Part shown: positions 1 through 64,000 of the stretch, in pieces
How the letters are laid out: each line of letters begins with the position of its first letter
Position numbering within the stretch: the first letter of the stretch is position 1
NCBI GenBank assembly: GCA_028696075.1
Contig: JAQVHS010000005.1
Coordinates: 6,656 to 70,655, forward strand
Source: Candidatus Gastranaerophilales bacterium
GTDB taxonomy: Bacteria; Cyanobacteriota; Vampirovibrionia; Gastranaerophilales; JAILCC01
Length of the DNA: 64,000 nt
Direction of reading: 5' to 3'
Translations under genes and position numbers: made by a program
Notes under the pieces: model-generated
What the model was told of the DNA's origin: nothing
The model's database searches: none
The model's input: the letters and a program-made list of their open reading frames with translations, nothing else

Positions 1-225
1 CTGTTTGCATTAGACGTGTTTGAGTTATTTGAATAATTTCTAATCATAGAATTTCATATCCCTAATAAAACTGACATTTAATATATCGGCAAGAATTCAA
101 AATTCTTTAACGATTTATCCCATAATTCCGTTAATTATTAACAAAAATTTACAATGTGGGTCTGGCATGAAAAATATTCTATACTCAAATTAATATAAAG
201 AGGCAATGTAATCGAGGGAAAGAAT

Positions 226-945
226 ATGAAAATAAGAACAGGATTTTGGATATTAATACTAATATTAACCACAACTTTAATACAAACAGGCAGCAGTGTT
301 ATGTCGGCGCCCGGTTCGTCAGGACCTGTAAAAATAGAAGTTTCATCAAGAAGAATACCTGAAGGCACTGTTGTTCCTTTGAAAATGGAATCAACCGTAA
401 GTTCAATAACATCAAGTGTAGGCGACCAGTTTAACGCTTCAATTACCGAAGATATTATTCTCGGCGATAATATTATTTTACCGGCAGGAAGTATGATCAG
501 AGGTACCGTAGGAAAAGTAAAAAAAGCTAACTTACTTGTTAAAGGTGCAAGAATTTTGTTATTTTTCGACCATATCGTAACGCCTGTAGGCAAACAAGTT
601 CCTCTTTATGCCTACATTACGGATAATCCTAACGTAAACTACGAAGGTGATATTGTTTCCCCTACTTCTTACGGCAAAGAATTCAAAAAAGATGCCTCTA
701 AGAGCAAAGCTATAATAGTAAATTCTACAAAATGGGGAGTAGATACAGGGCTTGAACACCTTGCAGGAGTGCCTGTTGTTCTAACCGCACCTGTCGGCGC
801 TATCGGCGGTTCATTGGGCGGCAGCGGATTTTTGGTAGGCAAATCCATCTATAATATATTTAAAAAAGGCGGAGATATTGTAATTAACCCCGGGCAGATT
901 ATTCATATAAAAACAGCACAGCCTTTGGACATTCCTGTTAATTAA
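226..945 (+). CDS. exported hypothetical protein (239 aa)
   Basis: GAGGGA RBS just upstream of ATG. N-terminal hydrophobic signal-like segment MKIRTGFWILILILTTTLIQTG. No family recognised with confidence. Confidence 0.5.
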   Translation: MKIRTGFWILILILTTTLIQTGSSVMSAPGSSGPVKIEVSSRRIPEGTVVPLKMESTVSSITSSVGDQFNASITEDIILGDNIILPAGSMIRGTVGKVKKANLLVKGARILLFFDHIVTPVGKQVPLYAYITDNPNVNYEGDIVSPTSYGKEFKKDASKSKAIIVNSTKWGVDTGLEHLAGVPVVLTAPVGAIGGSLGGSGFLVGKSIYNIFKKGGDIVINPGQIIHIKTAQPLDIPVN

Positions 946-2350
946 CAATATTTTTCAAAAAATTTAACGCGTCTTTTTTTGAAAGAACTTCACCGCAAGC
1001 CTGCGCTTCCTGAAGTTCTTTTATTATCCGACCCAGTTCTTTGCCTCTTGGAATATTCAAAAATTCCGCTATTTCATTTCCATCCAGAAGCTTTGGCAAG
1101 GGTTCTTTAGTTTGGGCAAACGCCTTATACTGATTTAAAAATATTGTCAAGGCATTAAAATTATCTTCTGAAATTTGCTTTGTAATCTCAGGACCAAGAG
1201 CAGAAAATCTGTCTGCCATAGCCAAAATTATGACATCTATTGTTTCATTATCAAGCTTTCTAAACATCCTGTTTATTGCTTTTTGAGAAGCAGCTTCCTC
1301 GCTTCTTGTCAGCTGCGAGGGGTAAATATGATATCTAACAAGCTTCGTTACATAAGCTGTTTGAGCCTTGCTGAATTTTAACTGTTTTAAAACGGGCTTT
1401 AAAAGCATAGCGCCGACTTCATCATGGTTTATAAAGCGGTGTCTGCCGTTTTCTTCGATTGTCCAGGTTTCCCTTTTACCAATGTCATGCAAAAGACAGG
1501 CAACTTTAAACAGAGAAGAAACTTTCAGCGCATGGTTAAAATTCTCATCAAAACGGGCGGAAACCCATTCAGGCATTTCTTCAATCAAATACTCTGCCTG
1601 CCTTAAGGTTTCCATGGAATGGTGAATTAAATCCAAGTGGTGATGGCTGTTAGGCGGAATTCCTTCCTCTATTTCCAAAATCGGCAAAATCTTATATAGC
1701 AAACCGATATCATACATAAATTCAACATACTTTGCGCTGTTTTTAGCTTCCAAAAGTTTCAAAAACTCCGCCAGTATTCTCTCTTTTGACACACTATCAA
1801 TCAAATCCAAATGCTTTTTTGCATACTTAAGCGTTTCAGGGTCAATTTTAAAGCCAAGCTGAACAGCAAAACGAAATACCCTCAGAATTCTAAGCGGGTC
1901 ATCTATAATATTTTGCTCTGATATAACCTTTATTTTTTTATCATGAAAATCTTCAATCCCCTTGTTAATATCATAAAGTTTAACGGAAGGGAAAATCTCA
2001 AGTGCTATAGAATTAACCGTCAAGTCCCTTCGCTTTAAATCCTTCTCAATATCATCTCCCAGACACCTTGCAAAATCAAAATAATGAAGTTTATCATCTG
2101 CAACAACCCTTGCTATTTCATAATCCTTATCAAGCAAAACAAAACTCCCGCCTATTTTTTGGGCAAATTTTTCAGCAAGTTCAAGTGCATTTTGGCCCTG
2201 AACTATAAAATCCATGTCAAAACTTTCTTTAGCGCAGAGTTTATCACGCAAAAAGCCTCCCGCTAAAAATAATTTAGCTTCTTTACCGGCTAAGCATGCT
2301 AAAACCTTTACAGGCTCTAAATCTAATATGTCATCATAGTTCATATTCAT
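938..2350 (-). CDS. cca: CCA-adding enzyme / poly(A) polymerase-family tRNA nucleotidyltransferase with HD-type C-terminal region
   Basis: N-terminal GGFLRDKL..DMDF nucleotidyltransferase signature, RILRVFRF motif, LLHDIGK HD-like motif, 470 aa. Confidence 0.8.
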   Translation of the reverse strand: MNMNYDDILDLEPVKVLACLAGKEAKLFLAGGFLRDKLCAKESFDMDFIVQGQNALELAEKFAQKIGGSFVLLDKDYEIARVVADDKLHYFDFARCLGDDIEKDLKRRDLTVNSIALEIFPSVKLYDINKGIEDFHDKKIKVISEQNIIDDPLRILRVFRFAVQLGFKIDPETLKYAKKHLDLIDSVSKERILAEFLKLLEAKNSAKYVEFMYDIGLLYKILPILEIEEGIPPNSHHHLDLIHHSMETLRQAEYLIEEMPEWVSARFDENFNHALKVSSLFKVACLLHDIGKRETWTIEENGRHRFINHDEVGAMLLKPVLKQLKFSKAQTAYVTKLVRYHIYPSQLTRSEEAASQKAINRMFRKLDNETIDVIILAMADRFSALGPEITKQISEDNFNALTIFLNQYKAFAQTKEPLPKLLDGNEIAEFLNIPRGKELGRIIKELQEAQACGEVLSKKDALNFLKNIVN

Positions 2351-3071
2351 AAATCACACTCGCTATTGCAGCAATAGAAGCTGTTTCGGCACGATAAATC
2401 AAATTCGACAGACTGACTCGTTCCATGCCCGCCTGTTTAAAAAATTCCGTTTCAATATCTTCAAACCCGCCTTCAGGACCTATTATAACCAAAACCCTGC
2501 GTGCTTTGGGGTACTTTTGCATGGCGGTTTTGATGGAATTATCGCTTGAGCGCTCGACACATGCCAGACATACGTCGTAATCTTTCGCCAAGCATGCCAA
2601 CTCCTCAAACGACGGCAAAAAATGCACTGCCATCTTGTCCGCTCTTTCGCACTGTTTGCAGGATTCTTCGACAATTCTCTTCCACTTTGAAATCTTAGAT
2701 AATATATCTTTGCCCGTTAACTTCGCTACACTTCTTTTAGCCGGCATGGTAAAGAAATTTCTCACCCCGAGCTCTGTCATCTTTTGAACAACCAAATCTT
2801 GCGCCGTCGATTTTAAAAGGCTTTGCGCCAAATCCACCTGAACGGAAAGCTTTTTATTTGAAGCATGCTTATCTATAACTTTAGTTGTAATAAGAGTAGG
2901 GGAAATTTCTAAAATTCTTGTTTGATAAACAATCTCATGCTCATCAATCAAAAGAATTTCATCATTTTCCTTTAATCTCAATACGTTTAAAATATGCTTA
3001 ATATCTGATTTTTCAGAAATCTTAGCAATGTCATTATCTATATTTATTGAGTTTAAATAGAATTGAGGCAT
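2334..3071 (-). CDS. rsmE: 16S rRNA (uracil1498-N3)-methyltransferase RsmE
   Basis: 245 aa. C-terminal GPEGGF..E and RAETA motifs typical of the RsmE family. Overlaps cca start by 17 nt (operon). Confidence 0.8.
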   Translation of the reverse strand: MPQFYLNSINIDNDIAKISEKSDIKHILNVLRLKENDEILLIDEHEIVYQTRILEISPTLITTKVIDKHASNKKLSVQVDLAQSLLKSTAQDLVVQKMTELGVRNFFTMPAKRSVAKLTGKDILSKISKWKRIVEESCKQCERADKMAVHFLPSFEELACLAKDYDVCLACVERSSDNSIKTAMQKYPKARRVLVIIGPEGGFEDIETEFFKQAGMERVSLSNLIYRAETASIAAIASVIYEYEL

Positions 3072-3266
3072 TTATTTTCCTTTATTATTAATGATTTAAG
3101 CTAAAATAATATCCTAAAGCGGTTGTGTCGACCGAATTTTAGGGCTATTTTGAAAATCAGTTCTACATCAAACAGAGGATATTCAAAAAAAACGTTAAAG
3201 CAGCTGAAATCATCTAATACTTTAGTTGTAGAGGTATTTTACCATAAAAACAAGGGTTTTTAAGGT

Positions 3267-3293
3267 TAAAGTTTCAAAAAAAAATGCCGATTA
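3267..3293 (+). promoter_or_regulatory. sigma-28 (FliA)-type promoter: TAAA-N15-GCCGATTA
   Basis: TAAA at 3267-3270, exactly 15 nt spacer, GCCGATTA at 3286-3293, about 65 nt upstream of the flagellin ATG. Matches the TAAA-N15-GCCGATAA consensus. Confidence 0.65.
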
Positions 3294-3357
3294 CTTTTTT
3301 GTGAAGAGAAATCACAGAGACTTTAGAACAGGGTAGAAATACACAAGGAGAGTTATT

Positions 3358-4200
3358 ATGCCACTTTACATTAATTCTAATGTCGCCTCGATGGTTTCAC
3401 AGAGGTACTTATCGAAAAATACGGACGCTTTGGCAAAAACGTATGAAAGATTATCAAGCGGGTACCGAATAAACCATGCAGGAGACGACGCCGCCGGACT
3501 GTCCTTATCAGAGGGGTTAAAAGCCCAGGTAGCAGGAACAGAACAGGCAACCAAAAACATCCAGGACGGTATTAACATGTTGCAAATCGCAGAGGGCGGT
3601 TTTGAGATTATCGCAGACAATTTGCAAAGAATTCGCGAATTATCTGTACAAGCCGCTAACGGAACGTATGCAACAGCAGAAAGACAAGCTATGTTGAACG
3701 AAATTCAACAACGTGTTTTAGAAATCACAAGAATTTCACACACAGCTACTTACAATGGAATATCATTGTTGAGTTCCGAGGCAACAAGCATTATCCTACA
3801 AATCGGTGCAAGTACTGACGAATACTCAACTTTAAATATAAGAGATGCATTTACTACATGTACTGCAACAACTTTGGGTATTTTAATCAACGAGACAGGT
3901 TCAAGCTGGACACCGGACAAAATCCATGAATATATGGATAAGTTAGACAAAGCTATTGGAACGGTAGTACAAAGCAGGTCAATGATTGGCGCTTATCAAA
4001 ACCGTGTAGAAAGTGCTCTTGGGAACTTAACTATAATGTCAGAAAATCTGACTGCAGCTGAATCAAGAATCAGAGATACAGATATAGCCAAGGAAACATC
4101 AACACTTACTAAATATCAAATATTGCAGCAAGCATCGTCAAGTGTATTATCACAGGCGAACCAATTGTCTGCAGTAGCTCTACAGTTACTACAAGGATAG
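3358..4200 (+). CDS. fliC: flagellin
   Basis: Conserved N-terminal INHAGDDAAGLSLSEGL and C-terminal ILQQASSSVLSQANQ..LQLLQG flagellin segments. AAGGAG RBS. Short variable domain (280 aa). Confidence 0.95.
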   Translation: MPLYINSNVASMVSQRYLSKNTDALAKTYERLSSGYRINHAGDDAAGLSLSEGLKAQVAGTEQATKNIQDGINMLQIAEGGFEIIADNLQRIRELSVQAANGTYATAERQAMLNEIQQRVLEITRISHTATYNGISLLSSEATSIILQIGASTDEYSTLNIRDAFTTCTATTLGILINETGSSWTPDKIHEYMDKLDKAIGTVVQSRSMIGAYQNRVESALGNLTIMSENLTAAESRIRDTDIAKETSTLTKYQILQQASSSVLSQANQLSAVALQLLQG

Positions 4201-4258
4201 ATTAGCGTTTTTAAAAATGTTAATCTCCCCTAAAAATTATAATATACTCTCCCTGTAT

Positions 4259-4287
4259 GACCGGCCAATTTGTGCCGGTCTGTTTTT
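4259..4287 (+). terminator. rho-independent terminator after flagellin
   Basis: GACCGGC / GCCGGTC 7-bp stem with 8-nt loop, followed by TGTTTTT. Confidence 0.6.
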
Positions 4288-4294
4288 ATGTTAA

Positions 4295-4951
4295 CTAAAA
4301 CAAGCCCTCAACAAGAACAAATCGTCCCAGCTTAACCACTGTGCAATAATTAGCCAGTGCATCAACAAAACAGCCGTTTTCACAAAATCCGCCCGATAAA
4401 TAAATAACATCAGGTTTTTGCGCAAAATTCCAGGCATTAAACGCAATTCCATGGATATATTTTGCAACAGCAGCGTCAGGTTTTTTTGTTTTCGAGATTT
4501 CATCCATAATTTTTTCCATCCCGAAAACTCCGCATGTTACGGGAAAGCGTTCCTTAACTGCCCGCAGCTCGTCAGAATTAATATTATAAAATTTACATAT
4601 CATCTCAATAGTAGCTCCTGTTGCACTGGCACAGGCGCTATTCCAATCAAGCTCACGATATTTGCCGTTTTCAAATTTTACCCACTTTGTGTCACGGCTG
4701 CCTATGTCTAAAATCGTTCCGTCTTTAAGTTCAGGTACAAGCTTCTTAGTCCCTAACGCCAGAGCTATGATTTCATTCTCAAGCTTTGCCCCCTGTTTAA
4801 GATAATTTTTAGCGCTATGCCCCGCAGCGGCATCAAATTTTATCTGCAAAGCCCCAAGCTCATCTGATGGCAAAATCCTGGTTGTTTTCAGACCATCTTC
4901 GCCAATTTCTATAATTTTACTAAAACTTGTTCCCGCATCAACGTATATCAT
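4295..4951 (-). CDS. BadF/BadG/BcrA/BcrD-type (actin-fold) ATPase, activase-like
   Basis: N-terminal VDAGTSFSK phosphate-1-like motif and DIGSRDTK motif of the acetate/sugar kinase-Hsp70-actin fold. 218 aa. Confidence 0.6.
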   Translation of the reverse strand: MIYVDAGTSFSKIIEIGEDGLKTTRILPSDELGALQIKFDAAAGHSAKNYLKQGAKLENEIIALALGTKKLVPELKDGTILDIGSRDTKWVKFENGKYRELDWNSACASATGATIEMICKFYNINSDELRAVKERFPVTCGVFGMEKIMDEISKTKKPDAAVAKYIHGIAFNAWNFAQKPDVIYLSGGFCENGCFVDALANYCTVVKLGRFVLVEGLF

Positions 4952-4952
4952 T

Positions 4953-5675
4953 TTATCCCAACCTTATAAATGCTTCTATCTTTGCCTTTGCAGAATTATT
5001 AGCCGTATCATCAACATCAATAAATAAGCCGGAATGCTTTTTCGCCAAATATTTTGCTATCTGGTTTTTTGAACAAAAAGTTTGAGAAAAAAACACAGTC
5101 GGCAAATTCTCATCTACCATAAGCTCAAGTTCTTCATCAGCAGGTCGTTTCGCCTCCACACAACGCACCCAGCCGAAAAGATGGGTAGCGTCAGGCAGCA
5201 AATCCAAAAAACTAAAATCATTCGGCGGCACACCCCAAAAACCCATAACAGGCTCACAGTATGTATAAGTTTCAAAATCTTCTTTAATTATATTAGTTGT
5301 AATTCTTGTGATTTTTTCTCTGACAGACAAACCGCTTGTCGAAATGGGCGTTAAAATCTCACCGTCAGCGTAGCTTTCATATTTTGACTCTATTATACTG
5401 AACCCCATATCTTTTAAAATCTTTGCAATATATCTGCCGGAATCACATTTTTCCTTGCCGACAGATGCCACAATACACTCCAGTTTATCTTTAAAGAAAA
5501 TAGCATTATCTAAAATATTGGCAATAATTTTACAGTTAGCTTCCGGGATAACAGCCGATTTTGGCGCACCATATTCCACACATAAATCACAAAATTCATA
5601 TTCATCATGCTTTCGGGTATATTCCTGCATAACTTTTGGATTGGGAAACCCCCAGAAACCTATTAATTTTTTCAT
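4953..5675 (-). CDS. hypothetical protein co-operonic with the activase-like ATPase (possible dehydratase-family partner)
   Basis: 240-aa ORF tightly packed (1-nt gap) upstream of the ATPase gene, with several conserved-looking Cys. Function is a guess from context only. Confidence 0.4.
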   Translation of the reverse strand: MKKLIGFWGFPNPKVMQEYTRKHDEYEFCDLCVEYGAPKSAVIPEANCKIIANILDNAIFFKDKLECIVASVGKEKCDSGRYIAKILKDMGFSIIESKYESYADGEILTPISTSGLSVREKITRITTNIIKEDFETYTYCEPVMGFWGVPPNDFSFLDLLPDATHLFGWVRCVEAKRPADEELELMVDENLPTVFFSQTFCSKNQIAKYLAKKHSGLFIDVDDTANNSAKAKIEAFIRLG

Positions 5676-5875
5676 TTTTCTTCCGAATTTTTATAAAATC
5701 TGAACAACCAAAATGCCATAAACCCTATCGCATAAATAATAATTTTTTCGATATAAAGAACCGTCTTGGAGGGATTAATGTGCAAAAAGGCTAAAATATC
5801 CTGCAAAAACAAGCCTGTTATCAAAAAAACAGAGCCTATAATTAAAAGTAAACTAAATAAAAATGTTCTTTTCAT
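5672..5875 (-). CDS. small membrane protein (67 aa, 2 TM)
   Basis: Two hydrophobic helices. 4-nt overlap with the downstream gene suggests translational coupling. Confidence 0.4.
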   Translation of the reverse strand: MKRTFLFSLLLIIGSVFLITGLFLQDILAFLHINPSKTVLYIEKIIIYAIGFMAFWLFRFYKNSEEK

Positions 5876-5972
5876 ATAAGTTAAAAATCCTGACTTTGTA
5901 AAACTATTTGCAACATCGACAATTTAAAAGGTATAATTAATTAAGTAGTTATAGGAAGAGTATACTCAAAAA

Positions 5973-7241
5973 ATGAATTTAAAGGAAATACTTTTAGAAT
6001 TACCTGACGTTTTAAATGCACAGCTTGAACCGCAAGAAGCCTTGCATTTAATCCAAAATAAAATAAAAGCCCGTTTAAATGCCGATTTCGCAATGATTGC
6101 ATACCTTAGCAGCAACGGCATAGATATTAAAGATATTTCGGATTTTGACAATACTAAAATAGAATTCCATTATAACAACATTGCGGGGTTTGCGCTGCAA
6201 ACTTTTTTGAAAAATAAAAAAACAACTCAAATAACCGGTGAAAAAGGCAAAAATACTATACTTAACGAACTTGGTATTAAAATAAAAAAAAGTTATTCGC
6301 TGCTGATTTTGCCTCTGAATATCAAAGAAGCCGTTTTCGGTGTGATATTTTGCGTAAGGTTCAACAATAAAAAACCGTTTTCGGAAGAGGAGATTATTGT
6401 AGCACAGGCACTAAGTTCCATAGGCTCTTATATAGTAAAAGACGCTGAATTAAGCAATGTATTTAAACTGCAGTTAAAAATGCTTAATGAAAACGTAATA
6501 GAAAAAACTCATGCAATTGAAAATGTTCGGGAAGAAAATGACAAAATACGTGAAGCCGACAAAATAAAAAGCGAATTTTTAGCTAATATGTCGCATGCTC
6601 TTCGCACCCCGTTAAATGCTATTATAAGCTTTTCAGAAGCGCTTGATATGGAAATATTCGGAAACTTAAATGCCAAACAGCAAGATTATGTACTGGAAAT
6701 CCAAAACAGCGGCAAAGAAATGCTGGCATTGGTTAATGACTTGCTTGATATGTCCAAGATTAAAGCCAAAGCAATGAAAATAATTAAATTAAAGTTTGAT
6801 GCTAAACGCTCTATTTTAGAGGTTATAAACGTGGTAAACAGCCTTGCTTTGAAAAAAGAAATAACAATTTTTACAAAATTACCGGCAGCAAAAATAGAAG
6901 TAACCGCCGATGAACAAAAATTTGACCAGATTATGTATAACCTGCTAAGCAATGCCATTAAATTTACCGACAAGAAAGGTAAAATTGAAGTAGGTATCAA
7001 AAAAAGCAAAAACAAAATCCTATTCTATGTCAAAGATAACGGCATAGGCATAGATGAAAAATATCACGGCAAAATTTTCGGAAAATTTGAACAGGTAGAC
7101 AGCTCCTACAGCTCCAAATACTCTTCTACGGGATTAGGGCTTACTATTACAAAAGAGCTTGTTGAAATGCACGGCGGCAAAATATGGCTCGAAAGCCGTC
7201 TTAATAACGGTACAACTTTTTGGTTTGAATTACCCGCATAA
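5973..7241 (+). CDS. sensor histidine kinase (GAF-like N-terminus, HisKA + HATPase_c)
   Basis: H-box FLANMSHALRTPLNAI. N box LLSNAIKFT. G boxes DNGIGI and GLGLTI. No adjacent response regulator. Confidence 0.9.
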   Translation: MNLKEILLELPDVLNAQLEPQEALHLIQNKIKARLNADFAMIAYLSSNGIDIKDISDFDNTKIEFHYNNIAGFALQTFLKNKKTTQITGEKGKNTILNELGIKIKKSYSLLILPLNIKEAVFGVIFCVRFNNKKPFSEEEIIVAQALSSIGSYIVKDAELSNVFKLQLKMLNENVIEKTHAIENVREENDKIREADKIKSEFLANMSHALRTPLNAIISFSEALDMEIFGNLNAKQQDYVLEIQNSGKEMLALVNDLLDMSKIKAKAMKIIKLKFDAKRSILEVINVVNSLALKKEITIFTKLPAAKIEVTADEQKFDQIMYNLLSNAIKFTDKKGKIEVGIKKSKNKILFYVKDNGIGIDEKYHGKIFGKFEQVDSSYSSKYSSTGLGLTITKELVEMHGGKIWLESRLNNGTTFWFELPA

Positions 7242-7270
7242 CTCGGTTTAAGCGGAGGCTGAGGACAGAT

Positions 7271-7296
7271 GAAGAGCTTAGGGATTAGCTCTTTTA
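7271..7296 (+). terminator. possible terminator after the histidine kinase gene
   Basis: GAAGAGCT / AGCTCTT stem with 8-nt loop, then TTTAAT. The T-run is weak. Confidence 0.4.
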
Positions 7297-7394
7297 ATCA
7301 TATTGAGTGAAGCAATTCGGTCTGCAATTTTATGTAAAGAAATCTAAAGTTTTTAAAAATTGTGCAATTTTTGCATGATTTTGAAAATTTGCAA

Positions 7395-7420
7395 TAAAAA
7401 ATCCCGATTTTTTGTCGGGA
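7395..7420 (-). terminator. possible rho-independent terminator (minus strand)
   Basis: TCCCGA / TCGGGA stem. On the minus strand it is followed by a TTTTTT run. Lies downstream of the 7548-7907 minus-strand ORF. Confidence 0.45.
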
Positions 7421-7547
7421 AGAAGAGATCATGAGGCAGATAAATTCTTATATAAAATAAGAATTACTATGTTTATTCTACAACGATTTTACCTAATTGA
7501 AATTAGCCTCAAGAATATAAAATATTATTCTTAAGAACTAGTAAAAA

Positions 7548-7907
7548 TTAACGATTTAACTTGGGAAGAAAAAACACAACAAATTTTCTTATCACGTCAA
7601 AAAGCAAAATCGTTTTTTTAAATTTTCCAAACGGCAAAATCGTGAGGGCAAGAGCCTTTAGCGGCTCAACAAAAAACAAAGCCCAACGTTTTTTCTTGTT
7701 GTATATAATTATTCTGGATATAACAGCCTTAATATTTCTGCATTTATTTTGAAAGGCACGAAGTTTTCTTTTAATATTTTTTCGTTCTAAGGCAATTTTA
7801 TACGTACAGGCTGATATTTTTTGGCTTAAAGAATAGAAATAAATCATAAGCAGCGATGTGATACTTACTAAAAGAAAAAAACTTAAAACAACCAAAAAGA
7901 TTTCCAT
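7548..7907 (-). CDS. hypothetical membrane-anchored basic protein (119 aa)
   Basis: N-terminal TM helix and lysine/arginine-rich remainder. No homology recognised. Confidence 0.35.
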   Translation of the reverse strand: MEIFLVVLSFFLLVSITSLLMIYFYSLSQKISACTYKIALERKNIKRKLRAFQNKCRNIKAVISRIIIYNKKKRWALFFVEPLKALALTILPFGKFKKTILLFDVIRKFVVFFLPKLNR

Positions 7908-7976
7908 ACAACCTTATACTATGCTAACTTGTTTCTGTGTTCTATAATTATATAGTAGAAATTAAGATAATACCAC

Positions 7977-9323
7977 ATGAATAAAGATATAATAGCTGTA
8001 AACGCTGCTAAATTAACAAGCCTGATATTAAAAGTACTGCATTTCGGTGCAGCAACAAGCATGCCCGGAATTATCGCAAGCAGTATTTCGCCCAAAATCC
8101 TGTCCCGTCTTGTTAACCAAACAAAAAAAGAAATCATCGCCATAACGGGCACAAACGGCAAAACGACAAGCGCAAACTTTTTATCAGCTATCTTGCAAAA
8201 AGACAACCGTAGAGTCGCCCATAATAAAAAAGGTGCAAATATGCTGACAGGTGTAACAGCAGCCGTAGTGGAATGCGCCGATATAAAAGCCCGCCTGAAT
8301 GCTGACAACTGTATTTTAGAATGCGACGAAGCCTATTTGCAAAAATTCGCCGACTATTTTTTAGCCGATTATCTTATTGTAACAAACCTGTTTCGCGACC
8401 AATTAGACCGATACGGTGAACTTGATACAACAGCTAAGATGATAAAAAAAGCCGTAGATAAATTTCAAAAGAATGACAAATTCACAACGGTCTTAAACGC
8501 CGACGACCCTACTATTCTTTCTCTTGCAGGCGCAAACAGCATTTACTTCGGATTTGACGATATAGAATATGAGAAGCCCGACGAAAATATCAGCGCCAAT
8601 GCAGAAGCGGCAACCTGCAAATGCGGCAAAGACATCAAATACACAAAAATTTACTACGGGCATATAGGTCACTATTACTGCGATTGCGGGCTTGCCAGAC
8701 CAAAAACCTTTGTTTCAGCAAAAGCAAAAATATTAGTCGACCATTCTATTATAAAAATTTATTCGGAAGAATACGGCTATGACTTTGAAGTAAGCGTAAA
8801 CCTTCCGGGTGTATATAACGCTTATAATGCTTTAAGCGCTATAGTCCTGTCTTTAAAGTTAGGTATCAAACCTGAAATAATCTCGCAAGCGTTTGAAAAT
8901 TATCAAACGGTTTTTGGCAGAGCGGAAAAAAGAATTATCAACGGCAAAAATGTACTTGTCCAGCTTATAAAAAACCCCGCCGGCACAAGCGAAGTACTCA
9001 GAACCGTTAAAGATGACCCGAAAAGCAAAATTTTAATCATAATTAACGATGACTATGCTGATGGTCGTGATGTATCCTGGCTTTGGGATGCAAATTTTGA
9101 ACTGATAAATTCGAATCAAAAACAAATTATCACAAGCGGTATTCGCTATGCTGATATGGCTGTCAGGCTAAAATATGCAGGAATACCCGCCGAAAATATA
9201 GTTATGAAATCTAATATCAAACAGGCAATAGATTATGCACTAAAAGAAACCATGCCTGATGAAAAACTGTATATTCTGCCGACTTATACAGCGTTATTAA
9301 AAATGCAAAAAATACTAAAATAG
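7977..9323 (+). CDS. murT: Mur-ligase-family lipid II isoglutaminyl synthase subunit MurT-like
   Basis: TGTNGKTT P-loop. Internal Cys4 ribbon CKCG..x17..CDCG characteristic of MurT. DUF1727-like C-terminus. No GatD partner adjacent. Confidence 0.75.
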   Translation: MNKDIIAVNAAKLTSLILKVLHFGAATSMPGIIASSISPKILSRLVNQTKKEIIAITGTNGKTTSANFLSAILQKDNRRVAHNKKGANMLTGVTAAVVECADIKARLNADNCILECDEAYLQKFADYFLADYLIVTNLFRDQLDRYGELDTTAKMIKKAVDKFQKNDKFTTVLNADDPTILSLAGANSIYFGFDDIEYEKPDENISANAEAATCKCGKDIKYTKIYYGHIGHYYCDCGLARPKTFVSAKAKILVDHSIIKIYSEEYGYDFEVSVNLPGVYNAYNALSAIVLSLKLGIKPEIISQAFENYQTVFGRAEKRIINGKNVLVQLIKNPAGTSEVLRTVKDDPKSKILIIINDDYADGRDVSWLWDANFELINSNQKQIITSGIRYADMAVRLKYAGIPAENIVMKSNIKQAIDYALKETMPDEKLYILPTYTALLKMQKILK

Positions 9324-9566
9324 AACTGATAGGCTGCAAATAGGCGAACAGGCGAATTTGTTAGCATTGTGCCAAAAGTCAGGACTCAATATGACAAAGG
9401 CTTTTACGGCTGTGTTTGTTCCGATTGATTTATCATCTTTCCATCGTTTTTCAAGCCAATTGGGTTCTTTTGCTTGTTTTTTAGCTAATTCTTCATTTGT
9501 CACTTCTCCCGCGACATAAGGTACTAATACATCTGCAATTCTCGGTACAGACATGTTTCTTTCCAT
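9315..9566 (-). CDS. hypothetical protein (83 aa), doubtful
   Basis: ORF only. Convergent 9-nt overlap with murT. No recognisable motif. Confidence 0.25.
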   Translation of the reverse strand: MERNMSVPRIADVLVPYVAGEVTNEELAKKQAKEPNWLEKRWKDDKSIGTNTAVKAFVILSPDFWHNANKFACSPICSLSVLF

Positions 9567-9676
9567 ATATAAGGATTTATATTAGAATACACACAATCTG
9601 TTAAAAATTATTGCGTTTCGTAAACAAATATGTATCAAACTAACACAAAATCTTAAAAAAATGGTTTAATATATCC

Positions 9677-9890
9677 AGAACAGCGCAAGCAGTGTGTGAA
9701 GCCTGAAAAGGCTTGCTAAAGAGCAAGGCTTTGGAAGGCGAAACCGTTCTACACCGCCGTTGTGAATGAATTTGCGCAAGCAAATGAATGAACGAAGCAA
9801 TCTATATTGAAACAAATTGCGACAGCAAATTTGCTTTCAATGATTGCACAGGCGGAGAACAGCGCAAGCAGTGTGTGAAGCCTGAAAAGG
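9677..9890. repeat. GC-rich structured island bounded by an exact 35-bp direct repeat
   Basis: AGAACAGCGCAAGCAGTGTGTGAAGCCTGAAAAGG occurs at 9677-9711 and 9856-9890. The interior holds several hairpins, including ATTTGC-GCAA-GCAAAT. Confidence 0.8.
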
Positions 9891-10942
9891 CAAGACGGGT
9901 GATTGGTGGAATAGTGTTAATAAACAGACTCGGGCAGAATTTTTACAATGCTCCTTCATTTAAAGCTATAGTTGTGAAGCCTCCTATAATTACTGTTGTA
10001 GGTCCTACGGAAGAAAAAAGAAAAAGGACAACCTGCCATTTTGACTTTAAAAAAATACCCCATATGCCTTGTGCATGCTGCGGGAAAGAAGTACTTACGT
10101 TCAAAGAAATTGACGGGTTTCAAAATACACTGAAAGATGCGACAGGTACTGAGTTAAGACATCATTTAAGAAAAAGATGGAACAATTACAAAGCAACCGA
10201 AAAGAAAGTAGTAAGAAAAATAATAAAGACTTCTTATGATTATGAAGATAAGAATTTGCAAGAACTATTACAAGTAACGTTTGATAATTCACGCAAAGAA
10301 TTAGTTGAAACACAAAAAAACATAATTATTAAACTAAAAAACATATCCAATAATTTAGAAGGTCCAATCAAGCCGAAGTTAAAACATTTTTTTGATAAAG
10401 CAATAGAAATCGTTGAGAGTGAAGACATAGCATTTAAAAGAAAGACTTTTTTGCAAAGTTTAGCGATGAAAGCAGCAGAAGACAAAGACCCTCGTAATAT
10501 AAAAGCTTTAACATACATATTAGCCAAAGCCGAAACAATCCCGACATCTGCCGAAGACGTTAATGCTTTTATTGTTAAATATTCCAGACGCTCACCCAAA
10601 GAAATTGCTTACAGACTTCTTTCAAGGAATGCGGCTACGGCTGAACATATCAAAGCTTTTACACGAAACGGCTTAAACGATAAATCAAATTATCTGCTTG
10701 AATGCAATAAGTGTAACGAAGCAAGGGGCAGTATTCGATTTAAAGACTGGGTAAAACAAACCCCCCAGTTTATAAATAATGTACAAAAGTTCATAGAAGA
10801 AGCAATAGCGGTAATTAAATCAGGTAAAATGAACGGTTATGAAAAGTACCCGTTAGAAGTAAAAGAAACGTTGAAACGGGAATCCGGCGGAATTATAGAC
10901 ATAGACCTGGGAGACTATGAAAAATTTTTAAGCGCAGGATGA
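9788..10942 (+). CDS. Zn-ribbon / helical / HNH nuclease-domain protein, paralog 1 (start uncertain; GTG at 9899 plausible)
   Basis: Aligns with the ORFs at 10986 and 58008. N-terminal CACCG ribbon. C-terminal HNH core TAEHIKAF..NDKSNYLLECNKCNEARG. The first 37 codons lie inside the GC-rich repeat island. Confidence 0.7.
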   Translation: MNEAIYIETNCDSKFAFNDCTGGEQRKQCVKPEKARRVIGGIVLINRLGQNFYNAPSFKAIVVKPPIITVVGPTEEKRKRTTCHFDFKKIPHMPCACCGKEVLTFKEIDGFQNTLKDATGTELRHHLRKRWNNYKATEKKVVRKIIKTSYDYEDKNLQELLQVTFDNSRKELVETQKNIIIKLKNISNNLEGPIKPKLKHFFDKAIEIVESEDIAFKRKTFLQSLAMKAAEDKDPRNIKALTYILAKAETIPTSAEDVNAFIVKYSRRSPKEIAYRLLSRNAATAEHIKAFTRNGLNDKSNYLLECNKCNEARGSIRFKDWVKQTPQFINNVQKFIEEAIAVIKSGKMNGYEKYPLEVKETLKRESGGIIDIDLGDYEKFLSAG

Positions 10943-10985
10943 TAAAAGACTTAATAGTTCAGGCAGCGGTGAAAGGTATAGCATT

Positions 10986-12053
10986 TTGAAAATTAATACT
11001 CTGTTTATCAACAATTTAGCAGCCTATCAAATATTTTTTAGCGGAGATAAAAAATATAAAAATTTTTCTGCGAAAACTTTACCTGCCGAAGATACATATG
11101 TGTCATTAAAGCAAGAGCGCCCACCCTGTACGTTTGAATTAAAAAAAGTAAAAGGCTTATGCTGCGCAGCATGCGGAAATGATGTAGTAACTTATGAAGA
11201 AAGCAAAGACTTCCAAAATCTGATTGAAAACGCAAAGGGAAAACAATTACGCAATATTTTACAAAGCAGACAGCGTTTATATAACGGGAACGAGCAAAAA
11301 ATTGTAACAAAATTACTGGGTTTATCTTCACAGCATGAAGACAAGAATATTCAACAGCTTTTTCAGGTCGCTTTTGAAGATTCAAGAAAAATTCTCGTCC
11401 AAAAACAGATTGAAACTCTTTATAAACTGAAAAGGCTAAGTAAGCTTGTACAAAATCCCGAACATAAAAGAAATCTTAAAGAGTTTATAGACAATATGAT
11501 TGAGCTTGCTCAAAGCAGAGATAAAATCTTTAAAAGAAAAGATGTAATTTATGAATTAAACAAAATTCTAAAAGCAGCAAATTCTGAAGCAGACCGTGCT
11601 GTTTTGGGTACTACAATTAAATACGCAAATTATCTGCCTACATCGTTTAACAATGAGCATGCATTTATAGTTAAATACAGCAGGCGCCGTCCCGGTGAAA
11701 TAGCGTCGATGCTGTTATCACCGCGTATGTCAACAGCCGAACATATCAAGCCTTATTCTTTAGAAGCATCTGACGATAAAAACAACTACATTATAGAGTG
11801 CAAAAAATGCAATCAGGAGCGAGGGAATATATTATTCGCCGATTGGATTAAAATGAACCCTCAAATACTGCAAAATATCAAAAAATTCATAGCCAAAACC
11901 ATAAATGCTATTAAATCCGGCAAGGTTGAAAACTTTGAAGACTACCCGATTAAAGTCAACGAAACATTAAAAGAAAGATCTGCAGGGTTAATCTATTTTT
12001 ACTTAGATGATTATCAAAAATCAATACGACAAGATAAAGAAAAAACAGGTTAG
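10986..12053 (+). CDS. Zn-ribbon / helical / HNH nuclease-domain protein, paralog 2 (TTG start)
   Basis: CAACG ribbon, FKRK and LPTS..AFIVKYSRR motifs. HNH core TAEHIKPY..DDKNNYIIECKKCNQERGN. GAAAGG RBS. Confidence 0.75.
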   Translation: MKINTLFINNLAAYQIFFSGDKKYKNFSAKTLPAEDTYVSLKQERPPCTFELKKVKGLCCAACGNDVVTYEESKDFQNLIENAKGKQLRNILQSRQRLYNGNEQKIVTKLLGLSSQHEDKNIQQLFQVAFEDSRKILVQKQIETLYKLKRLSKLVQNPEHKRNLKEFIDNMIELAQSRDKIFKRKDVIYELNKILKAANSEADRAVLGTTIKYANYLPTSFNNEHAFIVKYSRRRPGEIASMLLSPRMSTAEHIKPYSLEASDDKNNYIIECKKCNQERGNILFADWIKMNPQILQNIKKFIAKTINAIKSGKVENFEDYPIKVNETLKERSAGLIYFYLDDYQKSIRQDKEKTG

Positions 12054-12183
12054 AGTAAAAATAATTACCCCAAGAAAAACATCTGCAGAAAAAAGCTTTT
12101 GTACTATAATAGTGTTTAACAATCGTTGAAAATTTAATACCTGTTTTGATGTCGGTGTGGCACTCTGCCGAACAAAACGATTG

Positions 12184-12320
12184 CGGATTTTTGGCAGGGC
12201 GACGGCTTGCGAAGCAAGACTAGTCCCGTAAGCGCAACTAGCCGAATTGAGCGAAAACTTTTTCATTAGAAAAAAGCTGTAGCGAAATAGAAGGCTATGC
12301 GTACCCAAAAATTCAAGACG
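12184..12320 (-). mobile_element. 137-nt non-coding element with terminal inverted repeats (MITE-like or structured RNA), copy A
   Basis: Absent from the otherwise identical second repeat unit. Inserted in the loop of the CAAAACGAT/ATCGTTTTG hairpin. Ends are CGGATTTTTGG / CCAAAAATTC. Homologous to 43783-43922 in the opposite orientation. Confidence 0.55.
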
Positions 12321-12491
12321 AGTATCGTTTTGTGAGAGGGGTAGACGCGCCGAAAAGCTTTTGTACTATAATAGTGTTTAACAATCGTTGAAAATTTAAT
12401 ACCTGTTTTGATGTCGGTGTGGCACTCTGCCGAACAAAACGATTGAGTATCGTTTTGTGAGAGGGGTAGACGCGCCGAAAAGCTTTTGTAC

Positions 12492-12497
12492 TATAAT
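12492..12497 (+). promoter_or_regulatory. -10 box TATAAT of the tRNA-Leu promoter (also at 12105 and 12367 in the duplicated units)
   Basis: Perfect TATAAT about 40 nt upstream of the tRNA 5' end. The -35 element is not clear. Confidence 0.45.
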
Positions 12498-12537
12498 AGT
12501 GTTTAACAATCGTTGAAAATTTAATACCTGTTTTGAT

Positions 12538-12618
12538 GTCGGTGTGGCGGAATGGTAGACGCGCACGTTTGAGGGGCGTGTGGAGAAATCTGTGGGGGTT
12601 CAAGTCCCCCCACCGACA
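12538..12618 (+). tRNA. tRNA-Leu (anticodon GAG), class II with long variable arm
   Basis: Manual cloverleaf: acceptor GTCGGTG/CACCGAC, D region GGCGGAATGGTAGACGCGC, anticodon stem CACGT/GCGTG with loop TTGAGGG, T arm GGGGG-TTCAAGT-CCCCC, discriminator A. No encoded CCA. Confidence 0.9.
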
Positions 12619-12863
12619 TTTTTAAAATTTGATAAATTAAATTAATCGGACTTAGAACCCCGGTTGTGTCTTTCGACACAACGGTGGTTGCCGATACTCG
12701 GCATCCTAAGGCGTAATGCTCGGTGTCCATCACCTCGCAAACGCCTCAAGACAACTCCCCCCACCGACATTTTTAAAATTTGATAAATTAAATTAATCGG
12801 ACTTAGAACCCCGGTTGTGTCTTTCGACACAACGGTGGTTGCCGATACTCGGCATCCTAAGGC
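12605..12863 (+). repeat. two tandem 108-nt copies of tRNA-Leu 3' end plus a structured downstream module
   Basis: Exact copies at 12605-12712 and 12756-12863 (period 151). Each holds a roughly 65-nt module (12648-12712, 12799-12863) with closing stem CTTAG/CTAAG and hairpins GTTGTGTC-TTTC-GACACAAC and TGCCGA-TAC-TCGGCA. Confidence 0.9.
12718..12769 (+). pseudogene. possible internally deleted tRNA-Leu remnant
   Basis: GCTCGGTGTCC resembles the tRNA 5' end. TCAAG..TCCCCCCACCGACA matches the T-arm/acceptor 3' end. The anticodon region is missing. Confidence 0.3.
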
Positions 12864-12881
12864 ACTAAAAGACTATAGCTT

Positions 12882-13460
12882 TTAATCACTCAAATCAATT
12901 CCGTTGTATTTATTTTGAGCTTCAACAATACCGGATTTTAAATACTCTTCAACAGCGTCAACAGACGCGGGAATAACCCTTTGCAAAATCTCCGTTTCCT
13001 GCGCCGTAAATTTGCCCAAAACATAATCTTCCGATTTCATATAATCAGGCTGAGGACCTATACCTATTTTTAAACGGGGAAAATCATTGGAAGATAAATG
13101 CAGTGTCAATGATTTTATACCGTTATGCCCGCCGTCAGAACCTTTGGACTTAAACCTCAACTGCCCTATAGGGATAGAAATATCATCAAAAACAACGAAT
13201 ATATTTTGCGGTTCAATTTTATAAAACTGTGCTATTTTTACAACGGCTTCGCCTGATAAATTCATATATGTAAGCGGTTTGGCTAATATAACTTTTTCAC
13301 CAAAAACATTTCCCGAAGCAATCTCTGCTCTGAATTTAGGTTCGGTTTTAAACGACAAACCATGCCTGCGCACAAACTCATCCGCACAGATAAACCCTGC
13401 GTTATGTCTTGTTTGTTCATATTTAGGACCGAAGTTTCCCAATCCGACAATTAAAAACAT
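12882..13460 (-). CDS. pth: peptidyl-tRNA hydrolase
   Basis: LIVGLGNFGPKYEQTRHNAGF N-terminal signature and GHNGIKS motif. 192 aa. Confidence 0.95.
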   Translation of the reverse strand: MFLIVGLGNFGPKYEQTRHNAGFICADEFVRRHGLSFKTEPKFRAEIASGNVFGEKVILAKPLTYMNLSGEAVVKIAQFYKIEPQNIFVVFDDISIPIGQLRFKSKGSDGGHNGIKSLTLHLSSNDFPRLKIGIGPQPDYMKSEDYVLGKFTAQETEILQRVIPASVDAVEEYLKSGIVEAQNKYNGIDLSD

Positions 13461-13469
13461 TTTAATCTT

Positions 13470-13913
13470 TTAAACCAATTTTCTGACAATATTTGAAATA
13501 TAAGGAACTTGTGAATAAATTCCTGATAAAGAACATATTATCAAATAAATATTCAAACCCAAAACCAAAATTCCTAATATAGAAAATCCCATAAAAAGCT
13601 GGTATTGAACGAGATAAAAAAGTATAAAGTCAAAGAAGCTGTTAATAAACCCGCCTATAAAAGGTATGACTCTTACAATGGATAATATATTCATAATAAT
13701 GTTAACAGACATAGAAAGAACGGCGAATACAAGTGCGATAAAAATACTTTGAATAATATTAAATTTCAAAAACGGTTTGATAGTTTTTTTGCCAAGCGCA
13801 GCAATAATCAGCCAAACAAGCCCGACAAGTCCATACGTCAAATATGACAAAGCCGAAAGTACCCGCTCTGCCATAATTGGTTGTTTATCATAATTGTAAG
13901 AATAGTTGCTCAT
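13470..13913 (-). CDS. integral membrane protein (about 4 TM; Tic20/DUF4870-like is a guess)
   Basis: 147 aa and strongly hydrophobic. SALSYLTYGLVGLVWLI motif. Sits in the operon between rpsR and pth. Confidence 0.5.
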   Translation of the reverse strand: MSNYSYNYDKQPIMAERVLSALSYLTYGLVGLVWLIIAALGKKTIKPFLKFNIIQSIFIALVFAVLSMSVNIIMNILSIVRVIPFIGGFINSFFDFILFYLVQYQLFMGFSILGILVLGLNIYLIICSLSGIYSQVPYISNIVRKLV

Positions 13914-13934
13914 TTTCCCCCAAAGGATAAAGAA

Positions 13935-14174
13935 TTATCCTTCAAAAACATAATCTAACAAAGCAGCTTCTCTGGCTCTTTTAACAGCAAGAGTAACTTG
14001 TCTTTGGTGTTCTGCGCAAGTTCCTGTAATTCTTCTTGGGAGAATTTTTCCTCTTTCGCTTAAATATCTTTTAAGTTTATGTGCATCTTTGTAGTCAATA
14101 TATTCCACTTTGTCAGCACAGAAGTTACAATTTTTTTTCTTATTAACCTGTTTTTGTTTGTTGTACATTGCCAT
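13935..14174 (-). CDS. rpsR: 30S ribosomal protein S18
   Basis: C-x-[25 protein letters not shown] signature. Confidence 0.95.
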
Positions 14175-14189
14175 GTTTATTTATCCTTC

Positions 14190-14588
14190 CTAAAATGGTA
14201 TTTCATCATCGCCTATTAACTCATCAACTTCGTCCGAAGGACCGTATGAGAAAGAATCGTCATTGTCAGCTAAACTTGAACCTGAAGCTGAAGAAGAATT
14301 AAATACGTCAAAATCCGCTGCCTGCAGCTCAATAATTCTCTTTTCTTCGCCTTTGCTGTCTTTAACGGTATTAGTTTGCAATCTGCCTTCAACAATAACT
14401 TTGCTGCCTTTAGTAACTTGCTCCGCGGCTTTTTCGGCTAATTTACCGATAGTGATAACGCGCAAAAGTGTTTCTTCACGCTCGTCTATATTCATAACAA
14501 AATTAGCAATTGCTAAATCATTGCCGGTAAATCTTTTTTCCGGTTCTCTGGTTACAATACCCGAGATAACTGCTTTGCTGACTGACAT
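14190..14588 (-). CDS. ssb: single-stranded DNA-binding protein
   Basis: OB-fold N-terminus. Acidic C-terminal tail ending DDEIPF. Lies between rpsF and rpsR. Confidence 0.9.
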   Translation of the reverse strand: MSVSKAVISGIVTREPEKRFTGNDLAIANFVMNIDEREETLLRVITIGKLAEKAAEQVTKGSKVIVEGRLQTNTVKDSKGEEKRIIELQAADFDVFNSSSASGSSLADNDDSFSYGPSDEVDELIGDDEIPF

Positions 14589-14598
14589 TATTAATCCC

Positions 14599-14901
14599 TT
14601 ATGCTTGTGCTTTAGTTTCTACATCTTCTATAATCATATCTCTTAAGAAGTTGTCGTTCAATTTTAAGTTTCTTTTTAAAGTCTTAATGGCTTCTTGAGG
14701 TAACTCTAATTTTGTAACGGTATAAAAACCGTCGCGGTAGTTATCTATATCATAAGCAAGTTTTTTTCTGCCTATTTTATCGGTATTTGTAATAGTACCG
14801 CCAAGATTTTTGATGGTTTCTTCAAGCTGCGATAATACTTTATCTACTTCTTCAATATCCAAGTTGGGTTTAATGATTGATAATAATTCGTATTTTTTCA
14901 A
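14599..14901 (-). CDS. rpsF: 30S ribosomal protein S6
   Basis: MKKYELLSIIKP N-terminus and the canonical rpsF-ssb-rpsR order. Confidence 0.9.
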   Translation of the reverse strand: MKKYELLSIIKPNLDIEEVDKVLSQLEETIKNLGGTITNTDKIGRKKLAYDIDNYRDGFYTVTKLELPQEAIKTLKRNLKLNDNFLRDMIIEDVETKAQA

Positions 14902-15085
14902 TTGATTACTCCTGTTTTTTATACTTACATGTAAGGATTATACTAACATAAACAAAAAAAATATAACAAGACTTTGTAAAGTTGGGCAACTTAAAAGATA
15001 ATTTATACTAGCCTATAGCGTAATTTTATTTTAGAATTAAAAGGATTATGATAAAAAGTCAACAAAAAACGAAAGGAGTTTTAAG

Positions 15086-15568
15086 ATGACAAACCAAGCA
15101 GAAGTTTACAAATGTAATATTTGCGGCAACATAATAGAAGTTCTGTTTCCGGGTGTAGGCACGTTAGTATGCTGCGGAGAAGATATGCATCTATGCGCTC
15201 CGAATACAACAGACGCTGCGGGTGAAAAGCATGTTCCTGTTTGTGAAGATGAAAACGGAACAATCATGGTAAAAGTAGGGTCAGTTCCTCATCCAATGCT
15301 TGAAGAGCATTATATTCAAATGATAGAAGTCTTTACAAAAGACGGTGTTATAAGAAAATATTTAAACCCCGGTCAAAAACCTGAATTTTCATTGCATTGC
15401 GAATGCCATACAACATCACCATGCGATTGCGGCTGCAGCGAAGAAGTTTCAAATAATGAAGAAAAATCCGAATGTGATTGTATTGCCATTAACTGCGATT
15501 GTGATATTGTTGAAGTTAGAGAATATTGCAATCTGCACGGACTGTGGAAAGGAGAATGCAAATGTTAA
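15086..15568 (+). CDS. dfx: desulfoferrodoxin (2Fe superoxide reductase) with a Cys-rich insertion
   Basis: Desulforedoxin-like CNICG..VCCG. SOR motifs EKHVPV, HPM..EH and YCNLHGLW. About 35 extra residues with 9 Cys lie before the YCNLHG motif, plus a C-terminal ECKC. Confidence 0.85.
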   Translation: MTNQAEVYKCNICGNIIEVLFPGVGTLVCCGEDMHLCAPNTTDAAGEKHVPVCEDENGTIMVKVGSVPHPMLEEHYIQMIEVFTKDGVIRKYLNPGQKPEFSLHCECHTTSPCDCGCSEEVSNNEEKSECDCIAINCDCDIVEVREYCNLHGLWKGECKC

Positions 15569-16077
15569 CAAAAAGAATAGAAGACGCTTTAAACCAGCAA
15601 ATTAATAAAGAATTTTATTCGGCATACCTTTATTTATCTATGTCGGCGTACTGCGCTTCAATAGGGCTTGAAGGCTTTGCTAACTGGATGAAGGTTCAGT
15701 ACGAAGAAGAAGTTTTTCATACTATGAAAATTTATAACTATCTTTTAGACCGTAAAGGCAAAGTTATATTAGAAACTATTGAAAAACCTGATAATGAATG
15801 GATAAACGTTATAGAGTTGTTTGAAAATGTACTGAAACATGAGCAATTCGTAACACAAAGTATAAATCATCTTATGGATATCGCAATTGAAGAAAAAGAC
15901 CATGCGACAGTATCTTTCCTAAAATGGTTCGTTGATGAACAGGTAGAAGAAGAGGTTGCGGCAGAAGCCATCATTGACAAGCTAAAACTTATCAAAGGCG
16001 AAGGCAACGGTATCTTTATGATAGATAAAGACTTAGCGGCAAGAGTATTCACGGTTCCCGCAGATACTCAACAATAG
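15562..16077 (+). CDS. ftn: ferritin-like iron storage protein
   Basis: N-terminal LNQQINKEFYSAYLYLSM and EE..H ferroxidase residues. GGAGA RBS 6 nt before the ATG at 15562. Overlaps the dfx stop. Confidence 0.85.
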   Translation: MLTKRIEDALNQQINKEFYSAYLYLSMSAYCASIGLEGFANWMKVQYEEEVFHTMKIYNYLLDRKGKVILETIEKPDNEWINVIELFENVLKHEQFVTQSINHLMDIAIEEKDHATVSFLKWFVDEQVEEEVAAEAIIDKLKLIKGEGNGIFMIDKDLAARVFTVPADTQQ

Positions 16078-16086
16078 TAATATACA

Positions 16087-16122
16087 AAAATCCCCTAAGC
16101 GTCAATGCCCGGGGGATTTTTC
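16087..16122 (+). terminator. possible terminator after ferritin
   Basis: AAATCCCC / GGGGATTT stem followed by a T-run. The loop is long (about 16 nt). Confidence 0.45.
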
Positions 16123-16140
16123 ATTTAAAAGGAATTAAGA

Positions 16141-16908
16141 ATGCTTTTGGCTCTTGATATAGGTAATTCATCAATTTCAATAGGAATTTTTAAAGAAAAT
16201 AAATTAGTAAAAACTTTTAAGGTCGCAAGCGATAAAAAACGCTCCTGCGACGAATACGGGGCTGTTTTGACTACCATCTTAGAGCAACATCAGCTAAAAT
16301 CAGAATTAAAATCAGCTGTTATAGCAAGCGTTGTTTTACCGCTGACCGATGTTTTAAAAGAGGCAATAGACAGCTATCTCAATATCCCTGTTTTTAAAAT
16401 CACCTCCAAAGTAAACACGGGCGTAAAATACAAAGTGGATAACCCCAAAGAAATAGGCGCCGACAGAATCGCAAACGCAAGGGCTGCTTATGAACTTTAC
16501 GGTAAACCCTGCGTAGTAGTGGACTTTGGAACAGCAACAAACTTCGATGTTGTGTCAAAAGAAGGCGAATTTTTAGGCGGAGTAATAGCCCCCGGGCTTG
16601 GTATAAGCGCTAATGCTTTGAGTACTTACACTTCACTTCTGCCAAAAGTAAAAATAGAAAAACCATCCTCCGCCATAGGCAAAAACACTATAGACAATAT
16701 TTTATCGGGGCTTGTCATCGGGCATGCCAAAATGATAGACGGCATGATAGAAGAAATAGAAAAAGAACTGGGCGAAAAAGTAATCACCATAGCAACAGGC
16801 GGATACTCGGATATTTTAGAAAGCAGCCTGAATCGCCGGTTTGACTATATTAACCCCAACTTGACCTTGGAAGGTCTGAGGTTAATTTATAACAACATTA
16901 AGAGTTGA
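16141..16908 (+). CDS. coaX: type III pantothenate kinase
   Basis: LALDIGNSSI N-terminus, GADR and DFGTATN motifs. Confidence 0.9.
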   Translation: MLLALDIGNSSISIGIFKENKLVKTFKVASDKKRSCDEYGAVLTTILEQHQLKSELKSAVIASVVLPLTDVLKEAIDSYLNIPVFKITSKVNTGVKYKVDNPKEIGADRIANARAAYELYGKPCVVVDFGTATNFDVVSKEGEFLGGVIAPGLGISANALSTYTSLLPKVKIEKPSSAIGKNTIDNILSGLVIGHAKMIDGMIEEIEKELGEKVITIATGGYSDILESSLNRRFDYINPNLTLEGLRLIYNNIKS

Positions 16909-16996
16909 ACAGATGAATAGGTGAAAATATTAACAAATAATTGTCATGCTTGTATATGTCAACTAATTCGATGACAAAAATTCTTCAGGTAAAATG

Positions 16997-17983
16997 TTAA
17001 TCAAACCTTAAAATCCCGCTGCCCCAAGCGAGTCCCGCACCAAAACCACTTATTGCAATAGTACAGGGTCTTTCAAATTCTTTCATCTCAAAAGCTTCTG
17101 TTAAAGCCACAAATATTGAAGCAGCGGAAGTATTACCGTATTTGTGAAGGTTATGAAATACCTGTCCGTCATGAAAGCCCAATCTTTCCTGCACCGCTTT
17201 TATAATTCTTACGTTAGCCTGATGAAGCACCAAATAATCAATATCACCGATAGTTAAACCCGCCTGCTCTACCACGGATAATATCGAATCAGGGATGGTA
17301 TTTACCACAAATTTATAAATCTCTTTGCCGTTCATATAAAGGTGTTGAGGCAAAACTTCTTTTTGTGCAACTAAAGGTGAGTTTTGTGTTCCCATAGGCA
17401 GCGTTAACTCCTGCCCCCTTGAGCCATCGGCATGTATCGACATAGAAAGAATGCCCTCAAAATTATCCGAAGCCTGCAAAATCATAGCTCCTGCGCCATC
17501 ACCGAAAATTATACAGGTATTTCTGTCTGTCCAATCAACAAATCTTGAGTGCGCGTCTGCACCTATGACAAGAATTGTTTTATACATTCCGCTTTGGATA
17601 TAAGCTCTTGCGGTGTTCATTGCATAAATGGCACCCGTACAGGCAACTGCCATATCAAAACACGGAATATGTCTTTCTATGCCGAGCATACTTTGCACTT
17701 CGCTTGCTAAATTGGGATAAATGCTGTCATTAACGGAAGTAGCAACTATTATCATATCTATGTCGTTTTTGTCGATTTTGGCGTCTATAATAGCATCTAC
17801 TGCAGCATCGTGGGCAAGCTCGGAAAGTCTTTCATCCCCTGCTAAAACACGTCTTTCTTTAATACCTGTGCGTGTAGAAATCCATTCGTCATCGGTTTCT
17901 ACTAATTTTGCCATGTCAAAATTGGTTAAATATGTTTCGGGTAATGCTTTTCCCAGTCCTGCTATTTTTACTTTTGGAGCCAT
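16997..17983 (-). CDS. fabH: 3-oxoacyl-ACP synthase III
   Basis: Active-site ACTG, HQAN and GNTSAAS motifs. 328 aa. Confidence 0.95.
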   Translation of the reverse strand: MAPKVKIAGLGKALPETYLTNFDMAKLVETDDEWISTRTGIKERRVLAGDERLSELAHDAAVDAIIDAKIDKNDIDMIIVATSVNDSIYPNLASEVQSMLGIERHIPCFDMAVACTGAIYAMNTARAYIQSGMYKTILVIGADAHSRFVDWTDRNTCIIFGDGAGAMILQASDNFEGILSMSIHADGSRGQELTLPMGTQNSPLVAQKEVLPQHLYMNGKEIYKFVVNTIPDSILSVVEQAGLTIGDIDYLVLHQANVRIIKAVQERLGFHDGQVFHNLHKYGNTSAASIFVALTEAFEMKEFERPCTIAISGFGAGLAWGSGILRFD

Positions 17984-18003
17984 ACTATTTTCTCTTCTGT
18001 GTT

Positions 18004-18999
18004 TTATTTAACCTGCGAACTTATTTTTTCATTCACACCTTTTTCGACGGCATCTTTAGCAACACGAATGGCATTTTTTACAGCTAATGCCTTGCTGCTT
18101 CCGTGAGATATTACGGAAATACCTTTAACACCTAAAAGCAAAGCTCCGCCGTATTCTTGATAATCAAGTTTTTTCTTAATGTTCATAAACAGCGGCTTTG
18201 ATAAAAGCCCCAAAATTTTGGCAAAAGGCGATGATGTAAACTGCTCTTTAATCATCTTCATCATTGTATAGATTGTTCCTTCTGCTACTTTTAGCACCAC
18301 ATTACCTACAAAACCGTCAGCTACAATAACATGACAATCACCGATAAATACATCTCTGCCTTCAACGTTGCCTATAAAATTCAATTCTTCTTTTTTTGCC
18401 GATAAAATATTAAATACTTCTTTCACAAGGTTGTTACCCTTGCCCTCTTCTTCGCCGATATTCATAACTCCGACGGTAGGGTTGTCATAACCTAAAATAC
18501 TTTGAGCAAAAACCCTGCCCATGATAGCAAACTGATAAAGCATATTCGCATCACAATCGCTGTTTGCACCGGCATCAATAAGAACAACAGGGTTTTTAAA
18601 ACTGGGCAGAGTAGCACATATTGCGGGTCTTGAAATTCCGCTCAGCCTGCCCAGCCCAAATAAACTCGCAGCCATAGCAGCACCTGTGGAACCCGCTGCA
18701 ATAAGCCCTTGCGACTCACCTTTTGCAACGCTTTCAACCGTTAAAACTATTGAAGCTTTTTTCTTCGTTCTCAAAGCTTTCGCAGGAGACTCACCCATTT
18801 CAATAACTTCATCAGTATGGGTTATTGCTATATCAAGCCCTTTTGTGTCATATTTTGCAAGTTCTTTCTCTATCTCGGGTTGCACCCCGATAAGTTGAAT
18901 TGCAACACCGTATTCTTTTGCAGCATCAACCGCCCCTTTAACTGTCTCTAAAGGTGCAAAATCTCCGCCCATTGCATCTACTGCTATTCTAATTGTCAT
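18004..18999 (-). CDS. plsX: phosphate acyltransferase PlsX
   Basis: IAVDAMGGD N-terminus. Located in the rpmF-plsX-fabH arrangement. Confidence 0.95.
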   Translation of the reverse strand: MTIRIAVDAMGGDFAPLETVKGAVDAAKEYGVAIQLIGVQPEIEKELAKYDTKGLDIAITHTDEVIEMGESPAKALRTKKKASIVLTVESVAKGESQGLIAAGSTGAAMAASLFGLGRLSGISRPAICATLPSFKNPVVLIDAGANSDCDANMLYQFAIMGRVFAQSILGYDNPTVGVMNIGEEEGKGNNLVKEVFNILSAKKEELNFIGNVEGRDVFIGDCHVIVADGFVGNVVLKVAEGTIYTMMKMIKEQFTSSPFAKILGLLSKPLFMNIKKKLDYQEYGGALLLGVKGISVISHGSSKALAVKNAIRVAKDAVEKGVNEKISSQVK

Positions 19000-19021
19000 T
19001 GTTGTTCACTCTAAAATGTAA

Positions 19022-19216
19022 CTAGTCTTCAACAACTACTTCTTTTTTGCTTGCTTTTTTGTCTTTGTCATAATAACCGCAAGCAGCGCAAACAGTGTGC
19101 GATAATTTTGTTTCACCGCATTGTCTGCATGTTGTTGTAGTCGGTAATGTAGCTTTCCAGTTAGCTCTTCTGTGCGCTTGCGCTGATGCGCCTGTTCTTT
19201 TCTTTGGTACTGCCAT
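19022..19216 (-). CDS. rpmF: 50S ribosomal protein L32
   Basis: MAVPKKRT N-terminus and a CxxC..CxxC zinc ribbon. Confidence 0.9.
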   Translation of the reverse strand: MAVPKKRTGASAQAHRRANWKATLPTTTTCRQCGETKLSHTVCAACGYYDKDKKASKKEVVVED

Positions 19217-19235
19217 GATTTTTTCCTTTACTTTA

Positions 19236-19715
19236 TTATTTATTTTTATCGTTTTTCTTTAAAGGGATTTCTATTCTAACGGTATTCTCATCATCTTTGA
19301 GACACCTTTGAACTTCATCCGTTCCTATACAATTTATATCACAAAGTTTTTTATTTGGGACATTTAAAATTATACTTTGGTAAATTAAATCTCTCAAGTC
19401 AATTTCTTCCCTGCCGTATAATTCTTCTGCAAAATTACTATGCTTAATTTCGTATTCTTTAGTATTTTCGGGGATAAACGACTCTTTATAAAATTTTTCG
19501 TCAATATTTATAATGAAATTTTCCGTGTATGTTTTTAAACATCTGTCGCATTCACACTCAAGCTCAGCTTCAATCTCGCCTGTGATTTCTATGATATCAC
19601 CATTCATGGACGCTTCAACTTCACCTTGCGCATGTGCTTTTAAATCTTCAAAATCCTCGTCAATGGAAAATTCCTGCACTCTGTCGATTTCTAAATCTTT
19701 AATATTAATAATCAT
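19236..19715 (-). CDS. yceD: YceD/DUF177 family protein
   Basis: Acidic protein immediately upstream of rpmF with a C-x-x-C pair. Start chosen at MIINIKD. The longer ORF extends to 19766. Confidence 0.7.
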   Translation of the reverse strand: MIINIKDLEIDRVQEFSIDEDFEDLKAHAQGEVEASMNGDIIEITGEIEAELECECDRCLKTYTENFIINIDEKFYKESFIPENTKEYEIKHSNFAEELYGREEIDLRDLIYQSIILNVPNKKLCDINCIGTDEVQRCLKDDENTVRIEIPLKKNDKNK

Positions 19716-19796
19716 ACCTGTTCCAAACTCTGATTTTTTAATGTTAACACAAAAAAACCAAGGCATGAACCTTGGCTTTTTTATATATAAATACTT

Positions 19797-20138
19797 CTAT
19801 GATTTTGATGTAACTGCTTTGTAAATACCGCCTATCGCAGCCCCAATTGCAGCAGGAATAAGCGCACCCATTGCAAGAGCACCAACAATAGGTAGTTTTA
19901 ATGCCTCTTTTGTTCCAACAATCTTGACGACCGATATCATATTATGTATAAAATTTGCTCCAAAAACTAATAAACCTCCGCCTAAAAGACCTTTGCCTAT
20001 AGCAGACGCCTTAGAAGGAGTATAACTATCCGCAGTTGTCGCAACGGCAGCTGAGCCAAAAGATTGCGCCTGCACCATATTATCTTTTGTTTTAATCGGT
20101 TGTGCGCCTTGTGCTAAATTTACAGATTCTATGCCCAT
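19797..20138 (-). CDS. hypothetical small membrane protein (Gly/Ala-rich TM segments)
   Basis: GAGG RBS 8 nt before the ATG at 20138. C-terminal half is hydrophobic and glycine-zipper-like. No family recognised. Confidence 0.45.
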   Translation of the reverse strand: MGIESVNLAQGAQPIKTKDNMVQAQSFGSAAVATTADSYTPSKASAIGKGLLGGGLLVFGANFIHNMISVVKIVGTKEALKLPIVGALAMGALIPAAIGAAIGGIYKAVTSKS

Positions 20139-20201
20139 GTTTATACCTCGCTTTACCTTATGCACTAATAAAAACACAAAGGCGCAGAAATTTGTCTGTT
20201 A

Positions 20202-21650
20202 TTACAAAAACTTTACAAATTCGGCATTTGTGGCTTGTTCATAGCTGTAAGCAAAGTTCAAAAGTTTCTGCTCCTCAAGTACATTGGCTGTAAGCTGCAG
20301 CCCTATCGGCATATTTTCTTTATCAAAACCGCAAGGAACGCTCATAGCAGCAACACCCGCAAGGTTAGCCGTAATAGTACCTATATCCATTAGATACATG
20401 CTCAATGGGTCTGAAATTTTGGAATTCAAATCAAACGCTGTAGTCGGGCATGTAGGAGATAAAAGCACGTCCGCCTGTTCGAAGGCTTTGTCATAATCCT
20501 GTTTAATTAAAGAACGGATTTGCTGTGCTTTTTTATAATAAGCATCATAGTAGCCTGAGCTTAATGCGTACGTGCCAAGCATAATACGTCTTTTAACTTC
20601 ATCGCCAAAAGCTTCGGAGCGTGTTTTTGTAAACATTTCAATCAAGCTTTCGGTGTCTTTTGCCCTGTAGGTATAGCGAACACCGTCATACCTTGCAAGG
20701 TTAGAGCTTGCTTCTGCCGTAGCGATAATATAGTAGGTGCCGATTGCATATTTTACGTGGGGTAAAGAAACAGGCACTATTGCTGCACCAAGGCTCTCAT
20801 ATAACTTGATGGTACTTTCTACGGCAACTTTTACCTCATCCTGCACGCCTTCTGCCAAAAGCTCTGTAATAACACCTATTTTTAGACCTTTTAAATCAGA
20901 GGTTAAATTCTTTGAATATTCTCCAACAGGGGTATTGATAGAGGTAGAGTCGTTTTTGTCGTAACCTGAAATGACTTCTAAAAGCATAGCTATATCTTTT
21001 GTGCTGCGGGCAAAAGGACCTATTTGGTCCAAACTGCTTGCAAACGCAATCAAACCATATCTTGAAACCCTGCCGTAAGACGGTTTTAAGCCGAAAATAC
21101 CGCAAAAACTTGCAGGAAGTCTGATGCTTCCGCCGGTATCGGAACCCAAAGACAACAAAGCCTCGCCTGCTGCAACGGCTGCAGCAGAACCGCCTGAGCT
21201 TCCGCCCGGAACTTTTGTTGTATTATGAGGGTTTTTGGTAATTTTAAAAGCGCTATTTTCGGTAGAGCTGCCCATCGCAAATTCATCCATATTAGCTTTC
21301 GCTACAACAGGGATAAGGTTTTCTTCAAGTTTATTTGCAACGGTAGCGCTATACGGAGATACAAAATTTTCAAGCATTTTACTGCTTGCTGTTGTCAAAG
21401 TGTTTTTTACACAAATATTATCTTTAATGATTAAAGGCACACCTGCAAGCAAAGGCAGCTTATCACCCTTAGCAATTTTTTCATCGACATTTTTTGCTGT
21501 TTCATAAGCCAATTCTTTGGTTAAAGCGTTAAGCGCTTCGACTTTTGGCTCTTGCTCTTCTATCGTTTTATAAGAAAAATCAACAAGTTCTTTTGCGCTG
21601 ATTTTTTTTGATAATAATGCTTCTTGTGCTTCTGTGGCGGTTTTGAACAT
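20202..21650 (-). CDS. gatA: Glu/Asp-tRNA amidotransferase subunit A
   Basis: Amidase signature GGSSGGSAAAVAAG. 482 aa. Confidence 0.95.
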   Translation of the reverse strand: MFKTATEAQEALLSKKISAKELVDFSYKTIEEQEPKVEALNALTKELAYETAKNVDEKIAKGDKLPLLAGVPLIIKDNICVKNTLTTASSKMLENFVSPYSATVANKLEENLIPVVAKANMDEFAMGSSTENSAFKITKNPHNTTKVPGGSSGGSAAAVAAGEALLSLGSDTGGSIRLPASFCGIFGLKPSYGRVSRYGLIAFASSLDQIGPFARSTKDIAMLLEVISGYDKNDSTSINTPVGEYSKNLTSDLKGLKIGVITELLAEGVQDEVKVAVESTIKLYESLGAAIVPVSLPHVKYAIGTYYIIATAEASSNLARYDGVRYTYRAKDTESLIEMFTKTRSEAFGDEVKRRIMLGTYALSSGYYDAYYKKAQQIRSLIKQDYDKAFEQADVLLSPTCPTTAFDLNSKISDPLSMYLMDIGTITANLAGVAAMSVPCGFDKENMPIGLQLTANVLEEQKLLNFAYSYEQATNAEFVKFL

Positions 21651-21733
21651 TAAATTTTCTCCAAGTGCTATTCTTTACTTATATTTTACAACAAACAAAA
21701 AGAAGCTAAATGTTTCGGTCCTTATTTTTATCA

Positions 21734-21913
21734 TCAAAAATTATTTAAAATATTCTTTATCTTCTGTAGGATTTGCGCCATCATTAAACTACATCCATCG
21801 ACAACCTCATTTTTTTCTTCGCTATATTTTAGCGCAGAAAGCAAAACTTGAGACATTAAAATTATATCTAACAACTCTTTTTCTATATTAACAATTTTTT
21901 TATAACTTTTCAT
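21734..21913 (-). CDS. possible small helical protein (59 aa)
   Basis: Uninterrupted ORF just below the 60-aa track cutoff, translated by eye. Weak RBS. Confidence 0.2.
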   Translation of the reverse strand: MKSYKKIVNIEKELLDIILMSQVLLSALKYSEEKNEVVDGCSLMMAQILQKIKNILNNF

Positions 21914-22026
21914 ATATTACCCGCAAAAAGAAGCATAGTTTGCTTCTTTTATATACCTGCATAATTTTCTATATAATAACATCCATTGTTTGCACATGCA
22001 ATAAGAAGCATAATACTGTTATATAG

Positions 22027-22224
22027 TTGTACAGGTATACTATGAATAAAACTGAAAGAATATCCGATTTAAAAACAAATAAAACACACAAGGTCGCTTT
22101 TATGTTCAATGAAGATTTATGGCAAATGTTTAAAGTTACTTGTGCGAAAAATAGTACAAAACCCACTTGGGAACTTGAAAAATGGATTTTAAGCTATTTA
22201 GATAAAAATAATATGCTGGATTAA
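22027..22224 (+). CDS. small protein, possible ribbon-helix-helix fold
   Basis: The pattern KVAFMFNEDLWQMFKVTCAKN..TWELEKWIL fits strand-helix-helix. Guess only. Confidence 0.35.
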   Translation: MYRYTMNKTERISDLKTNKTHKVAFMFNEDLWQMFKVTCAKNSTKPTWELEKWILSYLDKNNMLD

Positions 22225-22280
22225 AACCCTATTTCATTGCAGTATGATAAACTTGGAATACCGACGAGAAAATAATACTT

Positions 22281-22490
22281 ATGTCAAATAAAAACGAAAG
22301 TTTAGTGAAGCTGGGTGAGCAAATAAAAAAACTAAGGAAAGAAAAAACTTTTTCTCAGATTAAGCTTGCTCTTTTATTAGGTATTAGCAAAGAACATTTA
22401 TCAAAAATTGAGCGAGGCGCAACCGCACCAAGTATCAATTTATTGCTTGAAATTTTAAAAATTACAGGCGGTCATTTTATTATTCAATAA
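22281..22490 (+). CDS. XRE-family helix-turn-helix transcriptional regulator (69 aa)
   Basis: LGEQIKKLRKEK..SQ..LA..LGISKEHLSKIERG is the classic HTH_3 pattern. Confidence 0.75.
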   Translation: MSNKNESLVKLGEQIKKLRKEKTFSQIKLALLLGISKEHLSKIERGATAPSINLLLEILKITGGHFIIQ

Positions 22491-22598
22491 ACTATCCTTG
22501 GCAATTATGGCTTTGTTTGATTGAAGCTTATAAATATATAATTGTGTTTTATATAAATTTAAAGTATAGTATCAGTGTAATAACTATTATTTTAAGGT

Positions 22599-23303
22599 TT
22601 GTCGGAAGTGCATAAAATAACATTTTTGGATGGCACAATAATTTTTTGTTTTATTATTGCAGTTTTGCTTTATATTCAACTGATTACATTAACGGGGCGT
22701 ATTACTCCTGTTGACTTAGTTTTTGTGTTGTTTGCATTAATACCCTGTTTTTTGTTAGTACTGCTAAAAATTGCCGAGGATTACCTGAAATGGAAGAAGA
22801 CTTCAATTATTTCTATATTAGCTCCCATTATACCTTTAAGTATATTTTATTTCGCACTATTGTCCGGAATTATTTTCATAGGCTCAGAAATGTTTCCGGA
22901 TGGACCTGAAACACCCTCGGCTTACTCCTATTCTGGAAAAGTTAGAAATTTAAAACGTTATGCAGGATTTGAACATTTCCCAAACCAACTGCCTGATGGT
23001 ATTTCGGATTACCACTTTCAAATTGATAGGGCTATGAATGATAATACTCATTATGTAAAATTTAATATCAATAAACAATATATTGAAAACATAATGAAAG
23101 AATATGGTTCAAAATGTATCATATTTACGGATAAAGAAAATTTTGACAAGTATGATATAACAATCTATCCGGATGAAATAACAGACGCCGACAAGATTTG
23201 TATTTTACATAAGGCCTCTTTTCAGGACAATGCTCCTTATACAAGCGGAATAGCTATTTACAATACGAATACCATTTATTTTTTCCTTGCAGATTACATA
23301 TGA
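22599..23303 (+). CDS. hypothetical membrane protein (4 TM + soluble C-terminal domain); start uncertain (GTG 22608 possible)
   Basis: Hydrophobic N-terminal half. No motif recognised. Confidence 0.45.
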   Translation: MSEVHKITFLDGTIIFCFIIAVLLYIQLITLTGRITPVDLVFVLFALIPCFLLVLLKIAEDYLKWKKTSIISILAPIIPLSIFYFALLSGIIFIGSEMFPDGPETPSAYSYSGKVRNLKRYAGFEHFPNQLPDGISDYHFQIDRAMNDNTHYVKFNINKQYIENIMKEYGSKCIIFTDKENFDKYDITIYPDEITDADKICILHKASFQDNAPYTSGIAIYNTNTIYFFLADYI

Positions 23304-23408
23304 TGATATCATTACTGCTATACAAGCTTACAAAAAATCGCACAACCCTTTGATAAAGTTTTATTTTTCCTATAATATTAGTTTTGTTGTAGGGCTTTAT
23401 TCAAAAGT

Positions 23409-25163
23409 ATGTTAAAAGATAAAATAAAAAAAATAATCACAGCGGCGATAAACAAAGCTTGCGAAGGAAAAAAACTGGGTTCACTTGAGAGCGCAACCCA
23501 AGTGGATATCATCATAGAAAAACCGAAAAATCCTGACTTCGGCGACTTTTCAATAAATGTTTCGCCCTACGCACGAGCGGCAAAAATTGCTCCGCCTCTT
23601 ATTGCCCAAAACCTTGCAGAATTTTTAACATCAACTTCATTTGAGGTTAATATAATAGGCGGATTTATGAATTTTAAGCTGTCAGACGGGTTTTTTAACG
23701 AAGCTTTGCAAAACATCCTTACAAAAAAAGCGACTTTCGGCGCAAATACCAGCGGCGGCAAAGAAAAGGTTATGCTTGAATACATAAGCGCCAATCCCAC
23801 AGGACCTTTGCATATAGGACATGGCAGATGGGCTTGTATGGGAAGCGCTTTGGCAAATTTATTAAAGTTCTCGGGCTATGACATTTATCAGGAATTTTAT
23901 ATTAACGATGCAGGCAACCAGATAAACAATCTGTCGCATTCTCTTTTCATAAGAGTTATGCAGGAATTAGGCGAAAATATTAATTTCCCGACCGATGAAG
24001 CGGAAGTTAAAAACTTCTATACAGGCGAATATCTAATCCAAACAGCAAAAGACTTTATTGCACAAAACCCCGAAACAGCGGCAAAAATCAAACAGGGGAA
24101 AAAACACTCTGAATTTAAAGAAGAGCTTGCGGATTTTGCGAAAAAATATATGCTTGATGAGCAAAAAAGGCTTTTGCAAAAACTCAATGTAGAATTTGAC
24201 AATTATTACAGCGAACTTGACCTTCACAGACAAAATAAAGTGGTTGAATGCCTTGAAAAACTTAAGCAAACGGGTCATACCTTTGAAAAAGACGGCGCTT
24301 TGTGGTTCAAAAGCACAACTTTTGGCGATGACCAAGACAGAGTTTTGATTAAAAATGACGGGGCTTACACTTATTTGAGCGCGGATATAGCTTACCATAT
24401 CGATAAAATGCAGCGCGGTTTTGAAAGGCTTATAAATATTTGGGGGGCAGACCACCATGGTTATGTAGCAAGAATTAAAGCCTCATTGGAAGCTTTTTCC
24501 TACGACCCGACCCACCTGGAAGTTCTTTTGGGGCAGCTGGTAAACCTTTTAATTGACGGCGAGCAGGTAAGAATGGGCAAGAGAAAGAAAATGATTACAC
24601 TTGAAGACCTTGTCGATGAAGTCGGAGCAGATGCCACAAGATTTTGGATGATAATGCGAAGCATAGATACAACGCTTGATTTTGATGTTGATTTGGCAAA
24701 ATCAAAAGCCGATGAAAACCCTGTTTTTTACGTCCAATACGCTCATGCCCGGGCTTGCAGCATAATAAGAAACGCACTGGCAAAAAGAGTTGATACCGTT
24801 AACAAAATAGAACTTGAACCTGCTTTTTCACAAGATGAAATTGACGAAACATTTAATACCAAAGAATTTTCGCCGCTGTATGACAAAAAGGACAAGGCTT
24901 ACAGTGCAACAAAAACACTGCTTTTGAAGCTTGATTCTTTTGAAGATATGATACTTTCAGCAGCAAAGCTTCGTGCGCCGTATTTGATAGCAAAATACGC
25001 CCAGGAGCTTGCGGGAGATTTCCACAGGTTTTATTCCGTAGCAAGGGTAATTACAGAAGACAAAGACCTTTCTAAATCAAGAATAGCTGTTGTTTTAAGT
25101 GTTCAAACCGTGCTTAAAAATGCGCTTGACCTTCTTGGCGTAAGCGCCCCTGAAGCTATGTAG
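23409..25163 (+). CDS. argS: arginine--tRNA ligase
   Basis: Class I HIGH (PTGPLHIGH) and a MGKRKK KMSKS-like motif. 584 aa. Confidence 0.95.
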   Translation: MLKDKIKKIITAAINKACEGKKLGSLESATQVDIIIEKPKNPDFGDFSINVSPYARAAKIAPPLIAQNLAEFLTSTSFEVNIIGGFMNFKLSDGFFNEALQNILTKKATFGANTSGGKEKVMLEYISANPTGPLHIGHGRWACMGSALANLLKFSGYDIYQEFYINDAGNQINNLSHSLFIRVMQELGENINFPTDEAEVKNFYTGEYLIQTAKDFIAQNPETAAKIKQGKKHSEFKEELADFAKKYMLDEQKRLLQKLNVEFDNYYSELDLHRQNKVVECLEKLKQTGHTFEKDGALWFKSTTFGDDQDRVLIKNDGAYTYLSADIAYHIDKMQRGFERLINIWGADHHGYVARIKASLEAFSYDPTHLEVLLGQLVNLLIDGEQVRMGKRKKMITLEDLVDEVGADATRFWMIMRSIDTTLDFDVDLAKSKADENPVFYVQYAHARACSIIRNALAKRVDTVNKIELEPAFSQDEIDETFNTKEFSPLYDKKDKAYSATKTLLLKLDSFEDMILSAAKLRAPYLIAKYAQELAGDFHRFYSVARVITEDKDLSKSRIAVVLSVQTVLKNALDLLGVSAPEAM

Positions 25164-25165
25164 AA

Positions 25166-25903
25166 TTATTTCGAGCGGTAATAGCCCCTGACTTTTGTGC
25201 CGTCGGCTCTTGTATAAGAATTAACCCAAACTAAATTCCCAGATTGAACTTCTTTTTTAGCATTCTCTTCTGATAAAATCTTTTTATTGGCAAAATCCTC
25301 AAGAATTCTTTGCCTGTTTTGTAAAAACTCTTCTTTCGGCATATTTTTGATTTCTTCAAGCGTGTAAACTCTGTTTATGTCATCAACAGGAGCAGCAAAA
25401 CCCGTTAAATTGGTATTTTGAAGCCTATTATAATTTTTTCTAAAATCTCTTTTATCATTTGGGTTAGTTATCAAGTCACATTTTCGCATACGCTGCATAA
25501 CTTTTTCGGCAATAATATCATCCATTTTACCGGTGGCTTGTAGCCTTAATACTTCTAAGAAATTGTATTCTTGCCTGATTTCTTTGGCAATATCTCTTCC
25601 TGCTTGATTATTCCACCAATCCATATTTGATTCGTTATATGAACTTTGGGCTTGCAGATTTTCTTTTTCATGTTTATCTCCAATTATTTTACTTCCGGCT
25701 TGAGTTAATTTTAATGCTAAATCTGCAGATGCAAAAGCGTGTTTAAATGCATCGGCTTCATTATTCCAAGTATCATTTTTAGAATTCTTACCTATTTCAA
25801 AGCCGTATTTTTTTTGATAATGCTTTGTTTTTCTATAAATTTCATTATTATAATGTTTAGCAGGATTTAACTTATCTGTTAATTTTTTAAAGCGGTCTGA
25901 CAT
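25166..25903 (-). CDS. hypothetical protein, DUF6973-like N-domain with phage-type C-terminal YTRxDGTxVxGYYR tail
   Basis: ADAFKHAF and NMDWWNNQAGRD motifs resemble the DAFRHA / MDxxNNxxGR pattern recalled for DUF6973. The C-terminus SYTRADGTKVRGYYRSK resembles tails of phage head-morphogenesis/polyvalent proteins. All from memory. Confidence 0.4.
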   Translation of the reverse strand: MSDRFKKLTDKLNPAKHYNNEIYRKTKHYQKKYGFEIGKNSKNDTWNNEADAFKHAFASADLALKLTQAGSKIIGDKHEKENLQAQSSYNESNMDWWNNQAGRDIAKEIRQEYNFLEVLRLQATGKMDDIIAEKVMQRMRKCDLITNPNDKRDFRKNYNRLQNTNLTGFAAPVDDINRVYTLEEIKNMPKEEFLQNRQRILEDFANKKILSEENAKKEVQSGNLVWVNSYTRADGTKVRGYYRSK

Positions 25904-25934
25904 AATTGTAATTCTCCTATTTTTACAGTAAACT

Positions 25935-26297
25935 TTGTATATGCTATATAAATATATTTCCTTAAAAATCTTATCTTTGTTGGGTTATTTGGGCTTTATT
26001 TTTAGCCTATATTTTCTTTTTCAAGAAAATTTTTTTAGTGTTGGTTTTTCATTACCTTACTTAACAATTAGTAATTTTGCTCTATACTATACGATATATT
26101 CGATTGTTTGTTCTTTAATATTTTTACTTTTTATTTTAGAAATTGTTATAAAAAAAAACATTGATTTTAAAAATGAAAAACCAAATGTTAAAACCATGCT
26201 CAAATTTATTTATTCCTTTTTTTTCTATTTCGGTTTAATAACTGCTCTCTTATTAATTACGGGTAATATCTATCTTTGGGTGATAATAGGTTTTTAG
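25935..26297 (+). CDS. hypothetical membrane protein (about 4 TM)
   Basis: 120 aa, very hydrophobic. TTG or nearby ATG start. Divergent from the 25166-25903 gene. Confidence 0.4.
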   Translation: MYMLYKYISLKILSLLGYLGFIFSLYFLFQENFFSVGFSLPYLTISNFALYYTIYSIVCSLIFLLFILEIVIKKNIDFKNEKPNVKTMLKFIYSFFFYFGLITALLLITGNIYLWVIIGF

Positions 26298-26438
26298 ATT
26301 TTGTATGTTTTATTTATAACCACTATACAAGCTTACAAAAAACCCTCATAATAAAATATTCGATAAAAAGGCTAACAATCAATCTCATCTATACACGCAA
26401 ACTTATTTCGTGTATATTTAGGATGAAAGTTTTATCTT

Positions 26439-26512
26439 GTCCACGTAGTTCAGCAGGATAGAACGTCACCCTCCTAAGGTGGATGTCGCGCGTTCGAATC
26501 GCGCCGTGGACA
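26439..26512 (+). tRNA. tRNA-Arg (anticodon CCU)
   Basis: Manual cloverleaf: acceptor GTCCACG/CGTGGAC, D arm GTTC-AGCAGGATA-GAAC, anticodon loop CTCCTAA, T arm GCGCG-TTCGAAT-CGCGC. Confidence 0.9.
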
Positions 26513-26534
26513 GTTTTCAGAGTTTGGAATAACA

Positions 26535-28076
26535 ATGGTTTCACAAGTTTTTACAGGTACAACCGTTGCAATAGACGGATATAAGATAATTACAGAAGTA
26601 GATATGAACAACTCTATTCCGGGTATTACAATTGTCGGGCTGCCTGATACAGCCGTGAGCGAGGCAAAAGAGCGTATCCGCTCCGCCATAAAAAACTCCG
26701 GCTTTACAATCCCTGCCAAAAAAATCATCATTAATCTTGCCCCTGCGGATATTAAAAAAGAAGGCTCAAGCTTCGACCTTCCTATGGCAATAGGCGTACT
26801 TAGCGCAATAGGTGAAATAGATGAAATGAAGTTAACCGATATTGCTTTTTTAGGCGAACTTTCACTCGATGGCAGCTTAAGAGCAGTAAACGGGGTTTTG
26901 CCCATCGCACTCGGACTAAAAGAGCAGGGAATTCAAAAAATAATAGTACCAAAAGATAACGCAAAAGAAGCAGCTCTAATTGGAGGTATAGCTGTTTATC
27001 CTGCCTCACATCTGAGTGAAGTAATAGAATTTTTATCGACCGAGCAAACAGAAGAATTAAAAATTAACGAGTTCAAAGTCAATATAAATGAATTTTTAAA
27101 CAATGCTTCATCAGCAGTACCATTGTTTGATTTTAAGGATGTCAAAGGACAAACCAAAGCTAAGCGTGCTTTAGAAATAGCAGCTGCAGGCGGACATAAT
27201 ATACTAATGGTAGGCTCCCCGGGAGCAGGTAAAACTCTTTTGTCAAAGTGTTTTACAGGTATATTGCCGCCGCTTGAATCAAGCGAAGCTATTGAACTTA
27301 CCAAAATTTACAGTATAAGCGGACTACTTGACAAAGATGTACCTTTAATAACCCAGAGACCCTTCAGAAGCGTTCACCACAGCGCTTCAGCTATAGGAAT
27401 AATAGGCGGGGGCAGCAATCCAAAACCCGGAGAAATCACACTTGCCCACAGAGGGATTTTGTTTTTGGACGAGGTCGTAGAATTCCCCAGAAGCGTGCTT
27501 GAAGTTCTGCGCCAACCGTTGGAAGACGGCGTAGTAACAATTTCAAGAGCGCAACAGAGCGTCAAATATCCCGCCGATTTTACATTGCTTGCCGCTATGA
27601 ACCCCTGTCCTTGCGGACACTACGGAGATAGCGAAAAACAATGTATATGCCCTGATTTTCAAATACAAAGATACTGGTCAAAACTTTCAGGTCCTCTGCT
27701 TGACAGGATTGATATTCAAATTAATGTACCAAGACTTAAAGAAAGTGAACTGATGGCAAAAACCGAAGCCGAAAGTTCTGCCTCTATAAGAAAAAGAGTA
27801 ATAAAAGCACGTAACATTCAAGTTAAAAGATTTGAAAAGGAAAATATTATCTGCAACTCTCAAATGATTCCAAAACAAATTAAAAAGTACTGCCAACTAA
27901 CTCACGACTGCGAAAACATAATAAAAACCGCAATCACAAAATTCAAACTTTCAGGCAGAGCATTTGACCGTGTATTAAAACTTTCAAGAACAATCGCCGA
28001 CCTTGATAATTCAGATAATATTGCACCAAAACATATTTTAGAAGCAGTACAATACCGAAACCTTGATAGAGAGTAG
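26535..28076 (+). CDS. comM: YifB/ComM family Mg-chelatase-like AAA+ ATPase
   Basis: N-terminal Lon-protease-like domain. Walker A GSPGAGKT. Walker B ILFLDE. C-terminal ChlI-like region. Confidence 0.9.
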   Translation: MVSQVFTGTTVAIDGYKIITEVDMNNSIPGITIVGLPDTAVSEAKERIRSAIKNSGFTIPAKKIIINLAPADIKKEGSSFDLPMAIGVLSAIGEIDEMKLTDIAFLGELSLDGSLRAVNGVLPIALGLKEQGIQKIIVPKDNAKEAALIGGIAVYPASHLSEVIEFLSTEQTEELKINEFKVNINEFLNNASSAVPLFDFKDVKGQTKAKRALEIAAAGGHNILMVGSPGAGKTLLSKCFTGILPPLESSEAIELTKIYSISGLLDKDVPLITQRPFRSVHHSASAIGIIGGGSNPKPGEITLAHRGILFLDEVVEFPRSVLEVLRQPLEDGVVTISRAQQSVKYPADFTLLAAMNPCPCGHYGDSEKQCICPDFQIQRYWSKLSGPLLDRIDIQINVPRLKESELMAKTEAESSASIRKRVIKARNIQVKRFEKENIICNSQMIPKQIKKYCQLTHDCENIIKTAITKFKLSGRAFDRVLKLSRTIADLDNSDNIAPKHILEAVQYRNLDRE

Positions 28077-28226
28077 TGAAGAGGTGAAGGAAGCTGAGAA
28101 AAGTTGTCATGCTGAGGAGCGAAGCGAGCTCAGTATCTTACCGACTCGGGGCTAAGAGGCTGAGAAGCTGAGATTGAGTTTAAGAGTTCATCGCAGCCTT
28201 TTTGCATTGCATCGGCTTGCGCATGC

Positions 28227-28252
28227 AATAAAAAGAGGCTTTTGTAAGCCTC
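28227..28252 (-). terminator. rho-independent terminator (minus strand) after the 28294-28536 gene
   Basis: GAGGCTT / AAGCCTC 7-bp stem with 4-nt loop, followed on the minus strand by TTTTTATT. Confidence 0.55.
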
Positions 28253-28293
28253 AAGTTAAACCCCTATATGAACCCGTTGGAATTAATTTCTTT

Positions 28294-28536
28294 TTAAACA
28301 GGTATATACCTGTAATTCTTGTACGCTGATTTAGCTAACAATTTGTTACCTAAAACATTTAATTTATCTTTCATTTTAAGCATTGCCAGCTTATCATTTG
28401 CAAAATTTTGCATATTAGCTAACATTTTTTGCTCATCAATTTGAGTTTCTTTAAGACTTTCGTGATTTTCAACTTTTAATTCTGCATATTTACGAACTAA
28501 TAGTTTATCAATATGATCTCTTGCTCCAACTGCCAT
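28294..28536 (-). CDS. hypothetical small coiled-coil protein (80 aa from MAVGARD)
   Basis: GGAAGG RBS 9 nt before the ATG at 28536. The longer ORF to 28593 lacks an RBS. Confidence 0.4.
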   Translation of the reverse strand: MAVGARDHIDKLLVRKYAELKVENHESLKETQIDEQKMLANMQNFANDKLAMLKMKDKLNVLGNKLLAKSAYKNYRYIPV

Positions 28537-28664
28537 AGTTAAATTCCTTCCGGGTCTTCCTAATTTCTTCTTTCCATATTTATATAAAAACAAAGTATGA
28601 AAAAAAATTGCGTTTTTGGAAGGAAAATTTTTAAAACAGTGAATTTAAAGGGGTTAAGTCCCTA

Positions 28665-29048
28665 TTAACCTAATGAACTTTGGAAATCTTTTTGTACGTT
28701 CTTTTCAATTTGTTTTTGAACAGATTCCTGCTGGGTTGTAATAGCTGTTACCTGAGTTTGTATATTAGTTCTTTGTAATTCTAAAGCTTTATCCTGATAT
28801 TCAAGTTTTTTCTGTGCCGCCGTGTAATCAGCCTGGAATACTTCCCAGTTAAACGTATCAACATTATCCTCGGCTGCACCTGTTTCCTGCGAAGTCAAAG
28901 CCCATTTTTCCATATATTCTTCCATGAGCTTGCCGCCTTGTAATGTTAATGTTTGTCTTCTTCTGTCTATAACATTTAAAGAAAATTCATAATTTGCCTT
29001 TTGTGCTGTTAAAGTTAGATATGATGCCTGTAAAGCTGCAATGCCCAT
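28665..29048 (-). CDS. hypothetical coiled-coil protein (127 aa)
   Basis: Gln/Thr-rich helical sequence. No family recognised. Confidence 0.45.
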   Translation of the reverse strand: MGIAALQASYLTLTAQKANYEFSLNVIDRRRQTLTLQGGKLMEEYMEKWALTSQETGAAEDNVDTFNWEVFQADYTAAQKKLEYQDKALELQRTNIQTQVTAITTQQESVQKQIEKNVQKDFQSSLG

Positions 29049-29193
29049 GTTTATCTCTCTTTCTTTATATCCTCTGTATATATTATTAAAAACGTTGAGT
29101 ATATATTTATTGCTTATTTAGTATATATTCTGCTTAATATTTTGTTACATTCGGGAAATGCAAGTGTTACAAATTGTTAACAGGAGTACAATC

Positions 29194-29280
29194 ATGTCCT
29201 ATTGCATGTCTGACATGGGTTTTGGCATGTTTTGTAAAGTCATTAATAATAAGTATTTGAAAAAACTTTGTAGTTTTTAA
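29194..29280 (+). CDS. possible 28-aa Met/Cys-rich peptide (MSYCMSDMGFGMFCKVINNKYLKKLCSF)
   Basis: AGGAG RBS 7 nt upstream of the ATG. Below the ORF-track cutoff, translated by eye. Located upstream of yggS. Confidence 0.25.
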   Translation: MSYCMSDMGFGMFCKVINNKYLKKLCSF

Positions 29281-29335
29281 AAATTGTATAATAATATAAT
29301 AATCAGATATGTACAATGAAGCGCCTTTTGAATAA

Positions 29336-29995
29336 ATGAACAATTTAAAAGCCAACTATAATGAAGTATTAGATGAGCTCAAGGAATTTGATTTAAGGAT
29401 AATTGCGGCTTCTAAGTACATAGATGAAAATGGTATAATTGCCGCCTACAATTTGGGGATAAGAGATTTTGGCGAAAACAGAGTGCAAGACGCGCTTAAG
29501 AAGCTGAATAATCTGCCCGATGAAATCAAAAACAATTGTGAATGGCATTTTATTGGACATTTACAATCGAATAAGGTAAGAAAAGTTGTAGCAAATTTTG
29601 ACTATATTCATTCAATTGACAGCCTTGATATCGCACAAACAGTAAATCGTGTGGCAGGCGAGATGAATAAAATTCAAAAAGTGTTACTGGAAGTTAATAT
29701 TTCGCAAGAAAAATCCAAGTGGGGATTGAGCGAAAAGGAGGTATACGACATTTTTGAACAACTGCTGAAATTACCCAATATTAAGGTTATCGGTCTTATG
29801 GGCATGGCAGAGAATACATCAAACGAAGGATTATTAGAAAAAACCTTCACACATTTAGCAAATTTGCAGTATAATATACAACATAAATATCAGGTTGAGT
29901 TTAAAGAGCTGTCTATGGGGATGAGCGGGGATTACAAAGTAGCTGCCAAAGCAGGCTCAACAATGATAAGATTGGGACAAAGATTATTTAAGTGA
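29336..29995 (+). CDS. yggS: YggS-family pyridoxal-phosphate homeostasis protein
   Basis: AASKY (PLP lysine), HFIGHLQSNK and MGMS motifs. Confidence 0.9.
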   Translation: MNNLKANYNEVLDELKEFDLRIIAASKYIDENGIIAAYNLGIRDFGENRVQDALKKLNNLPDEIKNNCEWHFIGHLQSNKVRKVVANFDYIHSIDSLDIAQTVNRVAGEMNKIQKVLLEVNISQEKSKWGLSEKEVYDIFEQLLKLPNIKVIGLMGMAENTSNEGLLEKTFTHLANLQYNIQHKYQVEFKELSMGMSGDYKVAAKAGSTMIRLGQRLFK

Positions 29996-30019
29996 AAAAT
30001 ATAACGGGGAGGATGAACA

Positions 30020-30463
30020 TTGTCAGCATTAGTTAATCAAATTAAGAAGATTTTCGATTTGGGATTAGAGTCAGAAGACGGATTCGACATTTACGATGAA
30101 ATCGGTGAAGAAGTGCAAGAAGAGCCAAAAAAGAGAGAAAAAGAATTAAAAGTAGTAAGACCGATTACAGGTCGCGGCTATGAAGTTATGGTTGTAGAGC
30201 CAAAAAGCTTTGATGATGCTTTATCTATAGCTAAAAACTTGATAGAAAGAAAAACCGTAGTATTAAACGTAGAAATGCTTGACAGCGAACAATCGCAAAG
30301 AGTTGTAGACTTCTTGGCGGGCGCTACTCATGCACTGGAAGGTCATCAACAAAGAATTGGCGACGGTGTATTTATATTTACGCCTAACAACGTAAACATC
30401 AGTGCTGAAAAAGCAAGAGAAAAATCTTTAACGGATGCTTTTTGGAATCCTGCTAAAGGTTAA
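30020..30463 (+). CDS. sepF: cell division protein SepF
   Basis: VVEPKSFDDA..VVLNV..RVVDFLAGATHALEG..FIFTPNNV matches the SepF core. yggS-sepF synteny. TTG start after a GGGGAGGA RBS. Confidence 0.85.
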   Translation: MSALVNQIKKIFDLGLESEDGFDIYDEIGEEVQEEPKKREKELKVVRPITGRGYEVMVVEPKSFDDALSIAKNLIERKTVVLNVEMLDSEQSQRVVDFLAGATHALEGHQQRIGDGVFIFTPNNVNISAEKAREKSLTDAFWNPAKG

Positions 30464-30486
30464 TTAAAATCATTAAAAATATTCCT

Positions 30487-30523
30487 AAAAACAACGACTT
30501 ATTAATTAGGTCGTTGTTTTTGT
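30487..30523 (+). terminator. rho-independent terminator after sepF
   Basis: AAAAACAACGAC / GTCGTTGTTTTT 12-bp stem with 11-nt loop, ending in a T-run. Confidence 0.6.
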
Positions 30524-30549
30524 GTGGAAAATTATATAATAAAAGCCAC

Positions 30550-30627
30550 CTATACAAGCTCGGCTCCAGCTTGACCCAAGCGGATTTTACTCTCTTGCCC
30601 GATTTTGAATGTTTTTAGTGTCGTCAT
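30550..30627 (-). CDS. possible 25-aa peptide (MTTLKTFKIGQESKIRLGQAGAELV)
   Basis: GAGGA RBS about 6 nt upstream. GC-richer than its surroundings. Translated by eye. Divergent from the HTH gene at 30752. Confidence 0.2.
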   Translation of the reverse strand: MTTLKTFKIGQESKIRLGQAGAELV

Positions 30628-30751
30628 ATTGTTTCCTCAGTTATTACACTATACTTAACCTTATCAAACTTAAAACAAATATTTATTTCATTATAGTTTG
30701 ATAATATACGCAAAAACATTTATTGTCAACATTCATTTATAATGAACAATT

Positions 30752-30958
30752 ATGGATGTAAAAAATGAAATAAAATCATTAATAGCTAAACGGGGAATGA
30801 CTTTAAAGCAAGTTTGCCAAATTTTGAGTGAAAAAACGGGAAAAAGTTATTCGGGAAATAACATTACTAATAAATTGAGAAGAAAAACCATTAAGTTTGA
30901 AGAAGTCCAACTTATATTTGCAATATTAGGCTATAAATTAGAGTACTCAGAACAGTAA
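30752..30958 (+). CDS. small HTH-like DNA-binding protein (68 aa)
   Basis: KRGMTLKQVCQILSEKTGKSYSGNNITNKL resembles a helix-turn-helix of phage-repressor/Cro type. Confidence 0.45.
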   Translation: MDVKNEIKSLIAKRGMTLKQVCQILSEKTGKSYSGNNITNKLRRKTIKFEEVQLIFAILGYKLEYSEQ

Positions 30959-31016
30959 AGCTGCTTTAGGTATTCATCTTGTTCTATTACAACTTACCCG
31001 CCGGGCTTCCATACCT

Positions 31017-31619
31017 CTATTGCGCCAATTGAATATACTTGGAAGTAAGCAGGTTTTCGATTTGACCTGCTTTAATAGCAGCTTCTATGGTGTTTAATAC
31101 TTCTTCCAACTCTGCTTTTGAATATTTTTTTAGCGGATTGCATAATTTTGGCAGTTTAAGGTCTTTGGTTGTTTTAATGTTTACAAAATAATGGTTGATA
31201 TCTAAGAAATTCTCATATTCTGCGACTATAATTTTATAAACAGGGTTTATTTTTTGGGTGGCAAAGGGGCTTTTTTCGTGCATAGTCAGGAATTTTGCCA
31301 AGCTTTTGACTTCTGCTGTTACTTCGCTGCTGCGGCAATATTCTTCATCAAGACCGTAGAAATCATTGCCTTCAATTGATTTTGCTTCGTCAAAATACAG
31401 GTTTAAATATGCCGCATACAGCATACAGCCCAGATAAAACGCTGCAACGTTATCAGCTAAACGGAAAAGGGAAGGCTCAAGCGCTTTGTATTTTTGTTTT
31501 CTTTGAGAAATATTTTTGAACTTGCGGACTTCACCCTCAATATAATCATAACTTTCGCCAAAAGCTAAAACATAAGGCGCAAAACCCGGATCAAATTTAA
31601 CTGAAGTATTTTCACTCAT
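31017..31619 (-). CDS. hypothetical protein (200 aa)
   Basis: Clean ORF in an operon position upstream of nothing recognisable. No motif identified. Confidence 0.45.
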   Translation of the reverse strand: MSENTSVKFDPGFAPYVLAFGESYDYIEGEVRKFKNISQRKQKYKALEPSLFRLADNVAAFYLGCMLYAAYLNLYFDEAKSIEGNDFYGLDEEYCRSSEVTAEVKSLAKFLTMHEKSPFATQKINPVYKIIVAEYENFLDINHYFVNIKTTKDLKLPKLCNPLKKYSKAELEEVLNTIEAAIKAGQIENLLTSKYIQLAQ

Positions 31620-31638
31620 ATTAATCCCCTCAAATAAA

Positions 31639-32655
31639 TTAACTGTTTATTTTTTTAAGGTATAGTTCCTGAATTACAACATACAACGCCGCTGCAATTG
31701 CAGGGGAAAGAATAACTCCGAACACGCCCAACGTAACGCTTGCAATTAATATTGCACTGATTATAACGATAGGAGGCATATCCAGGAACTTGCCGTAGAC
31801 AAACGGTGTAATAAGATTTTCCACCCTTTGAATAACTAAATAAGCTATAATTACACCGAGTGCAAGCCATGGATTAATCATAAATGCTAAAATTACAGCC
31901 GGCACCGCCGATAAAATCGGACCTATAATAGGTACAATCTCCAATATTCCTGCTATTATCCCAAGCAAAAGCGCAAACGGGATTCCCATCAGGTGCATTA
32001 TTACCCCTGTAATCAAACCGACTAAAAACATTATCATAAGCTGCCCTCTGACGTAACCGCCTAATCTTGTTGTTATATTTTCAGCGATTTTGCTTATTTG
32101 CTCACGTTTGTTTTTGGGAAAGAAGCTTAATATTCCCTGTTTAATTTCATCTTTATCAATCAAAATAAACAATACTATAGCTGCTAATGTGAAAAACCCG
32201 ACTATCATTCCAAACAACATCATGGTAAAGTCAAGTGATTTTAGCACAAGGCTTTCGCTGTAGTTTAACACTTTGGATAAGATTTCATGGTTTGATGGCA
32301 GGAAGTTTGAAATATAAGAACTTTTGTACGTTGCAAGTAACGCTTGTATTTTATTTATAATTTTCGGCAAATGGTTTATAAGTTCATGGATTTGGTCTAC
32401 CAATAAATATAAAAACGGAACAAGGATTGTTATTACGATTACTAAAATAGCTATAAAAATCAAGGTAATTGCCCAGGCTTTCGGCATTCTTTTGCCCAAA
32501 AAATCTACCAGCGGAAACAAAGCGCTGGAGAGAATATATGCTGCAAATAAAAACAACAGAATATCTTTTATTAAAAATATTCCTATGCACAAAAGGATTA
32601 AGCCCAGAATAACCATTAAGGTTTTAAGTGAAATTACAACTTTTATTTCATTCAT
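31639..32655 (-). CDS. AI-2E family (PerM/UPF0118) transporter
   Basis: 338 aa, about 8 TM. Conserved LLGIIAGILEIVPIIGP segment typical of the family. Confidence 0.8.
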   Translation of the reverse strand: MNEIKVVISLKTLMVILGLILLCIGIFLIKDILLFLFAAYILSSALFPLVDFLGKRMPKAWAITLIFIAILVIVITILVPFLYLLVDQIHELINHLPKIINKIQALLATYKSSYISNFLPSNHEILSKVLNYSESLVLKSLDFTMMLFGMIVGFFTLAAIVLFILIDKDEIKQGILSFFPKNKREQISKIAENITTRLGGYVRGQLMIMFLVGLITGVIMHLMGIPFALLLGIIAGILEIVPIIGPILSAVPAVILAFMINPWLALGVIIAYLVIQRVENLITPFVYGKFLDMPPIVIISAILIASVTLGVFGVILSPAIAAALYVVIQELYLKKINS

Positions 32656-32670
32656 GTTTATCTCCGTTTT

Positions 32671-33258
32671 TTAAGTAACTTTTATAACAACTTGGGTGTG
32701 AAATTCTTTTTCCATAAGGAGTTTTTTCTTAGCAAAAATTTTCACATCCGGGAAGTAACCTTTTTGCAGCACCTCAAGAAGTAAGTACAGTATTTTATTC
32801 TCATTGTCAAGCTCAAAGTAGATATTTTTAACAAGCTCAAGGTGTTCTCTGTCTAAAACATCCGCTAAGCGCAAAATTCCCGCCAGAATTTTTACTGTTT
32901 TTTGCTCTGATTTCTCAAGATTTCTAAAATCTTTATCGTCTTTTTTAGGTATTTCGCCTGAATGATATCGGGCAACTAATGCAATAATTTCCAGCTCTGC
33001 GGGGGTTAAATTTTTTATCCTTGCAAAGTCAGACTCTTTGATAACTTTATAGCTGTTTAAATAGTGTTTGCTTGAGCCTATTATCCTGCCGATATCGTGA
33101 TATTTTGCAGCGAGGGTTAAATAGTTCAATTCTTTTTCTTCAAAATCATGAAAAGCTTTTGTTTCTTCAAAAATCAGCCTGCTCAAAAACACAACTTGTT
33201 TTGCATGGGATTTTTCATTTTCGCTATAAGTATTATATACAGACTCCAAATCAAACAT
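32671..33258 (-). CDS. HD-domain phosphohydrolase
   Basis: YHDIGR and ARYHSG motifs (H..HD..D pattern). Confidence 0.7.
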   Translation of the reverse strand: MFDLESVYNTYSENEKSHAKQVVFLSRLIFEETKAFHDFEEKELNYLTLAAKYHDIGRIIGSSKHYLNSYKVIKESDFARIKNLTPAELEIIALVARYHSGEIPKKDDKDFRNLEKSEQKTVKILAGILRLADVLDREHLELVKNIYFELDNENKILYLLLEVLQKGYFPDVKIFAKKKLLMEKEFHTQVVIKVT

Positions 33259-33602
33259 TAAATCTTTTCTATGCTTGCTTTAATCTCTTCACGGGTTAAC
33301 CCTGTAGATTCAAGAGATTTCATAAAATTTTCCGCTACACTTTTTTGTACACTGGAAGGCACCACTCTTAACAGCTCTATTGCTTTTGAAATAACAGGGT
33401 CTTTGTCATACCAGCGTTTTCCGCCATCTACGGGTTTTACCATGCTGTAAAACCTGTCTACGGTTTCTTTTCCTGCCTGAGCTTCGATTTTTTCAAGAAA
33501 AATTGCCGCCTGCGCTTTAAGTTCATCCTGATAGTTTCTTAAAATTTCAATTACTTCAAGCAAGGTTGGGTCATAATCGTACCATCTTTTGTATTTTTTC
33601 AT
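33258..33602 (-). CDS. hypothetical protein with internal duplication (KRWYDxDP..IE[IL]LR twice)
   Basis: The two halves share the KRWYD[YK]DP motif at residues about 5 and 62. Confidence 0.5.
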   Translation of the reverse strand: MKKYKRWYDYDPTLLEVIEILRNYQDELKAQAAIFLEKIEAQAGKETVDRFYSMVKPVDGGKRWYDKDPVISKAIELLRVVPSSVQKSVAENFMKSLESTGLTREEIKASIEKI

Positions 33603-33603
33603 C

Positions 33604-34938
33604 TTATAGCCCTGTTGTTTTAATAACCTGATTATCTAACAAATTAGAATTTTGTTCAATTCTCTTAATATTTGCGCCTAAAAGACTGAGTTTCTCTTCC
33701 AGTTTTTCATAACCTCTATCGATATGATGAATATCCGTAATTGCAGTTGTACCGTTGGCGGCAAGCCCTGCTATTACCATTGCGGCTCCTGCCCTGAGGT
33801 CGCTGGCTTTTACTTGTGTACCGGTAAGTTCTCTGACACCTTTTACTATAGCATGCAAACCTTCATGCTGTATATCCGCCCCCATCCTTCTAAGTTCCGG
33901 AATTTGCATAAATCGGTTTTCATACAGGCTTTCCGTAATGATACTTATGCCGTCCGCTAAAGTTAAAACACTCATCATAGGCGCCTGCATATCCGTCGGA
34001 AATCCGGGATACGGCTGCGTAACAAGGTCTATAGCCTTTAATTGTTTATCTTTTGATATTCTCAAAGAATAAGGGTCAACAACCTCTATATTTGTTCCTA
34101 TTTCAATTAATTTGTTTGTAAAAAATGTTATATGAGAAGGCAAAACATTTCTTACGACGACATCTCCGCCTGCTGCAGCCACGGCACAAATATATGTTCC
34201 CGCTTCTATTCTGTCGGGTATCGTTGAATATTCGACCCCTCTTAGTCTGCTGCGTTCCACTCCGTTTATAATTAATTCGGAGCTTCCCGCGCCTACTATA
34301 TCAGCTCCCATCACGTTTAAGAAGTTTGCCAAATCTATAATTTCAGGCTCTTGCGCAGCGTTTTTTATCCGGGTTACACCGTTAGCGAAGATGGAAGCCA
34401 GCATTATATTTTCTGTAGCGCCTACAGACGGTATGTCTAAAAATATATCGGCTCCGTTTAATTCCGCTGCTTTTGCTATAACATAACCGTTTTCTATGAC
34501 TACCTCCGCACCAAGCTGCTGTAGTCCTTTTATATGAAAATCAACACGCCGTTCGCCTATAGCGCAGCCGCCCGGCAGGGCTACTTTTGCTTCACCGCAA
34601 CGACTTAATAATGCGCCTAAAACATTGAATGACGCTCTCATTTTGCTTACAAAAGCATAATCCGCCGTGCAGTTTGTAATATCTGCCGCATTGATTTCTA
34701 TTGATTGTGAAGCCTTGCAATACTTGGTTTTTGCGCCTAAACAGTTAATAACTTCAAGCATTGTTTCAACGTCCGATAAATCAGGAACGTTATGTATAAT
34801 GCAGACATCTTTCACCAAAAGAGCTGCTGCCATAAGTTTAAGCACGGCATTTTTTGCCCCGCCTATGTGAACTTCTCCGTGCAGTTTATTCCCGCCTTCT
34901 ATTAAAATTTGTTTAGTCAATTCTTCTCTCAAGTACAC
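33604..34938 (-). CDS. murA: UDP-N-acetylglucosamine 1-carboxyvinyltransferase
   Basis: GAKNAVLK N-terminus. Active-site loop PGGCAIGERRVD. 444 aa. Confidence 0.95.
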   Translation of the reverse strand: MYLREELTKQILIEGGNKLHGEVHIGGAKNAVLKLMAAALLVKDVCIIHNVPDLSDVETMLEVINCLGAKTKYCKASQSIEINAADITNCTADYAFVSKMRASFNVLGALLSRCGEAKVALPGGCAIGERRVDFHIKGLQQLGAEVVIENGYVIAKAAELNGADIFLDIPSVGATENIMLASIFANGVTRIKNAAQEPEIIDLANFLNVMGADIVGAGSSELIINGVERSRLRGVEYSTIPDRIEAGTYICAVAAAGGDVVVRNVLPSHITFFTNKLIEIGTNIEVVDPYSLRISKDKQLKAIDLVTQPYPGFPTDMQAPMMSVLTLADGISIITESLYENRFMQIPELRRMGADIQHEGLHAIVKGVRELTGTQVKASDLRAGAAMVIAGLAANGTTAITDIHHIDRGYEKLEEKLSLLGANIKRIEQNSNLLDNQVIKTTGL

Positions 34939-35095
34939 CCTACATTACAATTTTATTACTCTAATCGAAATAAGTAAAGAAAAAGTTAATGTTTACAAGA
35001 CATTGCTGTAAAAAAATGTAACAATATTATTGTAAACTGACAAAAAATATATTTATCTGTCTCTATAGTGGCAGAGGGAAAAAAAAGAGGTATTT

Positions 35096-36751
35096 ATGCG
35101 CATAAAAAATATCCGGTTTTTTGAAAGCCATTTTGGCATTGCTTTTAAAAATGATGTTTTTGTTGCGTTTAAAACCCCAACTATTCTAGCACAGAATTCT
35201 TTGCCATTTGATAATGTATCTATCTCTCATCCTAAACAAATATCTTCTGTGCAACCCCAAAATAATATGCTAAAAACAACCTCAATAATTGCAGGGAGTG
35301 TACTGGCGGGTATTGGCGGGATTTTCTTAATCAAAAAGCTAGCCTCACGAGGGGTTAATAAATCGACAGAAGATGTCTACCAAACATTAAAAACCCAATA
35401 TCAAAATATCTTACAGCAATTTCCTCAAGATAAATTTTACTATGAGCAATTGGCTAAAAGCGTAGGATTGCAAGCCGGAGAAGAATTTAAACTTGCTTCA
35501 ATTGTAGGAACTACGCAGCTTAAAAAATTTTTAAACACTTTTACACCGCAGGATTTTCAGGTCGGTAAAAATATCGAAGCAATTGACAATTTTACATACA
35601 GAGTAAATTTGCACAATCATACAACCACTTCTGACGGTAAATTATCTGTAGAACAATTTTTGGAACATGCACGTAGGTGGTCTGATAAGGTCGCACAAAA
35701 AATCGGCGATGACGGGAAACCTCCTTTTACAATAGCAATAACCGACCATGATACAGTGGATGGTGCCAAAAGAGCAGTGGAAATTATCGCAAAAAATCCT
35801 GATGCCTACAAAAATCTAAGACTTGTTTTGGGCGGTGAGTTTTCATTAGTACATACTGACGCCAATGATGTCAACACTCCGCTTAATTATGAAATTTTAG
35901 GCTATTGCCTCAATCCATTTGATAAAGTGTTAGATGGATTTTTACAAAAACTTAGAAATTCAAGAATTATTGTTATGAAAAAAATTCTTGAAAATGCAAA
36001 TAAACTTTACCCTGAATACAGATTTGATTGGAAAGAAGCTCAACTGTGCGGAAATAACTTGGGAAAAGCATTATCCAACGGCTATATTTATAATCTAAGA
36101 GATTATATGGCACTTAAAGCTGGGATATACGAGTTCGCCAAACAAAAAAATAATGATTTTATTACAAATCTACTCCACACCGTAGGAGCAGATTTTATAG
36201 AAAAATCAGCTTTTCAACGAGTTGATAATGCATACATAAGTCGTTATTTAGAAAACTCGAAATTATCCGCAAATTTTGATACGGTCGCATCAAAAATCAA
36301 GCCGGAATTTTTAGAATATATAGATAAAACAAGAGATAACTACACCAAAAGCCTTCAAGCGTTAATTGATACAAACGCTTCAATTACTTCAAATAAATTT
36401 TTCAACGAGGCAACTGGTACTGATTTTAACGGATTTTTCGGATTAGCACACCCCGGATTGGTTGCATTAGCCGAAGGAAAAGATTATGGGCACGCTTTGC
36501 AAGTATATTGCAAAGATAAAAATATAGATTGGAAAGAACATTTGTTTGAAAAATTTTTAAATAAATTGATTTCTGACAGTAACGACAGATTAAATGCAGT
36601 TGAAATCAACTATCAGTCTTATGGGCAACGGTATAACGGTTTTGAAGATTATATCAAATACATAACAACAACTGTAAACAAGGCTAAACAAAAATTATTT
36701 AATACAGGTGGCGTAGATTGTCACGGCGAAACCATTTTCAGTGCAAAATAA
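35096..36751 (+). CDS. membrane-anchored PHP-domain phosphoesterase
   Basis: One TM (IIAGSVLAGIGGIFLI). PHP motifs NLHNHTTTSDG, ITDHDTVDG, GGEFS, GLAHPG and GGVDCHG. Confidence 0.7.
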   Translation: MRIKNIRFFESHFGIAFKNDVFVAFKTPTILAQNSLPFDNVSISHPKQISSVQPQNNMLKTTSIIAGSVLAGIGGIFLIKKLASRGVNKSTEDVYQTLKTQYQNILQQFPQDKFYYEQLAKSVGLQAGEEFKLASIVGTTQLKKFLNTFTPQDFQVGKNIEAIDNFTYRVNLHNHTTTSDGKLSVEQFLEHARRWSDKVAQKIGDDGKPPFTIAITDHDTVDGAKRAVEIIAKNPDAYKNLRLVLGGEFSLVHTDANDVNTPLNYEILGYCLNPFDKVLDGFLQKLRNSRIIVMKKILENANKLYPEYRFDWKEAQLCGNNLGKALSNGYIYNLRDYMALKAGIYEFAKQKNNDFITNLLHTVGADFIEKSAFQRVDNAYISRYLENSKLSANFDTVASKIKPEFLEYIDKTRDNYTKSLQALIDTNASITSNKFFNEATGTDFNGFFGLAHPGLVALAEGKDYGHALQVYCKDKNIDWKEHLFEKFLNKLISDSNDRLNAVEINYQSYGQRYNGFEDYIKYITTTVNKAKQKLFNTGGVDCHGETIFSAK

Positions 36752-38201
36752 ATTTTTGAAGTTGGGTAATTATTTAGATATGCATGATGATGCTTTTGCT
36801 CCGGAAAATAAAAAAATCAGAAGGACTAATTTAAATTTTTTAGATAAATTAACAACTGATATAAACAAAAAACGTTTTATAGATCATTATTGTTCGTTAA
36901 CAGGCTTTCCAGATCTAAAAAAAGTTGCACAAATGATAGAAGATACCTTTTTAAATGCCATCACTAAAAGCTCTAATGACCTTAAAAATTCTAATAGCTA
37001 TCAGAGCAGTTATTTTGACATAATAAAAGTTGGTTATGATGATACTTGTTCAGTTGGACTACAAAAGGCTTATCCTGGTTCAGATATTGATAAAGGGTAC
37101 GTTATTATAAAAGGCAGCAATAATGATGAATTAAATGAAAAATTGGTTAATGAGTTCAAAGGAAAATTATGGGAAAATACTGATCAAAGAATCTTAAGTT
37201 TTAATCGTGGAGTATCATCAGTTCCTATAGTTTATACGCTAAAACAAATTATTGATATGTCAAAAAAGATTGAAAAAAATATGGGACAAAAAAATATAAA
37301 TAAAGAACTAATAACTAAGGCTTTTACAGTATATGATACTGAATTTAAAACTTCTGCTTATTATAATGAGATGGTATCTGAAACTTTTCCAAGAGGACAT
37401 TATACAAATATTAAGTATTTAAATCCTGCAAACCCAATAAAAAATGATATTAAAAATTTCGCCTTTTTTATCGAAATACTAAGAGAAGGTAAGACTCTAT
37501 TTGAAACAGATAATAATAATTATTTGAGTTCAATGAACTACATTAAAAGTACGGATTTTTATAAATATTCGAATTTATGTCAAACAAATTATATTAAACT
37601 TTCACTAAAACCTAAAATAATAAGAAAGATCATCAAAGGTTTTTTCAAAGATACTATTATAGAAATATTTCAAGAACCTCAAAACAAAGGTAAATCAAAA
37701 TTAATCAGAAGACAAGAATTAGCAACAAAATTTAATACTATGCCAATTTCAGATCAATATGCACTTATTAAATCAATTATATATGCGAGTTGTGATGACA
37801 AAATAGATAACAGCTTGATTTTTGAAAATGATTTTGATATGGCAGTGAAGCTAGAAACGATTTTTAATTATATGGTTACAGGGAATAGAAATTTATTATA
37901 TATCCCTAAATTAGCTAGTTTTGCTGATGGTGAGTGGAGTTTCACATATGGTACACAAGCTCATCAAAGAGCAAATCTTTATTTGGGAAATTACGGTGGG
38001 GATAAAACAACATTATGGATAGATACAACAGACCCGGTAGCAATTGAACAAGCCATTAATAACATAGTTCTTATAAAGCAAATTGCAAAATTTAAAGATA
38101 TAACAAAAATACAAGCACCTTGCTATACGACTGAAAAAGAAACAAGGAACATAAATCAAAAATCATTTTATAATAAAGATATTTACGAATATAAGGTTTG
38201 A
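36741..38201 (+). CDS. hypothetical protein with nucleotidyltransferase-fold-like signature
   Basis: CSVGLQKAYPGSDIDKGYVII resembles the GS-x(9-13)-D-x-D minimal NTase motif. 11-nt overlap with the PHP gene suggests translational coupling. Confidence 0.45.
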   Translation: MQNKFLKLGNYLDMHDDAFAPENKKIRRTNLNFLDKLTTDINKKRFIDHYCSLTGFPDLKKVAQMIEDTFLNAITKSSNDLKNSNSYQSSYFDIIKVGYDDTCSVGLQKAYPGSDIDKGYVIIKGSNNDELNEKLVNEFKGKLWENTDQRILSFNRGVSSVPIVYTLKQIIDMSKKIEKNMGQKNINKELITKAFTVYDTEFKTSAYYNEMVSETFPRGHYTNIKYLNPANPIKNDIKNFAFFIEILREGKTLFETDNNNYLSSMNYIKSTDFYKYSNLCQTNYIKLSLKPKIIRKIIKGFFKDTIIEIFQEPQNKGKSKLIRRQELATKFNTMPISDQYALIKSIIYASCDDKIDNSLIFENDFDMAVKLETIFNYMVTGNRNLLYIPKLASFADGEWSFTYGTQAHQRANLYLGNYGGDKTTLWIDTTDPVAIEQAINNIVLIKQIAKFKDITKIQAPCYTTEKETRNINQKSFYNKDIYEYKV

Positions 38202-38361
38202 GTTAGAAACAAAAGGGTTTATCAGAGAATAAACAAAGGTAATCATATTGAGATAGACCTAACAGATAATAGCGGTTATTAAAAAAATATTAAAATATTG
38301 TAAAAAAAGCTTTGATGGCTTAAAATTGTTTTACGTGGTAATTAGTGTGAGAGGAATTATT

Positions 38362-39471
38362 GTGAAAGATCAAAAGAGCTATACGCTGGAACAAATTAAC
38401 GACATAGTGGGAGGTATACTAAACAAATTAGCCGATGGTATACAGGTCAGGAAAATTGCCCCGCCAAAATTGGCTGATGAGAATACCCTTGCGCTTGCCC
38501 TTTCTGAAGAAGAAATCGAAAATCTCTACACTTCAGAAGCAAAATGTGCGCTTGTTCCGTTGGGAGTGTCGTTGGAAAATCTTTCCACCATAGAAGTTGA
38601 ACGTCCTCGTTTAGCAATGATGAAGCTTATTCATTTATTTTATATGCCGCCTGATGCGCCTCAAGGTGTCCATTCGAGCGCAGTGGTTCATCCCGATGCC
38701 AAACTGGGCAAAAATGTTTCTATCGGTGCAAATGCCGTTATCTCAAGAGGAGCGGAAATAGGCGACAGCACAAAAATTCTTCCTAACTGTTACGTAGGCA
38801 GAAACACAAAAATAGGCAACAATTGTTTCTTCCATGCGGGTGTTAATGTCGGTGATGATGTACAAATCGGCAGCAATGTAATTATCCAGCATGGTGCAAG
38901 TATCGGCGCTGACGGTTTCAGCTTTGTTACCGAAACCCCAAGCAATATAGAGCAGGCAAAAGAAGATGGTGCTATTCAAGGCGAGCAGGCACAGCAAAGA
39001 ATTTATAAAATTCCTTCAATCGGTACCGTTATTATTCATGATGATGTAGAGATAGGCGCTAATGCTACCGTTGACAGAGGTACTATTGAAAATACCGTTA
39101 TCGGCAAAGGTACAAAAGTCGACAATTTGGTTATGATTTCTCATAACTGTAAAGTAGGTGAAAATTGTATGATAGTTTCGCAGGTAGGTATTGCGGGCAG
39201 CTGTAATATAGGTGACAGAGTAGTACTTGCGGGGCAGGTAGGTTTGGCTGACCACCTTAATATCGGGCATGACTCTATTATTATGGCTCAGGCAGGTGTC
39301 AGCAAAAGCTTTGGTCCTAAGAGCATTGTCGTTGGTACCCCTGCTGTTCCGAGGAAAGAATTTATTAAACAGCTTAAATATATAAAAGAGCTTGAAGATA
39401 TAGTTAAACAATTCAAGCAATATAAATCACAGCTTGACGAATTCATGTCAAAAGACGGCGGTAGTAAATAA
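38362..39471 (+). CDS. lpxD: UDP-3-O-acylglucosamine N-acyltransferase
   Basis: Left-handed beta-helix hexapeptide repeats and an LpxD-type N-terminal domain. GTG start after a GAGAGGA RBS. The track ORF starts at 38326. Confidence 0.9.
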
Positions 39472-40271
39472 TGATTAATACTCCGGTTCCTTTTGAAGGA
39501 AAAGCATTAATGAGCGGACAAAATGCCTGTATTACTATCGAACGCAGCGGCAAACCCGGAATTTGGTTTTCCCAAAACGGGGAAGAAATTCAGGCGCTTG
39601 CCGATAACGTTATTTCTACAAATAACTTTGTCGTGGTTGGTAATCAAAATGTGCAAGTTGCTCTGATTGAACATTTGATGGCTGCATTTGCTTTTTGCAA
39701 TATTAAAAATGCGTTAGTTAAACTTGACGGCAAAGAATTGCCGATTTTTGACGGCAGTGCTTCAAAATGGGTTGAGGCTTTAAAAAATTCTGACTTGGTT
39801 TCACAAGCACCTGTTGAAATAACAGAATTTGATGAGCCTTTATTTTATGAAGAAAACCTGACAAGTATTGTTCTTTTGCCTTCGGACAAATTCAGAGTTA
39901 CTTATATGATTGATTTTGACCACAAAGAGCTTAAAAACCGCTATGTGAGTTTTGAATTCGGCGAAGATAACAGCGAAATTATTAACGCCAGAACTTTTGG
40001 ATTTGTAAGAGATTTAGAGAAATTTCACCAAATGGGTATCGCACTTGGCGCAGGGCTGGATAATACGGTCGGGCTTACGGATGAGGGCGGTTATACTTGT
40101 GAATTAAATTCCGAATTTGAGCCTGTAAAACATAAGATACTTGATATGGTCGGTGATTTACATTTAACAGGCAAAAATCCTCTGGGCTTCAAGGCTCATA
40201 TCATTGCTAAAAAAGCAGGACATAAATCCCATGTTGAATTTGCAAAATTAGTAAGGACAAGTTTTAAATAA
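39471..40271 (+). CDS. lpxC: UDP-3-O-acyl-N-acetylglucosamine deacetylase
   Basis: IEHLMAAF, FGF.RD and HK.LD..GDL motifs of LpxC. Start overlaps the lpxD stop. Confidence 0.9.
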   Translation: MINTPVPFEGKALMSGQNACITIERSGKPGIWFSQNGEEIQALADNVISTNNFVVVGNQNVQVALIEHLMAAFAFCNIKNALVKLDGKELPIFDGSASKWVEALKNSDLVSQAPVEITEFDEPLFYEENLTSIVLLPSDKFRVTYMIDFDHKELKNRYVSFEFGEDNSEIINARTFGFVRDLEKFHQMGIALGAGLDNTVGLTDEGGYTCELNSEFEPVKHKILDMVGDLHLTGKNPLGFKAHIIAKKAGHKSHVEFAKLVRTSFK

Positions 40272-40286
40272 TAACAGGAGTAAATA

Positions 40287-40739
40287 ATGACTGAAGAAAC
40301 AAAAACAGAAAAACAATCTATGGATATACTGAAAATAATGTCTATGGTTCCCCACAGATATCCTTTTTTGTTGATTGACAGAATTACTGAATATGAGCCT
40401 GGGAAATATGTTAAAGGCTACAAAAATGTTACTATGAATGAAAATTTCTTTATGGGACATTTCCCTGAGAACCCGATTATGCCGGGGGTCTTACAGATAG
40501 AAGCTTTGGCTCAGATTTCTGCCGGCATGGTTATGACCTTGCCTGAATATAAAGGCAAACTGGCTCTTTTTGCCGGTATTGATAAAGCAAGATTTAAAAG
40601 AATAGTTCGTCCCGGCGACAGGCTGGATATGGAAGCTACGGTTTTAAAAGCTAAAGGACCTATTATAAAAGCCGGAGTCAGAGCCTCTGTTGACGGTGTT
40701 ACAGCTGTTGAGGCAGAACTTTTGGTTGCTATAAATTAA
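40287..40739 (+). CDS. fabZ: 3-hydroxyacyl-ACP dehydratase FabZ
   Basis: PHRYPFLLIDRI, FF.GHFP..P.MPGVL and EALAQ motifs. Confidence 0.95.
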   Translation: MTEETKTEKQSMDILKIMSMVPHRYPFLLIDRITEYEPGKYVKGYKNVTMNENFFMGHFPENPIMPGVLQIEALAQISAGMVMTLPEYKGKLALFAGIDKARFKRIVRPGDRLDMEATVLKAKGPIIKAGVRASVDGVTAVEAELLVAIN

Positions 40740-40816
40740 TATAACAACTTGCTTTGTATAGGCGTTTCTCCAATTTACCGGTTTTAAAATTTTCTTAAAA
40801 GCTGTATTATATAGCT

Positions 40817-41797
40817 ATGGAAGAAATTTTGCGCATAGAAAATTTAAAAAAGAAATTTCCTAAGAACAGGGATTTTTTTGGACGCTCAAAAGGCTGGGTT
40901 TTTGCACTGAACGGTGTAAATTTAACTATTAACAAAGGCGACAGTATGGGTTTGGTCGGAGAAAGCGGCTGCGGTAAATCAACTGTAGGACGATGTATTT
41001 TAAAGCTTATTGAACCCACCGAAGGGAATATTTTTTTTAATGGGCAGAAAATAACCGCTATAAAAAATTCTGAATTTAAGACTATCCGCCCCAATCTTCA
41101 AATAGTTTTTCAAAACCCTTATTCCAGCTTAAATCCCAGAATGAAAATAAAAGATATTCTGGAAGAACCGCTTAAAATTAATACAAAATCGAATAAAAAA
41201 GAACGCCGCGGCAAAATCCTTGAAGTACTTGAAATGGTTGGATTAGGTGAAGACATACTGGATAACTTTCCCCATGAATTTTCAGGCGGTCAAAGACAAA
41301 GAATAGTCATTGCCAAGGCTTTGATTTTAAACCCCGAATTTATTGTTGCCGATGAACCTATAAGCGCTTTGGATATCAGCATCCAGGCACAAATTATTAA
41401 CCTGCTTAAAGAATTAAAAGAAAAATTTAATCTCACTTATTTATTTATCTCTCATGACTTAGGTACGGTTAAACATTTTTGCAACAAAGTAGCGGTTATG
41501 TACTTGGGCGAAATTATAGAATTTGCACAAACAAACGAGCTTTTTGATAATCCTTTGCACCCTTATTCTAAACTGCTTTTAGGTTCACGACCGCTTATCG
41601 GCGTTAATAAAATTGACCGTGAAAATATTATTGATACTGAACCGCCAAGCAATGAAAATCTCCCCGGAGGCTGCAAATTTGCTTCAAGATGTGCTTACAA
41701 AATGGATATCTGTACCCAAAAAGAACCGCCCGATATACAAATTTCGCCCTCTCACTCCGTAAAATGCTTTCTTTATAACGAACAAAAAGAGCAGTAA
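40817..41797 (+). CDS. oligopeptide/dipeptide ABC transporter ATP-binding protein (OppF/DppF-type), solitary
   Basis: Walker A GESGCGKST. Signature FSGGQRQR. Walker B IVADEP. C-terminal PGGCKFASRC oligopeptide-type extension. No permease or SBP genes adjacent. Confidence 0.9.
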   Translation: MEEILRIENLKKKFPKNRDFFGRSKGWVFALNGVNLTINKGDSMGLVGESGCGKSTVGRCILKLIEPTEGNIFFNGQKITAIKNSEFKTIRPNLQIVFQNPYSSLNPRMKIKDILEEPLKINTKSNKKERRGKILEVLEMVGLGEDILDNFPHEFSGGQRQRIVIAKALILNPEFIVADEPISALDISIQAQIINLLKELKEKFNLTYLFISHDLGTVKHFCNKVAVMYLGEIIEFAQTNELFDNPLHPYSKLLLGSRPLIGVNKIDRENIIDTEPPSNENLPGGCKFASRCAYKMDICTQKEPPDIQISPSHSVKCFLYNEQKEQ

Positions 41798-41953
41798 TCG
41801 AAAAAAACAAATTTTTCTGATTTGTGCAGCGGTCTTGTGACGTTGAGTTTCACAAGCTAAAGCATTGCTCAACGCAAGCGCTTCAGCTTGTTCACATCCG
41901 ACAGGGTCGACTAATGCACAAATCGAAAAAAACAAATTTTTCTGATTTGTGCA
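41796..41953. repeat. 33-bp direct repeat flanking a 91-nt GC-rich insert
   Basis: AATCGAAAAAAACAAATTTTTCTGATTTGTGCA occurs at 41796-41828 and 41921-41953. The second copy lies inside a 16-bp perfect inverted repeat GACTAATGCACAAATC / GATTTGTGCATTAGTC. Confidence 0.85.
41853..41890 (+). other. hairpin motif with conserved 18-nt loop CATTGCTCAACGCAAGCG (instance 1)
   Basis: Stem CAAGCTAAAG / CTTCAGCTTG encloses the loop. The second instance at 61708-61747 has a different but complementary stem. Confidence 0.5.
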
Positions 41954-42020
41954 TTAGTCTCCGTCTGTAAAAATTTATTAAAAATTTTGGTTTTCGGCAA
42001 AATTTTAATATCATGGTTAA

Positions 42021-42998
42021 ATGAACGAACAAAAAAAGTTTTTAATAATAAGATTTGGAGCAATAGGTGATGTAGTTGTAACTACAGGGCTTGTTCGTGC
42101 GCTAAAAAAAACAGGCGCACAAATAGACTATCTCACGACTAAAGCCCCGTCTTTGCTGCTTGAAAACGACCCTGATATAGAAAAAATTTGGCTGCTTGAG
42201 AGTAAATCCTATTTTAATATACTTAATCTGGCTGACAAATTCAGACAGGAAAAATATGATTGCATATTTAATTTGCAGCCTTCCGTAAGGACAAAAATCT
42301 TATGCACATTAAGCTTCCCTAAAAAAACAGTTACTTACAAAAAGGATTATAAATTTCATGCTGTCGAAAATTTCTTCGATACAGGCAAAAAATACTGCCC
42401 TGATTTAGAATTGGACAAAAATTTAAAACTCTTTTTACCTGAAGAACTAAAAGAAAAAATGAATACCCGTCTGGAAAACAAGAAACGTATTTGCTTCAAC
42501 ATAGGCGCCAACTCAAGCAGACAAGGCAGAAAATGGGAAGTCAAAAATTGGGCGCAGCTTGCTCAAATGATAAAGGAAAAATATGACGTACAAATTGTAG
42601 CGATAGGCGCACAGGAAGATGTTGAAAAAGTAAATGAACTCACCTCGCTTTACAGCGGCATAACGTCTTTTGCGGGCAAATTATCATTAACGGAGTCCGC
42701 CTGCTTAATTTCCTGCTGTGATTTAATAATCTCGGGCGATACAGGTCCGTTGCATATAGCAACTGCATTAGGACCCGTATGTATAGGGCTTTACGGTTGC
42801 CCTGCCCCCTCAAGGAGCGGGCCTTACGGTGAAAAACACAGTGTGATTGTCAGTACTCTGCCCTGCGCCCCATGCGACGGGCGTAAATGCAAACTTTACA
42901 AATCAGAAGATGATAATATGCCCTGCATGCAGGAAATTAAACCTAAAAAAGTAATGAATTTAGTTGATACCGTATTAAACCAAATAATATATAATTAA
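42021..42998 (+). CDS. glycosyltransferase family 9 (LPS heptosyltransferase-like)
   Basis: N-terminal IIRFGAIGDVV and C-terminal GDTGPLHIA motifs typical of RfaF/WaaC-type GT9 enzymes. Confidence 0.8.
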   Translation: MNEQKKFLIIRFGAIGDVVVTTGLVRALKKTGAQIDYLTTKAPSLLLENDPDIEKIWLLESKSYFNILNLADKFRQEKYDCIFNLQPSVRTKILCTLSFPKKTVTYKKDYKFHAVENFFDTGKKYCPDLELDKNLKLFLPEELKEKMNTRLENKKRICFNIGANSSRQGRKWEVKNWAQLAQMIKEKYDVQIVAIGAQEDVEKVNELTSLYSGITSFAGKLSLTESACLISCCDLIISGDTGPLHIATALGPVCIGLYGCPAPSRSGPYGEKHSVIVSTLPCAPCDGRKCKLYKSEDDNMPCMQEIKPKKVMNLVDTVLNQIIYN

Positions 42999-43034
42999 GT
43001 AAAACTTATATAAATAAAAAGAGGAGAATCGAAT

Positions 43035-43511
43035 ATGAAAAAAACAATTTTAACACTAGGTGCCTGTTCACTTTTAGCAATTGCGGCAAACCTCCCTGTT
43101 ATGGCAAACGACGATATTTTCGGCGAAATCGATGTAAAAAACTACACGGAAGTTAAACCTCCTGCAGCAGCTGAACCTGCATTAACCTCTACATTAACCC
43201 CTGCGGTTACCAAATCTGCCGATAAAAACGCCGAAGTGATTGTACCGGGTGCAAATCAAATGAAAAAAAGTGAAGTGATGACTACCCAAAACCTTCAAAC
43301 TTCTATCTCCAATCTGGAATCGGCTCAAGCAGATTTAAGAAGTAAGTTAACTACAGCCCAGCAAAATTATGCTACCGTTGATGCCAACTATGTTCGTATT
43401 AAAAAAGAAAGAGAAGCTTTAAACAAGATTGTTAAACAAACAACAAACAGAATTAAAGCTTTGGAAAAAACAAAAAAGAACATCCGCAAAACAATGGAAA
43501 CTGCGCAGTAA
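43035..43511 (+). CDS. secreted coiled-coil protein (158 aa)
   Basis: GAGGAG RBS. Signal peptide MKKTILTLGACSLLAIAANLPVMA. Helical C-terminal half. Confidence 0.5.
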   Translation: MKKTILTLGACSLLAIAANLPVMANDDIFGEIDVKNYTEVKPPAAAEPALTSTLTPAVTKSADKNAEVIVPGANQMKKSEVMTTQNLQTSISNLESAQADLRSKLTTAQQNYATVDANYVRIKKEREALNKIVKQTTNRIKALEKTKKNIRKTMETAQ

Positions 43512-43529
43512 TCAAACATTTTCTATACA

Positions 43530-44017
43530 GCCGCCAAGACAGTATTCCCTACGCTTCGCTCCGGTCAGCCTGGTGTAGATTCGCCGTGTCACAACAGTTA
43601 AACACCATGTTCTAAAATCTTGCAACAATCCGACCCGCGTCAGCGGCTGTCTTGGATTATGCACAACTCATAATGCTTAGTTTCATTTCGACATTTTGCT
43701 ATCGCAAAAGTCTTCATTGCACTGCATTATTCGAACAGACGGCATTCCCTACGCTTCGCTCCGGTCAGCCTACCGCAAATCCGCTGTCTTGGATTTTTGG
43801 GCGTGCATAGCCTGCCATTTCACTACAACATTTTTCTGACAAAAAAGTTTCCGTTCAATTCGGCTATTGCTCTTACGGGTTGGGTTCGGCTTTGCCTCAC
43901 ACGGCACCCTTCCAAAAATCCGCTGTCTTGGATTATGCGGGTCGTCGGAAAACTCATCGCTTCCCTCCGACTTACGGCGTTCCTTCACTATGTTCAGTCA
44001 GCCTACCGCAAATCCGC
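43530..44017. repeat. cluster of degenerate GC-rich repeats
   Basis: ATTCCCTACGCTTCGCTCCGGTCAGCCT x2 (43544, 43744) plus a degenerate third copy (43979). CAGCCTACCGCAAATCCGC x2. CCGCTGTCTTGGATT x3 and its inverted copy CCAAGACAG at 43533. Confidence 0.75.
43783..43922 (+). mobile_element. 140-nt inverted-repeat element, copy B (homolog of 12184-12320)
   Basis: Ends GGATTTTTGG / CCAAAAATCC. Shared core CATAGCC..TTTTTCT..AAAAAG..TCAATTCGGCTA..CTTACGGG. Flanked by a 19-nt direct repeat AAATCCGCTGTCTTGGATT. Confidence 0.55.
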
Positions 44018-44041
44018 AAAAAAAGAGGCACTGTGTGCCTC
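44018..44041 (-). terminator. rho-independent terminator (minus strand) downstream of murJ operon
   Basis: GAGGCAC / GTGCCTC stem with 3-nt loop, followed on the minus strand by TTTTTTT. Confidence 0.6.
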
Positions 44042-44279
44042 GTACTTCCATTAAAATCTTCCCAATTTTTAGAGTTATAAAATCTTTTGATTAATCTTGT
44101 TTGTGGTGTCTTATGTTTATATAAACGTATCCAAAAAAGCTTAATTGCGCTCATTTTTCCGTCAAAATTTTTAAATTATCAAAAATAATGTAAAAGTATA
44201 TACCAATGATATAAAAAATATTTTTCTTTAATATACATAAGTGATAAAAAATCAATAAAATTGATTTGTAACGGTTTGT

Positions 44280-45839
44280 TTACATTTGGCGGGTTTTGAT
44301 TTTATTTATAATCATTACGGCAGGCGAAAGTTTTAGTTTCAACGACAACAGGAAGTAAACAATTGCGCACAAAACAGTTATTATAGTTAGTTTAACAATC
44401 AAAAATATAATTGTGTGTTCAGGATGTAAATAAATAAAGAAAATATTTGCCAAAATCGCAACACCCGACATAATCATTGTAGCGAAGAAAATTTTCACCA
44501 CGGGTGTGGCAAACTTCAAATAATTCAACCCTATTTTTTTGCGTATTAAAAATGCCAGCAGCGTTGCATTAAATATCGTAACCATAGTCGTAGACAGCAT
44601 AATACCGCCTATGCCCATAGATTTTACAAACAGGTAGTTGGTGATAAATTTTACCGCTATGGAGAAAAACGCAATGACAAAAGGAGTTCTTGAGTCATTA
44701 AAAGCGTAGAAAACCCTTGTTAATGTATCTCTTGCCATATAAGGAATCATTGACAAAGTTATATAGAACATGGCTTCTGATACCATTAAAGTTGCATTAA
44801 GACCAAAAGCCCCCCTCTGGAACAAAATTGCAATGATGTCCTGCGTAAATATAAGACAAAACGCCGTTAAAGGAAATGCCAGAAACCACAAAGAATTAAG
44901 TCCTTCGTGAAAATATTTTCGCAGCGAGCCAAAATCCTGTTTGCCGACAAACGATGAAAACATCGGAAACAAAGGCACAAGCATAGCGGTTATCAGCACC
45001 CCTACAGGGAATTGGAAAACTCTGTTTGCATAGCCGATAGCAGACCATGCACCTTCTTCAAGCCCTGAGGTAAAGAACATATCAACGTAAATATTTATCT
45101 GTCCTATAGTTGTGCCGAGCATTGCAGGGAAAAGAATTTCGCCTATATTTTTGAGATTATCATCATTCAAAAAAAGTTTCGGATAATAAGAAAATCCTAT
45201 TTTTGCAAACACCGGCAGCTGGATTAAAAGCTGACCTATTGCCCCTGCCAATGTTGCATAAGCAAGTACCAAACCGCTTTTATCCACAGGTAGAAGCAAA
45301 AGCGCCGCTATAACTACGAAGCTTAAAATTGTAGGGCTTAGCGACGTGTAGAAAAATTCTTTATAAACGTTGGAAATACCGTAAAAAATCCCTATGATAC
45401 CGCCTATAAATATCATAGGCGACATTATGCGCAAATGCTCCACTGCAAGGAATTTTAGCTGACTGCTTCCTGCTTGTGCTATAAAATCAATAATTTGCGG
45501 AGCAAAGAAGAAAAACAACAGTGAAAATATCAAAAACACTATACCCGTGAGGGTTACAAAAGTATTAAACAACCTTTGGACATTAATTTCAGGTTTTTTC
45601 TCCACGTCGGGAATTAATTTTGAAAACACACTAACCGTAGCTGTGTGGAAAGGTCCGCCAAGTCCGCCCAATAAAATAATGGCAAGCGCCGGAAATTGGT
45701 ATGCATAAAAGTAAGCGTCGCTCACAAGAGTTGTCCCGTAGCACTTTGCTATGACAACGTCACGCAAAAAACCTGCTAATTTGCTAAAAATAGTAATTAC
45801 GGCTATCATAACTGTCGTTTTGTAAAGATTACTTTTCAT
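44280..45839 (-). CDS. murJ: lipid II flippase MurJ
   Basis: 519 aa, about 14 TM. N-terminal SKLAGFLRDVVIAKCYG typical of the MurJ/MviN family. Confidence 0.9.
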   Translation of the reverse strand: MKSNLYKTTVMIAVITIFSKLAGFLRDVVIAKCYGTTLVSDAYFYAYQFPALAIILLGGLGGPFHTATVSVFSKLIPDVEKKPEINVQRLFNTFVTLTGIVFLIFSLLFFFFAPQIIDFIAQAGSSQLKFLAVEHLRIMSPMIFIGGIIGIFYGISNVYKEFFYTSLSPTILSFVVIAALLLLPVDKSGLVLAYATLAGAIGQLLIQLPVFAKIGFSYYPKLFLNDDNLKNIGEILFPAMLGTTIGQINIYVDMFFTSGLEEGAWSAIGYANRVFQFPVGVLITAMLVPLFPMFSSFVGKQDFGSLRKYFHEGLNSLWFLAFPLTAFCLIFTQDIIAILFQRGAFGLNATLMVSEAMFYITLSMIPYMARDTLTRVFYAFNDSRTPFVIAFFSIAVKFITNYLFVKSMGIGGIMLSTTMVTIFNATLLAFLIRKKIGLNYLKFATPVVKIFFATMIMSGVAILANIFFIYLHPEHTIIFLIVKLTIITVLCAIVYFLLSLKLKLSPAVMIINKIKTRQM

Positions 45840-47505
45840 CGCTGCTGCCTGATATTTCTACATAAAATTTTACATTATTCGGGGAAAGTTCAAACAACCG
45901 TTGATTATTTTTAACAAGGTTTATTTGATTTTGACCTTTAATCAGATAGTCTTCTACATTGACTTTGGCTTTTTTGTTTGAAAATTCGTTAGCGGAAATT
46001 TTCAGTTCTTTGCCGTTAATTTCAAATAGGGTATCATGCGCTATAAATGAATATTCTACGATTAAATTCCCTTTCGGCTGCGGGTCATAAAAAGAAACCC
46101 CGCATACTGCATTTGATTTCAAATGACATACCAAAGGAAAAGTTCCTATGGCTATTCCCGTATAATAGTGTTTTAAAATATCATCGTATTTAAAACCGTG
46201 TTTTGCCATGTAACCTGCGCCGTATTGGCTCAACCCCACTCCATGCCCAAATCCGCCGCCAAAAGCCCTAATGTCCGTGATTTTGCCGGTATCATCGCTT
46301 TTAATATCAAAGAAAACATTTCCGCTTGGCAGCCATTTGTTATTATATTGAAAAATTTTTCTTATTGTAATTTCTTTTGCTATGTACCAAATTCCTTTTG
46401 TAGTTTCGATTTTAACGTACATTGCTTTGCCGCTTACGCCTCTTTTTAAAACAGAAATATCAAGAATTTCGCCAAAATCGGCTTCATTTTCAAGTTTTGG
46501 TTTAACAAAGCCCGATGAAGATTGTTGTTTTAACGTTTTCTTCAAAATATTTTCAAGTTCATCCTTTCCCCAGGTATAATCCCATCTGTAGAGCGGAGAA
46601 TCTATATCGTAAGTCTTTACTTTATTTTCCCAAAAGACCCTTGCAAGCGTCTCATCAGACAAATCATAATCACCTTTTGTGTCTTTTACCCCTTTTAAAT
46701 AAGAAATCGGGTCTGAGGGATATTTGATTTTTTTGCCGTTTGATGTTGAAAAAACATTTTCATAATTCTCCGTATGCCCGCCTGCTGTTGATGAATAAAG
46801 CGATAAAATTATATCTCCGTTATAAAGCGCAAACTGCCCTTTAGTTTCATCCACTGCCCTGTCTGATAATTCATCGTGGGTATTTTTGCCGAAATATACC
46901 TGCGAGCTTGTTGTATCACTTACATCATAATCACGGTTTTGGTCGGTATTTTCTCTGAAAACATAACCCCTTGCAGCAACTGCTTGTGCTTTTAGCGCTT
47001 CCAGCCCGAAATACACAGGCATTTCGTTAGGTACAACACCTTTTAAATATTCTTCGACATCAAGAATATTTATAAGTTTCAATTTATTTGTATTGTTTAT
47101 ACTCAGTTCCAAAAGTCCGGCATACAATGCAGGCTTGGATTTTTTACACAAACTCGCAACAGATAAAGGTTGCTTGGAATTAATAAAAACTTTGTTCGCT
47201 TTTAATACTTTATAAATTTTTCCCGCATTAGCAAACAAAATAAAATCATTGTCTACGGTAATATTAGTTGTTTTATCAGGTTCTGATTTAAAAAGAAAAT
47301 TCTGCCCGTCAAATACAAAATACTCCTCTGCCGAAGTTATAGCCAAGGAAGTATGGTCATATCTGCCGCTTTTGGTATCTGAAATTAAAACTCTTACCAG
47401 ATTTTTTTCCACATCTACAGCATAAATCGGCTGCAAATAAAATAATTGCAGACAAAAAATAATTATTAACCCAAACAAAATTTGCTTCAAAAAGCTGTTA
47501 AACAA
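45829..47505 (-). CDS. SpoIID/LytB-domain protein
   Basis: EEYLKGVVPNEMP, EALKAQAVAARGY and SSTAGGHTEN motifs of the SpoIID family. N-terminal TM/signal segment. Confidence 0.85.
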   Translation of the reverse strand: MFNSFLKQILFGLIIIFCLQLFYLQPIYAVDVEKNLVRVLISDTKSGRYDHTSLAITSAEEYFVFDGQNFLFKSEPDKTTNITVDNDFILFANAGKIYKVLKANKVFINSKQPLSVASLCKKSKPALYAGLLELSINNTNKLKLINILDVEEYLKGVVPNEMPVYFGLEALKAQAVAARGYVFRENTDQNRDYDVSDTTSSQVYFGKNTHDELSDRAVDETKGQFALYNGDIILSLYSSTAGGHTENYENVFSTSNGKKIKYPSDPISYLKGVKDTKGDYDLSDETLARVFWENKVKTYDIDSPLYRWDYTWGKDELENILKKTLKQQSSSGFVKPKLENEADFGEILDISVLKRGVSGKAMYVKIETTKGIWYIAKEITIRKIFQYNNKWLPSGNVFFDIKSDDTGKITDIRAFGGGFGHGVGLSQYGAGYMAKHGFKYDDILKHYYTGIAIGTFPLVCHLKSNAVCGVSFYDPQPKGNLIVEYSFIAHDTLFEINGKELKISANEFSNKKAKVNVEDYLIKGQNQINLVKNNQRLFELSPNNVKFYVEISGSSDEK

Positions 47506-47719
47506 TTTTAAAACCTAAAAGAAATGATACCACAGTAAAAATTACAGCAACTATTGTCGTCAATTTATTAAGCCCTGCTTCTGCACCTTTTTGACTTGAA
47601 AATAATTGCGCAGCTCCGCCAAGCATGCTCATTCCGTCGCCTTTGGGGGAGTGAAGTAATATTAAAAATATTACAAGTACTCCTGATAGGACTTGAACTA
47701 TTTGTAATGCATTAACCAT
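47498..47719 (-). CDS. secG: preprotein translocase subunit SecG
   Basis: 73 aa, two TM with a central LLHSPKGDG..GGA motif. Confidence 0.85.
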   Translation of the reverse strand: MVNALQIVQVLSGVLVIFLILLHSPKGDGMSMLGGAAQLFSSQKGAEAGLNKLTTIVAVIFTVVSFLLGFKIV

Positions 47720-47875
47720 CTTTTTCTCCTTGAAATATTTTTAATAATACCACAAATAAAAAACAAATTTTAAAAATTGTAAATTATTATTACATAACCT
47801 CAAAACATGTAGCAACTTTATCTTTTCACCAATTTATAATAAACGTAAGCATCTTGAGGTTAAGGTTTTAGTTAA

Positions 47876-48970
47876 ATGGTATCAGCTGTAAATCTTCCGT
47901 TAACAACGAATAAGCCGACCACACCGGCAGGATATCAAATGGAGTCTGTACAAGGCTCCAGATACCAGATGGCGCCTTCTGAAAAGGGCGCTTTTGACGC
48001 GACTACAGCTCATAATATGAAAGACACCATGCTTTCTAACGGTATTATCACCAAATTTAAGGTAGGGATAGAGCAAGGTGCTAAAACCCCTGAATATATG
48101 TATAGAGGGCTTAAAGGCGATCCTGATTTTAATTTCTTTGAATTTCTGAAAGTTTGTAAATTTCCCTATCTTATAGGTGGACCTGTTTTGGCATTAGTTT
48201 ATCTTGCCGGCAGAAATACCGCTACCAATGCTTTAAAAAATTCTAATACTAACCTGTTTAAAAAGATGGCTTTGGGTGTTGCCCTTTACTATGCAGGCGT
48301 TGAGCTTGCAAAAATGGCTATAAATACACCCGTTAAATTAATGAGAGGGATTGACCTAAACCACCCATACAAAGATGTTGTTGACTTAAGAGAGGGTACA
48401 CCGCTTGAACTTCCTGCCAATAAAAAGAAAGAATACCATAAGGTTTTTGAGAGCTGTGAGTTTACAAGATGGGATTTAATGTACAATTCCAAAGGCAAAA
48501 ATAATAAAGACATTAATGAAAACTACAACCGCCTGGCGCGCAGATTTGGAATGAAAGGACCGATTGCAGACAGTGATTCTGCGGTTCAGGACAAAGTCAA
48601 AAAACTGATTATTATGTCAACGGCATGGAAAACCATGCTTATGATTCCGTTTGTTACCCTGGGTATTGGCTTGGCTCAGCAAGACAGCATTAATAACATA
48701 AGCTTTAGAAACATTATCAATAATACAAAAAATTTATTTACTAAAAATCCTAATAAATTTTTAACCTTTAAAGTTTCCATGCAAGAGGTCGGCAAAAATA
48801 TTAAAAACGGTTTTATTGAATTATGGAAAGGCAATAACAAATTTTCGGGCGCTTTAGGCAAAGCTGTTATTTTATCAAGTATTATTTTACCTGTTTTAGC
48901 TAATACTCTGATTTTCCATAAGACTTCTTTAAGCGGTGAAAACACTCCTTCTAAATCAAGGAGGGCATAA
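47876..48970 (+). CDS. hypothetical membrane protein, N-terminal module paralogous to the next gene
   Basis: TM pair plus the segment PVKLMRGIDL..F.RWDLM..RFGM..VQDKVKK aligns with PIKLTKGVDL..Y.CWDLI..KLGV..IRDKYKQ of the 982-aa protein. Confidence 0.55.
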   Translation: MVSAVNLPLTTNKPTTPAGYQMESVQGSRYQMAPSEKGAFDATTAHNMKDTMLSNGIITKFKVGIEQGAKTPEYMYRGLKGDPDFNFFEFLKVCKFPYLIGGPVLALVYLAGRNTATNALKNSNTNLFKKMALGVALYYAGVELAKMAINTPVKLMRGIDLNHPYKDVVDLREGTPLELPANKKKEYHKVFESCEFTRWDLMYNSKGKNNKDINENYNRLARRFGMKGPIADSDSAVQDKVKKLIIMSTAWKTMLMIPFVTLGIGLAQQDSINNISFRNIINNTKNLFTKNPNKFLTFKVSMQEVGKNIKNGFIELWKGNNKFSGALGKAVILSSIILPVLANTLIFHKTSLSGENTPSKSRRA

Positions 48971-48972
48971 TA

Positions 48973-51921
48973 ATGACTTCAATGCTTACGAATTATGCCA
49001 ACCTGCTGCAAGTAAAAAACAATACTCAAGCACCTCAACAAAAAGGTGTAATCCCTGCTGTCATTAATCAGGAAAGTTTAAAAACAGGCGTAGCTGCTTA
49101 TGCCCCCAAAGGACATTTGGTAAAAGACTCTTTCTTAAAATCTCTTGCCACTCCTTTTGTTCAGGATTATCAAAATATTAAAAATTTCTTCAAAGCAATA
49201 AACGGCAAAGGAACAGATTATTCAATCGGCAGAATTAACGACACCGCAATCAAGCTCGGCAGTTTAGGCATCGCTGCAATACTAGCTTCTTCCAAAGGTT
49301 CTCCTCTCAGAAAAGGTATGGAGTTCATAGGTCTGGGATGTTGGTTTGGAGCTATGTCGCTTTGGCCAAAACTGGCTGTTTACGCTCCTATCAAACTAAC
49401 CAAAGGGGTTGACCTGGAATTAAAATACGTTGACAGCTACGGCAGAAAAAAACTCTTCTCTCAAGACCCTCAATATATTTGCTGGGATTTAATTTCTGAT
49501 AAAGAACTTAATAGAATAGGCGATAAACTGGGTGTTCCTCGAAATATTGATGACAGAAAAGGTGCGATTAGGGATAAATATAAACAAATATCTGTTCAAG
49601 GCAATACTATTGCTATGATGACGGCAGGGTTCGCTACTCCTCTTGTTGCAAGTTTAGCCGCTGACCAAATAGGCAAACACGTCTACAGCCCTTTGTTAGG
49701 CAAAATCCAAAACGCTTCTGCGGCAAAAGCCTTAGCCAAGCTAGACGGACACATAGACAAAATTCATACAAATCAAACCCTTGAAACACAAATTGAAAAC
49801 ATGCTAAAAGGGTCTTCTTTGGATGAAAAGCTTAAATCATCGGTTAAAGCTTTATTTAAAGCTGAAGCAGTGGGAACAGAAACTCAGGAAACCGTTGCAC
49901 TTACCGTAGATAAAATATTTAAGTCTTTGTCGGGCAAAGAAGCTGTTACGGTTGTTGATGACAATTTAGCTCAAGAAATTATCAAAACTATTCAAGGCTC
50001 ACAAAAACGAGCCATTGACCCTAGAGTGCAAACAATTTTAGATAAACTTCCAAACAGTATCAAGGGTAAAACTTTAAACCGTATGGAAGTCGATACTTAT
50101 ATAGCGCAAGTTAAAAATACCTTGATAAAAAACCGTGTTTTAACAGATAACAGAAGAATAAATCAGGCGGTCGAAAATTTGAACAACTTATTCAAATCAA
50201 AAGCAACGGTTCAAATGGCAAATCCACAGGCAGCTGTTGATAAGTTAAAAGATGTTGCCCGTATGATTCAAACTTATAAAGTTTCTGTTAACCAAAGTAT
50301 GGATAAGGTTCTAAAAGCAACTGTTTTGGGTGATTCTTCCAATATTGCCAAACTTTGGGAAAGTACTTTTAAAAAGGTTATCCAAGCCTTTGATATCAAA
50401 GGCGCAGCTCTGAAGGAACTTGCCGCTACACCTTCCATAGAAAGAAGAAATGAAATTTTAGAAAAAGCTCTCAGAGGTATCGTTAGTCCTGACGGCAAAT
50501 TTGAACAAACTGTTAAATCTTTGCAAGTTATTGCAGACAACGCAATTGAAACTAACAAAAAGGCGCTTGAAACTTCTTTAAAATATCTTGATAATATGGA
50601 AGAAATGTTTGCTAAAAATTTCCCTGCAGGGGAATTAAAGGAACTGCACAACCAGTTTGCAATAATGATTTCACAAAGAAGACAAAATCTTATCGCAAAA
50701 TATGTCAGCACTAATAACACCTTCCAGGCTCCTTTAAGAATGCTTAGTGTTTTTGATAACCTCAAGGCCGACCTTGGTACGGCATCGGATTACATGGCAA
50801 AGCTTACCCGCGATTACGGCTTTGATACTAAAACAATCAAATCCTTGTTTGATTCTGATGATGCCGGCGTGAGAAGTATTCTAAAGAACGTTAACCTTAA
50901 TTTTGGCGAGGATAAAATTAAAGATATAATTGCATCGTTAAATTCCAACGAAGCTAAGATTGCAAAACAGTCTAATATCATTAAAAATATGTTATTTGAT
51001 TCTCTTAACGTAGATAATTTTATAAACAAATTCGACAAGTACAAATTACAGATGAATAACCAAAAGGCTTATGATTTTTGTTTAGATACCGTGTTAGGTC
51101 CTTTGGGTAATCGTGTAAAAGGGGCAATGTCAAATTCAGCGCATAATACTGCTGATGTTATAGACCAAAATAATCGTATTTTCAGAGTTCTGTTTACTGA
51201 TTTATGTGATGATGTAAATATGCGGTTTGGCAAAAGACCATCGCTGGTACAAACGGTTGAAACCCTCAAAGGCTCCGTCATAGGTAACTATATGGACGAC
51301 TTCTTTAATATTGGCAAAAACGGTGAATCTACAGAATATGCCAAAGCTGTTTTATCCAAATTTATTCCTTCTGAAGGCAATGGTCTTGATGCTATACAAA
51401 AATTCAACTATAAACTGCCTATTGCCGCTCAAAAAGGTGTGGAGTTAAGTCAGGTTCCATACATTAATTTAAAAGAATTCTATAGTATTGCGGATAAAAG
51501 TGCATATGATCGTTTAACCCATATAAAACACTCCGGCAATAAGAATTTATCTTTAATTAACGAGTTTTACGAACAATTGAATAGTTATGCCAAAAACGGT
51601 AAGGCAAAAATCAGAACATTTTTTACTTTATTTAATGAGAAGGACTTAACTCTGGGTGCAGATAACAGTGCAATCAGAAAATTGTTCTATAATTCTAATC
51701 TTGGTTATGCAAAACCCGGCAAGTTAACCGATGTAGGAGGTAAAGTGTTCGGTGATTTCTTACAAGAATCTGCGCAGCAGGTACTATCTTACAAGTCATG
51801 GTTCACAAGAGTAGGCATAGCTTTAGGTGTCCTCGCAGGGGTTACGGCTGTGGCGGTAGCAATGGTAGGCAGAAAAAATGCATTTAATCCTGATGTTTAT
51901 GAAAAAAAGAAAGGGGCGTAA
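48973..51921 (+). CDS. large (982 aa) helical membrane protein, unknown function
   Basis: Hydrophobic hairpin near residues 95-140 and a C-terminal TM (VGIALGVLAGVTAVAVAMVG). 2-nt gap from the upstream gene. No family recognised. Confidence 0.6.
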   Translation: MTSMLTNYANLLQVKNNTQAPQQKGVIPAVINQESLKTGVAAYAPKGHLVKDSFLKSLATPFVQDYQNIKNFFKAINGKGTDYSIGRINDTAIKLGSLGIAAILASSKGSPLRKGMEFIGLGCWFGAMSLWPKLAVYAPIKLTKGVDLELKYVDSYGRKKLFSQDPQYICWDLISDKELNRIGDKLGVPRNIDDRKGAIRDKYKQISVQGNTIAMMTAGFATPLVASLAADQIGKHVYSPLLGKIQNASAAKALAKLDGHIDKIHTNQTLETQIENMLKGSSLDEKLKSSVKALFKAEAVGTETQETVALTVDKIFKSLSGKEAVTVVDDNLAQEIIKTIQGSQKRAIDPRVQTILDKLPNSIKGKTLNRMEVDTYIAQVKNTLIKNRVLTDNRRINQAVENLNNLFKSKATVQMANPQAAVDKLKDVARMIQTYKVSVNQSMDKVLKATVLGDSSNIAKLWESTFKKVIQAFDIKGAALKELAATPSIERRNEILEKALRGIVSPDGKFEQTVKSLQVIADNAIETNKKALETSLKYLDNMEEMFAKNFPAGELKELHNQFAIMISQRRQNLIAKYVSTNNTFQAPLRMLSVFDNLKADLGTASDYMAKLTRDYGFDTKTIKSLFDSDDAGVRSILKNVNLNFGEDKIKDIIASLNSNEAKIAKQSNIIKNMLFDSLNVDNFINKFDKYKLQMNNQKAYDFCLDTVLGPLGNRVKGAMSNSAHNTADVIDQNNRIFRVLFTDLCDDVNMRFGKRPSLVQTVETLKGSVIGNYMDDFFNIGKNGESTEYAKAVLSKFIPSEGNGLDAIQKFNYKLPIAAQKGVELSQVPYINLKEFYSIADKSAYDRLTHIKHSGNKNLSLINEFYEQLNSYAKNGKAKIRTFFTLFNEKDLTLGADNSAIRKLFYNSNLGYAKPGKLTDVGGKVFGDFLQESAQQVLSYKSWFTRVGIALGVLAGVTAVAVAMVGRKNAFNPDVYEKKKGA

Positions 51922-51925
51922 TTAA

Positions 51926-53665
51926 ATGATAGTTAATTCCTCCTCTAATAAATATTCTTTCAAGGGCAGTGATTTTATCGCAAATTATGCGCAAAATTTT
52001 ATCACTAAACCAATCCCTGAAGTAAAACAGGAACAAGCACCCGCAGCAAATACCGCTTTGACGGGTAATGACTTTATTGCAAATTATGCACAGGTTTTAG
52101 TAAACAGGACAAAGCCTGCGGTAAAAACTGAACAAGCTCAAACACCACAAATTGCGTGGAAGAATGATTTGCGCTCTATGTTTGAAAATAATAAAGTAGT
52201 TATGCATGCCTTAATTCCAAGAACCTTCAATGCCAAAGACAAAGACGGCAACCACCTTATAGAAGACGGCGAAGAGCAGGGAACTTTTTACAATGCGGTT
52301 GAAAGGCTTGATGAATTAAAAAAATACGGCGTAAATACTCTTCACCTTCTGCCTATTAATCCTCCCGGAACAACAGGAGCGTTTGGTACCGCCGGCAGTC
52401 TTTATGCACCAAAAGATTATCTTCAGATTGATGAAACCCTGGGCGGCAAAGAAGGGTTTAAATACTTCGTAGATGAATGTCATAAAAAAGGTATAAGAGT
52501 TATGGTAGACTTGCCAAGCTGTGCTTCTTTAGACTTGTTTAACGCAAGACCCGATTTGATGGCTGTAGATGAGCGCGGATACGCAGAAACACCGCAAGGA
52601 TGGCAAGATATCAGAATGTTTGACCCTTATACGGACAAAGATAAGAAAATTTTAAATAAAGCTTTGGTGGATTATCATAAACAATTTGTAGATATGCTGC
52701 TTGAATGTGGCGCTGACGGTATCAGAGCAGACGTTGCAAGAGCGAAACCCGCAGAGTTTTGGGATGAGATAATTTCTTACACAAGAAGCAAAAATCCTGA
52801 ATTTGCATTCCTGGCAGAAACTTATACCTATGAAGACGCTTCGCCGATGTTAAACATGCCCCATGACAGACCTGAAGAGCTTCTGGCTGTGGGTTTTGAT
52901 TCATATTACGGACAATATCACATCTTCCCGTTACGCCAAAAAGCGAGTTACCTTCACGATTATGTTGTAGAAAACCTTGATATGAGCCACAGATTGCCAA
53001 AAGGGAAGTCGTTAATAGGTTCATTTGCCACTCACGATGACAAAAGCCCTATATCAAACGGCGGAGTGCCTTATTGTAATCTGACAACAGGTTTACAGTT
53101 TACTTTGCCCATGACTAATCCTTATTTTGTTACAGGCTTTGAATCCGGTGATACATACATTTATCCTTACAAAGATAAACCCGCTCAAAAAAGCGCCACT
53201 GATTCTTTCCAATATATTGTCCACTCTCAAATGGTAGATATATTTAACCTTTCAAGAAAACCCGGCGGCGAACACCCTGAAATAGGTGATTTTATGGGCA
53301 GAATGGCTCAAATAAGAAAAGACCACGAAGATTTAATAGCTAAAGGTTCTTACATTCCTTTCAAAGATACCCAAAATAAAAATGATAAAATTATTGCTTA
53401 TGCAAGACATAAAGACGGTAAAACCCTTTTGACAATTGCAAACAGAGATGTTAATGCAGTGCAAAAAGGTAAAATTACCATCCCCGGACTAAAAGCTTCA
53501 CAACCTTTGGTAGATTTAACCCTTCCATACGGGCAGCCAAGCAGATACACGGCGCTAAATAATACCGTTGAAGTTGAATTAGGACCGGCAAGAGTTCATG
53601 TGTTTGAAATAGATACTCCTGATATAGAAAAAAAAGCAAAAGAAGTTTACAAGCAAAATATTTAA
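51926..53665 (+). CDS. GH13 alpha-amylase-family glycoside hydrolase with duplicated N-terminal peptide motif
   Basis: GH13 regions GIRADVARA (nucleophile Asp), FLAETY (acid/base Glu) and FATHDD. The N-terminus carries two copies of DFIANYAQ-x(15)-EQA. Confidence 0.8.
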   Translation: MIVNSSSNKYSFKGSDFIANYAQNFITKPIPEVKQEQAPAANTALTGNDFIANYAQVLVNRTKPAVKTEQAQTPQIAWKNDLRSMFENNKVVMHALIPRTFNAKDKDGNHLIEDGEEQGTFYNAVERLDELKKYGVNTLHLLPINPPGTTGAFGTAGSLYAPKDYLQIDETLGGKEGFKYFVDECHKKGIRVMVDLPSCASLDLFNARPDLMAVDERGYAETPQGWQDIRMFDPYTDKDKKILNKALVDYHKQFVDMLLECGADGIRADVARAKPAEFWDEIISYTRSKNPEFAFLAETYTYEDASPMLNMPHDRPEELLAVGFDSYYGQYHIFPLRQKASYLHDYVVENLDMSHRLPKGKSLIGSFATHDDKSPISNGGVPYCNLTTGLQFTLPMTNPYFVTGFESGDTYIYPYKDKPAQKSATDSFQYIVHSQMVDIFNLSRKPGGEHPEIGDFMGRMAQIRKDHEDLIAKGSYIPFKDTQNKNDKIIAYARHKDGKTLLTIANRDVNAVQKGKITIPGLKASQPLVDLTLPYGQPSRYTALNNTVEVELGPARVHVFEIDTPDIEKKAKEVYKQNI

Positions 53666-53907
53666 AAACGAAGTTGCAGTGGTGCAGGCGCAAGGGGCTA
53701 CAGGTGTAGGTGGTGCAGGGGCGGCGCGGCGGTGGTGCAGAAGCGCAGGCAATACCTGGCTTAAACTGATTTTCGGTTCCTCACTGCGCCCGTTACGGCA
53801 CAGTAACAAAAACATTAAGAAATGTTACAATTTTTCTGTTTGTTGAAATATCAGATAATGTATAACTTTTATATATAATATGTACGGGTAAAATAAGGAG
53901 TAGCAGC

Positions 53908-55797
53908 ATGACATCAATCCAAAATAATATGAGTTATGATTTTAACAAAGACGGCAAAGTAACTTATGATGACTATGAATATGCCGTAGAACAAAAAATC
54001 ACTTTGACTACGGATGAAGTGAACGCATTTGATACGTTGAAGTTGAATGAAATAGTCAATCAAATCGAAGAAGATAACGGTGAAATTGAAACAGCTATTG
54101 TTAATGAAGAAAAAGCATTAAGTTTTGCTACAAATTTATCGGAACCGCCTGATACCAATGATGCTAAAACGTTAAATGCATTACAGCTTATAGCTGCCGA
54201 TTTGTCAGCCTATATCAAAAATTGTGCGCAATCTATAAAATATTTGGAAAGCGTCAACGAAGATTTAAAAATTGAGTTAAAGGAAGTTGAAAATGAAATT
54301 AATATAGCCAAAGAAAAATATGAAGCTAAGACGAAAGAGCTTGCTCAATATCAAACTGAATTGACACATGAATTACAAAGGGCGCTGACAATTTCCGAAG
54401 AAGAAACGGATGCTATGAATGCCCGTTCAAAAAATGCAATAGATAAAGCCATATCGGATTACAAGGATGGTAACTATCCGAACCAAGATCTTCAAGATGT
54501 TATTACCGCTAAATTATCAAATATAGGTATTGATAAAACCCGAATTGATGCAGCATTCAGCATAGCGGACTCAACAGCGAGCAATATAAGAAGATGCGTA
54601 GCGGGTATTGAAACTATAACTTATAATATAAAAACAGCTAATGAAAAATATAATTCAATAAATGCACCTTATAACAACAATGTAAATTTGATAAATTCTC
54701 TGTTATCGTCTTCAAAAAAAGCGACAGACAGTTTCCAAAACGGATTTACCGCAAGACAAAATTTAAGGCAAGCATTGGTTGATAAATATTACGTGTCAAC
54801 AGGCGGTGTTAAACCATCGTCCATATCAAACCCTCAAGTACAAATGCTTAATGAATTTTTGAAGAATAGAGAACTTGATAATATGCCTTTTTCTGATGCA
54901 AGAGTCTTATTAATACAGATATTCGGAGATTGTATTTCTTATAATGAAAGTAAAAATAAATTTACTATTCCAAAAGGGCATGGTGCAGCGGCCAATATCT
55001 ACAACGCTTTAGTAGCTTCATTAAAGGTAAACTATAATACTGACGTTGTCTTTATAGACGAATTAACAGGTGAAGCAGATGAACAAAGCGGAAGTGACAT
55101 AAAAACTAAACGCCGCGACCCTATAGGGTTTACATATAATAATACCCAATATGAATTCATCGCAGACAAAAATAATGACGGTAAATTTAATAACGAAAAT
55201 GAATTTCTCGGAGCAGACAAAGGCTGGAATGAAATGATAGCCTATGATGTTGACGGTAACGGATTAATTGAGGGCGAAGAGCTTAAACAACTTAAACTTC
55301 TCGGAATATCTGAAGACGGCAAATATTCATTCACCAGTGCCGATAAAATCGGAATTGACAAAATTGACCTCAATAGCTATAACAAAATCAGCGAGAAGCA
55401 AATTAACAACAATATATTAGAAGGTACTTATACACTTTCAATCAACGGTGAAGATGTTGACGGTATACAAACTTTTGATACGGTAAAAAATCTGGAAAAT
55501 ACTTTTTCCACTGTATTTGATCAAGAAATATCCGATGAAAACCAAAGTTATAAAGAAAATCCTTTTATGGCAGAATTTGCCGGAAAAGTAAATACTAAAA
55601 CAGTTTTATCTGATACGGATTTTGATAAATCTAAAACCGAAAACACCGTAGATATAAACACTTCAACTGCTGAATCAAAAGCCAAAAACTATACAGTAAC
55701 TGCTCAGGATAAAAGTTTAAGCGAACCCAAAGATACTTCAAATGCGGAAGAACCGGCGGTAGCAGAAGAAAATACGGTAGAAAAGAAGTATAAATAA
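53908..55797 (+). CDS. EF-hand / coiled-coil protein, tandem paralog 1 (629 aa)
   Basis: Ca-binding loops DFNKDGKVTYDD, DKNNDGKFNNEN and DVDGNGLIEGEE. Long coiled coil. AAGGAG RBS. Confidence 0.7.
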   Translation: MTSIQNNMSYDFNKDGKVTYDDYEYAVEQKITLTTDEVNAFDTLKLNEIVNQIEEDNGEIETAIVNEEKALSFATNLSEPPDTNDAKTLNALQLIAADLSAYIKNCAQSIKYLESVNEDLKIELKEVENEINIAKEKYEAKTKELAQYQTELTHELQRALTISEEETDAMNARSKNAIDKAISDYKDGNYPNQDLQDVITAKLSNIGIDKTRIDAAFSIADSTASNIRRCVAGIETITYNIKTANEKYNSINAPYNNNVNLINSLLSSSKKATDSFQNGFTARQNLRQALVDKYYVSTGGVKPSSISNPQVQMLNEFLKNRELDNMPFSDARVLLIQIFGDCISYNESKNKFTIPKGHGAAANIYNALVASLKVNYNTDVVFIDELTGEADEQSGSDIKTKRRDPIGFTYNNTQYEFIADKNNDGKFNNENEFLGADKGWNEMIAYDVDGNGLIEGEELKQLKLLGISEDGKYSFTSADKIGIDKIDLNSYNKISEKQINNNILEGTYTLSINGEDVDGIQTFDTVKNLENTFSTVFDQEISDENQSYKENPFMAEFAGKVNTKTVLSDTDFDKSKTENTVDINTSTAESKAKNYTVTAQDKSLSEPKDTSNAEEPAVAEENTVEKKYK

Positions 55798-55943
55798 AAA
55801 TTGCTAAGATTTTTTCCATTCCTCCAAATGGTTGTCGAAATATTAAATAATTAAGAAATGTTACAATTTTTCTGTTTGTTGAAATATCAGGCAATATATA
55901 ACCTTTATATATAATATGTACGGGTAAAATAAGGAGTAATGGC

Positions 55944-57827
55944 ATGACATCAATTCAAAATAATATGAGTTATGATTTCAACAAAGACGGCAAAGTAACT
56001 TATGATGACTATGAATATGCCGTAGAACAAAAAATCACTTTGACTACGGATGAAGTGAACGCTTTCGATACGTTGAAGTTGAATGAAATAGTCAATCAAA
56101 TCGAAGAAGACAACGGTGAAATTGAAACAGCTATTGTTAATGAAGAAAAAGCGTTAAAATTTGCTCAAAATTTGTCAACGCCGCCCAATACTGATGATGC
56201 CAAAACATTAAACGAATTACAGCTTATAGCTGCCAATTTATCAGCCTATATCAAAAATTGTGCGCAATCTATAAAATATTTGGAAAGCGTAAATGTTGAT
56301 TTAAAAGCTGACTTGAATAAAATAGAAAATGAATTAAATATAGCAAAAGAACAATATGAAGCTAAGACGGTAGAGCTTGCTCAATATCAATCTGAATTGA
56401 CACGTGAATTGCAAAAGGCGCTGACAATTTCCGAAGAAGAAACGGATGCTATGAATGCCCGTTCAAAAAATGCAATAGATAAAGCCATATCGGATTACAA
56501 GGATGGTAACTATCCGAATCAAGATCTTCAAGCTGTTATTACCGCTAAATTATCAAATATAGGTATTGATAAAACCCTTATTAATGCGGCATTTAGTAAT
56601 GCGGATTCTGCGTCCAGTAACATTAGAAGATGTGTAGCAGGGATTGAAACTATAACTTATAATATAAAAACAGCTAATGTTGAATACAATTCTGTTAATA
56701 CTAAGTACAATGCAAATGTTACTTCGGTGAATTCACTATTATCTGCTTCAAGAAAAGCAGCCGATAGCTTCCAAAACGGATTTACCGTAAGGCAAAATTT
56801 AAGACAGACTCTTATTAATACTTATTATACCGCACCGACCGGCAGCGACCCCGCTTCAACAAGTAATGCACAAGTACAAATGCTTAGTGAATTTTTGAAT
56901 AATAAAGAGCTTGATAATATGCCTCTTTCCGATGCAAAGGTGCTATTGCCTCAATTATTTGGCAGCTGCGTTGCTTATAATGAAAATACAAACACATTTA
57001 GTATCCCTAAAGGGCATGACTCAGCGGCAAATATTTTCAACGCTCTTGTAGTTTCATTAAATAATTACAATACCAACGTTGCTTTTATAGACGAATTAAC
57101 AGGTGAAGAAGAGGGCGAGGAAGTCGGTACCACACGGACAGATCCCATAGGGTTTACATATAATAATACCCAATATGAGTTCATCGCAGATAAAAATAAT
57201 GACGGTAAATTTAATAATGCAAGCGAATTTCTCGGAGCAGAAGACGGCTGGAATGAAATGATAGCCTACGATGCTGACGGTAACGGATTAATTGAGGGCG
57301 AAGAGCTTAAACAACTTAAACTTCTCGGAATATCTGCAGACGGTAAATATTCTTTCACCAGCGCAGATAAAGCCGGAATTGACAAAATTGACCTCAATAG
57401 CTATAACAAAATCAGCGAGGAGCAAATTAACAACAATATATTAGAAGGTACTTATACACTTTCAATCAACGGTGAAGATGTCGATGGCATACAAACTTTT
57501 GATACTGCAAAGAACCTTGAAAACACTTTTGCTAACGTCTTTGATAAAACAATAACCGATAAAACAGAAAATTATGTTGAAAATCCGTTTATGGAAGAAT
57601 TTGTAGAAAAAGTAAATACAAGATCAGTTTTAGCCAAGACTGAAACCAACAAAACCCAAAATGAAGATACTATAAATGCAAACGTTGCAAAAGCAGAAGA
57701 AAAAACAAAAAACTATACGGCAACCGAGCAAGATAAAAAACTAAACGAGTCAAAAGATACTTCAAATGCGGAAGAACCTGTAGTAGCAGAAGAAAATACG
57801 GTAGAAAAGAAGAAAAAAGAAGTATAA
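55944..57827 (+). CDS. EF-hand / coiled-coil protein, tandem paralog 2 (627 aa)
   Basis: Same architecture and loops as paralog 1 (DADGNGLIEGEE). Confidence 0.7.
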   Translation: MTSIQNNMSYDFNKDGKVTYDDYEYAVEQKITLTTDEVNAFDTLKLNEIVNQIEEDNGEIETAIVNEEKALKFAQNLSTPPNTDDAKTLNELQLIAANLSAYIKNCAQSIKYLESVNVDLKADLNKIENELNIAKEQYEAKTVELAQYQSELTRELQKALTISEEETDAMNARSKNAIDKAISDYKDGNYPNQDLQAVITAKLSNIGIDKTLINAAFSNADSASSNIRRCVAGIETITYNIKTANVEYNSVNTKYNANVTSVNSLLSASRKAADSFQNGFTVRQNLRQTLINTYYTAPTGSDPASTSNAQVQMLSEFLNNKELDNMPLSDAKVLLPQLFGSCVAYNENTNTFSIPKGHDSAANIFNALVVSLNNYNTNVAFIDELTGEEEGEEVGTTRTDPIGFTYNNTQYEFIADKNNDGKFNNASEFLGAEDGWNEMIAYDADGNGLIEGEELKQLKLLGISADGKYSFTSADKAGIDKIDLNSYNKISEEQINNNILEGTYTLSINGEDVDGIQTFDTAKNLENTFANVFDKTITDKTENYVENPFMEEFVEKVNTRSVLAKTETNKTQNEDTINANVAKAEEKTKNYTATEQDKKLNESKDTSNAEEPVVAEENTVEKKKKEV

Positions 57828-57845
57828 ATATAAGCACAAGCATTT

Positions 57846-57886
57846 AGAGGCGCAGAAGATTTTTAACTTCTGCGCCTCTTGATTTT
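57846..57886 (+). terminator. rho-independent terminator
   Basis: 13-bp perfect stem AGAGGCGCAGAAG / CTTCTGCGCCTCT with 8-nt loop, then TGATTTT. Confidence 0.7.
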
Positions 57887-58007
57887 CGATATAATTTATT
57901 TTAATTTTTACTACAATTGTAACAAATTGTGTAATACTCTAAATATGTGATTTAAAATTTGCAAAAATGTGGAATAATATACATGTAAAGAATTAAAGGT
58001 TATAGTT

Positions 58008-59069
58008 ATGAAACAAAGACTATCAGCTTTTGATGACTTTCACAAAAAGTATTTTGTGATAAATAACTATTTTCTGTCCTTTAATTCTGACGAGATTTTT
58101 AAATTTGAACCGCAAAATAATACCTGCTCATCAAAAAGCAGGTATTATTTTGAGCTGAAAAAAATAGTTAACCTTCCTTGTCCTTGCTGCGGAAGGATTA
58201 TGACAACCAGAGATGAAATGAACGATTTTGTAGAAAATATTAAAATGGCAAAAGGTCAGACTTTAATTGAGGAGTTAACAAAATACGAGGGGCGCATAAA
58301 AGGTATAGAAAAACAGGTATTAAAAAAAGTTAAAATTAACGCAAAAAAACACCCCGACAAAAATTTAAAAGAGCTTTTTAAACAAATGTACAGAAATTCC
58401 ATACAACAGCTTGAAAATTCACAACAAAAAGTTATAGCTAAAGTTATGAAATTATCCGACGGGCTTGAGGGTCGGACTTATATAACAGTAAAAAAGGATA
58501 TAAAAACCGTAAACACCCTTTTGCAAAAAAGGCGTAACTCACAAGTTTTCAAAAGAAAAACTTTTATTACAAGTTTTTATAAATTGATAATGGAAGAAGA
58601 AAACCCTCGTAATAAAAAAATTCTTGAACTTATTGCCCAAAAAGCCAAAGGTTTGCCGACATCAGGTAACAGCACGGATGCGTTTATTGTTAAGTATCAT
58701 AGACGACGAATTGACGAAATCGCCCAACGATTGCTTGACGCTTCCCTTGCCAGCACAGAACATGTAAATCCCCGCAGCTGCGGCGGGGTAAATGACCCTT
58801 CTAACTATCTTGTACAGTGTAAGTATTGCAACAGCGAAAGAAGTTCGCTAGAGTACAAAGACTGGCTAAAAAAACACCCGGAAATGAAAAGAAATATTCA
58901 GGTTCATATAGATAAAGTGATATCTTTAATTCTTAACGAACAAATAAACGGTTATGATTTTTATCCTTTGGTTATAAAATATACACTTGTAAAAGAGTCA
59001 AAAGGCTTGCTTGATATTAATATTGAAAATATTATAGATTATTTAAAGTATAAGTACCTTGCCGCTTAA
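58008..59069 (+). CDS. Zn-ribbon / helical / HNH nuclease-domain protein, paralog 3
   Basis: CPCCG ribbon, FKRKTF and LPTS..AFIVKYHRR motifs. HNH core STEHVNPRSCGGVNDPSNYLVQCKYCNSERS, the most canonical of the three. Confidence 0.8.
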   Translation: MKQRLSAFDDFHKKYFVINNYFLSFNSDEIFKFEPQNNTCSSKSRYYFELKKIVNLPCPCCGRIMTTRDEMNDFVENIKMAKGQTLIEELTKYEGRIKGIEKQVLKKVKINAKKHPDKNLKELFKQMYRNSIQQLENSQQKVIAKVMKLSDGLEGRTYITVKKDIKTVNTLLQKRRNSQVFKRKTFITSFYKLIMEEENPRNKKILELIAQKAKGLPTSGNSTDAFIVKYHRRRIDEIAQRLLDASLASTEHVNPRSCGGVNDPSNYLVQCKYCNSERSSLEYKDWLKKHPEMKRNIQVHIDKVISLILNEQINGYDFYPLVIKYTLVKESKGLLDINIENIIDYLKYKYLAA

Positions 59070-59713
59070 AAATATTTTCTCGCAAAACCGTATACTTTAC
59101 CTATAATGTATAATTTGTTAATTTCTTCTTTCCTCAAAATAATTTGTGCATAGTCTTTATTATCAGAAGTTATAATGACTTCATTAATATTTTTGGACAG
59201 ACGTTTAACAAAAATTTCATTCTCATACATAAAAATATAAATATGATTATCGATGATTTGTTCGTTTCCGTAATGTTCTATCAAAACCAAATCCCTGTCC
59301 TTGATTTCAGGCTCCATGCTATTTCCCCGGATTTTTATAACGGAGTATTTTTTACCCGGTCTAATTTGCTTAGGCATCAATTCTAAAGGAAGAGCAATTT
59401 TTTCTGAATTTTCAGATGCTGCAATGCCCCCGATTCCGCAAGATGCATAGATATCATAATAAAAATCTAACGTAACTAAATTACATTTTAATGTATTTTT
59501 TTCACTATCTTCATCGGTAAAATAAGATAAAGGAACTCTAAAATTATTACAAAATATCCTCAATTTATTTAACTGCGGTTCATTTATACCATTTTCCCAG
59601 TGAGATATGGTTTTCTGATCGACGCCTATCGCCCTTGCTACAACTTCCTGTGAAAGCCTTAGTTCTTTCCTTTTCAGCTTAAAACGCCGAGATATTGTAT
59701 TTACCATTTCCAT
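59066..59713 (-). CDS. CI/LexA-like repressor (XRE HTH + S24 peptidase domain)
   Basis: N-terminal LRLSQEVVARAIGVDQKTISHWENG HTH. C-terminal GNSMEP (catalytic Ser) and FVKRL (catalytic Lys). Confidence 0.85.
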   Translation of the reverse strand: MEMVNTISRRFKLKRKELRLSQEVVARAIGVDQKTISHWENGINEPQLNKLRIFCNNFRVPLSYFTDEDSEKNTLKCNLVTLDFYYDIYASCGIGGIAASENSEKIALPLELMPKQIRPGKKYSVIKIRGNSMEPEIKDRDLVLIEHYGNEQIIDNHIYIFMYENEIFVKRLSKNINEVIITSDNKDYAQIILRKEEINKLYIIGKVYGFARKYF

Positions 59714-59734
59714 TCCTTTTTCTTATAAATGCCC

Positions 59735-59763
59735 TTGACAATTATTACAAATTATCCTATTAT
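59735..59763 (+). promoter_or_regulatory. sigma-70-type promoter TTGACA-N17-TATTAT, divergent from the repressor gene
   Basis: TTGACA at 59735-59740, 17-nt spacer, TATTAT at 59758-59763. About 85 nt upstream of the 59848 ORF. Confidence 0.55.
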
Positions 59764-59847
59764 TGTTCCAACATGCATGTCATAAAAATAATAATAAAAA
59801 AAAATTGTTTTTACAAGTAAATTAATTAGAAATTGTGGAGTATGAAA

Positions 59848-60147
59848 ATGTATCAAAAAACGAAAAAATGTGCGTATTGCACTGCCTTTTTGAGGTGCGA
59901 AATTTGCGGCGCTCAGACCTGCGACAATACTGCGGAAGAGAATTATTTAATTTATCAAACAGGGGAAAAAAGTCTTTTTTACAACTTTTTGGAGAAAAAA
60001 ATTTACAAAAACTCCTTAACTAATGAGTTTAAGGAAATTGATTTTCAAACAGCAATCAGGGAAATTGATACCTTGCCGGATAAAACGTCAGACTGGAAAC
60101 GGCTGCAAATTATCAATATAGCAACAGATTTAGGGTTGTTGGCTTAA
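59848..60147 (+). CDS. hypothetical protein with N-terminal CxxC..CxxC zinc ribbon (99 aa)
   Basis: GGAG RBS 7 nt upstream of the ATG at 59848. CAYC..CEIC motif. Confidence 0.5.
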   Translation: MYQKTKKCAYCTAFLRCEICGAQTCDNTAEENYLIYQTGEKSLFYNFLEKKIYKNSLTNEFKEIDFQTAIREIDTLPDKTSDWKRLQIINIATDLGLLA

Positions 60148-60329
60148 TGAGAATTAAACAAATTATTAATGAATTGGATAATATTGATAGAGTAATTTTA
60201 TCAATAAGTGATTTGCTGGAATCTGCAGATAAGGCAAAAGATATTACTAAAATACAACAGGAAATTAATCAATTAACTGACAAATTAATACGATTAAAAG
60301 AAACAGTTAACGAAAAAAGGAGAATTTAG
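60147..60329 (+). CDS. small coiled-coil protein (60 aa)
   Basis: Start overlaps the upstream stop (TAATG). Heptad-like sequence. Confidence 0.4.
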   Translation: MRIKQIINELDNIDRVILSISDLLESADKAKDITKIQQEINQLTDKLIRLKETVNEKRRI

Positions 60330-60333
60330 GGAT

Positions 60334-60420
60334 ATGAAACGTGATATTTACGGCTATTTAGAAGCCTTGGGGTTACTTTTAATATTGATAATCTATTACA
60401 TATATTTTGTAACCGTGTAA
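60334..60420 (+). CDS. possible 28-aa single-TM peptide (MKRDIYGYLEALGLLLILIIYYIYFVTV)
   Basis: AAGGAG RBS upstream. Hydrophobic core. Below the ORF-track cutoff, translated by eye. Confidence 0.3.
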   Translation: MKRDIYGYLEALGLLLILIIYYIYFVTV

Positions 60421-60432
60421 AGGAGTAATATT

Positions 60433-60921
60433 GTGATAAATTTAGACGAAGCGGCAAAAATGCTAAAAATGAAAACTACTACTTTGCGTTATTGGTTGAA
60501 AAAAAATATCCTTGATTGTAAAGAAAACGGCTGTACTTTTGATTTGAATAACTTAACTTCAAAAACAAAAGTGTCAAAAACAATACAGACCCAAAGAACA
60601 ATAAAAAGGTATTATGAACAAATTATGATAGAAAATCCAAATATATTTAAAAAAATCTTTGAAAATTACATGGAATTCGTAAAAAAGATAAAAAGTATAA
60701 ACAAAATGTGCAAAAACCTTAACTGGACAACCTCTGCTATTGATTGTTATTTGGCAGGATTGAACTGCTCAAAATGCTTTAATGAGCGGATATGCAGTAA
60801 ATTTACCAAGGAGGGGCAAACTCCTCCCATGAAAAAAACTGTCCTGCTGCTTATTAAAAACAGAGGAATTCCTGTATTTACAAGTCCTTTTGAAGAAGAA
60901 GAATCTATTCGTCTTCTATGA
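60433..60921 (+). CDS. HTH (excisionase/MerR-like) protein with Cys-rich C-terminal half (GTG start)
   Basis: N-terminal LDEAAKMLKMKTTTLRYWLKKN resembles HTH_17/AlpA-type motifs. AAGGAG RBS. Confidence 0.5.
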   Translation: MINLDEAAKMLKMKTTTLRYWLKKNILDCKENGCTFDLNNLTSKTKVSKTIQTQRTIKRYYEQIMIENPNIFKKIFENYMEFVKKIKSINKMCKNLNWTTSAIDCYLAGLNCSKCFNERICSKFTKEGQTPPMKKTVLLLIKNRGIPVFTSPFEEEESIRLL

Positions 60922-61177
60922 TTGATATTTCGGGTTTGGAATTAAAATTGTCTATAAAGTGGGAGTATCTTTCCATTCTGAGTTTTAACCAGCTCACCAT
61001 GGTATCTGAACCATATACTTCCACTATTCTTTTTCTTGAAAATTCTCTGTAAGGCGTGATTTTAGATTCTTCAAGGTAAGTATTGCACTTGCAATTAAGC
61101 TCTTCTATTAAATCGTAGAGCGTTTTAAGCCATGCAGCCTGAACGTTATTTTCTTCTACCTGAAATTTTAAAATCAT
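60905..61177 (-). CDS. hypothetical protein (90 aa)
   Basis: ORF convergent with and overlapping the 60433 gene end. No motif recognised. Confidence 0.35.
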   Translation of the reverse strand: MILKFQVEENNVQAAWLKTLYDLIEELNCKCNTYLEESKITPYREFSRKRIVEVYGSDTMVSWLKLRMERYSHFIDNFNSKPEISIIEDE

Positions 61178-61412
61178 TGTGTACGCTTATTCCTGACTAT
61201 TCTCGATATATTACTACTATAATTGTAACATATTGTGTATTTTTTTAAAGTATTAAATATATATATTATAAGCATTTGTTGAGCATGTTTTTAATAGACT
61301 GAAACTTACAATAAAAAGTGTAAATTTTTCTTTACATTCTCGTTGAAAAGACTAAAGTTTTCCTTAAAACAGTCGATATACATGTTATCGGATAGAAAAG
61401 GAGTTATCGAAC

Positions 61413-61688
61413 ATGAGTTTTAATTCAGGAAACAATATTCAATTTAATCCGGAACGCTATAAACCGATTGAAAAAACTCAATTGGAAAAAACTATTGATA
61501 AGTTTTTGTTTCCCGTTTTTGATTTCTTTTCAAGAACAACCGAAGAGGATGCACCTGAAGCTGAAATTGCTATGGACAAAGAGTTCGCTCAAGAATATGA
61601 AACATACAAAAATATTAACGGTAATATAAGAGCAATTTTGACCGCTAATGATAAAAAAAGCGGACATAGCTTTAATATGGTTATTTAG
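61413..61688 (+). CDS. hypothetical protein (91 aa)
   Basis: AAGGAG RBS 8 nt upstream. No motif recognised. Confidence 0.45.
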   Translation: MSFNSGNNIQFNPERYKPIEKTQLEKTIDKFLFPVFDFFSRTTEEDAPEAEIAMDKEFAQEYETYKNINGNIRAILTANDKKSGHSFNMVI

Positions 61689-61707
61689 GCTTATAATATT
61701 GAATGTC

Positions 61708-61747
61708 ATAAGCCCAAACATTGCTCAACGCAAGCGTTTTGGCTTAT
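61708..61747 (+). other. hairpin motif with conserved 18-nt loop CATTGCTCAACGCAAGCG (instance 2)
   Basis: Stem ATAAGCCCAAA / TTTTGGCTTAT. An upstream GGCTTAT (61688-61694) can alternatively pair with ATAAGCC. Confidence 0.5.
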
Positions 61748-61972
61748 TCTGTATAGTTTTGTAAATAAAATAATAAAATAGTTGAAAAATTTTTTTGTGG
61801 TAGTAATATAATAATATAACTAACCATAGATAGTAGGATAAATTGTTTCCTTAATAGTTACCTAACGCTGCTAGTAATAGCAGCTTTTTTATTATGTATA
61901 AACATGCCCGAAACTTGTATCATATCGCTAATTTTGTTAATATAAAACAGTGACTTGATAAATGGAGAAATA

Positions 61973-63313
61973 ATGCCAGCCAAAGTAAAAGAAGTAAAAA
62001 CGGTTAATTATCCGTTTTTGACTGCTCCGGTTGAAATTTACGAGCTTGAAAACGGACATAAGGTTGTCTTTGCGAAAAAAGAAGGCGATTTAATTAATAT
62101 AAGCTCATGGGTAAAAACAGGGTCTATCAATGAAGATGACCATAATAACGGGATTTCGCATTTTTTGGAACATTTAATGTTTAAAGGAACAACTAAATTT
62201 AAAGCCGGCGAATTTGACAGACTTTTAGAGTCAAAAGGAGCTGTCATAAACGCCGCAACCTGGAAAGATTATACATTTTACTATATAACCATGCCTAAAG
62301 GCGTACACGGACAAAATGTTGATTTTGCCATAAAAATGCATGCCGATATGATGGTAGATGCACGGCTTCCTAGGGAAGAAATAGGTCCTGAATTTGACCC
62401 TGCCAATCCTGACGTAAAAGAAAAACGCGAAAGATACGTCGTTATTGAAGAAATCCGCATGAGAGATGACCAGCCCTGGACAAAAACTTACAACGAGGCT
62501 AACCATAATATGTATGATAATCACCCTTACGGACGTGATGTTATAGGTACTAAAGAAATTATTGCAAATATTTCCCAAGAAGAGATTGTGGATTATTATA
62601 ACTCTTACTATACCCCTGAAAATATTACCACTATCGTCGCAGGGGATATAGATTTTGAAAAAGCACTTACATTAATCCGGGGAGAGTTTAAATTCAAACA
62701 CCAAAAAGGCAAAGAAAAACCCGGGCTTGCCGAAGTTGAGCCTTTAAAGGCGCCCGTATACGTTGAAAACAAAGGCGAAATCAATACGGGATTTTTGATT
62801 ATGGGCTTCCACGGGGCTAAGGCAACGGATAACAAAGGAACAATTTTGCTTGAGATTGTAAGTTTAATTTTAGGGGACGGTATAAGTTCGAGGCTTTATC
62901 AAAATCTTATTGAAAAAAGCACCAAATCTATTTTTAACGTAATTGACAGCGGGCAATACCAGTTTAAAGACGGTAATACTTTCTTTATTAATGCGAATTT
63001 TGACCCACAACATAAAGAGCAGGCAATCACAGCCATCAAAGAAGAGGTCCGCAAAATGCAAGATGAGCTTATCAGCGATGAAGAGCTTGAAAAAGCCTGT
63101 AAAAAACTAAAAGTCAAATTTGCAGACAGTGCGGAAACAGTTTCTGAAATAGCAGAAACTATCGGATATTATATGACGGTATGTGAGAGCCTTGAGCAGT
63201 GTGGAGAGTATCTCACGGTGCTTCAGGATATTACAAAAGAAGATGTACAAAAAGCCTGCCAAAAGTATCTTGATTTGAATACATATTCAATGTCTATACT
63301 TATGCCACAGTAA
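61973..63313 (+). CDS. M16 (pitrilysin) family zinc peptidase, catalytic subunit
   Basis: HFLEHLMFKGT (HxxEH) zinc motif. GGAGA RBS before the ATG at 61973. The track ORF starts at 61955. Confidence 0.9.
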   Translation: MPAKVKEVKTVNYPFLTAPVEIYELENGHKVVFAKKEGDLINISSWVKTGSINEDDHNNGISHFLEHLMFKGTTKFKAGEFDRLLESKGAVINAATWKDYTFYYITMPKGVHGQNVDFAIKMHADMMVDARLPREEIGPEFDPANPDVKEKRERYVVIEEIRMRDDQPWTKTYNEANHNMYDNHPYGRDVIGTKEIIANISQEEIVDYYNSYYTPENITTIVAGDIDFEKALTLIRGEFKFKHQKGKEKPGLAEVEPLKAPVYVENKGEINTGFLIMGFHGAKATDNKGTILLEIVSLILGDGISSRLYQNLIEKSTKSIFNVIDSGQYQFKDGNTFFINANFDPQHKEQAITAIKEEVRKMQDELISDEELEKACKKLKVKFADSAETVSEIAETIGYYMTVCESLEQCGEYLTVLQDITKEDVQKACQKYLDLNTYSMSILMPQ

Positions 63314-63326
63314 TTAAGGAAAAATT

Positions 63327-64000
63327 ATGATAAAGAAGTTTAATTTACATAACCAAATCAAAGTAGTGTATAAAAAAAATCAGTCAACGCCAAGAATTAG
63401 TATTAATTTGTTTTTAAATACCGGAATTATAGATGAGCCTAAGGCCGGGATTGCTTCTTTGGCGTGCAGACTGCTAATGCAGGGTACAAATAAGCGCAGC
63501 TCGCAAAAACTGGCTGATGAGATTGATTTGCACGGGATTGAACTGTCTTGCGACTCTAAGCAGGATTATTTGAAAATTCGGGCTACTTTTTTAAACGAAG
63601 ATATCGAAACAGCGTTAGATTTAATGAACGATATTGTTTTAAATTCAACTTTTGAAGAATTTGAAAAAGAAGTAAATAAGATAAAGGGCGAAATTATTAC
63701 CGATTTAGACTCACCTCGTACAAAAGCGCTTGATAATCTTATAAAAACTCTTTATGAAAATCATCCTTACGGCAACAGCCATACAAGAATTTTGGGAGAA
63801 ATTGATACTATTACAAAAGAAGAGGTAAAAGAATTTTTCTTATCCGAATTATGCGCTGAAAATGTAATAATAAGTGTAGTTGGAGATATTGAAGAAGATA
63901 CAATCAAAGCGTATTTGGAAAAATATTTCGGCGCTATATCTCAAAATCCTGCGGGATACCGTAATCGCAAGACCCCTGTTTTAACAGAATCAAAAACCGT
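63327..64000 (+). CDS. M16 family peptidase-like protein, non-catalytic partner (partial, runs off window)
   Basis: Open frame from the ATG at 63327 to the window end, translated by eye. M16 fold motifs (YENHPYG) but no HxxEH (LACRLLMQGT instead). Confidence 0.8.
   Translation, partial: MIKKFNLHNQIKVVYKKNQSTPRISINLFLNTGIIDEPKAGIASLACRLLMQGTNKRSSQKLADEIDLHGIELSCDSKQDYLKIRATFLNEDIETALDLMNDIVLNSTFEEFEKEVNKIKGEIITDLDSPRTKALDNLIKTLYENHPYGNSHTRILGEIDTITKEEVKEFFLSELCAENVIISVVGDIEEDTIKAYLEKYFGAISQNPAGYRNRKTPVLTESKT

Follow-up and report, generated by a model that had tools for sequence, protein, structure and literature searches.

Three genes in the 64-kb window, the whole stretch of DNA analysed here, encode members of a single protein family in which an HNH nuclease core is joined to a large helical region. 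We propose that they are stand-alone, chromosomally stable members of a lineage-restricted, metal-dependent HNH (beta-beta-alpha-metal) endonuclease family that is vertically inherited and serves the DNA metabolism of the cell itself, and we give this reading a probability of roughly one half. The core is predicted to contain a zinc finger whose two halves are separated by the helical region. The catalytic residues are conserved across the family, the cysteines of the two halves covary, the fold is modelled with high confidence, and orthologs keep their chromosomal neighbours.

Gene starts and domain layout

The genes lie on the + strand, as do the leader and domain features given below. W2 spans 10986..12053 (355 aa) and W3 58008..59069 (353 aa), while the probable coding sequence of W1 starts at a GTG and spans 9914..10942 (342 aa). 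NCBI lists W1 at 9788-10942 as a hypothetical protein (MDD3593880.1), W2 as an 'HNH endonuclease domain-containing protein' (MDD3593881.1) and W3 as a hypothetical protein (MDD3593929.1). The first-pass annotation had read ORFs 9788-10942, 10986-12053 and 58008-59069 as three paralogs that align over about 300 aa. This is confirmed by an alignment with 74 invariant columns, by BLASTP identities of 44% (W1-W2), 38% (W1-W3) and 33% (W2-W3), and by a search of the family HMM against all six-frame ORFs of >=80 aa, which returned exactly these three matches in the window. The ORF at 9788-10942 exists as described, but its ATG at 9788 is probably not the true start of W1, because no homolog has anything that corresponds to residues 1-42. 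These residues overlap a 36-nt exact direct repeat (9677-9712 and 9856-9891) within a structured, GC-rich and probably non-coding 5' leader (9567..9913) that contains the ATG. Folded as RNA, 9660-9915 gives z = -3.6. The in-frame GTG at 9914 is favoured as the start, with a product, MLINRL..., that matches the N-terminus of the family (M-[KR..L]-[IV]); the TTG start of W2 yields MKINTLF, again in agreement with the family. W1 could alternatively start at another in-frame GTG, at 9899. W3 forms its own transcription unit, with a strong terminator hairpin upstream at 57846-57879, and has a 62-64% identical ortholog in a horse-gut MAG. Promoter scans gave results at chance level and were uninformative.

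The three proteins have a common layout comprising a disordered N-terminal tail, a CxxCG knuckle, a basic all-helical region, the HNH core and a C-terminal helical part. The tail of W2 covers residues 1-47 (10986..11126), where pLDDT is below 50 and family motifs are found. It is followed by the predicted zinc knuckle CAACG (C60 and C63; 11163..11177) and by the basic all-helical insertion, which is delimited by the model and the sequence (residues 70-247, pI 9.8; 11193..11726). The HNH beta-beta-alpha-metal core of W2, with E252, H253, N267, C272, C275 and N276, is placed at 11739..11813 by profile, model and conservation, and the C-terminal helical part (residues 284-355; 11835..12050) contains the conserved P292, Q299 and Y320. 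Up to about residue 334, this part aligns with the post-core helices of the AceCas9 HNH domain. In W1 the knuckle CACCG is placed by motif position at 10070..10084 and the catalytic core, EH-x13-N-x4-CxxC-N, by motif and profile at 10643..10717. The corresponding features of W3 are the knuckle CPCCG (58179..58193, motif position) and a catalytic core supported by profile, motif and model (58758..58832). CxxCG occupies residues 95-99 in W1, 60-64 in W2 and 58-62 in W3, and the helical lobe is ~185-190 aa long with a pI of 9.1-10.

The motifs first read from the three proteins hold to different degrees. The core EH-[IV]-x(13)-NY-x4-C-x2-CN is found in 3/3 paralogs, as is FKRK (11529-11540 in the helical insertion of W2). 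PTS-x5-AFIVKY-x-RR is likewise present in all three (PTS-x5-AFIVKY at 11637-11678 in the same insertion of W2), but the preceding Leu is not, as W1 reads IPTS instead of LPTS. The N-terminal pattern C-x-F-x-[FL]-KK-x(5)-C-x2-CG keeps its CxxCG in every paralog but not its first Cys, which is Tyr in W3. W3 also departs from DKN[LI]Q[EQ]L[FL], reading DKNLKEL.

The HNH core and a predicted split zinc finger

Taken one protein at a time, the HNH assignment is weak. Against the Pfam HNH model PF01844, with a cut-off of 21.4 bits, W2 scores 25.1, and W1 and W3 fall below it with 16.4 and 15.6; W3 reaches 25.2 against HNH_5, whose cut-off is 27.5. For the family as a whole, profile matches and conserved residues make the assignment solid. 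Longer relatives score 28-34 bits against Pfam HNH, above the cut-off, and of 37 members, 14 match HNH_4, eight HNH_5 and seven HNH at E <= 0.01. HNH_4 is the Cas9-type Pfam model and is the one matched by members that lack the cysteines (14/37). The catalytic His, both Asn and the acidic residue before the His are present in W1-W3. These residues are also kept among 170 family sequences: H253 in 167, E/D252 in 167, N267 in 169 and N276 in 168. A few members are without the catalytic His (for example P0035).

The AlphaFold models of W2 (pLDDT 86.5) and W3 (pLDDT 88.0) are mostly above 90 over residues 48-355. Both consist of a small hairpin, long helices and then a strand-strand-helix unit at the HNH motif, where pLDDT exceeds 90 (strands 248-253 and 268-272 and helix 273-279 in W2; strands 247-252 and 267-271 and helix 272-278 in W3). 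The family profile matches the HNH domain of AceCas9 (PDB 8d2k) with E = 9e-6. Foldseek returns local HNH matches only, to the HNH domain of GeoCas9 (8f43, probability 0.96) and to the Gme HNH nicking enzyme (4h9d), with further weak local fold matches to EcoKMcrA and ScoMcrA, and a Foldseek search of BFVD again finds HNH cores only. No Pfam or NCBIfam model spans the whole protein, and the earlier statement that no characterised family can be assigned stands. In the profile and Foldseek searches the helical insertion had no sequence or structural match outside the family.

The first-pass annotation had suggested that the helical domain is an insertion into the zinc finger, and two lines of evidence now support this. 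First, the N-terminal knuckle of the family aligns to 'CHCMYCG' just before the DH of AceCas9 (8d2k), CAACG of W2 standing opposite 'CMYCG'; the distance from knuckle to catalytic His is ~188 residues here vs 7 residues before DH in AceCas9. Second, the two cysteine pairs covary. Among 145 sequences in which all four positions are aligned, 59 have both pairs, 77 have neither, nine have the N-terminal pair only and none has the C-terminal pair only (Fisher p = 2e-31). The C-terminal pair is thus found in 0/77 sequences that lack the N-terminal pair, and a complete C-terminal Cys/His pair is never seen without the N-terminal CxxC in these 145 members. In some members of the family, His stands at the position of C272. 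The pairs were gained or lost in several independent transitions on a neighbour-joining tree. All four Cys are present in W1, W2 and W3. The helical region thus appears to have been inserted into one predicted zinc finger, after its first CxxC and before the catalytic His.

Established HNH chemistry suggests how the enzymes would work. His253 (W2 numbering) would act as the general base, Glu/Asp252 and Asn276 would hold the catalytic Mg2+ or Mn2+, and Asn267 would brace the hairpin. We infer one structural zinc ion, held by four Cys from two distant segments, the C60/C63 knuckle and C272/C275 beside the active site. This site would tie the ~185-aa basic helical lobe onto the catalytic core. 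Together with the C-terminal helices, the lobe and its two near-invariant patches, FKRK and AFIVK-Y-x-RR, most likely provide a surface for nucleic-acid binding that governs the choice of substrate, presumably DNA. Neither a guide RNA nor a partner protein would be needed. As old and diverged paralogs passed on by vertical descent, the enzymes would most likely serve host DNA metabolism by structure- or site-specific nicking or cleavage, each paralog with different substrates.

Family distribution, genomic context and alternative roles

An exhaustive search placed at least 631 clusters (50% identity) in the family at E<1e-30. A word-indexed search had given 19 matches, and the exhaustive search identifies this small count as an artefact of sensitivity. 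Genomes were scanned with a profile built from a 10-sequence alignment, a 20-sequence alignment being too divergent. All 31 genome loci belong to Melainabacteria/Gastranaerophilales-type MAGs or to unnamed or probably mislabelled bins, and the family is so far confined to gut Melainabacteria. These bacteria are uncultured, and we found no literature on HNH proteins in Gastranaerophilales or Melainabacteria. The helical lobe is modular and present in 2 to 9 copies in other members, and some members have C-terminal coiled-coil extensions of ~400 aa; the long relatives contain no extra Pfam domain, only coiled-coil or repeated helical modules. A family of this size, whose copies in the window were until now two 'hypothetical proteins' and one generic HNH protein, thereby gains both a name and a description based on structure. 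It represents a lineage-specific, multi-copy set of predicted nucleases that could bear on DNA metabolism or cell-cell interactions of gut Melainabacteria.

Orthologs within a subfamily keep their neighbours across 6-8 species-level genomes. The kept neighbours are a CheR-like gene (8 loci), a MetRS-like gene (6) and a further membrane-protein ORF (6). No neighbour common to different subfamilies and no recurrent partner gene of any kind was found across the homolog loci. The absence of a RuvC, ATPase, methyltransferase, integrase or terminase partner beside the window genes, noted at first pass, is confirmed, and none of these recurs at homolog loci. Identities of 33-44% indicate that the window paralogs are old. 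A role in host DNA metabolism is the most likely one and is argued mainly by exclusion of other roles. Several paralogs per genome, their fast divergence, the ~400-aa coiled-coil extensions and the conserved disordered tail are unusual for housekeeping nucleases and speak against it; these features would be no less expected of proteins that are targeted or exported.

The nucleases could accordingly be cargo, with the tail as a lineage-specific leader that directs them out of the cytoplasm or to a compartment, where they would be extracellular DNases, bacteriocin-like toxins or effectors. We consider this possible, if unlikely. The tail is disordered in both AlphaFold models, yet two motifs, M-[KR]-[IV]-x-[PSA]-[IV] and [VI]SFxG, are conserved in it across the family. 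A similar N-terminal pattern is carried by unrelated proteins of the same genomes, namely an 889-aa protein, a Zeta_toxin/AAA_33 protein, hydrolase-like proteins and a GH13-like protein encoded at 51926-53665 of the window. The pattern is found in 9/290 genes vs 1.7 +/- 1.25 in shuffles, a weak statistic that represents about six independent families, and it is short, while 'MKI' starts are common in AT-rich genomes. Export is further opposed by the N-terminal sequences, in which no Sec, Tat or lipoprotein signal is visible by eye. No cognate secretion system was identified, no small downstream ORF that could be an immunity gene is conserved beyond close orthologs, and the stable housekeeping synteny is atypical of toxin cassettes. 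More doubtful is the fuller proposal that gut Melainabacteria have a targeting or export leader not described before, the tail, which would be common to this family and to unrelated kinase-, hydrolase- and glycosidase-like enzymes. The split-finger HNH proteins would then be diversified delivered nucleases (effectors or bacteriocin-like toxins) in which the repeatable helical lobe sets the choice of target.

A restriction-like or anti-phage role, in which the nucleases cut foreign DNA and the helical lobe senses modification or structure as in McrA, is rather unlikely. Defence systems commonly use stand-alone HNH enzymes that carry extra sensor domains, and the local fold matches include EcoKMcrA and ScoMcrA. 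W3 adjoins a CI/LexA-like repressor and small HTH genes, and at one homolog locus (L003) an AAA_14 / Prim-Pol / integrase island is 0.7-4.5 kb away. However, PADLOC gave no match for W1 and W3, only weak ones for W2 (E = 0.003-0.018) and none family-wide, and neither a methyltransferase nor an ATPase partner is present. Orthologs sit among housekeeping neighbours that are conserved among species, whereas defence genes are usually variable and located in islands. The suggestion of defence made at first pass is not borne out by these results.

The leading idea of the first-pass annotation, free-standing homing endonucleases or selfish mobile genes that spread by cutting empty sites, has become very improbable. 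The genes do stand alone in multiple copies and are sometimes tandem (the window pair, L009 and L031), their HNH cores weakly match PHROG 'HNH endonuclease' families (best E = 2e-8), and a tRNA lies <=500 bp downstream at 4 of ~36 loci. But identity among the paralogs is only 33-44%, orthologs are found at the same site in many species, and the genes interrupt no other genes, introns or inteins. No inverted repeats of >26 nt or >81% match pair across W1-W2. The family is nearly absent from the 2.9 million viral contigs of IMG/VR, which gave only two matches, both limited to the HNH region. A phage origin was rejected on this essentially negative scan and on the BFVD search. The tRNA near each of the four loci is a different one and 30/34 other loci lack a tRNA within 500 bp; we judge tRNA proximity to be a weak hot-spot effect and not a functional link. 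The W1-W2 pair is flanked by no extra copy of the tRNA-Leu 3' end and is therefore not a tRNA-integrated island. Overall, comparative genomics gives essentially no link between the family and mobile DNA, repeats or tRNA loci.

The W1-W2 pair lies between structured GC-rich segments, which had been read, together with the tRNA-Leu, as functional context. A regex scan found the GC-rich element next to W2 once at 12.2 kb and three times at 43.6-44.0 kb in the window, and once in L035, 2 kb from a family gene. At 43.8 kb it has no paralog nearby, and W3 has no such element beside it. This element is a dispersed repeat. The W1 leader has no Rfam match, and Rfam searches around both window loci (gathering and E-value thresholds) found only tRNAs and no HEARO/omega RNA. 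When the W1 leader, the post-W2 region and the sequence upstream of W3 were compared with 39 loci by BLASTN, no element common to the homolog flanks emerged. Around four homologs with called genes the intergenic gaps measure 58-260 bp, which is too short for an omega-RNA. An RNA-guided or RNA-associated nuclease akin to IscB, IshB or Cas9 that uses adjacent structured RNA is highly implausible: the best PDB and NCBIfam sequence matches are HNH domains of Cas9, IscB and Cas9d, and Cys-less members match HNH_4, but the IscB model NF040563 gives 20-25 bits vs a cut-off of 175 and only at model positions 207-258 (the HNH core), the Cas9d model gives 19.7 bits vs 375, Pfam detects no RuvC, there is no PLMP domain, TnpA or CRISPR array, no transposase was found among the neighbours of homolog loci, and the W1 leader and post-W2 element are absent beside other homologs. 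The family does not represent a new type of RNA-guided or mobile nuclease and is therefore of moderate practical and conceptual reach, unless the idea of an N-terminal leader holds.

Comparison with known systems

IshB proteins are HNH-only relatives of IscB in IS200/605 elements; they are ~180 aa long and omega-RNA-associated (PMC11610941). Like the present family they are HNH nucleases that lack RuvC, but they are half the size, transposon-encoded and omega-RNA-linked, and none of these features was found in the family. The McrA-type enzymes (EcoKMcrA, 6ghc; ScoMcrA, 5zmm) are likewise stand-alone polypeptides in which an HNH core is accompanied by an additional non-catalytic domain. Their sensor domains are N-terminal to an intact HNH finger, whereas the extra domain of the family is predicted to lie inside the finger; the sequences are not similar beyond the core, and the family is not located in defence islands. 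Small free-standing HNH proteins (PF01844/PF14279; the Mn-dependent Gme HNH nicking endonuclease, 4h9d; phrog_2214) have the same catalytic core, CCCC finger and single-gene organisation. They are ~100-200 aa long with a contiguous zinc finger, and the family extends this plan by a disordered tail of 45 aa, a helical insertion of 185 aa (up to 9 repeats) and a C-terminal helical part of 70 aa. Unlike phage HNH proteins such as phrog_2214, the family is not phage-borne.

The best sequence and fold matches are the HNH domains of type II-C Cas9 and IscB (AceCas9, 8d2k; GeoCas9, 8f43). Common to both sides are the beta-beta-alpha-metal fold, the D/E-H...N...N tetrad with its 14-/9-residue spacing, the CxxC...CxxC zinc ligands and the post-core helices, a likeness limited to ~80-100 residues with E ~1e-5. 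The spacing of the W2 tetrad E252-H253-N267-N276 is one that we take to be identical to that of D839-H840-N854-N863 in SpCas9. Unlike Cas9 and IscB, the family has no RuvC embedding, guide RNA, REC lobe, PAM-interacting domain or IS200/605 context. In Cas9/IscB the first CxxC stands ~7 residues before the catalytic His, and in the family ~188 residues before it, with the family-specific helical lobe in between. In Cas9 lineages, as in this family, some members lack all four Cys and keep the catalytic residues, and the loss of zinc ligands within one family thus parallels that between Cas9 lineages. The comparison suggests that an HNH zinc finger tolerates a 190-residue domain, repeatable several-fold, between its halves.

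Three paralogs of a lineage-restricted family

Three HNH-family paralogs are encoded on the forward strand of the window, W1 (ORF 9788-10942), W2 (10986-12053) and W3 (58008-59069). NCBI annotates W2 as an "HNH endonuclease domain-containing protein" and the other two as hypothetical proteins. BLASTP identities are 44% (W1-W2), 38% (W1-W3) and 33% (W2-W3). The first-pass annotation had described three paralogs alignable over about 300 residues. This is borne out by the ORFs, by the 74 invariant columns of the alignment, and by a scan of all six-frame ORFs of the 64 kb with the family HMM, which returned exactly W1, W2 and W3 and nothing else. The conserved motifs it listed are present in all three, with small corrections: W3 has Tyr for the first Cys of "C-x-F" and reads DKNLKEL in place of DKNLQEL, and LPTS is IPTS in W1.

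The ATG-type start of W1 at 9788 is doubtful, because no homolog has anything that corresponds to its first 42 residues, which overlap a repeat in a structured leader. An alternative in-frame GTG at 9914 gives MLINRL..., which agrees with the family N-terminal pattern, as does MKINTLF from the TTG start of W2. The GC-rich leader upstream of W1 (9567-9913; fold z = -3.6) contains an exact 36-nt direct repeat (9677-9712 and 9856-9891, 179 nt apart). It has no match in Rfam, was found at no other family locus, and may act in cis as a regulatory leader or be a small RNA.

A word-indexed search found only 19 family proteins. When 1.84 billion cluster representatives were searched exhaustively with a profile, 631 clusters passed E<1e-30 and 1016 passed E<1e-10. 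A pattern scan that took one genome for each GTDB species gave 31 loci in as many assemblies. These go by the labels Gastranaerophilales, Melainabacteria, "Vampirovibrio" or "Cyanobacteria bacterium", or are unnamed bins from gut and rumen; a few other labels (Muribaculaceae, Sphaerochaetaceae) are probably wrong. Variants include forms of 440-490 aa with a partly duplicated helical module, proteins with two complete modules (P0020, P0127), and proteins with up to nine helical modules ahead of a single HNH (P0062, 1351 aa; P0121). Forms of 740-780 aa carry a C-terminal Lys/Glu-rich extension of about 400 aa that resembles a coiled coil and holds no further Pfam domain. P0078 is also among the multi-module or Lys/Glu-rich extended relatives, and P0035 has lost the catalytic His in both modules. 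A literature search found no account of HNH proteins in the Gastranaerophilales/Melainabacteria lineage.

Genomic context and possible roles

The W1-W2 pair is flanked by a MurT-like ligase gene on one side and by tRNA-Leu and peptidyl-tRNA hydrolase on the other. W3 is flanked by two tandem EF-hand-motif proteins and, on its other side, by a CI/LexA-like repressor accompanied by small HTH genes. The former, directly upstream (53908-57827), are paralogs of 629 and 627 aa with near-identical N-termini, low-complexity central regions and weak, calcium-binding-like EF-hand matches. The downstream region 59066-60921 holds the repressor (HTH_3 and Peptidase_S24), small divergent ORFs and a protein resembling MerR/HTH_17, and could be what is left of a prophage or an island.

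Where homolog loci have precomputed annotation, the family gene is surrounded by ordinary metabolic and housekeeping genes, which differ from one subfamily to the next. Clustering of neighbour ORFs across 33 loci found no gene common to all; within subfamilies there are recurrent neighbours, namely a CheR-like gene at 8 loci, a MetRS-like gene at 6 and, also at 6, a further membrane-protein ORF. Orthologs that are inherited at a fixed site show this pattern. Tandem pairs of family genes occur in the window and at two other loci (L009, L031). W1 and W2 are mutually closest at 44%, which indicates an old local duplication, and an ortholog of W3, 62-64% identical, is found in a horse-gut MAG. Tentatively, and at slightly less than even odds, we regard the family as putative host-encoded, stand-alone enzymes that would act on the cell's own nucleic acids. 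This role is favoured by the stable synteny, the old paralogs, and the absence of partners, an immunity gene, a phage or defence signal and an RNA.

A second reading, that of a delivered nuclease, turns on the disordered N-terminal tail of the family, which opens with M-[KR]-[IV]-x-[PSA]-[IV] and closes with [VI]-S-F-x-G some 15 residues ahead of the zinc knuckle. A look-alike pattern (M-K/R-I-x-x-I ... [VIY]-[SN]-[FY]-x-G) is carried by unrelated proteins of the same genomes: a protein of 889 aa, unmatched in Pfam, beside the homolog at L003 (6539-9208), a Zeta_toxin/AAA_33 protein (L001 11942-12922), hydrolase-like proteins (L014 7725-8636; L016 10303-11187), a GH13-like protein in the window (51926-53665) and a further protein (L025 115-723). 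A regular-expression count found the pattern in 9 of 290 non-family genes, from about six independent families, where shuffles gave 1.7 +/- 1.25. The occurrence is above chance but weakly so, and the tail may serve as a leader or targeting peptide peculiar to the lineage. A common tail, if real, would suggest that these proteins share a signal for targeting or export, and would strengthen the case for delivery.

The first-pass annotation had favoured a selfish, defence or RNA-associated nuclease. Ties to mobile DNA, to defence or to RNA are unsupported in view of the ortholog synteny and the lack of a partner, of a phage or defence signal and of an RNA. IMG/VR gave just two matches, each limited to the HNH region, and PADLOC gave no match for W1 or W3 and weak ones for W2. 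The gaps to adjoining genes (58-260 bp at four annotated loci) leave no room for an omega-RNA-sized gene, and no small downstream ORF of the family loci is conserved beyond close orthologs.

The same annotation had argued from the tRNA-Leu locus and its GC-rich elements. Short-range duplications occupy 12058-12863, beginning right after the W2 stop codon and surrounding tRNA-Leu(GAG) (12537-12619); they could be a real local duplication or a MAG assembly artefact. On the 5' side are two extra copies of the promoter region and the first 11 nt of the tRNA, in which the D-loop "GGAAT" is swapped for a 42-nt hairpin-forming insert and which stop after the D-arm. On the 3' side is a second copy of the last 13 nt with 93 nt of downstream sequence. 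A GC-rich element of about 137 nt (12183-12319, forward strand) is inserted in the first pseudo-copy, beside W2. A copy 77% identical (43786-43923, reverse strand) belongs to a run of at least three consecutive related units of 92-137 nt (43520-44020, reverse strand) in a stretch of 770 bp that contains no ORF and has no paralog near it. The units begin AGCGGATTT and finish AATCCAAGAC, and their closing stem shows a compensatory change (GGATTTTTGG/CCAAAAATCC vs GGATTTGCGG/CCGCATAATCC). The element has no Rfam match and may be an undescribed small structured RNA or a miniature repeat. Among the other loci it occurs only at L035 (3818-3903), 2 kb from the family gene. Present without a paralog at 43786-43923 and absent near W3, it is unlinked to the HNH family.

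At 4 of about 36 loci a family gene is followed within 500 bp by a tRNA gene, each time a different one: Glu (L002 11274-11349), Gln (L013 7370-7440), Lys (L036 7093-7167) and the Leu gene of the window. This exceeds the prediction from tRNA density alone, and we read it as a mild hot-spot effect. At L001 and L007 the ortholog and the same tRNA-Glu are set apart by an insertion, roughly 3 kb long, that carries a Zeta_toxin gene. The W1-W2 pair as an island bounded by att-like repeats is ruled out, since no tRNA-Leu 3' fragment was found on its far side.

A predicted nuclease with a probable split zinc finger

Curated libraries recognise the HNH core of W1-W3 only, and weakly. Pfam HNH scores 25.1 bits on W2 (cut-off 21.4), 16.4 on W1 and 15.6 on W3, and HNH_5 scores 25.2 on W3 (cut-off 27.5). 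The sole NCBIfam match is the HNH stretch of IscB (20-25 bits vs a cut-off of 175), and PHROGs returns "HNH endonuclease" families (E = 1e-7 to 1e-8). AlphaFold models of W2 (20 sequences; pLDDT 86.5, pTM 0.77) and W3 (37 sequences; pLDDT 88.0, pTM 0.80) have a common topology: a disordered stretch to residue 45/47, a small hairpin at the knuckle, long helices to about residue 247, strand-strand-helix at the HNH motif, and four further helices. Foldseek found no global match to these models in PDB or BFVD; local matches cover HNH domains only, of GeoCas9 (8f43, probability 0.96 and 0.80), Gme HNH (4h9d), NmeCas9, McrA and phage HNH proteins. With a pI of 9.1-10 the helical insertion is basic, and it matched nothing known. 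The earlier view of an unassigned Zn-knuckle/helical/HNH family holds.

When 170 members were aligned to the family HMM, the catalytic residues proved near-universal (W2 numbering: H253 and E/D252 167/170 each, N267 169/170, N276 168/170). Their spacing, H-x13-N-x8-N, is identical to that of H840, N854 and N863 in SpCas9. Given the conserved tetrad, the confidently modelled beta-beta-alpha fold and the basic helices around it, the activity is most likely that of a metal-dependent nuclease, and the near-invariant FKRK and AFIVK-Y-x-RR patches are candidate nucleic-acid contacts.

The split finger was assessed by an evolutionary test, Cys-pair covariation in 145 sequences with all four positions aligned (C60/C63 and C272/C275). 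Both pairs are present in 59, neither is complete in 77, and 9 have the N-terminal pair only; a complete C-terminal pair never occurs without the N-terminal one (0/145; Fisher's exact p = 2e-31, relatedness ignored). Parsimony on a neighbour-joining tree gives several independent transitions of Cys state. In some members C272 is replaced by His, which can also bind zinc. From this covariation, the most likely architecture has a single zinc site that links both ends of the helical lobe. The proposal that the helical domain is an insertion into the zinc finger thus appears right, on the covariation and on the alignment to AceCas9 described below. We put the catalytic and architectural parts of this explanation, taken jointly, at roughly 80%.

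The family is a large, lineage-restricted, uncharacterised HNH nuclease variant with a domain apparently inserted in its zinc finger. The architecture is new, but the catalytic fold is familiar and there is no sign of a new kind of system. The best PDB-sequence matches of a profile built from 20 members are the HNH domains of type II-C Cas9 (AceCas9 8d2k, E = 9e-6), and the 8d2k alignment extends through helices beyond the HNH core. It places the family knuckle "LkklkkipcpycGvem" on AceCas9 "LLELYDCHCMYCGAPI", which stops 7 residues before "DH", whereas 187-189 residues intervene in W1-W3. Cys-containing members are akin to Pfam HNH and HNH_5, and Cys-less members match the Cas9-type model HNH_4 (14/37), a division that parallels zinc-bearing type II-C Cas9 and IscB versus zinc-free SpCas9.

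Follow-up and report, generated by a model that had tools for sequence, protein, structure and literature searches.

Introduction

Islands that integrate into tRNA genes have an established layout, made up of an intact gene, the inserted DNA and a displaced partial copy of the gene. The tRNA-targeting integrative elements (prophages, islands and tycheposons) regenerate the gene on insertion, and their partial tRNA copies pile up at hot spots; they are kilobases long, encode an integrase and duplicate the 3' part of the gene only. The mobile tRNA introns of archaea are short structured inserts that sit at non-canonical sites of the tRNA (D-arm, T-arm), and split tRNA genes consist of gene fragments with their own upstream sequence; in both, the interrupted gene is functional and is spliced. 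The REP/REPIN sequences, mobilised by the RAYT (Y1 HUH) transposases, are highly repeated, non-coding, imperfect palindromes of 20-40 nt, whose hairpins are kept by compensatory change and which are probably active as single-stranded DNA; we know of no targeting of tRNA genes by REPs, nor of any coupling to partial gene duplication (see PMC3733652). Elhai et al. reportedly described, in 2008, "very small mobile repeated elements" of 21-27 nt in Nostoc and other cyanobacteria. Such Nostoc-type repeats are cyanobacterial, the Melainabacteria being the sister group of the cyanobacterial lineage, and to our knowledge they have not been linked to tRNA genes, nor to any polarity or coupled duplication. 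Finally, the PATEs derived from IS200/IS605 are hairpin-based, lack terminal inverted repeats and target duplications, are under strand-specific constraint, carry two separate subterminal hairpins and insert on the 3' side of a fixed target of four or five nucleotides.

Here we analysed a window (the whole stretch of 64,000 nt, from contig JAQVHS010000005.1 of a Candidatus Gastranaerophilales bacterium) in which a tRNA-Leu(GAG) gene is preceded by truncated copies of its own 5' part, each holding a 41-nt hairpin that we call B. As with the integrative elements, an intact gene stands beside displaced partial copies that accumulate, but the inserts measure 41-190 nt and carry no integrase, and duplication affects 5' parts with the leader and 3' parts equally often. 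The inserts resemble the archaeal introns in their size and position, and the units resemble split genes in having their own upstream sequence; in contrast, the host is bacterial, each interrupted copy breaks off about 10 nt further on, and the intact gene lies adjacent. Like the REP/REPIN sequences, B is a short, highly repeated, non-coding imperfect palindrome whose hairpin is kept by compensatory change and which is probably active as single-stranded DNA. However, it lacks the end tag GTAG or CGTC, and it is single whereas REPINs are inverted doublets. The Nostoc repeats are like B in being tiny, sharply bordered, non-coding hairpins with no obvious target duplication that nest in other repeats, and differ from it in sequence and size. 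Like PATEs, B is hairpin-based, lacks terminal inverted repeats and target duplications and shows strand-specific constraint, but it has one hairpin in place of two, and its left flank shows only a weak G-G-[C/G] preference. Literature searches on Gastranaerophilales tRNA repeats, on miniature integration at partial tRNAs and on small dispersed or mobile repeats yielded no account of this architecture, and the layout hints at an undescribed route by which tiny mobile DNAs colonise tRNA genes without destroying them.

Results

The repeats at the tRNA-Leu locus cannot have arisen by chance. A sequence-only reading of this DNA had noted a 71-nt block present three times, and all three copies (the third at 12478-12548) proved 100% identical, Tandem Repeats Finder reporting a 125-nt period with 100% matches for the array. 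The block comprises 60 nt of upstream leader, including TATAAT, and tRNA nt 1-11 (GTCGGTGTGGC); as had been noted, the complete tRNA-Leu(GAG), placed at 12537-12619 by ARAGORN, is reached from the third copy only. Each unit had been described as 125 nt long, with about 41 nt containing a perfect 9-bp hairpin after the 11 tRNA nt. This is correct for unit 2, while unit 1 measures 262 nt (12091-12352) and has its 41-nt segment split by 137 nt. In unit 2 the segment is followed by GGTAGACGCGC (tRNA nt 17-27), by CG and by the next block, and tRNA nt 12-16 (GGAAT) are absent. The structural reading of the units as tRNA 5' parts broken in the D-loop region holds, and so does the statement that they are neither an ordinary gene duplication nor interrupted by an anticodon-loop intron; they stop after tRNA nt 27, so that there is no insert within an otherwise complete tRNA. 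The TATAAT had been called a promoter, which was an assumption, and a promoter scan gave no sigma-70-like site on the + strand; amplification of a promoter is not a general feature either, since the duplicated leader is just 8-30 nt at other loci. The earlier observation on the repeat array is thus partly confirmed, and its interpretation as a whole partly supported: the insert nested in unit 1, the duplication on the 3' side and the dispersed nature of the 41-nt hairpin had been overlooked. The coordinates are collected in Table 1.

Table 1. Features of the tRNA-Leu(GAG) locus and of the related array in the window.
Feature	Position	Strand	Remarks
Block copy 1	12091..12161	+	leader 60 nt, TATAAT 12105-12110; tRNA-Leu nt 1-11 = 12151-12161
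Left half of B, copy 1 (ACTCTGCCGAACAAAACGATT)	12162..12182	+	border from B-family profile, 116 contexts
E137, 137-nt nested element (GCGGATTTTTGG...CCAAAAATTCAAGAC)	12183..12319	+	within the B loop of unit 1; absent from unit 2
Right half of B, copy 1 (GAGTATCGTTTTGTGAGAGG)	12320..12339	+	
tRNA nt 17-27 (GGTAGACGCGC) and junction dinucleotide CG, end of unit 1	12340..12352	+	
Block copy 2, leader and tRNA nt 1-11	12353..12423	+	
Intact 41-nt B, copy 2	12424..12464	+	
tRNA nt 17-27 and CG, end of unit 2	12465..12477	+	
Leader of block copy 3	12478..12537	+	immediately 5' of the intact gene
Intact tRNA-Leu(GAG)	12538..12618	+	ARAGORN; Rfam tRNA, 52.8 bits; CCA not encoded
Downstream repeat copy 1	12605..12712	+	last 14 nt of tRNA and 94-nt trailer
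Spacer between downstream repeat copies	12713..12755	+	43 nt
Downstream repeat copy 2	12756..12863	+	displaced tRNA 3' fragment TCCCCCCACCGACA (12756-12769) and trailer
Head-to-tail array of 3-4 E-type elements	43532..44017	-	

B (ACTCTGCCGAA-CAAAACGATTRAGTATCGTTTTG-TGAGAGG) is not confined to this locus. It was present in at least 116 distinct contexts on gut and rumen metagenome contigs and also in related Gastranaerophilales genomes, and its core pattern was found on at least 120 metagenome contigs and one viral contig. The conservation profile of the 116 contexts falls steeply at -11 and +7 around the hairpin core. The stem of 9-10 bp covaries, with 87 G-C pairs, 37 A-T pairs and one mismatch among the matches listed, and its foot pair, among the same matches, is A-T in 57, G-C in 12, G-T in 10 and A-C in one. 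The ends are ACTCTG... and ...GAGAGG, with only a weak T/G-A/G preference on the 3' side. Terminal inverted repeats and target-site duplications, the marks of a MITE, are absent; the flanks hold no direct repeat, and at tRNA sites 4-5 nt of the target are lost. In the window, B copy 2 together with the adjoining 11 nt (12423-12475) folds at -18.4 kcal/mol (z = -3.97).

Several other identities were considered for B and rejected. Among the matches listed its orientation relative to the flanking ORFs is random, which speaks against a sense RNA element of mRNAs, and no copy bears cargo except the one holding E137 here, which argues against the collapsed ends of a larger transposon. B also lies nested within unrelated palindromes (L022), and it is not in general the apex of long fold-back palindromes, the complementarity of its flanks being not above that of permuted flanks (p = 0.14), although at some loci (L150, L010, L185) inverted tRNA pieces adjoin the truncated end. 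Searches for a phage or plasmid origin matched the tRNA part only. No transposase, recombinase, reverse transcriptase or TnpA/TnpB was found near the B copies among the matches listed, the clustering of 825 ORFs from these B loci gave no enriched protein family and nothing transposase-like, and no RAYT gene was seen among the scanned ORFs of the window and of the B loci.

The 137 nt that interrupt unit 1 split its B exactly in the hairpin loop. This insert, E137, has a closing stem of 10 bp and an 83% identical copy at 43786-43924(-), and the head-to-tail array of E-type elements in the window identifies it as a repeated element. Members of the E family occur at other loci, mostly in tRNA T-loops, and those at L187, L122 and L011 lie in the T-loops of partial tRNA copies. 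Nesting is reciprocal: E137 is within B here, and B is within E137-like elements at L127 and L129. Searches for the 5' and 3' ends of E flanking long interiors returned chance matches only.

The duplication on the 3' side is exact over 108 nt. The spacer between its copies folds, with the preceding GGC, as a hairpin GGCGT...ACGCC, and its end TCAAGAC-AAC resembles the 3' ends of E-type elements. Comparable junctions between ...CAAGAC and a tRNA 3' fragment were seen at L007, L020, L030, L062 and L187; at the pth loci too, a set independent of B, tRNA 3' fragments adjoin elements ending in ...CAAGAC, and the 5' fragment at L010 adjoins an unrelated hairpin insert. In Rfam searches at gathering and at E <= 10 the tRNA alone reached the gathering score. 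The best sub-threshold match was to Flavo-1, at 16-20 bits (16.4 and 20) against a gathering score of 42, and this identity was rejected; Flavo-1 matches have been called strand-indifferent in the literature.

B is a discrete, dispersed, tRNA-associated and polar element, and the architecture seen here recurs across many independent assemblies. A tRNA lay less than 600 nt away from 55 of the 141 B copies among the matches listed, and for 48 of these 55 the intact tRNA was to the right in the orientation of B. B sits in a truncated partial copy: among the matches listed, it interrupted a complete tRNA in none of 124 contexts, and its removal in silico restored a complete tRNA, as the removal of an intron would, in none of them. 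The recurrent layout runs from a leader and tRNA 5' part through B, 5-15 nt of the following tRNA and a spacer to a second leader and the intact tRNA, and it involves Leu-TAG, Leu-GAG, Leu-CAG, Leu-TAA, Lys-CTT, Pro, Val, Met and Ile genes; each locus holds one to three units in tandem, with periods of 95-129 nt. Mirror-image units lie 3' of Glu, Met, Tyr, Phe, Lys, His and Ser tRNAs. More generally, partial copies were found less than 700 nt from 49 of the 98 tRNAs of the fetched loci, often on both sides.

Discussion

On balance we consider it probable that two families of tiny non-coding hairpin mobile elements use this locus as an insertion hot spot, the units being non-functional partial copies. 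On the best reading of the data, hairpin mini-elements enter tRNA genes, a partial duplication spares the gene, and the units arise as by-products. The partial 5' copies would have been left or created by the insertions, B entering after tRNA nt 11 and replacing nt 12-16, with only about 11 more tRNA nt following. The leader and the whole gene restart after each unit, and therefore one intact tRNA-Leu is always kept. One unit would then have become two, probably via unequal recombination between the identical 71-nt blocks. The E137 family appears to insert into T-loop-like hairpin loops (TTCG^AGT), and E137 may later have entered the B of unit 1, whose loop is similar (TTG^AGT); a related event on the 3' side may have duplicated the T-arm/acceptor end with the trailer. 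Insertion and duplication would be mechanistically coupled, or only such events would survive selection. We infer that the elements are active as single-stranded DNA, in the form of the B-sense strand, and the units presumably have no cellular function.

The sequence-only reading had offered another origin, in which neighbouring HNH endonuclease-like proteins left the units as scars of repeated cleavage and repair. Two HNH-like ORFs do lie immediately 5' (9788-12053), with a weak Pfam HNH match in one (25.1 bits), but we find this origin hardly credible: an HNH homologue was present in none of about 120 B-bearing loci, the homologues in other genomes do not adjoin tRNA-Leu or such units, and the third paralogue of the window (58008-59069) has no adjoining tRNA. 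As homologues of the three paralogues do not co-occur with the units, cleavage scars are not supported, and for this window the idea of a system driven by HNH proteins, or of a "decoy" system, falls away. It is also very improbable that strain variants of the locus, one with B and one with B and E137, were strung together during assembly, yielding a tandem array that does not exist. The MAG comes from one sample, the Pth and HNH look-ups found the species in one sample only (the closest Pth among GTDB representatives is 55% identical), and the units are 100% identical apart from E137. Two Logan contigs (SRR22315504) end inside the repeats after about 30 nt (window positions 12120 and 12834), as is expected when the repeats are true, and by breaking there they cannot confirm order or copy number. 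However, the junction GGTAGACGCGC-CG-AAAAGC is needed in the reads whatever the assembly path, every exact repeat is at most 112 nt and therefore resolvable by 150-nt reads, and the tandem architecture of 2-3 units occurs in many independent assemblies, for which different assemblers had been used (L090, L096, L105, L165, L172, L176, L181). Two alleles, one carrying E137 and one lacking it, could have been linearised by the assembler, which would then account for how many units there are and in what order units 1 and 2 stand.

The partial tRNA direct repeat that borders insert and intact gene is what an att-type integration leaves, and the arrangement of intact gene, short insert and displaced partial copy is that of the tRNA-integrating islands. 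The units might thus be displaced chromosomal parts (attL/attR-like) of miniature integrative elements that use the tRNA gene as attachment site, a circular mini-element bringing a replacement tRNA segment with its flank and a site-specific recombinase, encoded elsewhere, acting in trans. Tandem arrays of whole units (L062, L172, L181) would fit, and so would two differences at L007, where the trailer/terminator stem after the displaced 3' fragment differs from that after the intact tRNA and one fragment has GCGTA in place of GCGCA, a pattern that a replacement part derived from another lineage would produce. We nevertheless judge integration of this kind unlikely. The inserts (41-190 nt) contain no integrase, and none was found nearby, in the window or at the other loci; the inserted DNA is just 50-190 nt, 5'-side units would need an element carrying leader and promoter, the identity of the 60-nt leader and the 94-nt trailer is more readily explained by local duplication than by a conserved attP, and B, with its sharp 41-nt borders, is found in many non-tRNA contexts too. 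Nor do we give much credence to functional units, a quite unlikely case in which they would act as small RNAs or as modules of the pre-tRNA leader, with the tRNA 5' strand and the B hairpin serving in processing, expression or as a decoy. Unit 2 does fold as a long hairpin, tRNA nt 2-9 pairing with nt 20-27 and the junction (z = -5.35), and the B of 5'-side units lies 5' of the tRNA, on the strand that is transcribed. The conserved, covarying hairpins, the compensatory changes that distinguish the spacer hairpins of the related Leu-TAG loci L177, L180 and L187, and the tolerance on the B-sense strand of G-T far more often than A-C (10 against 1) could alternatively reflect selection on an RNA. 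But orientation is random relative to ORFs; among the matches listed, about 40-50% of the tRNA-linked B copies are antisense and downstream of the tRNA, and most B copies lie well away from any tRNA or inside other repeats. Moreover, loci differ in the number of their units (1 to 3), degraded units occur (L156, L150), and no + strand promoter or terminator was detected at the tRNA-Leu locus.

If hairpin mini-elements do insert with gene-sparing duplication, B and the E-type elements may form an undescribed class, a tentative and somewhat doubtful proposal: protein-less, trans-mobilised single-strand-hairpin DNAs with fixed polarity, whose replication- or repair-coupled copy-in insertion into tRNA genes duplicates the outer gene part in the same event. 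The copy-in step would duplicate the leader and 5' part, or the 3' part and trailer; with the outer gene part duplicated during insertion, the essential tRNA would therefore never be inactivated, for which we propose the term "gene-sparing" transposition. Were this coupling true, it would be a new way for mobile DNA to exploit tRNA genes, which are conserved and safe-to-find targets, without killing the host, achieved by elements of just 41-140 nt, and it would explain the frequent pseudo-fragments beside tRNAs in the fetched Gastranaerophilales genomes and related metagenome contigs. Annotators gain a rule for spotting partial tRNA fragments, and with sharply bounded elements defined, the mobilising enzyme can now be searched for by phylogenetic profiling.

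A tRNA-Leu(GAG) gene flanked by truncated copies of itself

The window is a chromosomal segment (36% G+C) with the housekeeping neighbours pth, rpsR, ssb, rpsF, fabH and plsX. As the sequence-only reading had stated, a 71-nt block, made up of 60 nt of upstream sequence and tRNA nt 1-11, occurs in three copies without a mismatch (starting at 12091, 12353 and 12478), and only the third continues into a complete tRNA. The other two open units 1 and 2, truncated 5' copies of the gene and its leader that are interrupted by B, a 41-nt hairpin element. After B, unit 2 resumes with GGTAGACGCGC, which corresponds to tRNA nt 17-27, and lacks tRNA nt 12-16 (GGAAT). Two units of 125 nt had been described; this length holds for unit 2, while unit 1 is longer because E137, a second element, has inserted into its B. 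Neither this insertion nor a duplication on the 3' side was part of that account: the last 14 tRNA nt and the 94-nt trailer recur downstream as an exact copy, and the 43-nt spacer between the copies ends in CCTCAAGAC-AAC, its CAAGAC end being like that of the E-type elements, the relatives of E137. Only the tRNA passed the threshold in an Rfam search of the locus, and no sigma-70-type promoter or terminator was detected on the + strand of the units.

Features of the tRNA-Leu(GAG) locus and related sequences in the window
Feature	Positions	Strand	Length (nt)	Description
HNH-like ORF	9788-10942			33-44% identity among the three paralogues
HNH-like ORF	10986-12053	+		paralogue
Unit 1	12091-12352		262	as unit 2, except B split by E137
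E137	12183-12319		137	splits B exactly in the loop (GATT / GAGT)
Unit 2	12353-12477		125	71-nt block, B, GGTAGACGCGC, CG
B in unit 2	12424-12464		41	ACTCTGCCGAA-CAAAACGATTGAGTATCGTTTTG-TGAGAGG
tRNA-Leu(GAG)	12538-12618			between HNH-like ORF and pth
3'-side duplication, copy 1	12605-12712		108	tRNA 3' end and trailer
3'-side duplication, copy 2	12756-12863		108	exact repeat of copy 1
pth	12882-13460	-		
E-type array	43532-44017	-		3-4 elements head-to-tail, each GCGGATTT...AATCCAAGAC(A)
E137 copy in array	43786-43924	-		83% identical to E137
HNH-like ORF	58008-59069			paralogue

An assembly artefact is very improbable, since the exact repeats at the locus are all at most 112 nt and, more importantly, comparison of units and hairpin at other loci revealed the same architecture in many independent assemblies. 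Exact look-ups of Pth and the HNH-like protein led to one sample, with two short Logan contigs (SRR22315504); one ends at window 12120, after 30 nt of the first 71-nt block, the other in the second downstream repeat (~12834). Such breaks are expected of a k=31 graph at true repeats, and show that the reads hold at least two different left contexts of the repeat; they bear on repeat contexts, not on unit order or number, and units 1 and 2 could be alleles.

B and E137 are discrete, dispersed elements

B and E137 are both small, discrete, dispersed and mutually nesting DNA elements, which are mobile or at the least copied and inserted. B was first re-found in another MAG (locus L022; L numbers denote loci from other MAGs or metagenome contigs), 93% identical; an unrelated palindrome encloses it there, and no tRNA is close by. 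Scanning JGI/ENA metagenome contigs with its hairpin core matched at least 120 contigs, mostly from gut, rumen and digester samples, and the core was also present in one viral contig. Among the matches listed, the conservation profile of 116 distinct contexts is near-invariant between positions -11 and +7 relative to the core and flat on either side, which delimits a sharply ended 41-nt element that leaves no target duplication. In the same matches one stem pair covaries (87 G-C, 37 A-T, 1 mismatch), and the foot pair is A-T in 57 cases, G-C in 12, G-T in 10 and A-C in 1, which places the constraint on the B-sense strand. Orientation relative to the flanking ORFs is random among these matches, and the window copy is the only one in which B carries cargo, namely E137.

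The viral copy (L206, 1099-1121) and a tRNA-Leu(GAG) are 379 nt apart on a 48-kb IMG/VR contig; the context of this copy recurs in L119 and L137, and the contig is possibly a prophage or misclassified. In a B subfamily the outer frame differs (ACTCCGTTT...GAATGGAGG) and the helix is continuous; its copies, too, adjoin duplicated tRNA 3' ends (L185 1468-1594, L123 12016-12038, L112 and L190). A unit upstream of tRNA-Leu(TAG) in L187 (8500-8570) keeps the outer frame of B (ACTCTGCCGA...GAGAGG) around a wholly different inner hairpin (GTGAC-TAAA-TGTCAC), which suggests that B is modular.

The second copy of E137 in the window lies within the E-type array, each element of which folds with a 10-bp closing stem whose sequence varies between copies by compensatory changes; the array begins directly past a terminator-like hairpin downstream of murJ. 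E137 homologues are found in other genomes and metagenome contigs, typically in the T-loop of a partial tRNA copy, and in L187 and L122 the insertion site reads GGAGTTCG / GCGGATTTTGG...AATCCAAGAC / (A/G)AGTCTCTTCATGCCC. The loop of B (TTGAGTA) resembles the tRNA T-loop (TTCGAGT), which plausibly accounts for the landing of E137 in B. The reciprocal nesting, B inside E137-like elements, occurs in L127 and L129. Short hairpins with C-GAA-G or GNRA-type loops, their stems freely varying but compensating, are ubiquitous around the units: they lie between unit and tRNA-Leu-TAG in L177, L122, L101, L180, L135 and L187, and also inside E elements. Loops of the d(GCGAAGC) type are unusually stable in single-stranded DNA.

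The same architecture recurs at many tRNA genes

This arrangement has independent origins at nine or more tRNA species. Without exception the interrupted copies are truncated and on a fixed side, with one intact gene left, and both elements are strongly tRNA-associated. Of 141 B copies among the matches listed, 55 have a tRNA gene no more than 600 nt away; with ~45 tRNAs per 2-Mb genome, a few per cent would be that near by chance. The intact tRNA is to the right of B, in B orientation, in 48 of these 55. In the seven exceptions B is farther from the tRNA; three of them are one same context, and the three inspected (L127, L151, L187) all lie inside E-type elements.

Same-strand copies of B are upstream of the tRNA in window-type units, ordered as leader and tRNA nt 1-11 (or 1-19, 1-26), B, following tRNA nt, short spacer, leader and intact gene; B is followed by the next 5-15 nt of the same tRNA, 4-5 nt being absent at the junction. 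Three-unit arrays of B-split tRNA-like 5' fragments, with periods of 95-115 nt, are present in L090, L181 and L105, and no intact tRNA was called beside them in the contig stretches examined. Opposite-strand copies are downstream of the tRNA, adjoining a duplicated 3' fragment (~nt 63 to the end) with trailer. Removing B in silico restored a complete tRNA in none of 124 contexts among the matches listed, so B never sits in a whole tRNA gene.

Loci with B-bearing units beside tRNA genes
Unit type	tRNA or tandem number	Loci
5'	Leu-TAG	L177, L122, L101, L180, L135, L187
5'	Leu-GAG	the window, L140
5'	Leu-CAG	L100
5'	Leu-TAA	L176 (two units)
5'	Lys-CTT	L165 (two units), L156
5'	Pro	L096 (two units)
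5'	Val	L195, L121
5'	Met	L150, L179
5'	Ile	L116, L167, L175, L102
3'	three units	L172
3'	two units	L185, L190
3'	one unit	L103, L104, L112, L141, L089, L123, L030

Over all fetched loci, partial direct copies lie at most 700 nt from 49 of 98 tRNAs, often on both sides, and inverted pieces are frequent at their truncated ends. Loci fetched through Pth, a set independent of B, give the same picture with other mini-elements. There, a tRNA-Lys, -Arg or -Leu is followed by an element ending in ...CAAGAC and then by a displaced 3' fragment (L007, L011, L012, L020, L030, L062 and the window); in L010 a 5' fragment (nt 1-18) precedes a hairpin different from B, and L014, from a more distant genome, has a clean tRNA-Leu(GAG), the uninterrupted state.

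At many tRNA genes the motif TTGAMAAYTKAATA is conserved, 0-12 nt ahead of the 5' end (for example L177 1366-1470, L181 4020-4130, L101 and L165); it usually marks the duplicated leader's left edge and may act as a promoter or processing signal of tRNAs that is specific to the lineage. In L050, from a Gastranaerophilaceae MAG, ARAGORN called a tRNA at 2553-2627 whose anticodon, TTA, would read the UAA stop; it may be a suppressor tRNA, or else point to recoding.

Origin of the units

The sequence-only reading had the structure right, but not its proposed causes. Scars of cleavage by HNH enzymes, suggested by the genes adjoining the units, are scarcely credible: homologues in other genomes have unrelated neighbours, with no tRNA-Leu or B units beside them, and none of the B-bearing loci among the matches listed encodes one. 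With 19 hits in a protein search this is a small family, and it has no conserved neighbourhood; one of the two ORFs tested reached the Pfam HNH threshold, weakly; the adjacency in the window is best regarded as coincidence. The window clearly illustrates how hairpin mini-elements behave at tRNA genes. This behaviour is widespread and apparently undescribed, spans gut Gastranaerophilales and related gut and rumen metagenome contigs, and is neither a one-off oddity nor an HNH-tied decoy system.

We think it somewhat probable that the units are by-products of hairpin mini-elements inserting at tRNA genes. Either insertion would be mechanistically coupled to duplication of the outer gene part, perhaps by template switching at a replication fork or in a single-strand intermediate, or only insertions into such partial duplications would survive. 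Coupling is favoured because the downstream tRNA segment that is retained is narrowly limited to 5-15 nt, polarity is constant and element-free partial copies are lacking. It is less likely than not, but realistic, that a separate, gene-sparing kind of insertion underlies the pattern. Arrays would then grow and shrink by unequal recombination between identical blocks (71 nt in the window), where the 100% identity of the units points to recent expansion. It is unlikely that the units are instead miniature integrative elements bringing their own replacement tRNA segment: the displaced trailer of L007 does have a different stem sequence, but no integrase was found and local identity in the window is long. 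Slightly less likely still is a functional small RNA or leader module, for which the hairpin covariation, the G-T bias, the stable unit fold (z = -5.35) and compensatory changes in the spacer hairpins of related Leu-TAG loci speak, whereas orientation is random with respect to ORFs and the 3'-side units are antisense.

Identity as a MITE (no TIR, no TSD) or an Rfam family (no match) was rejected, as was a tRNA intron, already discounted in the sequence-only reading, since the interrupted copy is truncated. A literature search found no account of this architecture, which, its coverage being incomplete, is absence of evidence only. B is tiny, forms a conserved hairpin and codes for nothing, much like the very small dispersed repeats of Nostoc and REP/REPIN-RAYT elements. 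Of the features that define REP/REPIN, however, it lacks the GTAG/CGTC tag and inverted doublets, and no nearby RAYT gene was seen among the ORFs scanned in the window and the B loci. The layout of the window, an intact gene with a displaced partial copy, resembles the att duplication of tRNA-targeting integrative elements; here, in contrast, an integrase is lacking, insert length is 41-190 nt, and duplication affects the 5' part of a gene no less readily than the 3' part. We file the units with two known kinds, miniature mobile repeats and partial duplications of tRNA genes.

Follow-up and report, generated by a model that had tools for sequence, protein, structure and literature searches.

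A folded non-coding insertion family of Gastranaerophilales and their tailed phages in hairpin loops, behind stop codons and near tRNA genes

The 137-nt insert at positions 12184–12320 of the window (the whole 64,000-nt stretch of DNA that was analysed, G000:C2:6656-70655 in the source genome G000) is probably a copy of a clade-restricted family of folded non-coding insertions, which are gained and lost and are moved in trans. The family is undescribed; its members are non-coding, 80–200 nt long and confined to Gastranaerophilales (gut Melainabacteria) and their tailed phages. Copies are inserted DNA, joined seamlessly and without target duplication, and they strongly prefer loops and the stop-codon- and tRNA-proximal sites of heavily transcribed DNA, in the sense orientation. 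An earlier note on this DNA had proposed a non-autonomous mobile element or a mobile structured nucleic acid, and had named as outcomes against it a mere two copies without polymorphic insertion sites, or stems that fail to covary. Copy number, several pairs of empty and filled sites and covarying stems instead support the proposal.

Copies in the window and in the source genome

The source genome is a draft of 1.84 Mb (36% GC, 99.6% complete). In the window, two tandem 'decoy' units precede a real tRNA gene, each comprising a TATAAT box, a leader, bases 1–11 of tRNA-Leu, a 41-nt hairpin (H41) and GGTAGACGCGC. The first unit is filled by the insert, referred to here as copy 1.

12091..12478, + strand: two tandem 'decoy' units upstream of the real tRNA gene, unit 1 filled by copy 1
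12162..12183, + strand: 5' half of the H41 target hairpin (41 nt) split by copy 1, ACTCTGCCGAACAAAACGATTG
12184..12320, + strand: copy 1, folded element, 137 nt, subtype A (removal restores unit 2; cmsearch 152 bits)
12321..12339, + strand: 3' half of the split H41, AGTATCGTTTTGTGAGAGG (comparison with unit 2)
12424..12464, + strand: intact H41 of unit 2, the empty paralogous site (unit comparison)
12537..12619, + strand: tRNA-Leu(GAG) (ARAGORN; Rfam tRNA 52.8 bits)

Unit 1 (12091–12353) without 12184–12320 is identical to unit 2 (12354–12478) at 125 of 125 positions, which upholds the earlier claims that the units differ by a single 137-nt insert and that it lies in a hairpin loop without a target-site duplication. 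Copy 1 occupies the 5-nt loop of the hairpin AAAACGAT-TGAGT-ATCGTTTT, with the insertion point at TTG^AG and the empty counterpart between 12445 and 12446. Its boundary is ambiguous by one base (CGGATT...AAGACG or GCGGATT...AAGAC), since both sides have a G. H41, too, is a dispersed module, every occurrence of which lies within truncated 5' copies of tRNAs, and the right junction of copy 1 with H41 is repeated at G000:C2:79883, before tRNA-Leu(CAG). The tRNA-Leu(GAG) gene follows copy 1 at a distance of 217 nt and in the same orientation.

A second copy, previously placed at 43783–43922, is real; its start had been set 3 nt too far left and is corrected to 43786. It is the middle member of a head-to-tail trio on the minus strand (43645–44018), which had been overlooked.

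43645..43785, − strand: trio member 3, a family member with a different body (cmsearch 78 bits; G000:C2:50300-50440)
43786..43922, − strand: copy 2, 137 nt, subtype B (cmsearch 158 bits)
43921..44018, − strand: trio member 1, short form, 98 nt (cmsearch 37 bits; G000:C2:50576-50673)

A minus-strand gene lies upstream, and trio member 1 begins immediately behind its terminator T-run (...CTCTTTTTTTG^CGGATTTGCGG). Two paralogous arrays of this genome differ by one entire member at a CAG^ junction, flank comparison having shown that the array at G000:C2:97810 has the same junction without trio member 3.

A genome-wide search by BLAST and with a covariance model (R1), built from the seven full copies of this genome, gave 27 matches at 14 loci (7 full, approximately 20 related), far beyond the two copies first noticed. 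Four copies are of a 137-nt 'A' type, with 87–91% identity to copy 1; the 'A' copies differ from one another by 9–13%, so copy 1 has no near-identical donor in this genome. Three copies are of a 'B' type and are 97–98% identical among themselves, copy 2 matching at this level the B copies at G000:C2:79746 and 97810. The main difference between the two types is a wholesale swap of one helix, P2. Other variants, including short forms of approximately 98 nt, have these ends in common with them.

A covarying three-way junction

All members share one common three-way junction on the strand that opens with (A)GCGGATTT and closes with AATCCAAGAC(AG). The ends are joined in P1, where GGAUUUUnGG pairs with CCnAAUAAUCC, often with one bulged U. 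The outer half of this helix keeps a constant sequence; covariation is seen in the inner half (UUGG/CCAA, GCGG/CCGC, UCGG/CCGA, GGC/GCC, ACAG/CUGU). P2 is composed of G(G/U)GC...GC(C/A)C around GUGAGC-GAA-GCGAAC; this short hairpin is capped by a GNA or GNRA loop, and in some copies Watson–Crick pairs take the place of its tandem G.A pairs. An expansion of 60 nt is sometimes present, and the hairpin is exchangeable as a module (subtype A versus subtype B). The long rod P3 contains symmetric purine loops (GAA/GAA) and ends in a loop that is GNRA-like or variable.

In copy 1, P1 consists of the paired ends GGATTTTTGG/CCAAAAATTC, P2 is the hairpin GGGCGACGGCTTGC-GAA-GCAAGACTAGTCCC, and P3 is closed by the helix GCAACTAGCC/GGCTATGC. 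Copy 2, 77% identical to copy 1, has a similar P1 and P3, with P2 swapped for GGGTGCCGTGTGAGGC-AAA-GCCGAACCCAACCC. The features that the earlier note had described as common to the two copies were all found: the ends GGATTTTTGG/CCAAAAATCC, the stem ATAGCC/GGCTAT, the inner T/A hairpin, the conserved TCAATTCGGCTA..CTTACGGG, and a third of the element that is divergent in sequence yet self-complementary.

Covariation was assessed on an alignment of 54 matches from many genera, fitted to the covariance model. Standard pairs fill 94.8% of the pair cells, compared with 29–48% when the partners are slid by 1–3 columns, and in 36 of the 38 base pairs both partners change. The covariation score reaches 0.55, compared with at most 0.09 in the slid controls, and none of 500 shuffles attained the observed values. 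Because this alignment had been fitted to the covariance model, the analysis was repeated independently of the model with MAFFT and RNAalifold on 20 sequences; P1, P2 and P3 were recovered, with compensatory changes in 19 of 26 pairs. The stems proposed from the two window copies, for which a covariation check had been suggested, are thus strongly supported by both alignments.

Folding is more favourable for the CGGATTT strand than for its complement (−38.5 versus −33.1 kcal/mol for copy 1, and −40.2 versus −31.8 kcal/mol in a second comparison), and the purine loops sit on this strand. G.U pairs are rare, at 1–2.5% of paired cells; the ratios of G.U to A.C in three alignments are 48:15, 15:13 and 10:4, a clear G.U excess in one of them only. 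This scarcity fits DNA better than RNA. The fold itself is certain, and the acting molecule may be RNA or single-stranded DNA. The apical GCGAAGC and GCGAAAGC motifs form very stable hairpins in DNA and RNA alike.

Distribution, insertion sites and orientation

Model R1 matches 87 of 151 sampled Gastranaerophilales genomes, with between 1 and more than 20 matches per genome; the matched genomes span 3 of 10 families and 23 of 44 genera. The remaining 64 of the 151 were searched without a match, and the model likewise found nothing in 100 genomes that represent other families of the phylum. The exact 5'-end 19-mer GCGGATTTTCGGTAGGGYG is present in more than 120 contigs, nearly all labelled Gastranaerophilales, Melainabacteria or 'Vampirovibrio', and the few labelled differently are probably mis-binned. 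Bursts of near-identical short copies were found in four genomes (G076, G038, G053 and G068). In searches of the window and of both element regions against Rfam 15, only tRNAs pass, the best match to the element being Flavo-1 at 16–20 bits against a gathering score of 42, and no family matches the element in a search of 20 loci from other genomes. These Rfam searches otherwise yielded an L10 leader and sub-threshold noise. Literature searches returned no account of repeats in Melainabacteria. In metagenome-assembled genomes of this group the inserts break assemblies and create spurious open reading frames (ORFs), and the covariance model helps annotators to spot them.

Phage copies were sought on IMG/VR contigs with a degenerate pattern of the 5' end followed by the covariance model, which gave 13 true copies on 12 phage contigs. 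They sit in genuine head and tail modules, among genes for the major head protein, sheath, portal and terminase, and 11 of the 12 loci are sense-oriented. Some abut TAG stops; those at L296 and L316, for example, come right behind a major head gene. The L315 copy lies in frame within the phage portal gene and is read through, its usual internal TAG being changed to AAG. This single case resembles the palindromic elements of Rickettsia, to which we know of no sequence relation; the family is otherwise intergenic.

Pairs of empty and filled sites also occur outside the window. In G076, near-identical 87-nt copies lie within the loop of another palindromic repeat, with the terminal repeats CGCCCCATTTTGTC/GACAAAATGGGGCG; 26 copies of this host repeat are empty and at least 13 are filled. 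The filled L144 equals the empty L158 plus 87 nt, at GAACTTG^TTTCAG, and the filled copies are spread over at least three host-repeat subfamilies, each of which also has empty members. In genus g5, the rpsM–rpsK spacer is approximately 20 nt long, and thus empty, in at least eight species; in six species it holds a 195-nt family member that begins directly after the TAG stop, and in further species it holds unrelated inserts. Two sites are resolved exactly, TTG^AG in the window and CTTG^TTT in G076, and no target-site duplication is seen at either. A search for strain polymorphism found two short same-species contigs, both ending at the repeats.

Junctions follow a G. The three bases 5' of CGGATT are very often TAG, and otherwise TTG, GAG, CAG or AAG. 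Where the left flank is TTG, a terminator T-run typically ends there (9 cases), and CAG or AAG is often the end of a preceding copy; insertion behind the ...CAG end of another copy yields head-to-tail arrays of unlike members. In 12 of 43 hits, the element begins exactly where a co-oriented upstream ORF has its TAG stop. Among 14 stop-abutting copies examined, nine follow the genes for S8, L6 (twice), S13, L7/L12, L10, L2, GroEL or RpoA. The spc operon of this genome carries short-copy arrays in the order rpsH-[2]-rplF-[5 or more]-rplR (G000:C16:36619-37964), and inserts of up to 600 nt were found within the spc and alpha ribosomal-protein operons. Inserts of such length raise the question of their effect on operon expression.

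Six of the 14 loci in this genome lie at most 300 nt from one of its 36 tRNA genes, five of them co-oriented with it. The family is not tRNA-specific, being found also in hairpin loops, at stop codons, at terminators and at the ends of other copies, and its hosts include at least four kinds of hairpin. The target pattern is striking, combining loops, the TAG stops of ribosomal-protein, rpoA, groEL and phage major-head genes, and tRNA neighbourhoods.

Between tandem genes, 16 copies are sense-oriented and 5 antisense. Of the 14 loci of this genome, seven show positive and seven negative GC skew on the element strand, a small sample from a draft genome; on this small sample, orientation appears to track local transcription and not replication. 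The sense bias and the position behind highly expressed genes could also reflect selection after random insertion and not targeting. Were targeting linked to transcription, it would parallel in bacteria the targeting of tRNA genes and highly expressed genes that is known from eukaryotic retroelements.

Mobilisation and alternative readings

The preferred explanation is that of a mobile family. Because its members code for nothing, they would be mobilised in trans; clustering of ORFs at 56 loci found no conserved neighbouring gene. A single-stranded intermediate or target opened up by transcription, be it RNA or the non-template DNA strand, is suggested by the scar-free insertion, by targets that are loops or heavily transcribed DNA, and by a sense bias that appears to track local transcription and not GC skew. 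Once inserted, the element is predicted to be co-transcribed as a stable folded spacer. A search of this genome for an autonomous parent bounded by the same ends gave merely loose chance pairs, and two Xer-sized tyrosine recombinases are the sole ones found in it.

It is also conceivable, with low confidence, that the family represents a new class of element needing no transposase of known kind, in which a folded single strand (RNA or non-template DNA) is inserted scar-free and in the sense orientation into loops and sites near stop codons that heavy transcription opens up. The catalyst would then be the element's own ribozyme-like fold or a clade-specific host or phage enzyme, and the HNH family beside copy 1 is a candidate for the latter. 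That family is found in Gastranaerophilales only, in 132 of the 151 genomes of the order. As a tightly linked enzyme it was rejected: it is present in 83 of 87 genomes with the element and in 49 of 64 without it, and in family f3 the element occurs even in three of the four genomes that lack HNH.

Among the rivals of the mobile-family explanation, a mainly functional cis-acting RNA spacer is unlikely; the two are not mutually exclusive. Such a spacer would stabilise, process or uncouple highly expressed polycistronic mRNAs and tRNA precursors and would be copied by duplication and recombination, with mobility secondary. The preservation of fold and internal-loop sequences across three families with compensatory changes argues for it, as do the sense copies that start exactly at stop codons within ribosomal-protein operons and the restriction of purine-rich loops and better folding to the sense strand. 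Copies in family f9 moreover share two conserved tRNA positions with f1, upstream of tRNA-Leu(CAA) and downstream of tRNA-His. However, presence or absence differs between close species at one site, the 64 genomes without a match belong to the same order, and identical copies burst inside other repeats. Copies in phage genomes, one of them within a portal gene, and the few G.U pairs also speak against a cellular RNA function as the primary one.

An origin by a Y1 HUH transposase (TnpA or RAYT) is unlikely. The copies would then be PATEs of the IS200/IS605 type or REP/REPIN-like units, moved as single-stranded DNA at the replication fork by an enzyme since lost or supplied by phages. The earlier note had seen behaviour of this type in the insertion, and that part stands: a short motif adjoins the seamless junction, no duplication is made and the targets are single-stranded loops. 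The element's own ...CAG end, if used as a target, would explain the arrays, the element is present on phage contigs, and 52 of the order's 151 genomes, G038 and G068 with their bursts among them, encode RAYT-sized Y1 proteins (approximately 180 aa).

The enzyme and the kinship, however, were not borne out. The search for tnpA- and tnpB-like genes elsewhere in the genome found neither: Y1_Tnp (PF01797) gave no hits in G000, with the control positive in 6 of 14 genomes, and TnpB, IS110 and RVT_1 gave no matches in this 99.6% complete assembly. A Y2_Tnp search had no matches in G000 and none in any control genome. Y1 was likewise not found in the bursting genomes G076 and G053, which have a reverse transcriptase (RT); G038 has Y1 and no RT, and G068 has both. 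Over the whole order, Y1 and the element are distributed without association (Y1 in 29 of 87 carriers of the element and in 23 of 64 non-carriers), and the even split of GC skew over the 14 loci, in that small draft-genome sample, gives no sign of a replication-strand bias. Finally, the element's ends pair with each other, whereas those of IS200/IS605 have separate subterminal hairpins.

The likeness to both relatives nevertheless extends beyond the junction. REP sequences and REPINs with their RAYTs (Bertels and Rainey 2011, PMC3116915) are short, non-coding, palindromic, intergenic, clustered and persistent in a clade, and folded single strands are taken to be their acting form. The element has all of these traits and also lacks a target duplication, but it occurs here without a RAYT or Y1 protein in the genome and without order-wide co-occurrence. 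It forms a three-way junction in head-to-tail arrays, in contrast to a simple hairpin doublet of two inverted REP units, so a REPIN architecture was rejected, and it is also found in phages and behind ribosomal-protein stop codons. With PATEs it shares seamless insertion 3' of a short motif, single-stranded targets and the absence of the inverted-repeat-plus-duplication signature of DDE transposons; it differs in having no detected Y1 TnpA, no lagging-strand bias seen at the 14 loci and ends that pair together.

A mobile structured RNA is quite improbable. Here a small intron- or ribozyme-like molecule would enter the loops or ends of abundant RNAs and be fixed by reverse transcription and recombination. 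The seamless, mostly sense insertion into loops, behind stops and at terminator ends of the most abundant transcripts is consistent with it, the unpaired nucleotides of the junction are conserved, and G076, G053 and G068, three of the genomes with bursts, have RT genes. Against this, RVT_1 was not found in G000, G003 or G038, and the order-wide distribution of RT is not tied to that of the element (RT in 43 of 87 carriers of the element and in 24 of 64 non-carriers). The Rfam searches gave no ribozyme or intron match, no self-cleavage motif was recognised, and G.U pairs are rare.

Group IIC introns insert behind terminator hairpins and in attC hairpins, and the element similarly inserts in sense directly after terminator stem-loops and into hairpins, but it is far smaller and has no intron domains. 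The absence of an intron match in Rfam, of RVT_1 in G000 and of co-occurrence with RT led to rejection of a group II (class C) intron. An integron attC site was also rejected, the ends being CGGATTT ... AATCCAAGAC and not the R''/R' core sites (RYYYAAC ... GTTRRRY) that go with an IntI integrase; the tyrosine recombinases found in the genome are the two of Xer size.

Other small repeats resemble the mobile family in part. The SDRs of heterocystous cyanobacteria, attributed to Elhai et al. 2008, are reportedly approximately 21–27 nt long without a complex fold, nested in hairpins and repeats, and said to have neither a duplication nor a known transposase. Compared by description, they share with the element the nesting, the missing duplication and the phylum; the element differs in its length of 80–200 nt, its conserved three-way junction and its sense-strand bias. 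The co-transcribed, MITE-like ERIC/IRU, Neisseria Correia (NEMIS) and pneumococcal RUP/BOX sequences are approximately 100–150 nt long with pairing ends, lie in transcribed intergenic regions and affect mRNA in an orientation-dependent way. They have terminal inverted repeats and a duplication of TA or similar, and their conservation reflects recent copying. The element is alike in size range, pairing ends and intergenic location, but has no duplication and shows long-term compensatory change across families. A classical MITE of a DDE transposon was rejected on the same ground: the inverted-repeat ends of 10–11 bp are present, but there is no duplication at the two exactly resolved sites.

REP, ERIC, Correia and SDR sequences have been known for decades. 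With exact empty and filled sites, bursts, a covarying fold and a narrow host range in which phages are included, the present family offers unusually clean material on how such small gene-free repeats move.

Very improbable is a non-mobile passenger of other repeats and of tRNA-linked duplications, spread solely by unequal crossing-over and gene conversion: tandem units do hold the element together with a tRNA leader (C11:185598, C14:65767/66009) and the H41 right junction is identical at two paralogous tRNA-Leu loci, but the contexts are many and unrelated (the host hairpins, the stops of different genes, terminators and phages), each would need its own primary insertion, and independent, non-homologous flanks have already largely been seen for most copies. 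Within the mobile-family explanation, gene conversion could contribute to the spread of filled host-repeat copies in G076, because some of these have hybrid arms.

Tandem units and a hairpin module beside tRNA genes

Outside the window, the folded insertion repeat recurs in tandem arrangements on contigs C11, C14 and C16 of the genome under study, on the first two in front of tRNA genes, and the 41-nt hairpin H41 (ACTCTGCCGAACAAAACGATTGAGTATCGTTTTGTGAGAGG) is a dispersed element in its own right.

Features of the tandem arrays and of H41
C11:185484-185800, tandem units with a tRNA leader and a family member
C14:65680-66264, tandem units with a tRNA leader and a family member
C16:36225-38462, family-member arrays in the spc ribosomal-protein operon, outside the window
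Window 12091-12478, H41
C11:15300-15440, H41
C14:65721-66003, H41
Loci L083-L100, H41

The tandem units in C11 and C14, which lie in front of tRNA-Leu(CAA) and tRNA-Met, are composed of a tRNA leader, the first 10-13 bases of the tRNA and a full family member, and the C14 unit also includes H41. In C11:185484-185800, the element is flanked on both sides by a 50-nt direct repeat (CCAAGACAG plus leader plus tRNA positions 1-13).

H41 occurs in G000, the genome under study, and in three others (G002-G004). Its site is invariably the D-loop position of truncated tRNA 5' copies (tRNA-Leu, tRNA-Met and others), and these copies lie upstream of an intact tRNA gene. A separate tandem duplication with a period of 151 is present at window 12605-12863, its unit comprising the tRNA-Leu 3' end and approximately 94 nt downstream.

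Arrays in the spc operon and a copy in a phage gene

Tandem 99-nt family members make up approximately 200 nt of the rpsH-rplF spacer and approximately 600 nt, including an assembly gap, of the rplF-rplR spacer. Both arrays start at a TAG stop codon. In an IMG/VR contig (L315:1747-1846), a family member lies in frame within a phage portal gene and is read through, adding approximately 33 residues.

Host repeats and other features

In genome G076 (loci L132-L163), a separate, abundant palindromic repeat is the host for the family element. Its terminal inverted repeats are 14 bp long (CGCCCCATTTTGTC / GACAAAATGGGGCG), and its interior contains the hairpin GCTGAG-TTTAT-CTCAG; similar host hairpins (GTCATTGCGAG... 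and CCCTCGCCC...GGGAGAG) are present in other genomes. Y1_Tnp proteins of RAYT size (approximately 170-200 aa) are encoded in 52 of the 151 Gastranaerophilales genomes.

Contig C6 of G000 (8332 nt) has a GC content of 59.8%, compared with 36% in the remaining assembly, and is probably foreign or mis-binned. At C11:209599-210433, two CGGATTTGCGG ends that face inward enclose an island without genes; of the two, the left end alone is the start of a complete family member.

Follow-up and report, generated by a model that had tools for sequence, protein, structure and literature searches.

Why should a gene for a GH13 enzyme be packed directly behind two genes for proteins of no named family? The question is raised by a locus in a 64,000-nt stretch of DNA (the window) from Candidatus Gastranaerophilales bacterium, a member of the Vampirovibrionia (Melainabacteria). 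No other non-photosynthetic bacteria are more closely related to cyanobacteria, and the guts of humans and animals commonly contain them; to our knowledge, almost nothing in their biology has been bench-tested. The locus consists of gene A (47876–48970, 364 aa), gene B (48973–51921, 982 aa), and gene C (51926–53665), the last of which encodes a 579-aa GH13 enzyme without a signal peptide; these ORFs and all features below lie on the + strand. A preliminary description, made from the letters alone, had read the locus as three packed genes with gaps of 2–4 nt, and the ORF coordinates indeed give 2 nt between A and B and 4 nt between B and C. We consider it reasonably probable that A-B-C is one functional module, in which a GH13 alpha-glucan enzyme is bound to a probably membrane-embedded A/B pair.

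The order A-B-C was kept in all 43 Vampirovibrionia loci examined. All 29 Gastranaerophilales loci (one truncated by a contig end) have the three genes side by side in this order, and so do 14 loci that belong to other families in the class. In a sample of 151 genomes of the class, A occurred in 54 genomes and a C-type GH13 in 56, and the families concerned were identical. Within the order, B was present in 31 of 41 genomes; five B-negative genomes, 92–99% complete, were also devoid of A and C, and among the genomes searched we saw none with A and B but without a C-type GH13, or the reverse. In Vampirovibrionia, A-B-C is retained or lost as one unit, and the module is near-universal in Gastranaerophilales. 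The proposed lineage-specific operon was thus borne out, the gene order being constant in relatives and the operon restricted in lineage.

The genes flanking A-B-C vary between related contigs. An EF-hand pair downstream of C, which the preliminary description had grouped with the operon, was rejected as a member of the module; fmt, a beta-lactamase-like gene, or other unrelated genes occupy this place on related contigs. Within the window, the neighbors of the operon are cell-envelope genes (a secG-like ORF, spoIID, and murJ), and the sequences of A and B bear no sign of sugar binding, as might be expected if A and B had a housekeeping function in the envelope and no part in glucan metabolism, the GH13 gene being just a passenger on their transcript. 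We regard this as very improbable, given that the flanking genes are not conserved, whereas A, B, and C are kept or lost jointly, fusions of B with C are recurrent, and a second GH13 gene is linked to the module in distant lineages, as described below.

A and B resemble each other. BLASTP aligned the two proteins with an E-value of 6e-7, and hhalign, applied to the profiles of the A and B families, gave a probability of 96.6% and an E-value of 6e-10 over 188 aligned columns; judged by these alignments, A and B are true paralogs. The common module, as delimited by hhalign, comprises residues 42–267 of A (47999–48676), with a pre-helix, helices 1 and 2, a beta-hairpin domain, and helix 3, and residues 39–229 of B (49087–49659), where it is also marked by invariant columns. 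The motifs by which this module had originally been recognized (PVKLMRGIDL/PIKLTKGVDL, FTRWDLM/YICWDLI, and VQDKVK/IRDKYK in A/B) all fall in conserved columns, and the observation of a shared module is upheld. In architecture, A combines a small beta domain with four long helices of weak hydrophobicity, and B is A-like except that ~700 aa, entirely helical, are inserted after helix 3 and before helix 4. The AF2 model of A had a pLDDT of 80 and a pTM of 0.74, and that of B, which was mostly helix, a pLDDT of 72.7 and a pTM of 0.60.

No family in Pfam or NCBIfam matched A or B themselves. When 31 members of the A family and 23 of the B family were searched against the same collections, stray matches occurred in one or two members (best E-value 0.0011), none of them family-wide. 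Profile searches against PDB sequences gave nothing significant (the best E-value was 0.11 with A and 0.013 with B), nor did Foldseek find a match among PDB folds (best E-values 0.54 and 0.14, respectively; TM-scores ≤0.21). A and B are two orphan families whose folds, predicted with confidence, have no known relative. Synteny extends to relatives, and the searches turned up no confident homology to any known system, in agreement with the earlier view that the operon lies outside any described system; the A-B-C module is undescribed. The 196 homologs of A are all unnamed and, where labelled, come from Melainabacteria or Gastranaerophilales, and in a collection of 1.84 billion representatives the A family makes up no more than 222 clusters. 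As to the role of A and B, neither a fold match nor homology offers a hint.

The relation of C to this pair is best seen in relatives in which the two parts are joined. At least seven genomes carry B and C as one ORF, 986–1125 aa long. These single ORFs are a strong argument for a physical complex of B and C, and enzyme C very probably works attached to A/B. The suggestion in the preliminary description that the glycosidase is tied to its partner proteins is therefore strongly supported by the fusions in relatives, but not by the short peptide that had been put forward for it (see below). Joining of B to C by programmed frameshift or read-through in genomes with split genes was also considered and is unlikely because the relative frame of C varies between loci. 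The natural B-C fusions offer a ready construct for biochemistry and structural work.

What kind of enzyme, then, is C? It matched PF00128 with 42 bits (cut-off 22), and 84 GH13 chains in the PDB matched it at an E-value below 0.001. The catalytic core and C domain span residues 79–579 (52160–53665), as located from the catalytic triad, the PDB relatives, and the start of secreted paralogs. Among 40 orthologs, the nucleophile D269 (52730–52732) and the acid/base E298 (52817–52819) were each conserved in 40, and D371 (53036–53038) was conserved in 39. Region I reads VDLPSCAS; the Asn-His of DxxxNH is replaced by Ser-Cys in 35–39 of the 40 orthologs, and the conserved His that ends this region is absent in C. 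Most GH13 enzymes use the region I His. The catalytic regions had been described as intact, which holds for the triad but not for region I, which is non-canonical. C is best explained as a predicted, catalytically competent GH13 alpha-glucan enzyme; because it is devoid of the region I histidine, its activity may be unusual.

The best PDB relatives of C were 4gkl, 3dhu, 1gju, and GlgE. The first two (the maltogenic amylase AmyB of Thermotoga neapolitana, GH13_48, and the Lactobacillus plantarum alpha-amylase) gave the best matches to the catalytic half, with E-values of 1e-18 and 8e-16. C and AmyB are alike in their short three-domain GH13 architecture and also in that C has no signal peptide and AmyB is cited as intracellular in the reference list of PMC11239784. 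A highly conserved Cys directly before the region II nucleophile is a signature of GH13_48 (PMC11239784). In contrast, the corresponding position 268 was Ala in 26, Val in 10, and Ser in 4 of the 40 C orthologs and never Cys, so that C differs from GH13_48, by the signatures in PMC11239784, in having neither this Cys nor the region I His. C is further set apart from AmyB and 3dhu by an N-terminal extension of ~80 aa and by its obligatory partner proteins. The only PDB matches that spanned both the catalytic and C domains (residues 118–518, E-value about 1e-8) were the maltosyltransferase GlgE (GH13_3; 3zss and 4u2y) and 1gju, the maltosyltransferase of Thermotoga maritima. Both enzymes are transferases with alpha-1,4-glucan as substrate. 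Similarity is low, and GlgE is soluble and is not known to have membrane partners.

A further GH13 protein accompanies the module. Gene D, encoded elsewhere in the genome, specifies a 1310-aa GH13 protein whose distribution matches that of A-B-C, and it adjoins A in 9 of the 14 distant loci. Canonical GlgA was found in 131 of the 151 genomes of the class and, being near-universal, is uninformative as a co-varying gene. A membrane-anchored GT5 glycogen-synthase-like protein (964 aa; contig 13 of genome G000) was considered as a missing synthase and rejected, as it occurred in only 6 of 151 genomes. Glycan-cutting enzymes of synthase-dependent polysaccharide secretion systems, such as BcsZ, PslG, and PelA, are likewise encoded together with polymer-handling membrane proteins and act next to them; however, their operons center on a glycosyltransferase synthase, whereas the A-B-C module contains none, and the membrane-anchored GT5-like protein of the genome is not co-distributed with it.

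The preliminary description had called A and B membrane proteins with transmembrane helices. In a simple insertion-energy scan, the helices of A gave sums of 3.2–6.1 and the internal helices of B gave 3.5 and 5.4. The sole helix of either protein that passed the scan was the C-terminal hydrophobic helix of B (residues 947–965; 51811–51867), the only strongly predicted membrane span, with a sum of -0.37. When calibrated on MurJ, the scan scored 9 helices below 3, of about 14 expected, an expectation that was not itself counted. By this measure, the helices first taken as transmembrane are only weakly hydrophobic; A and B are probably membrane-embedded.

On which side of the membrane would the enzyme act? 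The separate C has no Sec-type hydrophobic N-terminal segment (every scan window ≥7.5), and no twin-arginine (RR) motif was seen in the C extensions listed. Because the separate C carries no signal peptide, the enzyme is most likely at the cytoplasmic face. The genome's other two GH13 proteins, including the co-distributed D, similarly have no hydrophobic N-terminal segment (sequence read by eye), and in split B proteins the more basic flank of the last helix is the C-tail (4.3 K+R, vs 2.4 in the preceding flank). These features argue against an enzyme acting outside the cytoplasm, a reading in which the last helix of B is oriented N-in/C-out and the split C reaches the periplasm through or with A/B, its extension being an export or docking signal. 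The GH13 domain comes after the last B helix in fused relatives, and with that helix as an N-in/C-out anchor, it would be periplasmic. In most fusion proteins, the flank before the last helix is strongly basic; in A, the helix 1–2 loop is K/R-rich (3.7 K+R in 16 residues), and the flank before helix 1 is acidic. By the positive-inside rule, the K/R-rich loop and the basic flank of the fusions would place the GH13 domain outside the cytoplasm. Furthermore, family f3, one of the families of Gastranaerophilales, has a paralog of C (36–42% identical) with a classical Sec signal peptide in place of the extension, and such secreted paralogs begin exactly at the catalytic core of C; a weak motif common to the N-termini of B and C points the same way. 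Against this, we know of no export route for a folded 579-aa enzyme through two four-helix proteins, and we consider an extracytoplasmic enzyme unlikely.

The N-terminal extension of C is flexible and of low complexity, with ~80 residues. The two copies of DFIANYAQ in this extension and MTSMLTNYANLLQ in B, reported in the preliminary description, are present in the sequence, although 12 rather than 15 residues separate the former from EQA, and 5 rather than 7 separate the latter from QAP. The copies, at residues 16–23 (51971–51994) and 49–56 (52070–52093) of C, form a DNA repeat with 99-nt spacing. Only one copy is found in other genomes of family f1; the window genome carries a duplicate. With the ortholog profile of the C motif, copy 2 scored 21.5 bits, ranking first among 1736 ORFs. 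The peptide of B, MLTNYANLLQ (residues 4–13; 48982–49011), is conserved in most Gastranaerophilales B orthologs as M-x-x-[MN]-[LI]-[IL]-Q-[NS]-[YF]-[IA], and AF2 predicted residues 2–18 of B as a helix with low confidence.

Is this likeness a docking or targeting signal, as had been proposed? The N-terminus of B is similar to the extension of C modestly above chance in the window (p = 0.01), and when the profiles of the B and C peptides were run reciprocally, the partner gene ranked 9th and 14th among 1736 ORFs, in the top 1% both ways. In an unbiased comparison of 10-mers, p was below 0.05 at 11 of 28 loci, vs about 1.4 expected, though the lineages are related. The median p over the same 28 loci was 0.115, however, which would suit a likeness produced by composition and amphipathic-helix bias; B and C would then associate through different surfaces, and the C extension would be no more than a flexible linker. 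A loose regular expression of the motif matched one to five times per B protein and was found inside C as well; unrelated proteins (RecN-like, alanine-racemase-like, and O-antigen-ligase-like, named by eye) scored equally high with the B profile; and the C motif profile was not significant on the C extensions of other families or on the fusion linkers (3 of 27 at p <0.05). Conversely, in f1 and f3, the two Gastranaerophilales families in which it is conserved, the motif is the sole conserved element of an otherwise variable extension, and its duplication in the window genome also speaks against bias alone. On balance, the bias reading is a serious one that falls somewhat short of an even chance, and the peptide as a docking element between C and its partners is weakly supported, the likeness recurring in f1 and f3 alone.

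Genome-wide, NYA[QN] occurred 17 times in ORFs of ≥60 aa; only five occurrences lay within the first 60 residues, three of them in B and C. A genome-wide class of proteins with NYA-like N-termini was rejected, the top scorers being RecN-like, RecO-like, alanine-racemase-like, and O-antigen-ligase-like by eye. An S-F-[KG]-G N-terminal pattern in A, C, and other GH13 proteins (41 vs 32 expected) was likewise unsupported, and a class-wide C motif, including a “hydrophobic-L-x-K-Y” helix seen by eye in the fusion linkers, was not significant.

We propose that A and B would form a heteromeric pair of paralogs to which C is bound while it operates. B would terminate in a membrane helix, and the extension of C would replace the covalent linker of the fused relatives; in f1 and f3, an amphipathic helix in this extension (DF[IV]xxYAQ or LLNAYLNN) may serve as a non-covalent docking element. 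C would then sit at the cytoplasmic membrane face, cutting or transferring alpha-1,4-glucan (glycogen or maltodextrin) together with D. A comparable arrangement is known from the dockerin-cohesin pairs of the cellulosome and of the Ruminococcus bromii amylosome, in which a GH13 enzyme is docked to a scaffold through a small module that a flexible linker joins to its terminus. Those assemblies are extracellular, with a folded Ca-binding dockerin of ~70 aa and enzymes with signal peptides, whereas here the element would be no longer than a ~12-residue helix, with an orphan protein pair as the scaffold. Should the module serve to organize the processing of glycogen or maltodextrin at the membrane, it would represent a new form of bacterial alpha-glucan handling and provide a function for two orphan families. 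It is quite unlikely, in our estimate, that A/B is a new alpha-glucan membrane conduit, in which a GlgE-like transglycosylase C (with D) is coupled to glucan export, or which carries the signal-less GH13 across by means of its extension; such a conduit would translocate a polysaccharide or a protein by a route that has no described relative, and export of glucan or enzyme would in either case imply a new translocation system.

Finally, a degenerate direct-repeat box, TGTAAATTATTATTAC (47778–47793; consensus TGTAAA-N4-TGTAAA), precedes the start of A by 98 nt. Read on the other strand, the consensus gives two TTTACA repeats with the spacing of HLR1. HLR1 is bound by RpaB, a cyanobacterial regulator of the OmpR family. 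The likeness lies in the repeat and its spacing; in contrast to HLR1, the window copy is degenerate, with the first half-site alone perfect, and no exact HLR1 site was found upstream of A in the window. The box may be where an OmpR/RpaB-type regulator binds and, being conserved, is an entry point for regulation studies. Of 25 related loci, 18 have a copy with no more than one mismatch 62–98 nt upstream of A; 17 copies share the orientation of the gene, whereas the best one at locus L032 lies on the other strand.

Genes A (47876–48970, 364-aa ORF), B (48973–51921, 982-aa ORF), and C (51926–53665, 579-aa ORF) lie in this order on the plus strand, separated by gaps of 2 nt (A–B) and 4 nt (B–C), which confirms the three-gene operon proposed in the preliminary description; the spacers of its peptide motifs needed small corrections. 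Upstream, the opposite strand carries a 73-aa SecG-like ORF (47498–47719, minus strand), a SpoIID-domain gene, and murJ. The SecG-like ORF, in which two hydrophobic helices and a GG-rich loop were recognized by eye, is flanked by spoIID and the operon and diverges from gene A. Directly after the C stop codon, there is a GC-rich spacer (53665–53805) with GGTGGTGCAGG-like repeats, in which a simple scan called no terminator, followed by two near-identical EF-hand genes.

The distribution of the module was narrow. The genome containing the window is 1.84 Mb and 99.6% complete. Named homologs of A were assigned to Melainabacteria, Gastranaerophilales, or “Cyanobacteria bacterium”, and a search of 1.84 billion representatives with a profile built from 31 A sequences retrieved only 222 clusters. 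Among 301 sampled genomes of the phylum, A was carried by 120 of the 123 that belong to a single family of this order, and by none of the 177 others; a 151-genome sample of the class Vampirovibrionia added four families with A and six from which it was missing. Within the order Gastranaerophilales, B occurred in 31 of 41 genomes, and five B-negative genomes (92–99% complete) also lacked A and C. In 29 loci across the order, one of them cut at a contig end, A, B, and C were adjacent in the same order and touched or overlapped, and this order recurred in 14 loci of other families of the class. The genes flanking A-B-C varied between loci, so the grouping of the EF-hand pair with the operon in the preliminary description was not supported. 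In the class sample, C-type GH13 proteins were found in 56/151 genomes versus 54/151 for A, with identical family-by-family distributions. Furthermore, a single open frame (986–1125 aa) encodes both B and C in at least seven genomes from outside the order; after the B module come a helical region of reduced length, the final hydrophobic helix, a 50–140-residue linker, and the GH13 domain. Of the evidence available, this recurrent fusion argues most strongly that B and C act as one physical unit. No paper on the A-B-C module was found, and no counterpart of the three genes and their fusions is described in the literature searched.

Proteins A and B are paralogs. They matched in a pairwise BLASTP comparison (E 6e−7), and hhalign of the two family alignments gave a probability of 96.6% (E 6e−10, 188 columns, A 42–267 aligned to B 39–229), so the shared module of about 230 aa described earlier is real. 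Both share a plan of four long hydrophobic helices, the second and third of which are separated by a conserved β-hairpin domain of approximately 85 residues; in B, a helical insertion of approximately 700 residues separates helices 3 and 4. Intermediate insertions at this site occurred in some A-like proteins, and the loop appears to be an insertion hot spot; in P0111 (631 aa) and P0182 (459 aa), 100–270 residues of helical sequence lie between helices 3 and 4, an architecture midway between A and B. The AlphaFold model of A was confident (pLDDT 80, pTM 0.74) and that of B was fair (pLDDT 72.7, pTM 0.60). Foldseek of both models against the PDB gave a best E of 0.14 and TM-scores of ≤0.21, the A and B profiles matched no PDB chain, and no Pfam or NCBIfam model matched A or B. 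Among 31 A and 23 B family members, there was no common family, with stray Pfam hits in one or two members only (best E 0.0011). A and B thus fall outside every described family and fold, in agreement with the view that the operon cannot be placed in any described system. Residues 573–590 of B (window 50689–50742), NLIAKYVSTNNTFQAP, resemble the B N-terminus, MLTNYANLLQVKNNTQAP; of the four other loci of the host family, f1, the segment is conserved in L001, L002, and L016 but not in L017, and the likeness may be due to chance or an internal repeat.

C matched the GH13 catalytic domain in the Pfam/NCBIfam search. Over its catalytic half, C was closest in the PDB to Thermotoga neapolitana AmyB (4gkl, E 1e−18) and 3dhu, while GlgE and the T. 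maritima maltosyltransferase covered more of its length in alignment. The Asp-Glu-Asp catalytic triad was invariant in 39–40 of 40 orthologs; in region I, Ser-Cys is present and the His is replaced. A Cys before the nucleophile is a signature of GH13_48 in the paper defining that subfamily (PMC11239784), whereas C has Ala, Val, or Ser there. Judged from its sequence, C is therefore a divergent GH13 related to GH13_48, not a member, and it could be either a hydrolase or a transferase.

C of this genome begins with two DFIANYAQ copies, 99 nt apart; the other four f1 loci have a single copy (DF[IV]xxYAQ), and another Gastranaerophilales family, f3, has LLNAYLNNLA at this position. In most families of the order, B orthologs begin with M-x-x-[MN]-[LI]-[IL]-Q-[NS]-[YF]-[IA]. 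Among 1736 ORFs, the B N-terminus ranked 14th with a profile of the ortholog C motifs, and C ranked 9th with a profile of B N-termini. An ungapped 10-mer comparison of B and C gave p = 0.01 in the window and p < 0.05 in 11/28 loci (median p 0.115), although related lineages mean that this count overstates independence. Beyond f1 and f3, the C motif profile was not significant in extensions or fusion linkers (3/27). The likeness of the C motif to the B N-terminus is suggestive but unproven. The remainder of the C extension varies in length (55–156 residues) and is rich in Q, P, N, A, and T. The whole extension is best read as a flexible tether that corresponds to the linker of the fusions; in f1 and f3, it bears a conserved amphipathic helix, which may dock onto A/B. 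The interpretation given in the preliminary description is partly supported: the proposed tie between the glycosidase and its partner proteins is strong, and the case for the shared peptide as its mechanism is weak.

The membrane topology was examined through hydrophobicity and charge. The A/B helices are weakly hydrophobic with occasional charges; in a simple insertion-energy scan that recovered nine MurJ helices, the C-terminal helix of B was the only one of the two proteins to pass (−0.37), with none passing in A. Charge bias was contradictory. The loop between helices 1 and 2 is basic, as is the flank before the last helix in the fusions, and both favor a GH13 domain outside the cytoplasm; however, in split B, basic residues are more abundant in the C-tail than in the other flank (K+R 4.3 vs 2.4), and no signal segment of any kind was seen on separate C. 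The GH13 domain is placed by default at the cytoplasmic face, with a location outside the cytoplasm as the rival reading. Most f3 genomes also encode, elsewhere in the genome, a 515-aa paralog of C (36–42% identical) in which a classical Sec signal peptide immediately precedes WVNDLR, the start of the C catalytic core, indicating that the C extension and the signal peptide are alternative N-termini of the same core. Such secreted paralogs (511–515 aa) are located at L054:4182–5729, L055:4033–5580, L056:3031–4566 (minus strand), and L057:4181–5728. Genome G026 retains the paralog without A, B, C, and the large GH13-like protein D; no paralog was found in the genome studied here.

This genome has two further GH13-like genes. 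D (1310 aa; contig C12:65709–69638, outside the window) has a very large insertion, no signal peptide, and regions II–IV that are canonical by eye. D homologs adjoin A divergently in 9/14 distant loci, and their distribution is nearly that of A and C (49/151 genomes, counted with a stricter threshold). D probably belongs to one pathway with A-B-C, though unlinked here. In two distant lineages, the A-B-C(-D) cluster has a glycosyltransferase-like gene (711–753 aa) as a neighbor: L051:87–2222, directly upstream of A on the same strand, with a GT1-type Pfam match, and L052:8214–10475 (minus strand), with a GT5 match. A glycogen-synthase-like GT5 protein of about 964 aa (contig C13:80135–83095, outside the window), in which a low-complexity N-terminus and a pair of hydrophobic helices precede the catalytic domain, was rejected as a core component, as only 6/151 class genomes have it.

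Comparison of the 160 nt upstream of A across 25 loci showed that 18 of them carry a TGTAAA-N4-TGTAAA direct repeat (≤1 mismatch) at a distance of 62–98 nt from the start codon. The repeat was in gene orientation in 17 of these (shuffle p ≤0.035 each); the best copy in L032 was on the opposite strand. This arrangement is the reverse complement of that of HLR1, the box bound by cyanobacterial RpaB. The conserved copies come from related loci in the L020–L040 range, whereas the window has only a degenerate copy (47778–47793).
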